Part shown: piece after piece, positions 1 to 6,093 of the stretch
How the letters are laid out: every line of letters starts with the position of its first letter
How positions within the stretch are numbered: the first letter of the stretch is position 1
From: a virus
Reading direction: 5' to 3' (one strand)
Length of the DNA stretch: 6,093 bases
Virus record (IMG/VR): IMGVR_UViG_3300045988_041325
Coordinates: 1 to 6,093 of that record
The notes under the pieces: model-generated
Seen by the model: the letters and a program-made list of their open reading frames with translations, nothing else
The model's database searches: none
What the model was told of the DNA's origin: nothing
Position numbers and translations under genes: made by a program

Positions 1-55
1 AAATCCGAATGCATTTAAGTCTCGTAAAACCGACCAATTTCTTTCGGTACTCCCT
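1..55. repeat. Terminal direct repeat, copy 1 (assembly overlap of a circular genome)
   Basis: The 55-nt string aaatccgaatgcatttaagtctcgtaaaaccgaccaatttctttcggtactccct at 1-55 is identical to 6039-6093, checked base by base. Unit length is therefore 6,038 nt. Confidence 0.95.
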
Positions 56-1246
56 TTGTGTGCTTACCAGAAAATTTATTTTGATTTTTATTCTAATTCT
101 CAATGGGAGCGTCACCTTGCTTACTCTTATAACACTGATTATATGCTGCAAGTTCAGGTATTCGACACTAATTTGGACAAGGAAATGATTAAACTCCGTT
201 ACGCGAATTATAACAAGGATTACTTTATGGGCGTTCTTCCTAACTCGCAATACGGTGATGTAGCGTTAGTTCAAGGTTCATTTACTACAGATAAAGACCT
301 TACTCTATTAGCATCTACTACTAATGCAGGCATTCAGGGTGTTTACCCTAATGGCTCGAACCCTCGGGATTTTAATTTAAAGCTTAATTCTCAAGTTGCT
401 TCGGGTTTTACTGCTGATAAACCACTATTTATCTCTAAGGGTGAAATAGCTAAAATCCAATCTTCGGTTTCTTATCTTGCTGTTCGTGCATCTGAATATC
501 TTCAGCGATGGAAAGAGGTAGTTCAATTCTCGTCTAAAGATTATAATGACCAAATGAAAGCCCAGTTTGGTGTTCGTGGTGACGATTCAATGGGTAACCA
601 TGCTCATTATATTGGCGGTTTTGATGGTAACATAGATATCTCCGAAGTTGTGAATACAAACCTTGACACTGAGGGTTCTCAGGCAAATATTGCAGGTAAA
701 GGCGTCGGCTCAGGACGTTCTAGAAAAATCCGCTATACTGTAGGTGCTGAACACTGTATTATTATGTGCATTTATCATGCTGTTCCATTGGTAGATTATA
801 ATATTGATGGTGCTGACCCTCAATTACAGCGTATTGCTATTTCTGATTTCCCGCAGCCTGCATTCGATTCGCTTGGTTTGGAGAGTGTTCCTCTAACCGC
901 GCTTACGGCATCCGCTATCGCCCTTGGTGAAAATGATTTATCTGATTATTTTGTAGGTTATTCATTGCGTTACCCTGATTTTAAGACACGAATTGACCGC
1001 ATTTCGGGTGCATTTCAAACAACTCTTAAAAACTGGGTTGCCCCGATTAATTGGCTGAATATTCTGACTGCTCAACGTGGTCAAGGTGCCTTTAACTATT
1101 TATCATTCAAGGTTCGTCCCTCACAGTTAGACCCTATTTTTGACGTTCAAGCAGATGAAAAGGTAGACACAGATCAGTTATTATGTAATGCTCAGTTTAA
1201 CATTAAGGTAGCCCGTAATCTCTCGCGAGATGGTTTACCATATTAA
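1..1246 (+). CDS. VP1: Major capsid protein VP1 (Microviridae F/VP1 family), C-terminal ~415 codons. Same ORF as 5521-6038 once the contig is circularised.
   Basis: The frame is open from base 2 (base 1 is the third position of a codon) to TAA at 1244-1246. The M at 56 in the track is a TTG artefact. The frame of the 5521 ORF passes through the repeat into this ORF (...WFTTNPNAFKSRKTDQFLSVLP-LCAYQKIYFDFYSN...). LCAYQKIYxDFY resembles the conserved (P)FRAYxxIWNxxYRD block of microvirus capsid proteins. Combined length is 1,764 nt, i.e. 587 aa plus stop. Confidence 0.9.
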   Translation, partial: NPNAFKSRKTDQFLSVLPLCAYQKIYFDFYSNSQWERHLAYSYNTDYMLQVQVFDTNLDKEMIKLRYANYNKDYFMGVLPNSQYGDVALVQGSFTTDKDLTLLASTTNAGIQGVYPNGSNPRDFNLKLNSQVASGFTADKPLFISKGEIAKIQSSVSYLAVRASEYLQRWKEVVQFSSKDYNDQMKAQFGVRGDDSMGNHAHYIGGFDGNIDISEVVNTNLDTEGSQANIAGKGVGSGRSRKIRYTVGAEHCIIMCIYHAVPLVDYNIDGADPQLQRIAISDFPQPAFDSLGLESVPLTALTASAIALGENDLSDYFVGYSLRYPDFKTRIDRISGAFQTTLKNWVAPINWLNILTAQRGQGAFNYLSFKVRPSQLDPIFDVQADEKVDTDQLLCNAQFNIKVARNLSRDGLPY

Positions 1247-1258
1247 TATAAAAAAAAT

Positions 1259-1735
1259 ATGAATAAACGTTCATTTGGAATCACCCCCGAACAGTTCGAG
1301 GAATTTAATAATATGACATCAGAAGTACCTGATATGACTGCGGTTACTAGTGAACCGCAACCTATGCGTCAGCCGTCCCCATATGACCAGATTGCGTTTG
1401 AAGAAACTCCGTCAGGTGCATTTCGTAAGTTTGATATGACTTATTTCCTTCTCCATCAGGAAAAAACTCGTAGAAAATTAGGAGACTCCCTATATCAGGA
1501 ACTTCTAGCAAGTATGCACCCGACCCAATCAACACTTCAGGACAATCTGACTGATGACCAGCGATTTGATATGGTAATTTCTCGTCACTGTCAAACCATG
1601 TCAGAACGTCAGGCAGTTATGGATTGGTTGCGCGAAGAACATGCAGACCTTATGCAACAGTACGAACAGGCTGTGCAGGAATCTGAACAACAACAATCAG
1701 AAGCTTCTGCGCCCGCTTCTTCTTCTGCTGAATAA
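1259..1735 (+). CDS. Hypothetical acidic, Gln/Glu-rich 158-aa protein. Position and size are compatible with an internal scaffolding (VP3-like) protein, but no motif was recognised.
   Basis: ATG lies 12 nt after the VP1 stop. The TAA stop shares one base with the VP2 ATG (TAATG at 1733-1737), suggesting translational coupling. Third codon positions are T-rich, as in the neighbouring genes. I recognised no family signature by eye. The C-terminus is QQYEQAVQESEQQQSEASAPASSSAE. Confidence 0.7.
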   Translation: MNKRSFGITPEQFEEFNNMTSEVPDMTAVTSEPQPMRQPSPYDQIAFEETPSGAFRKFDMTYFLLHQEKTRRKLGDSLYQELLASMHPTQSTLQDNLTDDQRFDMVISRHCQTMSERQAVMDWLREEHADLMQQYEQAVQESEQQQSEASAPASSSAE

Positions 1736-2856
1736 TGGGACTAAGTGCTTTTCTTGCAAAGCCTGCTGCGGGCTCTCTAATTAATGGTGCTGCTTCTATT
1801 GGCTCGTCATTTCTTGGTGGATTATTTGGCGCAAATGAAGCCAAGAAAAACCGCGATTTCCAGCTGGAAATGTGGAATAGACAGAATGAATATAATAAGC
1901 CCATTAATTGGCGTGCCCGAATGGAAGAGGCAGGATTTAACCCGTACAACGCTCTTGATGGCGGTTCAGGTATTGGACAATCTTCCAGTCTTCCGCAAGG
2001 TTCGCAGGGTCCGACTGTCGAACCTGCTGTAAACCTTGCGCAAGGTGCTTCGGACATTACTCAAGCATTTGCCAACCTCGCAAACGCCCGTAAGGCAATT
2101 GCAGGTGCGAAAGGCCAGGAAGTAACGAACGAGTGGTTACCTTATACGCTTGGTGGTAACGTTGATTACAAGAATCTTGCTATTGGTCAATCAGGCTATT
2201 GGAACAAGTCACGAGGCTATCAAATGGCAGAACTCGACCAAAGCAAGGAAAAACAGGAGTTTCTTAACCTGCAATACGCGCAAAAACTTATGCAGGCTCA
2301 GGAAACACTTACCAATTTGCAAGCTGACGCGCAAGGTGTCATGAACAAGTATATAGATGCTGACAACCAGGCAAATCTAGCGATTAAGGCTCAAAACCTC
2401 GTGAATCTGGTGAAGCTGGGCGCATTAACCGAAGCTCAAGCTTCGCGCGAGATTGCCCAAACTCTTGAAACTTATGCACGCGCAAAAGGTCTGAACATAA
2501 GTAATGAAATTGCAGAAAAAACCGCTCCTGCTATTATCTCCTCGACAATTGCAACAAATGCCTTATCGGCAAAGGAAGCCCGCACCGATATGCTGAATTT
2601 CAAACAATTGTACAAGAATAAGTACGAGCGCGACTATTACAATACTCGCATTAGCGAAAAGGAAATGAAAAATTTTGACCGCAATGCCCGAATGCAGAGA
2701 TTCAATCAATTTTCTACGGGTGTCGGTAACGCCATAGGCGGTTACGGTATTCTTCGTTCAGGTTCTCGAAGCTATTCAACCTATGACGGTCAAGGCACAT
2801 TTAACGCCCCGTCCCGCTATGGTCGACGATACTATGACTCTACAGTGAGCTATTAG
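1735..2856 (+). CDS. VP2: Minor capsid / DNA pilot protein VP2 (functional analogue of phiX174 H)
   Basis: The 373-aa protein has a Gly/Ala/Ser-rich hydrophobic N-terminus (GLSAFLAKPAAGSLINGAASIGSSFLGGLFGA). This is followed by EMWNRQNEYNKPINWRARMEEAGFNPYNAL, which matches the ...QR.M.(D/E)AG(L/F)NP... block typical of gokusho/alpavirus VP2. A long Q/A/K/E-rich, helical-looking central region follows. The gene sits downstream of VP1, as in other microviruses. Confidence 0.85.
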   Translation: MGLSAFLAKPAAGSLINGAASIGSSFLGGLFGANEAKKNRDFQLEMWNRQNEYNKPINWRARMEEAGFNPYNALDGGSGIGQSSSLPQGSQGPTVEPAVNLAQGASDITQAFANLANARKAIAGAKGQEVTNEWLPYTLGGNVDYKNLAIGQSGYWNKSRGYQMAELDQSKEKQEFLNLQYAQKLMQAQETLTNLQADAQGVMNKYIDADNQANLAIKAQNLVNLVKLGALTEAQASREIAQTLETYARAKGLNISNEIAEKTAPAIISSTIATNALSAKEARTDMLNFKQLYKNKYERDYYNTRISEKEMKNFDRNARMQRFNQFSTGVGNAIGGYGILRSGSRSYSTYDGQGTFNAPSRYGRRYYDSTVSY

Positions 2857-2874
2857 GTTTATATAATCCCAACT

Positions 2875-2906
2875 AAGGTATGTCATCCGTGAGGACAGCA
2901 TGCCTT
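2875..2906 (+). terminator. Stem-loop 19 nt after the VP2 stop; weak candidate intrinsic terminator for the structural operon
   Basis: aaggtatg (2875-2882) pairs with catgcctt (2899-2906): 8 bp including one T-G wobble. An apical tcc/gga stem (2886-2888 / 2893-2895) closes a GTGA tetraloop. The downstream tract tcccttatatttt is T-rich but interrupted. Confidence 0.35.
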
Positions 2907-3104
2907 TCCCTTATATTTTAAATTCTACCTCGCCCGACACATCTCTATACTTCGTAAGTTCTGTTCTTTTCCATGATTTGTAATGTTTTTGGTTATTAAT
3001 GTTGTTTATCTTTCTTTTCATCATAAATATAACCAATCTTACAATCATGTAAATTTACCACAGAACTAACAAAGCTTTAACAAATTTTTTCCGGAAGTAT
3101 CGAA

Positions 3105-3118
3105 CGTAGAATATTCTT
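3105..3118. repeat. Copy 1 of the direct repeat CGTAGAAT(A)TTCTT; contains the 10-bp palindrome AGAATATTCT (3108-3117)
   Basis: cgtagaatattctt at 3105-3118 versus cgtagaatttctt at 3360-3372. They match at 8+5 positions with a 1-nt indel at the centre of the palindrome. The two copies bracket the structured block. Confidence 0.6.
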
Positions 3119-3138
3119 CAGCCTCTCTATTCTTCCCG

Positions 3139-3203
3139 CGACCCTCTCTCCTCCTGTCCTGTCGGCGGTAGCCGATAAAAAATGAGAGAAGGGGTCGGTT
3201 TTT
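3139..3203 (+). terminator. Nested stem-loop (polypyrimidine arm paired with polypurine arm, plus an inner hairpin) followed by T5; terminator-like or end of an ncRNA
   Basis: cgaccctctctc (3139-3150) pairs with gagagaaggggtcg (3184-3197): 12 bp with a 2-nt bulge at 3190-3191. The inner hairpin is tcggc (3162-3166) / gccga (3171-3175) with loop ggta. The T-run ttttt is at 3199-3203. The region 3121-3163 is about 36/43 pyrimidine. Confidence 0.35.
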
Positions 3204-3204
3204 G

Positions 3205-3230
3205 GTTCTTTTTGGCGAGTCAAAAAGAAC
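3205..3230. repeat. Perfect 10-bp inverted repeat with a 6-nt loop (hairpin)
   Basis: gttctttttg (3205-3214) is the exact reverse complement of caaaaagaac (3221-3230). The loop is gcgagt. Confidence 0.85.
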
Positions 3231-3275
3231 AGCCCTCAGCAAAACTATTCATGTGTTAATCAAGCGAAGCCCATA

Positions 3276-3342
3276 GTTGTCTCCGTAAGGATTTGCCATC
3301 CCTGCATGGCAAACGGTTTTCTCTTGTCTATGTACGGACAAC
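3276..3342. repeat. Nested hairpin: outer 10-bp stem with a 2-nt bulge enclosing a perfect 8-bp stem-loop followed by TTTT
   Basis: Outer stem: gttg..tccgta (3276-3279, 3282-3287) pairs with tacggacaac (3333-3342). Inner stem: tttgccat (3292-3299) pairs with atggcaaa (3306-3313), loop ccctgc, then cgg and tttt at 3317-3320. ccg at 3283-3285 could alternatively pair with cgg at 3314-3316. Confidence 0.75.
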
Positions 3343-3359
3343 TCACACAATAAAATCTC

Positions 3360-3372
3360 CGTAGAATTTCTT
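3360..3372. repeat. Copy 2 of the direct repeat CGTAGAAT(A)TTCTT (arms AGAA/TTCT around a single T)
   Basis: See copy 1. This copy lies about 55 nt upstream of the small TM ORF start. It is followed by the 12-bp AT palindrome aaaatatatttt at 3384-3395. Confidence 0.6.
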
Positions 3373-3427
3373 GCATATATCAAAAAATATATTTTCCTTT
3401 GCCTATGTAATTTAAAACATATGCCTT

Positions 3428-3523
3428 ATGAGTACAGAAAACAACAAAAAAACCAATTGGATTACTGCGGTAATTTCCGCTATTGTAGCAGCATTAACGT
3501 CATTATTGTCTAATCTTGCCTAG
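3428..3523 (+). CDS. Candidate 31-aa single-pass membrane protein (holin-like partner of the downstream peptidase); not in the supplied ORF track
   Basis: ATG 3428 to TAG 3521-3523 encodes MSTENNKKTNWITAVISAIVAALTSLLSNLA. It has a polar/charged N-terminus followed by a ~20-residue Ala/Ile/Leu-rich hydrophobic helix (W11-L30). Its stop is 2 nt before the peptidase ATG at 3526. The hydrophobicity comes partly from GCN Ala codons, so it is not simply a T-rich frame artefact. Confidence 0.5.
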   Translation: MSTENNKKTNWITAVISAIVAALTSLLSNLA

Positions 3524-3525
3524 TC

Positions 3526-3834
3526 ATGAATGAGAATCTTATGAAATTTTTGGCATTCTTGCTTCAATCGGATTGTCATTTTACCGTTACGTCTGCCTTT
3601 CGGACACCCGAACATAATAAGGCAGTCGGAGGCGTATCTAATTCTCAGCATTTGAAAGGAGAAGCTATCGACTTCAAACCGTACCCTCCTACCTCTGCTA
3701 AGTATAATAATTTGCTTGAAAAGGTGTATGAATTCCGCGAGTTCAAACCTTTCGACCAATTTATAATTTATGACAACTTTTTTCATATTTCGTTTTCCGA
3801 CCGAAATCGGAATCAAGTAATTGATAAACGTTAA
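3526..3834 (+). CDS. Minimal zinc peptidoglycan peptidase, M15 family (Peptidase_M15_3 / DD-LD-peptidase fold); putative endolysin
   Basis: The 102-aa ORF reads ...CHFTVTSAFRTPEHNKAVGGVSNSQHLKGEAIDF...DQFIIYDNFFHISF. This matches the S-x-x-R-x4-N-x3-GG-x3-S-x-H-x2-G-x-A-x-D ... H signature. The candidate Zn ligands are H42 (3649-3651), D49 (3670-3672) and H87 (3784-3786). Confidence 0.8.
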   Translation: MNENLMKFLAFLLQSDCHFTVTSAFRTPEHNKAVGGVSNSQHLKGEAIDFKPYPPTSAKYNNLLEKVYEFREFKPFDQFIIYDNFFHISFSDRNRNQVIDKR

Positions 3835-3845
3835 CTATTTTTGTT

Positions 3846-5510
3846 ATGCAGTTGGATGATTATATAAACCTAGCATCTCATTGCGAGAATCCTATGGTTG
3901 TTCGTAATCGCTTTACAGGTGAAGATATTCTTGTAGGCTGCGGTCATTGCGCGTATTGCATTTCCCGACAGTCATCTATCAATTCTATTCGTATTGCTAA
4001 ATCTGCATCTAAGTGGAAGTATTGCTATTTCGTGACGTTAACCTATGACAATGAACATATGCCTCTCATTTCCTTGACTACCCAGGAGATGATTTCGGGC
4101 GAAATCGTGTATTCTGCTGATGGACTTCGTTACTCTTCTGATACTGAGTTTAAATATATGCCTCTGCGTGCTGCTGTGGCTCAGCGTCCCGCGTTCTCCT
4201 CAGAGTATCAAACGATTTTCTGCAAACAGGTTAACGGAACTATTCCGTTTAACCGCGAGACTAAGCGGAAAGAACCCATTGAGTTTACTTCTACTGCTGT
4301 CCCTGTTGATTTGCTTTGTCTTGTCTCGAAAACAACCCCTGAGACACCATTTAATGTACCTGATGATATGGCTGTACTTCCTATACTCAACTATTATGAT
4401 TGTCAAAATTATGTAAAAAGATTACGTATAAATTTAAATAGACTCGGTTGCAATGAAAAGATACATTTCTACGCTGCGGGTGAATACGGACCTGTTCACT
4501 TCCGCCCGCATTTCCATCTCTTATTATTCGGAAACACGCAGGAATTCTCCGAAACAGTTCGACAGGCTCACGCTAAGAGTTGGACGTTCGGTCGTTCAGA
4601 TATACAACTTACCACAGGAGGCGCTTCTTCTTACGTTGCGTCATATATTAGTGCCAATAGTATGCTTCCCGTCTTTTATCGGCAATCGAAAATTATGCGA
4701 CCCAAAAGCCGCGCTTCGTTGCGTTTCGATATGGAAGCACAGGAACCTGCTTCGTCTTCAGACGAAGAGATTGCGCGGGTTGCCTCTTACATCTGTGATG
4801 GACGAAGCTTTATCGTCAACTCTAAACATATTAGCGTTAATGCCTCCCGTTCGTATCTCAATACCGTATGTCCCCAATTCAATGGATTTCGAAGAACTGA
4901 TATTGATGAAATATCTTTCCTTGTTCAATCTGTGGCAACGGCTTCTCAACGACTCAAACTCTTCCCTAAAAAGAGAGATTCCGAACAAGTAGGTGTTTCT
5001 GTTCTTGCGATTTCTCGTGCATACCTAGATTGTATATCTTCAAAAAATAGTTTAACTTATGAAGACTATTCCATTCTAAATCAGTGTCGTATGATTTCCC
5101 CGAATGGCTTTCATATTGGTGGTAGAATCCTGAATCCCGAGATTGCTCTAGGCTGTATATATCGGCTATTCCTTACCGTGTCCAAATTTCTACGGTTTTG
5201 GAAACTTCCCGACAGTCCCTCATTCCATGAGATAAAAAAAATATATATTCGATGTTTCGCTGCTCTTGATGCCCGCGAACTTCGACTTCTTCAAGAAAAA
5301 TATTCCCTTGCTGAAGCTGTTTCGGATGAATATGCAGATTATAATCATTATACCTTATTCTTACCGAAAGATATTGGTTTGAATTTGCAGGATATTTATA
5401 AAGATGCCTATTTGGAAAGATTGTTGAAAAATAATAATGCCGCAAAGGCTCGTCGGCTTGTGAAACACAAGCGATTAAATGATGCCAACGGTTTATTTGC
5501 TAACATATAA
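3846..5510 (+). CDS. VP4: Rolling-circle replication initiation protein VP4 (HUH endonuclease, phiX174 A-like)
   Basis: 554 aa. The N-terminal Cys cluster is CENP...CGHCAYC. RCR motif I is FVTLTY (4029-4046). Motif II is HFRPHFHLLLFG, with HFH at 4509-4517. Motif III is YVASYIS, with two Tyr spaced Y-x3-Y (4632-4634 and 4644-4646), as in phiX174 gpA. The YVKRLR...EYGPV block lies upstream of motif II, as in other microvirus VP4s. Confidence 0.93.
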   Translation: MQLDDYINLASHCENPMVVRNRFTGEDILVGCGHCAYCISRQSSINSIRIAKSASKWKYCYFVTLTYDNEHMPLISLTTQEMISGEIVYSADGLRYSSDTEFKYMPLRAAVAQRPAFSSEYQTIFCKQVNGTIPFNRETKRKEPIEFTSTAVPVDLLCLVSKTTPETPFNVPDDMAVLPILNYYDCQNYVKRLRINLNRLGCNEKIHFYAAGEYGPVHFRPHFHLLLFGNTQEFSETVRQAHAKSWTFGRSDIQLTTGGASSYVASYISANSMLPVFYRQSKIMRPKSRASLRFDMEAQEPASSSDEEIARVASYICDGRSFIVNSKHISVNASRSYLNTVCPQFNGFRRTDIDEISFLVQSVATASQRLKLFPKKRDSEQVGVSVLAISRAYLDCISSKNSLTYEDYSILNQCRMISPNGFHIGGRILNPEIALGCIYRLFLTVSKFLRFWKLPDSPSFHEIKKIYIRCFAALDARELRLLQEKYSLAEAVSDEYADYNHYTLFLPKDIGLNLQDIYKDAYLERLLKNNNAAKARRLVKHKRLNDANGLFANI

Positions 5511-5520
5511 ATTTATACTT

Positions 5521-6093
5521 ATGTCAGATTTTAATCCTCTTGTTCGGAAATCAATTCCAACCCATCGTTCAGGATTTGATATGTCCGAAAAAAAGATGTT
5601 TACCGCCAAGGTTGGTGAACTCTTACCTGTGATGTGGCAATATGGAATACCTGGTGATGTCTTCGAGATTTCTGAAGATTGGTTTACCCGTACCCGTCCT
5701 GTTAACACTTCTGCTTATACTCGTATCCGTGAGTATTATGATTTTTATGCTGTTCCCTTGCGTCTTCTTAATCGCAATCTTCCTACTGCATTTGCACAAA
5801 TGAGTGATTATGCTGTATCTGCTATTAATAAGTCGCAAAACTCTTATTTAATGGAGGATATCCCGAATGTCTCTCAGAATATTTTGGAACGCACGTTTAC
5901 GTCATATCTTAAACCTACTGATTTGGATGATGCCGGTTTCCCTGTTCGTGCTACTTCTCAGAAACTTTTAAATTATCTGAATTATGGTGCTATCGATTCC
6001 GAGGTATCGGCATCTAGTATGACTTCATGGTTTACTACAAATCCGAATGCATTTAAGTCTCGTAAAACCGACCAATTTCTTTCGGTACTCCCT
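5521..6093 (+). CDS. VP1: Major capsid protein VP1, N-terminal part. It runs off the window end; 6039-6093 duplicates 1-55.
   Basis: ATG at 5521, 10 nt after the VP4 stop, followed by 191 codons with no stop up to the window edge. MSDFNPLVRKSIPTHRSGFDMSEKKMFTAKVGELLPVMWQYGIPGDVFEISEDWFTRTRPVNTSAYTRIREYYDFYAVPLRLL matches the N-terminal hallmark of the Phage_F capsid family (H.rSgFDlS...fTak.GeLlPv...PGD.f......R..P......d.y.F.VP.RLL). It is absent from the ORF track only because it has no in-window stop. Confidence 0.92.
   Translation, partial: MSDFNPLVRKSIPTHRSGFDMSEKKMFTAKVGELLPVMWQYGIPGDVFEISEDWFTRTRPVNTSAYTRIREYYDFYAVPLRLLNRNLPTAFAQMSDYAVSAINKSQNSYLMEDIPNVSQNILERTFTSYLKPTDLDDAGFPVRATSQKLLNYLNYGAIDSEVSASSMTSWFTTNPNAFKSRKTDQFLSVLP
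6039..6093. repeat. Terminal direct repeat, copy 2 (assembly overlap of a circular genome)
   Basis: Identical to 1-55. Confidence 0.95.

Follow-up and report, generated by a model that had tools for sequence, protein, structure and literature searches.

The question raised by this locus is whether a very short open reading frame lying directly in front of a putative endolysin gene is a gene at all and, if so, whether its product helps the phage to leave its host. We analysed a stretch of viral DNA of 6,093 nucleotides (IMG/VR record IMGVR_UViG_3300045988_041325, positions 1 to 6,093), hereafter called the window. A first-pass annotation had reported a 31-aa ORF with a single transmembrane segment whose stop lies 2 nt before the ATG of the peptidase gene. 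This arrangement was confirmed, the helix being predicted, and the relevant features are:

Positions 2857 to 3427, no strand: non-coding stretch 5' of the mini-ORF, containing two perfect hairpins and what is left of a complementary-strand gene that has been deleted.
Positions 3428 to 3523, plus strand: mini-ORF (ATG at 3428, TAG at 3521-3523) with the 31-aa product MSTENNKKTNWITAVISAIVAALTSLLSNLA, a one-helix membrane peptide predicted to be N-in and tail-anchored.
Positions 3428 to 3457, plus strand: head of the peptide, MSTENNKKTN (residues 1-10), polar and basic with a net charge of +1, predicted to lie on the cytoplasmic side.
Positions 3458 to 3520, plus strand: hydrophobic helix WITAVISAIVAALTSLLSNLA, with Trp first, one small/hydroxyl face, no Cys and no charged C-terminal tail.
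Positions 3524 to 3525, plus strand: 2-nt spacer (tc) separating the stop of the mini-ORF from the peptidase ATG at 3526; the two genes are in different frames.
Positions 3526 to 3834, plus strand: short-form Peptidase_M15_3 of 102 aa, a putative endolysin without export signal.
Positions 3846 to 5510, plus strand: replication initiator, given for context (PF23343, 3.9e-13; phrog_942, 2e-37).

A longer product of the mini-ORF is impossible in the window because its frame is closed by a stop 5 codons 5' of the ATG, and no dual start was found in the window. The most hydrophobic segment comprises residues 11-27 and runs on to residue 31 (KD19 1.95), with a predicted Hessa scale sum of -0.6 kcal for residues 11-27. 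AlphaFold2, given the single sequence, modelled one helix over residues 3-30 with a mean pLDDT of 90. On a helical wheel T13, A14, S17, A18, A21, T24, S25 and S28 fall on one half and bulky aliphatic residues on the opposite half, and a membrane helix with a small/polar stripe is common to all of the peptide types described below. The peptide ends within the helix (...LLSNLA), its last charged residue is K8, and it contains no Pro and no Cys; type A peptides also lack Cys. It is predicted to have the one or more transmembrane domains expected of a holin, and the positive-inside rule would place its head in the cytoplasm.

The window contains 59 ORFs with 25 aa or more, and many of these are hydrophobic artefacts of alternative frames. 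Size alone is thus uninformative, and we accepted the mini-ORF as real because of its conservation. Between the window and the relative L001, whose peptidase is 95% identical, the peptide frame showed 8 synonymous and 0 non-synonymous changes, while the two other frames showed 2/4 and 0/8. In relatives retrieved through the peptidase (L125-L128), T9N in the head was the one amino-acid difference, all other changes being synonymous. It is also the sole amino-acid variation of the window clade, and the protein sequence of the helix was invariant, with many synonymous changes, in 16 clade members, 12 of which form a biased subset as they were retrieved by exact-peptide or patterned searches. The 87 type-A relatives comprised 80 distinct DNA sequences and only 19 distinct peptides, with nucleotide diversities of 0.120, 0.009 and 0.312 at codon positions 1, 2 and 3, i.e. 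35 times higher at the third position than at the second. Across 84 non-redundant, more distant relatives, in which the equivalent ORF is 26-29 aa, the pooled dN/dS was 0.076, compared to 1.4 and 7.8 for the other two frames of the same region and 0.20-0.22 for the neighbouring peptidase. By these comparisons the mini-ORF is under strong purifying selection and is a real gene for a single-helix membrane peptide, the helix being predicted. Conservation of the peptide extends to well over 200 assembled genomes, and its constraint is stronger than that of the adjoining enzyme.

The product of the downstream gene matched Peptidase_M15_3 in Pfam (E 6.3e-14, 52.5 bits versus a cut-off of 23.2) and the endolysin family phrog_894 (5e-20). 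Its zinc site H-x6-D ... H is intact (SQH42LKGEAID49 and H87) and invariant in 9 relatives. A search of PDB sequences gave a weak match to the T5 L-alanyl-D-glutamate peptidase 2mxz (E 0.006), and an AlphaFold2 model made without an alignment (pLDDT 56) was too poor for a fold search; residues 3-14 were modelled as helical. The earlier statement that the peptidase has no export signal held up, as no hydrophobic stretch of signal or SAR length was present in it, and homologous short-form peptidases reach a KD19 maximum of only 0.8-0.9.

The 2-nt junction was identical in all 16 clade loci, a 3-nt spacer separates the peptide ORF from the peptidase in Dulem 257 and 236, and in type-A relatives an ATGA overlap joins the peptide stop to the peptidase start in 108 of 120 contigs, all retrieved through the peptide alone. 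Such a stop/start junction suits termination-reinitiation, suggesting that the two genes are translationally coupled and co-expressed. The first-pass annotation had proposed looking upstream of M15 genes in relatives for a conserved small ORF with synonymous-biased substitution, and this is what the type-A junctions and the dN/dS of 0.08 revealed. The ORF is conserved in the window clade and in type A, but the microvirus mar63 has the peptidase and no peptide. The gene order is not limited to the short-form enzyme. Bajarodmic virus 1034 has the same order with a different, long-form M15, and the peptide type recurs beside three kinds of signal-less murein hydrolase: short M15, long M15 and Amidase_2. 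A possibly similar small ORF adjoins a long-form M15 in L347 and another lies 3' of the peptidase in MG945328, each a single case. Homologues of the peptidase in tailed phages of Bacteroides, Flavobacterium and Stenotrophomonas adjoin annotated holins.

Upstream, the 64-aa MQKFIIS gene which is the 5' neighbour of the mini-ORF in type-A relatives is missing from the window. An Rfam search of the whole window gave only a chance snoRNA match (E 0.62) and none for 2857-3427. The Bacteroides -7 promoter motif TAnnTTTG was found 6 times versus 6.1 expected, with no occurrence 5' of the mini-ORF, and a PHROG scan of the 73-aa long form of type-A relatives and the complementary-strand proteins returned nothing significant. 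In relatives without the peptidase the mini-ORF lies directly 5' of the replication initiator gene.

The peptide and the enzyme can occur separately, so the idea that the peptide is a dedicated partner of the peptidase was not upheld. At least 13 complete or near-complete microvirus genomes have the conserved peptide and neither M15 nor Amidase_2. By group, an intact and conserved peptide without either enzyme occurs in 9 of the 120 type-A contigs, in four complete genomes of the smalltalk type (see below) and also in partial contigs, among them L350 and L353, whose peptide is of the window's own type. Several microviruses with a long-form M15 have no such ORF beside the enzyme, including the cultured B. 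fragilis phage phiHBP1, which nevertheless forms plaques. In a Rep tree the nine peptidase-less genomes were scattered among peptidase-bearing ones on very short branches; this tree, which is unresolved or recombinant, shows that they are nested in type-A diversity and nothing more. Other Alpavirinae lineages have ORFs of 55-71 aa with a lipobox Cys, resembling small lipoproteins, in the same slot.

The peptide had been described as untracked, which does not fully hold, and as falling below ORF-calling thresholds, which is incorrect. Gene calls for the exact 31-aa product exist on contigs from 156 blocks of public assemblies. JGI/IMG lists its type A and B relatives as "hypothetical protein", and GenBank TPA Microviridae records contain DAH84300.1 (a member of the type A cluster) and DAE51345.1 (type B) under the same label; NCBIfam and Pfam models exist for a related family. 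A megablast of window positions 2860-3900 against GenBank phages gave no match, indicating that the window clade itself is missing from that collection. The window's relatives derive from gut metagenomes, and by sequence the peptide appears to belong to a diverse set of 26-32-aa peptides of Bacteroidales-type (Alpavirinae-like) microviruses. Our literature searches on phiHBP1 lysis, microvirus holins or small membrane ORFs found nothing, including no published function for the peptide.

The related family is smalltalk (NCBIfam NF033879, a hypothetical equivalog), which is also Pfam DUF6486 (PF20096), an uncharacterised family of the Bacteroidales. Its members are about 30 aa long, with a basic head which usually includes Trp, followed by a single helix rich in Ala, Gly, Ile and Val; the window peptide has this architecture, with its approximately 30 aa, basic head and one Ala/Gly-rich helix. 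By score, some microviral versions are true smalltalk/DUF6486 members: the peptides of bajarodmic 1034, 622 and 324 and of Dulem 247 and 249 lie above the family cut-off, and microviral type-C peptides scored 37-46 bits versus a cut-off of 24.7 and 43.9 bits versus a cut-off of 22.7. The window peptide, however, had no match to NF033879 or PF20096 at E up to 10, nor did type A, and neither the ...GALG... core nor the C-terminal Cys that is frequent in smalltalk is present in the window peptide. When the window family was aligned to smalltalk using hhalign the probability was 92% and the score 28.5, compared to 10.0 for the reversed control and at most 14.8 for whole-column shuffles. With the head fixed and only the transmembrane columns shuffled, the median was 20.1 and 2 of 60 shuffles reached 28.5 or more; we therefore did not take the 92% at face value and regard the similarity as mostly one of architecture and composition. 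In pairwise comparisons with head and transmembrane parts shuffled separately, P was 0.0005 for window and L350, 0.01 for L350 and type A, 0.001 for type A and Dulem 247 (a smalltalk member), and 0.006-0.03 for the window and smalltalk members directly.

A smalltalk pattern search of genomes gave matches of which 43 of 47 were in Bacteroidales, including a Xylanibacter microvirus prophage, and a Bacteroidales setting for the window peptide is indicated indirectly. Approximately 18 of 43 chromosomal smalltalk loci (about 40%) adjoin a signal-less Amidase_2 gene on the same strand, often with overlapping stop and start, approximately 17 of 43 have no hydrolase nearby, and a gene for an HU-HIG DNA-binding protein is the commoner neighbour (26 of 43). 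Roughly half of the bacterial smalltalk peptides have a lipobox-like Cys and 1-3 further residues at their end, resembling signal peptides that have hardly any mature part. Searching phage records with a bacterial smalltalk peptide (tblastn) gave no match, probably due to low-complexity masking, a degenerate smalltalk DNA pattern had 0 matches in IMG/VR, and we found no literature on the function of DUF6486 or smalltalk.

The explanation which we prefer, with a little less than even confidence, is that the peptide is a minimal holin-like membrane lysis factor that is translationally coupled to the endolysin; the peptide probably contributes to the lysis of Bacteroidales cells by these phages. 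We infer its topology, oligomerisation, permeabilisation of the membrane, coupling and lysis role as follows. The peptide would be produced late in infection and build up in the inner membrane, with its basic head in the cytoplasm and its single tail-anchoring helix across the bilayer. Self-association via the small-residue face would then permeabilise or depolarise the membrane in the fashion of a holin, opening a way to the murein for the M15 peptidase, which has no signal of its own and would be translated together with the peptide. Where relatives lack a phage hydrolase, this lesion might act alone or via host autolysins.

We favour this holin-like reading because a selected membrane helix is tightly linked to a hydrolase which is unable to export itself, because the gene order recurs with long-form M15 and with chromosomal Amidase_2, and because the tailed-phage homologues of the peptidase adjoin annotated holins. 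Several observations count against it. The peptide is kept in genomes without a hydrolase, and a holin lacking an endolysin is not expected to lyse Gram-negative cells unaided; mar63 lacks the peptide, and phiHBP1 forms plaques with no such ORF beside its M15. Hydrolases are missing from about 17 of the 43 chromosomal loci, where HU-HIG is the commoner neighbour, and Amidase_2 enzymes can work in the cytoplasm, recycling by AmpD being an example. The peptide has neither a charged C-terminal tail nor a dual start nor a significant holin match, and a folded 12-kDa enzyme must somehow pass a 31-residue helix. The best holin-family matches were to Phage_holin_3_3 (E 0.033, 14.8 bits versus a cut-off of 28.4) and phrog_443 (E 0.011); such matches were inconsistent among the 12 relatives scanned and, being below the cut-off, are only a hint rather than a sign of membership in a described holin family. 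The classic holin-endolysin arrangement seen by the first-pass annotation stands as far as the junction, which fits coupling, and the holin-endolysin cassettes of tailed-phage homologues are concerned, and not as regards a charged tail or a significant family match.

A broader proposal is possible but doubtful: that smalltalk-like peptides of 26-32 residues are a new class of minimal lysis effectors and the missing lysis gene of Alpavirinae-type Bacteroidales microviruses, acting alone or helping a signal-less hydrolase, whether short M15, long M15 or Amidase_2, to cross the inner membrane, with the chromosomal HU-smalltalk-amidase modules as domesticated or ancestral versions.

Among the alternatives, we consider it fairly unlikely that the peptide is a membrane accessory outside lysis, serving in superinfection exclusion, in a modulation of host envelope or signalling shared with chromosomal smalltalk, or as a signal-peptide-like decoy, and that its position reflects operon packing. 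Such a role would fit the fact that peptide and peptidase are not strictly interdependent, that HU-HIG and not amidase is the most frequent chromosomal neighbour, that about half of the bacterial smalltalk peptides are signal-peptide-like with a lipobox-like Cys near the end, and that small lipoprotein-like ORFs fill the same slot in other Alpavirinae. However, packing alone hardly explains the linkage to three hydrolase types, often with stop/start overlap, and the window peptide, which has no Cys or post-helix residues, cannot be the precursor of an exported product.

It is also unlikely, in our view, that the peptide acts as an amurin, blocking a membrane enzyme that makes or flips peptidoglycan precursors, with the M15 as an optional accessory. 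A coupled cytoplasmic peptidase would then meet the wall only after lysis, leaving the near-universal ATGA coupling unexplained, and the chromosomal relatives in Bacteroidales would be self-toxic; moreover, the gene is not embedded and its product has no transmembrane proline, unlike E. What speaks for an amurin is that the peptide is kept in hydrolase-free genomes, where it is the sole obvious membrane-type candidate, that its transmembrane sequence is strongly conserved, as expected of a specific protein-protein contact, and that the sole solved microvirus lysis mechanism is of the amurin kind (Roux 2012, PMC3394797).

Very unlikely is a tether or activator, whereby the peptide makes no holes but brings the peptidase to the membrane or activates it there, or a frameshift fusion provides the enzyme with a signal sequence. 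The stop/start junction would presumably favour roughly matched amounts of the two products, the peptide has the n-region and h-region layout of a signal peptide, and in the GenBank records of Dulem virus 238, 243 and 226 the annotated peptidase has 124 aa and runs through the peptide region. These annotations, though, use the other frame, in which the extension is poorly conserved (MENHHWCC... versus METHYWSR...), in contrast to the conserved peptide frame. In the window the peptidase frame is closed 5 codons 5' of the peptidase ATG by a stop, and there is no slippery heptamer, so we rejected a fusion or frameshift product. The peptide also persists without the peptidase, and a tether on the cytoplasmic face would not carry the enzyme to the murein. 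Finally, it is scarcely credible that so short an ORF, one of many in the window, is a chance ORF or merely loads ribosomes for the peptidase, since the dN/dS, the 35-fold excess of third-position diversity, the window-clade changes (8 synonymous, 0 non-synonymous) and the intact ORF where there is no peptidase to serve effectively refute this.

Phages of the Alpavirinae type rank with the most abundant in the human gut, and the peptide bears on how microviruses other than phiX174 lyse their hosts; in relatives without a hydrolase it is the sole membrane-type lysis candidate. If it permeabilises membranes, it would set a new lower size limit for holin-like function and give the first functional lead for the uncharacterised smalltalk/DUF6486 family, and were the proposed class of smalltalk-like lysis effectors true, these would be by far the smallest holin-type proteins known. 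The peptide could also offer a 31-residue handle for lysis engineering in Bacteroides. Its role can be tested directly, given so small a construct and the Bacteroides microvirus host system that is now available (PMC13064476).

With respect to known systems, M15_3 (PF08291) has been described as a "possible endolysin" in 6 Alpavirinae and 5 Gokushovirinae and proposed to be horizontally acquired, and an ORF of unknown function was noted adjoining 5 of the 11 genes (Roux 2012, PMC3394797). The enzyme family is the same as in the window, but no conserved 27-31-aa membrane ORF or holin partner was described there. The window peptide also differs from a lipoprotein signal peptide, as no lipobox Cys follows its hydrophobic region.

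The gene for phiX174 E is embedded in the scaffold gene and the transmembrane proline of E is essential; E blocks MraY, and the 37-aa LysM blocks MurJ. Like E, the peptide is a small single-helix microvirus membrane protein. In contrast to E, it has its own genomic slot, no sequence similarity to E and no transmembrane Pro, so that none of the marks of an E-type amurin (homology, embedded gene, proline) was found. Amurins need no peptidase, whereas the window-type peptide is usually coupled to one and, unlike E-type lysis proteins, has relatives on bacterial chromosomes. Type I toxins of the TisB, Hok and Fst class have approximately 20-50 aa and a single hydrophobic helix, which inserts post-translationally and leads to depolarisation. 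The peptide resembles them in size, in its single hydrophobic helix and in an expected membrane insertion ending in depolarisation, but it has no evident antisense-RNA antitoxin and its gene belongs to a phage late operon, where it is joined to that of a murein hydrolase.

Holins differ from the peptide in having an amphipathic or charged C-terminal domain and roughly 60-150 aa, and the peptide occurs in some genomes without any endolysin. As the first-pass annotation had supposed, it is shorter than known holins, at under half the size of the smallest characterised: TpeE of the TpeE/BhlA family (TCDB 1.E.27) has about 70 aa, compared to 27-32 aa here, and at about 8 kDa is already described as a "very small" holin, and small holins have themselves been likened to type I toxins (PMC9527704). 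The likeness to holins lies in a predicted membrane helix encoded directly beside, and probably co-expressed with, a signal-less endolysin and, for the small one-helix holins, in a small-residue face suited to self-association.

The window covers a single unit of a circular microvirus genome. Its ends form a terminal repeat (1-55 are identical to 6039-6093), so the genome is circular, of approximately 6,038 nt, and opened within the capsid gene. Every clear gene lies on the + strand:

5521 through the junction to 1246, + strand: major capsid protein (Phage_F)
1259-1735, + strand: 158-aa ORF
1735-2856, + strand: pilot protein
2857-3427: 570-nt stretch without a credible + strand gene
2911-3048, - strand: region of an 84-aa gene, with remnants at 2974-2921 and 2943-2914
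3428-3523, + strand: mini-ORF
3526-3834, + strand: Peptidase_M15_3, 102 aa (Pfam 6e-14; phrog_894 'endolysin' 5e-20)
3846-5510, + strand: replication initiator (Rep)

This gene order is that of Alpavirinae-type microviruses, known to occur as Bacteroidales prophages (PMC3091885), and we infer a Bacteroidales host. Relatives of the window came from gut samples of human, lemur, dog, marmot and rodent.

The 570-nt stretch, equivalent in relatives to a gap of 400-950 nt, contains two perfect hairpins (3205-3214/3221-3230, 10 bp; 3292-3299/3306-3313, 8 bp) and had no match in an Rfam search; it could be a complementary-strand origin or regulatory DNA. In the closest relatives (L115-L121, L123 and L124) the interval from the pilot gene to the mini-ORF holds one or two conserved complementary-strand genes, an ORF of 84 aa (MEKNKTYEVW...SGDVEFRM) and often another of 64-68 aa, with no Pfam or PHROG match. 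The window and L122 retain both ends alone of the 84-aa gene, which indicates an internal deletion. Microviridae seldom have antisense genes; one beside a peptidase is mentioned by Roux et al. 2012 (PMC3394797). A 179-aa alternative-frame ORF within Rep (4453-4992, + strand) is likewise open in the distant relatives L244 and L255 (183 aa; similar starts MKRYISTL and MDRYISTL) and may be an overlapping gene, comparable to phiX174 gene B within gene A.

The mini-ORF, the peptide it encodes and its distance of 2 nt from the peptidase ATG all agree with the first-pass annotation, which had proposed a candidate minimal holin or membrane-access factor. An in-frame stop 5 codons 5' of the ATG means that no longer product is possible in the window. 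The peptide begins with a polar head (MSTENNKKTN, net charge +1), after which a hydrophobic segment starting with Trp extends to the C-terminus (KD19 hydropathy score 1.95). AlphaFold2 predicted a single helix (residues 3-30, pLDDT 90), and a helical wheel places small and hydroxyl residues on one half and bulky aliphatics on the other. The zinc ligands of the peptidase (H42, D49 and H87) are invariant, and the enzyme does lack an export signal, since none of its hydrophobic stretches has the length that a signal or SAR domain requires.

As the window contains 59 ORFs of at least 25 aa, the presence of an ORF alone is no evidence for a gene and conservation has to supply it. Substitution patterns indicate that the mini-ORF is a real gene. 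Against a contig with a 95% identical peptidase (L001) it has 8 synonymous and 0 non-synonymous changes, compared with 2/4 and 0/8 in the other two frames and 26/5 in the peptidase gene. In four metagenome contigs, which were retrieved via the peptidase and are hence unbiased as to the peptide, it differs by T9N alone plus synonymous changes. It had been supposed that the ORF was untracked and below ORF-calling thresholds; the exact peptide is in fact gene-called on contigs in 156 public-assembly blocks, the ORF has been deposited under the name 'hypothetical protein', and database models exist for a related family.

Relatives which we term type A, with peptidases 55-65% identical to that of the window, carry an ORF of 26-29 aa (consensus MKSNNIWKIVIGAVSAALGYILNAIGL), the stop codon of which overlaps the start of the peptidase gene (ATGA). 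Their 87 loci comprise 80 distinct DNA sequences and just 19 distinct peptides. Diversity at codon positions 1, 2 and 3 is 0.120, 0.009 and 0.312, and the pooled Nei-Gojobori dN/dS (84 non-redundant loci) is 0.076, compared with 1.4 and 7.8 in the other frames and 0.20 in the peptidase. Synonymous-biased substitution, which the first-pass annotation had suggested seeking in relatives, was found in both the window clade and type A. Window-like peptides (type B) occur in Dulem virus 257 and 236 (MKSETKSKIWSAIIAAAVSLLTSIAQIFS, 3-nt spacer), whose peptidases are 43-46% identical to that of the window, and in L350 and L353, which have a similar 32-aa peptide (window vs L350: p = 0.0005, composition-preserving shuffles). 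Conservation tests covered the window-type, type-A and smalltalk-type peptides; the remaining small ORFs are single observations. We rejected a fusion as the explanation for the 124-aa 'peptidase' annotated in Dulem virus 238, 243 and 226 (L097, L098 and L099; GenBank PP511332, PP511322 and PP511396): its first 21 codons are a poorly conserved alternative frame over the mini-ORF, itself unannotated, which points to a mis-called start.

Throughout the type-A contigs (L203-L322) the peptide frame is open for 59-100+ codons upstream (120/120), with an in-frame ATG 52 codons ahead of the Trp in 85/120. The extended ORF (~73 aa) has additional hydrophobic segments and overlaps, in the +1 frame, nearly all of a conserved 64-aa gene (MQKFIIS). 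Synonymous diversity in the 64-aa frame is 0.21 in the overlap vs 0.43 in non-overlapped codons and 0.49 in the peptidase; dN/dS in the ~73-aa frame is 0.63 vs 2.8 in both the third frame and its own frame upstream of the ATG, with 0.86 in the control, the peptidase +1 frame. These values suggest dual coding, in which case type-A phages might make two products, one holin-sized and one of 27 aa from an internal start. In the window, type-B and smalltalk-type genomes, in-frame stops lie a few codons 5' of the peptide and leave the short peptide as the sole possible product, and the window has no counterpart of the ~73-aa extension.

The 120 contigs were retrieved from IMG/VR by matching a degenerate DNA pattern of the type-A peptide, without reference to the peptidase. 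The peptidase was found at the canonical ATGA overlap in 108 and farther downstream in 3; the other 9 have none, and Rep begins ~53 nt past an intact, still-conserved peptide gene. Neither M15 nor Amidase_2 was found anywhere in these 9 genomes, which are nested among peptidase-bearing ones in a poorly resolved Rep tree. Linkage of peptide and peptidase is therefore strong and not obligatory. The expectation of a small hydrophobic ORF beside M15 in relatives held for the 108 contigs and failed in Microvirus mar63, where a 58-aa soluble ORF overlaps the peptidase start and no small hydrophobic ORF is present, and in several genomes with long-form M15 enzymes (130-180 aa). The small ORF adjoining the latter is variable: a 31-aa membrane ORF 25 nt upstream in bajarodmic 1034, a 29-aa hydrophobic ORF overlapping the start in L347, a window-like 29-aa ORF just downstream in MG945328 and a 47-aa hydrophobic ORF in bajarodmic 155 (the last three each a single observation), with none next to M15 in phiHBP1 or bajarodmic 28, 1107 and 388. 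The sole small hydrophobic ORF of bajarodmic 66 and 850 lies ~400-600 nt upstream, directly after the pilot gene. phiHBP1 (L096, PV598014), the sole cultured Bacteroides microvirus found in this analysis, encodes a long-form M15 of 134 aa, with a soluble 54-aa ORF ahead of it and no smalltalk-like peptide next to it; the paper describing it contains nothing on lysis genes.

The bajarodmic 1034 peptide (MSTKNKTFETILRVIIAVASALAGAFGYSQF) belongs to a Bacteroidales family without assigned function, Pfam DUF6486 (1.8e-11) or NCBIfam NF033879 'smalltalk protein' (9e-10). Members above cut-off also occur in bajarodmic 622 and 324 and Dulem 247 and 249, directly before Rep or the capsid gene, in genomes with no hydrolase. 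Scanning 185,579 species genomes with a degenerate smalltalk pattern gave 47 sites, of which 43 lie in Bacteroidales genomes (Bacteroides, Phocaeicola, Parabacteroides, Prevotella, Mediterranea and others); a Xylanibacter site is a microvirus prophage with smalltalk immediately 5' of Rep. Of the 43 chromosomal loci, 26 have an HU-HIG gene upstream, ~18 have a signal-less ~150-aa Amidase_2 adjoining on the same strand, often with overlapping stop and start, and ~17 have no hydrolase nearby. HU-HIG, smalltalk and Amidase_2 form a conserved chromosomal module (L156-L202, e.g. L169 2462-3682), which in L169 and L193 has apparent capsule-locus genes beside it, encoded on the other strand. Roughly half of the bacterial peptides terminate with a lipobox-like Cys, ...(T/S)(A/S)C plus 1-3 residues, and in this they resemble lipoprotein signal peptides that carry hardly any mature portion.

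The window peptide matched neither the DUF6486 nor the NF033879 model. Aligned by hhalign, the profile of types A and B and the smalltalk profile gave a probability of 92% and a score of 28.5, compared with 10.0 when reversed, at most 14.8 after whole-column shuffles and 5-13 for unrelated signal peptides; when the transmembrane columns alone were shuffled the median was 20.1 and 2/60 reached the real score. A pairwise chain from the window through L350 and type A to Dulem 247 is plausible. Since this evidence for a remote relationship is mixed, we call the window peptide smalltalk-like, possibly a diverged relative rather than a demonstrated member. In other Alpavirinae-like IMG/VR lineages (L325-L346, L348 and L352) the slot just 5' of Rep holds 55-71-aa ORFs in which a head and helix resembling those of smalltalk are combined with a lipobox Cys and a Ser/Thr/Gln-rich tail of ~35 aa (e.g. 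MDNQKIYKTLEIIVKAVLAIAALWLCISC|TMSMSISKNN...), which are predicted small lipoproteins; in L360-L382 it holds just a soluble 64-aa ORF.

In tailed phages, homologues of the peptidase are the endolysins of lysis cassettes. A 158-aa 'holin family protein' is directly 5' of the homologue in Bacteroides phage BS-TP3, an ORF annotated as PF05105, a holin family, abuts it with one shared base in Flavobacterium phage hemulen (end 2369, start 2369), and genes for holin, antiholin and spanin come after it in Stenotrophomonas phage Salva. By sequence, the closest solved structure is that of the T5 L-alanyl-D-glutamate endolysin, a weak match. Roux et al. 2012 (PMC3394797) suggested that the microviral M15 is an endolysin gained by horizontal transfer and noted an 'unknown ORF' adjoining it in 5/11 cases, with no holin described. 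Our literature search found no paper that gives a function to the mini-ORF, smalltalk/DUF6486 or a membrane partner of microviral peptidases.

The best-supported reading, which we hold tentatively at somewhat below even chances, is that the window peptide is a minimal holin-like membrane factor, because its sequence is under selection, a small-residue stripe is common to all peptide types, and coupling recurs to three signal-less murein hydrolases (short M15, long M15 and Amidase_2). Its main difficulty is that the peptide is kept where a phage hydrolase is absent, which an autonomous effector fits better than a dedicated partner. Such an effector could be an amurin (a lysis protein that acts as a single gene, like phiX174 E), a depolarising toxin recruiting host autolysins, or something with a role outside lysis; we consider a role outside lysis and an amurin each rather unlikely, the former marginally less so. 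A tether or signal-sequence role is improbable, and a non-functional ORF is scarcely credible beside the selection on the peptide. Set against holins, the holin-like factor proposed here is alike in context and architecture; it differs in being without the C-terminal domain typical of characterised holins, in being separable from the endolysin and, as the first-pass annotation had remarked, in length, at half the size of the smallest characterised ones (PMC9527704).

Follow-up and report, generated by a model that had tools for sequence, protein, structure and literature searches.

The window analyzed in this study, that is, the whole stretch of 6,093 nucleotides of the IMG/VR record IMGVR_UViG_3300045988_041325, is a complete circular microvirus genome. 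Its ends share an exact 55-nt direct repeat, which gives a circle of 6038 nt. No GenBank record has a capsid protein more than 49% identical to that of the window, and relatives with 80-90% nucleotide identity to the window are held by IMG/VR and ENA. The features considered here are listed in Table 1.

Two small genes, encoding a single-pass membrane peptide (the mini-gene) and a peptidase, occupy the variable interval that separates the pilot gene from rep. The pilot gene VP2 forms the upstream boundary of this interval, and the Rep/VP4 gene lies directly downstream of the pair. The stop codon of the mini-gene is located 2 nt before the ATG codon of the peptidase gene, which itself ends in TAA. 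A preliminary description of this DNA, made by reading the sequence, had given the coordinates of the 102-aa peptidase ORF, its motifs, and the numbering of H42, D49, and H87 correctly; its estimate that the ORF takes up 5% of the genome agrees with the 5.1% calculated for the 6038-nt circle, and the 31-aa ORF that it placed upstream is real.

Table 1. Coordinates of the genes, motifs, and structural elements in the window
Feature	Coordinates	Strand	Evidence or comment
DNA pilot protein gene (VP2)	1735..2856	+	PHROG 8689 "pilot protein for DNA ejection", E=3.8e-8; annotated pilot genes at the same place in relatives
Region without plus-strand ORFs of at least 30 aa	2857..3427	.	ORF list
Complementary-strand gene remnant	2911..3048	-	
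Segment within the best-conserved alignment blocks	2942..3427		About 90% identity between the window and its relatives L002 and L003
Perfect 10-bp hairpin	3205..3230		
Terminator-like hairpin	3292..3313		
Mini-gene, 31-aa single-pass membrane peptide MSTENNKKTNWITAVISAIVAALTSLLSNLA	3428..3523	+	Candidate holin-like partner of the peptidase
Peptidase gene, putative endolysin, short-form Peptidase_M15_3 (M15A-type), 102 aa, 12.0 kDa	3526..3834	+	ORF, Pfam, PHROG
R26 codon	3601..3603	+	Upstream of the SxHxxGxAxD motif
SxHxxGxAxD zinc-hydrolase motif, codons S40-D49, predicted ligands H42 and D49	3643..3672	+	35-sequence alignment
H42 codon (cat)	3649..3651	+	
D49 codon (gac)	3670..3672	+	
(W/F)xH motif, codons F85-F86-H87, predicted third zinc ligand H87	3778..3786	+	35-sequence alignment
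H87 codon (cat)	3784..3786	+	
Rep/VP4 replication initiator gene	3846..5510	+	Pfam REP_ORF2-G2P, E=3.9e-13; PHROG 942, E=2e-37

The region separating the pair from the pilot gene contains two hairpins, a gene remnant, and a highly conserved segment (Table 1), and its DNA fold has a z-score of -2.5. A scan of the whole window against Rfam yielded no meaningful family, and a scan for sigma-70 promoters performed no better than on shuffled sequence, Bacteroidales promoters being outside that model. This region presumably carries the promoter of the pair and/or origin-related hairpins.

Family, fold, and origin of the peptidase

The preliminary description had assigned the 102-aa product to the M15 zinc peptidoglycan peptidases, and the profile search that it suggested supports this prediction: the protein matches the Pfam family PF08291 (Peptidase_M15_3) with E=6.3e-14 and 52.5 bits, the curated cut-off being 23.2, and the three residues of the putative metal triad are invariant. 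It also matches PHROG 894, annotated as "endolysin" (E=5e-20). Homologs were found in a collection of 5.8 billion proteins (51 proteins) and in a library of 1.84 billion (1524 representative clusters at E<=1e-3).

The motifs of PF08291 endolysins were taken as defined for LysPM1 (PMC13461873) and ST79 (PMC5025407). In an alignment of 35 sequences, R26, S40, H42, G45, A47, D49, D77-Q78, H87, and S89 are invariant, and so is F85-x-H87, which fits the (W/F)xH motif. The invariance of the metal ligands, R26, and the SxHxxGxAxD motif spans both short and long forms of the enzyme. The best sequence match in PDB, found by phmmer, is 1lbu, where R26, H42, and D49 are placed opposite R138, H154, and D161, respectively, the latter two being Zn ligands of 1LBU (PMC13461873). 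We propose H42, D49, and H87 as the zinc ligands, with R26 serving as the conserved arginine of the active site. The place of the proposed acidic residue of LysPM1 (D106, two residues after the last histidine) is taken by Ser89, which makes the identity of the catalytic base uncertain; D77 is a candidate for this role.

The match covers only positions 38-107 of the 108-position Pfam profile, the first ~37 positions being missing. Canonical homologs of 130-150 aa have about 35-40 more N-terminal residues than the window peptidase, and the long forms retrieved from the 1.84-billion library align only from residue 15-20 or so of the query. As judged from these alignments, the protein is a member of a truncated short-form subfamily (~100 aa) of PF08291 and not a non-member. 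Given the confinement of the match to the above positions, the label of a bare catalytic core, used in the preliminary description, is accurate. Neither a second domain, such as a wall-binding one, nor a signal peptide, SAR-like segment, or hydrophobic N-terminal segment was found in the peptidase, whose hydrophobicity stays below the threshold throughout. Residues 1-25 have a mean Kyte-Doolittle value of 0.52 and are part of the fold, with a helix at residues 3-14.

Structure prediction, also suggested as a check, led to the same family. The AlphaFold2 model has a mean pLDDT of 93.8, and its best Foldseek match is 1lbu, followed by Hedgehog N-domains, VanY, and LdcB; among the viral models of BFVD it is matched by M15A peptidases. 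Thus the peptidase is confidently modeled with the LAS, or Hedgehog/DD-peptidase, fold. Based on its homology to tested PF08291 endolysins, we infer that the enzyme is muralytic; the bonds cleaved would be those of peptide stems or cross-links.

Purifying selection acts on both the peptidase gene and the mini-gene. For the former, the numbers of variable columns in the first, second, and third codon positions are 6, 3, and 32, and there are 61 synonymous versus 18 nonsynonymous codon differences among the window, L002, and L003, and 974 versus 627 among nine more distant genomes. In an alignment of 14 genomes, the mini-gene has 9, 3, and 20 variable columns, and its reading frame has 610 synonymous versus 175 nonsynonymous differences, whereas the two other frames have 125 versus 677 and 49 versus 727, a clear mark of coding.

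The preliminary description regarded the peptidase gene as horizontally acquired cargo inserted before rep. The position within the interval is as described, and a horizontal origin is plausible, as the nearest cellular homologs are long forms from Bacteroidales, mostly 34-47% identical. The acquisition, however, was not recent, because the gene is common to genomes with capsid proteins only 41-49% identical to that of the window, and its G+C content (0.37-0.40) does not stand out from the rest of the genome; a recent insertion visible by composition was considered and rejected for the latter reason. Since the nearest cellular homologs of the peptidase are overwhelmingly from Bacteroidales, the host probably belongs to this order.

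Peptidases of this kind are well represented in microviruses. Orthologs are annotated as "peptidase" in dozens of GenBank microviruses; for instance, those of OP549867, Dulem viruses, and mar56 are 46-63% identical to the window protein. Roux et al. (2012) described PF08291 peptidases in 11 gut and lung gokusho- and alpaviruses, demonstrated horizontal transfer, and proposed an endolysin role for the microviral M15_3 enzymes (PMC3394797), and Kirchberger et al. (2022; PMC9239249), as well as other later authors, treated such peptidases as recurrent lysis-associated accessory genes. An M15 family peptidase-related gene was also predicted in the 4.2-kb vB_RpoMi-Mini. Hence the novelty of a microviral M15 peptidase, implied in the preliminary description, does not hold, and M15-like ORFs, thought there to be sporadic in these viruses, are recurrent in surveys and in GenBank. 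Its remark that functional work on the microviral enzyme is lacking agrees with our literature search, which retrieved neither an enzymatic or functional test of any microviral M15 peptidase nor a representative in culture.

The mini-gene and its distribution

The mini-gene is found directly upstream of the peptidase gene in all 24 genomes of the clade (24/24 by the peptide HMM, E=1e-12 to 1e-16), and its product varies in length from 26 to 31 residues. In relatives, the 2-nt gap between the two genes, whose translation is coupled, is replaced by a 4-nt ATGA overlap. The frame relation differs among lineages: the peptide is encoded in another frame with the 2-nt gap, in a 4-nt overlap, or in the same frame separated by a stop codon, which makes a programmed fusion of peptide and peptidase unlikely. 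A fusion, or a SAR-endolysin, was also considered on account of the 21-aa N-terminal extensions annotated in the peptidases of Dulem viruses 226 and 243, and was rejected: these extensions are not hydrophobic and overlap the mini-ORF in another frame, so the starts have been over-called. The mini-ORF has no annotation in the five GenBank records checked (5/5), and an exact look-up of the peptide returned only "hypothetical protein" entries.

The peptide has a lysine-containing N-terminus and one hydrophobic span that extends from residue 10 to the C-terminus (residue 31), with no charged C-terminal tail. Its N-terminus probably faces the cytoplasm and its C-terminus the outside. A lipoprotein or spanin was considered and rejected because there is neither a cysteine nor a lipobox. 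The peptide resembles holins in being small, in having one predicted transmembrane span, and in adjoining an endolysin-like gene. Holins of classes I-III, however, are roughly 60-150 aa long and have a hydrophilic charged C-terminal tail; even the small canonical ones are more than twice the size of the mini-peptide, which, if it is a holin, is an atypical one. All similarities to holin families are below threshold, namely to Pfam Phage_holin_3_3 (E=0.033, 14.8 bits against the cut-off of 28.4) and to PHROG holin families 443, 689, and 785 (E=0.011-0.13), and they could reflect the generic composition of transmembrane helices. We infer that the peptide acts in a holin-like manner. The word "holin" for a microviral partner gene does not occur in the text of PMC3394797 or PMC9239249.

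A second microvirus lineage, with another gene order, contains a similar peptide of 29-30 aa, encoded by a gene that overlaps the 3' end of the gene for a different, 131-aa peptidase. The peptide and the peptidase occur together in five of five members of this lineage. There, the seven nucleotide differences between two members, L100 and L103, are all synonymous, and of the nine codons that vary among the three remaining members eight are so as well. Between the two lineages, the similarity of the peptides is weak (HMM E-values of 0.005 and 0.024 with a small search space) and may be convergent. In IMG/VR, neither a single sequence nor a two-sequence alignment of the MG945328-type peptidase retrieved any relative; three more members of this type came from the GenBank phage collection. 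Among other peptidase-bearing microviruses, the peptidase gene of mar52 is directly followed by an annotated hydrophobic ORF of 29 aa. No hydrophobic partner was found in mar59, and none that is convincing in mar54, where the only candidate is an amphipathic ORF of 35 aa.

The mini-peptide is absent from all eight backbone-related microviruses that lack the peptidase (0/8); in these, the slot is taken by other small membrane proteins. These eight are GenBank genomes; a capsid scan of IMG/VR gave three loci only. Likewise, the peptide is missing from about 60 larger viral contigs and 80 bacterial loci that encode homologs of the peptidase. Three of the bacterial loci (L112, L113, and L117) match the peptidase from its N-terminus and were considered as possible microvirus prophages; this was rejected, as they contain no capsid, Rep, pilot, or mini-peptide genes. 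Prophages provided no link to a host.

Putative role in lysis and comparison with known systems

The pair is probably a two-gene lysis module, formed by a signal-less endolysin and a holin-like mini-peptide, in a microvirus likely infecting Bacteroidales. Lysis, rather than entry, is the most likely role that we assign to the peptidase, which, as canonical endolysins, is soluble and signal-less and is encoded next to a small membrane protein. Lacking a signal or SAR-like segment, it would need a partner. The folded enzyme would accumulate in the cytoplasm while the mini-peptide would build up in the inner membrane and then breach or depolarize it; through the lesion the 12-kDa enzyme could reach the murein and cut its peptide stems or cross-links, and the cell would burst, releasing the virions. 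No outer-membrane (spanin-type) function is evident in the window. As the endolysin proposal dates from 2012, the peptidase alone adds nothing conceptually, and its kind has been known since then; what is new here is its strict pairing with a conserved unannotated membrane peptide.

The roles of the two proteins could be distributed differently, although we find this unlikely. The mini-peptide itself could be the lysis effector, either of the amurin type or membrane-disrupting, like the 35-37-aa peptides of ssRNA phages, with the peptidase as a holin-independent accessory that speeds or completes the breakdown of the wall. Its length of 26-31 aa is closer to that of LysM, a 37-aa lysis peptide of an ssRNA phage that targets MurJ (PMC12506998), than to that of canonical holins, and the missing charged tail points the same way; the small membrane proteins in the slot of the peptidase-less relatives may suffice alone there. 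However, a self-sufficient lysis peptide is expected to occur alone at least sometimes, and so the strict co-occurrence in the clade (24/24) and in the second lineage (5/5), with 0/8 in the peptidase-less relatives, speaks against this possibility, as does the clear purifying selection on the peptidase in a genome that has hardly any room to spare. It is still more improbable that the peptidase is packaged into the virion and opens the murein at entry for the DNA conduit of the pilot protein, similar to the virion-associated lysins of tailed and membrane-containing phages. M15A domains do exist in virion-associated-looking proteins of tailed phages (a Gp5-like hub and wall hydrolases of 500-1200 aa in BFVD), and the peptidase gene is downstream of the pilot gene. 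Nevertheless, the window peptidase is a free-standing 102-aa protein, encoded some 570 nt, devoid of plus-strand ORFs, away from the capsid-scaffold-pilot block, whereas virion-associated hydrolases have the lytic domain within a structural module or fused to it. Moreover, its coupling to a membrane peptide is a signature of lysis cassettes, it is missing from backbone-related microviruses that have the same pilot protein, and the second lineage has the module at another place in its gene order. Space is scarce in a T=1 capsid, and we know of no structurally characterized microvirus with a virion enzyme.

A weakened or non-lytic M15-fold protein, engaged in binding of murein or muropeptides, in wall remodeling for replication, or, together with the mini-peptide, in superinfection exclusion, is very improbable. 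In its favor, the protein lacks the first ~37 Pfam domain positions, the acidic residue of LysPM1 is replaced by serine, and Hedgehog N-domains share the fold yet are not peptidoglycan peptidases; against this, short and long forms alike keep the metal ligands, R26, and the SxHxxGxAxD motif without any change, as expected of an active enzyme, and the closest tested relatives are endolysins.

Starting from the lysis module, a bolder scenario can be put forward tentatively. The mini-peptide might be a true holin, far smaller than any other known, and together with the ~100-aa peptidase it might form a minimal mobile cassette of ~400 nt that was born within microviruses and is exchanged between their families by recombination. 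Such a birthplace is suggested by the absence of the mini-peptide where the peptidase occurs in tailed phages and bacteria. Exchange between families would account for the ~700-nt stretch around the peptidase in which MG945328 and MG945336 show elevated identity, as reported by Kirchberger et al. (2022) (PMC9239249). Within this stretch, which is longer than the ~400-nt peptidase gene, the mini-ORF overlaps the 3' end of that gene.

Microviruses outside the phiX174 group are among the most abundant phages of the animal gut. With the pairing, what was a vague "accessory peptidase" becomes part of a defined module of two genes and ~400 nt. If the mini-peptide works as a holin, it would set a new lower size limit for holin function, and ssDNA phages would use the holin-endolysin strategy in miniature. 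For annotation, the mini-ORF is missing from the five public records checked, and two peptidase starts in Dulem viruses run across it. Finally, a 12-kDa stand-alone enzyme that is likely active on Bacteroidales walls is a candidate enzybiotic scaffold.

The window peptidase shares with the M15_3 enzymes of gut Microviridae (Roux et al. 2012; Kirchberger et al. 2022) the PF08291 domain, the virus family, the type of habitat, the proposed role of a horizontally acquired endolysin, and the Bacteroidetes affinity of alpavirus-type genomes, and differs in belonging to a short-form clade of ~100 aa. Two members of the family are muralytic in experiment, LysPM1 of the Proteus phage Homer, a protein of 116 aa that requires Zn2+ (PMC13461873), and the "peptidase M15A" of the Burkholderia phage ST79 (PMC5025407). 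They have the same domain, the SxHxxGxAxD and (W/F)xH motifs with the H/D/H triad, and a single globular domain without a wall-binding one. The first histidine is residue 63 in LysPM1 and 77 in ST79 but 42 in the shorter window protein, and these two enzymes come from tailed phages, whereas the window peptidase belongs to an ssDNA phage. The Zn2+ D-Ala-D-Ala carboxypeptidase of Streptomyces albus G (1LBU, the MEROPS M15A type) is similar in fold (Foldseek E=8.7e-4, TM-score 0.61 normalized to the query). Unlike the window peptidase, it carries an additional peptidoglycan-binding domain at its N-terminus and, in an HxH motif, a catalytic histidine, in place of which the window peptidase, as phage PF08291 enzymes, has phenylalanine; its substrate specificity cannot be transferred to the window protein.

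To our knowledge, the only characterized lysis system of microviruses is the E protein of phiX174, a protein of 91 aa that is overprinted in gene D and inhibits MraY, with no wall-degrading enzyme. E comes from the same virus family and is likewise a small membrane protein involved in host lysis, but both genes of the window are free-standing in an intergenic interval and one of them encodes an enzyme, which places them outside the E type. In size and single-span architecture the 26-31-aa mini-peptide is comparable to the lysis peptides of ssRNA phages (PMC12506998); those peptides act alone by blocking the supply of murein precursors and have no sequence similarity to the mini-peptide, which is strictly linked to an enzyme gene. 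In the cultured Bacteroides fragilis phage B40-8 (NC_011222; B40-8009, B40-8010, and B40-8011), all functions being annotations, the peptidase is a 132-aa long form accompanied by a 131-aa holin candidate with two transmembrane segments and by an N-terminally anchored, spanin-like neighbor of 201 aa, whereas the window has a one-span peptide of 31 aa and nothing spanin-like. Common to both is the layout, since in B40-8, a phage of the probable host order of the window, a homologous M15_3 gene annotated as endolysin also lies directly downstream of a membrane-protein gene.

Family, fold and trimming of the peptidase

An exact direct repeat of 55 nt at the ends of the window (1-55 and 6039-6093) is an assembly overlap, which closes the assembly into a circle of 6038 nt. 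Since the capsid gene wraps the junction of this circle, it is cut short in the ORF listing, with a spurious TTG start at 56. The slot between the capsid and pilot genes is occupied by an acidic ORF with weak, sub-threshold family matches, and is annotated as "internal scaffolding protein" in the related Dulem, bajarodmic, and chicken microviruses.

Positions of features in the window and in related loci (L-numbers)
Locus	Feature	Position	Remark
Window	Major capsid protein	about 5521-6093 joined to 56-1246	gene wraps the junction
Window	158-aa ORF	1259-1735	position of the internal scaffolding protein
Window	DNA pilot protein	1735-2856	
Window	ORF-free stretch, 570 nt	2857-3427	plus strand, no ORF of at least 30 aa
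Window	Minus-strand ORF	2911-3048	ends in …RDVSGEVEFKI
Window	Perfect 10-bp hairpin	3205-3230	GTTCTTTTTG/CAAAAAGAAC, 6-nt loop
Window	Terminator-like hairpin	3292-3313	followed by a T-rich run
Window	31-aa ORF (mini-peptide)	3428-3523 (+)	
Window	Peptidase ORF	3526-3834 (+)	102 aa
Window	Replication initiator (rep)	3846-5510	
L002	Region after the pilot gene, with extra nt	3187-3730	
L003	Region after the pilot gene, with extra nt	4552-4991	
L083 (PP511396)	Dulem virus peptidase CDS	3935-4309	21 codons too far upstream
L086 (PP511322)	Dulem virus peptidase CDS	3998-4372	21 codons too far upstream
L090	~64-aa ORF	4177-4374	lipobox-like, before rep
L091	~64-aa ORF, homologous	4311-4505	lipobox-like, before rep
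L092	~64-aa ORF, homologous	4658-4849	lipobox-like, before rep
L094	31-aa amphipathic or membrane-spanning peptide	4310-4405	MKPVWKVVLYVAEALLSAIKVVFGGKDKDSK, before rep
L001	~55-65-aa soluble ORF	3618-3914	
L004-L019, L083-L086, L089, L090, L092	~55-65-aa soluble ORF		

The peptidase ORF is as the preliminary description gave it, with 102 codons, the M15 motifs, and H42, D49, and H87, the proposed zinc ligands, at the named positions. It matches the Pfam profile Peptidase_M15_3 (PF08291), named there as a check, well above the curated cut-off (52.5 bits against 23.2; E=6.3e-14), whereas the M15_2 and M15_4 models remain sub-threshold; PHROG 894, annotated as endolysin, is matched at E=5e-20. 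The top PDB sequence match is 1lbu, the Zn D-Ala-D-Ala carboxypeptidase of Streptomyces albus, with R26, H42, and D49 aligned opposite R138, H154, and D161; the zinc ligands of that enzyme are H154, D161, and H197 (cited in PMC13461873). Across 35 aligned homologs with identities of 35-95%, the residues that never vary are S23, R26, N31, G35, G36, S40, Q41, H42, L43, G45, A47, D49, D77, Q78, H87, S89, and R95, a set that holds all of SxHxxGxAxD and the His of (W/F)xH, the two motifs defining tested PF08291 endolysins. The AlphaFold2 model derived from this alignment is confident (mean pLDDT 93.8, pTM 0.84). Foldseek places 1lbu first (E=8.7e-4), followed by Hedgehog N-terminal domains, VanY, and LdcB, that is, the classic Hedgehog/DD-peptidase (LAS) fold; the BFVD matches are other microvirus peptidases and many "Peptidase M15A" proteins of tailed phages. 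By homology and fold, H42, D49, and H87 are predicted to be juxtaposed.

Purifying selection acts on the gene. Between the window and its two nearest relatives, the columns that vary number 6, 3, and 32 at the three codon positions, with 61 synonymous and 18 nonsynonymous codon differences, and nine more distant genomes yield 974 and 627, respectively. The enzymatic assignment is solid, and the protein is very probably an active M15A-type murein peptidase.

The description of the protein as a bare catalytic core was right and can be sharpened, as the Pfam match spans only positions 38-107 of the 108 in the profile. At the N-terminus, canonical relatives (130-150 aa) extend further by ~40 residues (consensus ~"KYFTIxELxxSxTA…IxNxP"), which the microvirus proteins lack. 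An exhaustive search of 1.84 billion representatives gave 1524 clusters at E<=1e-3, of which no more than 30 reach E<=1e-10; the best matches are ~100-aa proteins aligned over their full length, and the long forms align only from query residue ~15-20. The peptidase is a short-form PF08291 member without the N-terminal third of the domain. In the tested endolysin LysPM1 (116 aa; PMC13461873) the first His is at 63, compared to 42 here, so that a small enzyme has been trimmed further still. The proposed acidic catalytic residue of LysPM1, D106, lies two residues past the last His, where the window peptidase has the invariant Ser89; the invariant D77 is a candidate for the same role. No hydrophobic N-terminal segment was found, therefore the protein has neither a signal peptide, as already noted in the preliminary description, nor a SAR domain.

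A conserved mini-peptide gene beside the peptidase

Only 2 nt separate the end of the ORF encoding the mini-peptide MSTENNKKTNWITAVISAIVAALTSLLSNLA from the ATG of the peptidase. The comparison took in 24 related microvirus genomes, namely the window itself, 18 contigs from IMG/VR or ENA, and five records from GenBank, and a homologous 26-31-aa ORF is present at the same place in all of them (for instance, MKSNNIWKIIIGAVSAALGYILNAIGL, MKTNKQNLWRLIIGAVSAALGYVLNSLGL, and MKSETKSKIWSAIIAAAVSLLTSIAQIFS), recognized by the mini-peptide HMM at E=1e-12 to 1e-16. Its end and the peptidase start share 4 nt, as ATGA, in most of these genomes. The 14 distinct sequences have 9, 3, and 20 variable columns by codon position and 610 synonymous versus 175 nonsynonymous pairwise codon differences in frame, where the other frames give 125/677 and 49/727; the mini-ORF is a coding sequence rather than merely conserved DNA. 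Its product has a short polar N-terminus with Lys, followed by one hydrophobic helix up to the C-terminus, which by the positive-inside rule suggests an N-in, C-out topology.

The mini-ORF is absent from the annotation of all five GenBank records (OP549867, PP511396, PP511646, MZ089802, and PP511322), and a 27-aa version in a 15-billion-protein collection appears only as "hypothetical protein". In the records of Dulem viruses 226 and 243 the peptidase CDS is extended 21 codons upstream (starting METHYWSRLRSS… and MEDYHWSCFRCS…) across the unannotated mini-ORF, which lies in another frame; the conserved starts are MNVMLMSF… and MNVLLMSF…. In three IMG/VR contigs, L008 (50-346), L011 (459-761), and L018 (37-327), the mini-ORF lies 29-117 nt from the peptidase start without overlap, and in between stand short copies of parts of the peptidase N-terminus. 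This spacing may be a terminal-redundancy or assembly artefact, since two of the three peptidases are within ~50 nt of a contig end.

The mini-peptide HMM found no match in ~60 larger viral contigs or 80 bacterial genome loci with homologous long-form peptidases, nor in eight peptidase-less microviruses of the same capsid-scaffold-pilot-rep backbone (capsids 33-40% identical). The latter have other small membrane proteins before rep, so the pilot-to-rep interval behaves as a variable accessory slot; these proteins may be alternative lysis or exclusion modules. The ~64-aa ORFs among them, with lipobox-like …LFVQAC, …WFCVSC, or …LTAQSC followed by S-rich tails, are possibly small lipoproteins.

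Independent support for the pairing comes from a second microvirus lineage (MG945328, MG945336, MG945875, MT135448, and MT135365) in which the genes are ordered VP4-VP1-VP2-peptidase and the peptidase has 131 aa. Each of the five genomes has a 29-30-aa ORF (MTKEQLNKISNALCALISAVCAALSYFFS or MLTKEKLTRISNGICALISAICAAISYFLS) overlapping the peptidase 3' end; all seven nucleotide differences between two members (L100 and L103) are synonymous, as are eight of the nine variable codons in the other three. These peptides resemble that of the window (…AVISAIVAALTSLLS…) and are found weakly by its HMM (E=0.005 and 0.024); homology is plausible. Between two second-lineage genomes, Kirchberger et al. noted that identity is raised over a block of ~700 nt that includes the peptidase; this block exceeds the ~400-nt peptidase gene, consistent with the mini-ORF moving along. 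Elsewhere, mar52 has an annotated 29-aa hydrophobic ORF directly after the peptidase, whereas the search for a partner gave only an amphipathic 35-aa ORF in mar54 and none convincing in mar59. The pairing is thus frequent, but not universal, among M15-bearing microviruses.

Distribution, origin, and the upstream region

The ORF is real, but the novelty implied for a microviral M15 peptidase did not hold. PF08291 peptidases were reported in 11 human-associated microviruses, five gokushoviruses and six alpaviruses (Roux et al. 2012, PMC3394797); Kirchberger et al. described several families linked by a peptidase movable by recombination; marine Occultatumvirinae isolates carry M15 peptidases (PMC11499846); and the gokushovirus resurrection paper speaks of "horizontally acquired bacterial peptidases" (PMC7062461). 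The tblastn search of GenBank phages returned 370 records, dozens of them microviruses of ~6 kb sampled from lemur, rodent, dog, marmot, and human, with orthologs 46-63% identical, annotated "peptidase", and in the same position before rep. Peptidases 94-95% identical to that of the window occur in JGI and ENA assemblies, and whole-genome relatives of 80-90% nucleotide identity in IMG/VR and ENA. The remark that functional work is missing stands for the full-text literature searched, where no microviral M15 peptidase was found to have been tested by enzymology or genetics.

The nearest cellular homologs belong to the long forms; most have 34-47% identity, and the great majority come from Bacteroidales (Parabacteroides, Prevotellaceae, Muribaculaceae, Dysgonomonas, Rikenella, Bacteroides, and Phocaeicola). 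This affinity agrees with the Bacteroidetes host inferred for alpavirus-like gut microviruses (PMC3394797). The acquisition is old: the module is common to genomes with capsids only 41-49% identical to that of the window and its composition does not stand out from the genome. No related microvirus prophage was seen among the 80 bacterial loci.

In alignments with close relatives, the best-conserved blocks include the ORF-free stretch (~90% from 2942 onward). The two closest relatives, L002 and L003, have roughly 320-410 extra nt directly after the pilot gene, with complementary-strand ORFs conserved at the protein level between both: one of 83-90 aa (EKNKTYEVWRML…NVSGDVEFKM) and a second of about 90-110 aa, neither matching a Pfam or PHROG family. 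Complementary-strand genes are unusual in Microviridae. The minus-strand ORF of the window resembles a C-terminal remnant of the first, so the window seems to have arisen by deletion. The two hairpins, in a region (3050-3330) with a DNA fold z-score of -2.5 and no Rfam match, could serve as signals for transcription or for a complementary-strand origin. The wider group carries, upstream of the lysis slot, a conserved soluble ORF (MQKFIISVKEK…IVIVDSIKEE…) without a Pfam or PHROG family; it has no counterpart in the window and its three close relatives (HMM E>0.9).

Probable lysis role and its alternatives

Host lysis is the likely role of the peptidase. An entry enzyme associated with the virion would be allowed by the fold, as M15A domains occur in tail-hub proteins, but the context is a poor match for it: the gene stands alone outside the structural block, coupled to a membrane peptide, dispensable in the backbone relatives, and differently positioned in the second lineage. 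For lysis, a folded, signal-less 12-kDa protein cannot reach murein unaided. In tailed phages this access is given by a holin encoded beside the endolysin.

Whether the mini-peptide acts as such a holin-like partner is a tentative proposal, somewhat short of an even chance, and its weaknesses concern the peptide. Holin profiles recognize the peptide only below threshold (Pfam Phage_holin_3_3, E=0.033; PHROG holins, E=0.011-0.13), it has no charged C-terminal tail, which holins usually have, and canonical holins are far larger. The main rival is that the peptide itself would be a single-gene-lysis effector and the peptidase an accessory, by analogy with the 35-37-aa lysis peptides of ssRNA phages; the strict co-occurrence of the two genes makes a self-sufficient peptide less likely. 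No outer-membrane-disrupting function is evident for the module. What this analysis adds is a mini-membrane-protein gene that is conserved, unannotated, and tied to the peptidase, and the two-gene lysis model for a major group of gut ssDNA phages is concrete and cheaply testable.

A parallel is B40-8, a cultured Bacteroides fragilis phage with a homologous 132-aa M15_3 gene, annotated in RefSeq as endolysin, in a layout of the holin-endolysin type: upstream lies the gene of a 131-aa protein predicted to have two TM segments, and downstream that of a 201-aa N-terminally anchored protein. Given this layout and the need for access to murein, we read 3428-3834 as a putative miniature holin-endolysin cassette, in which the two genes would be translationally coupled. 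Similar contexts of the peptidase were described by Roux et al. (PMC3394797).
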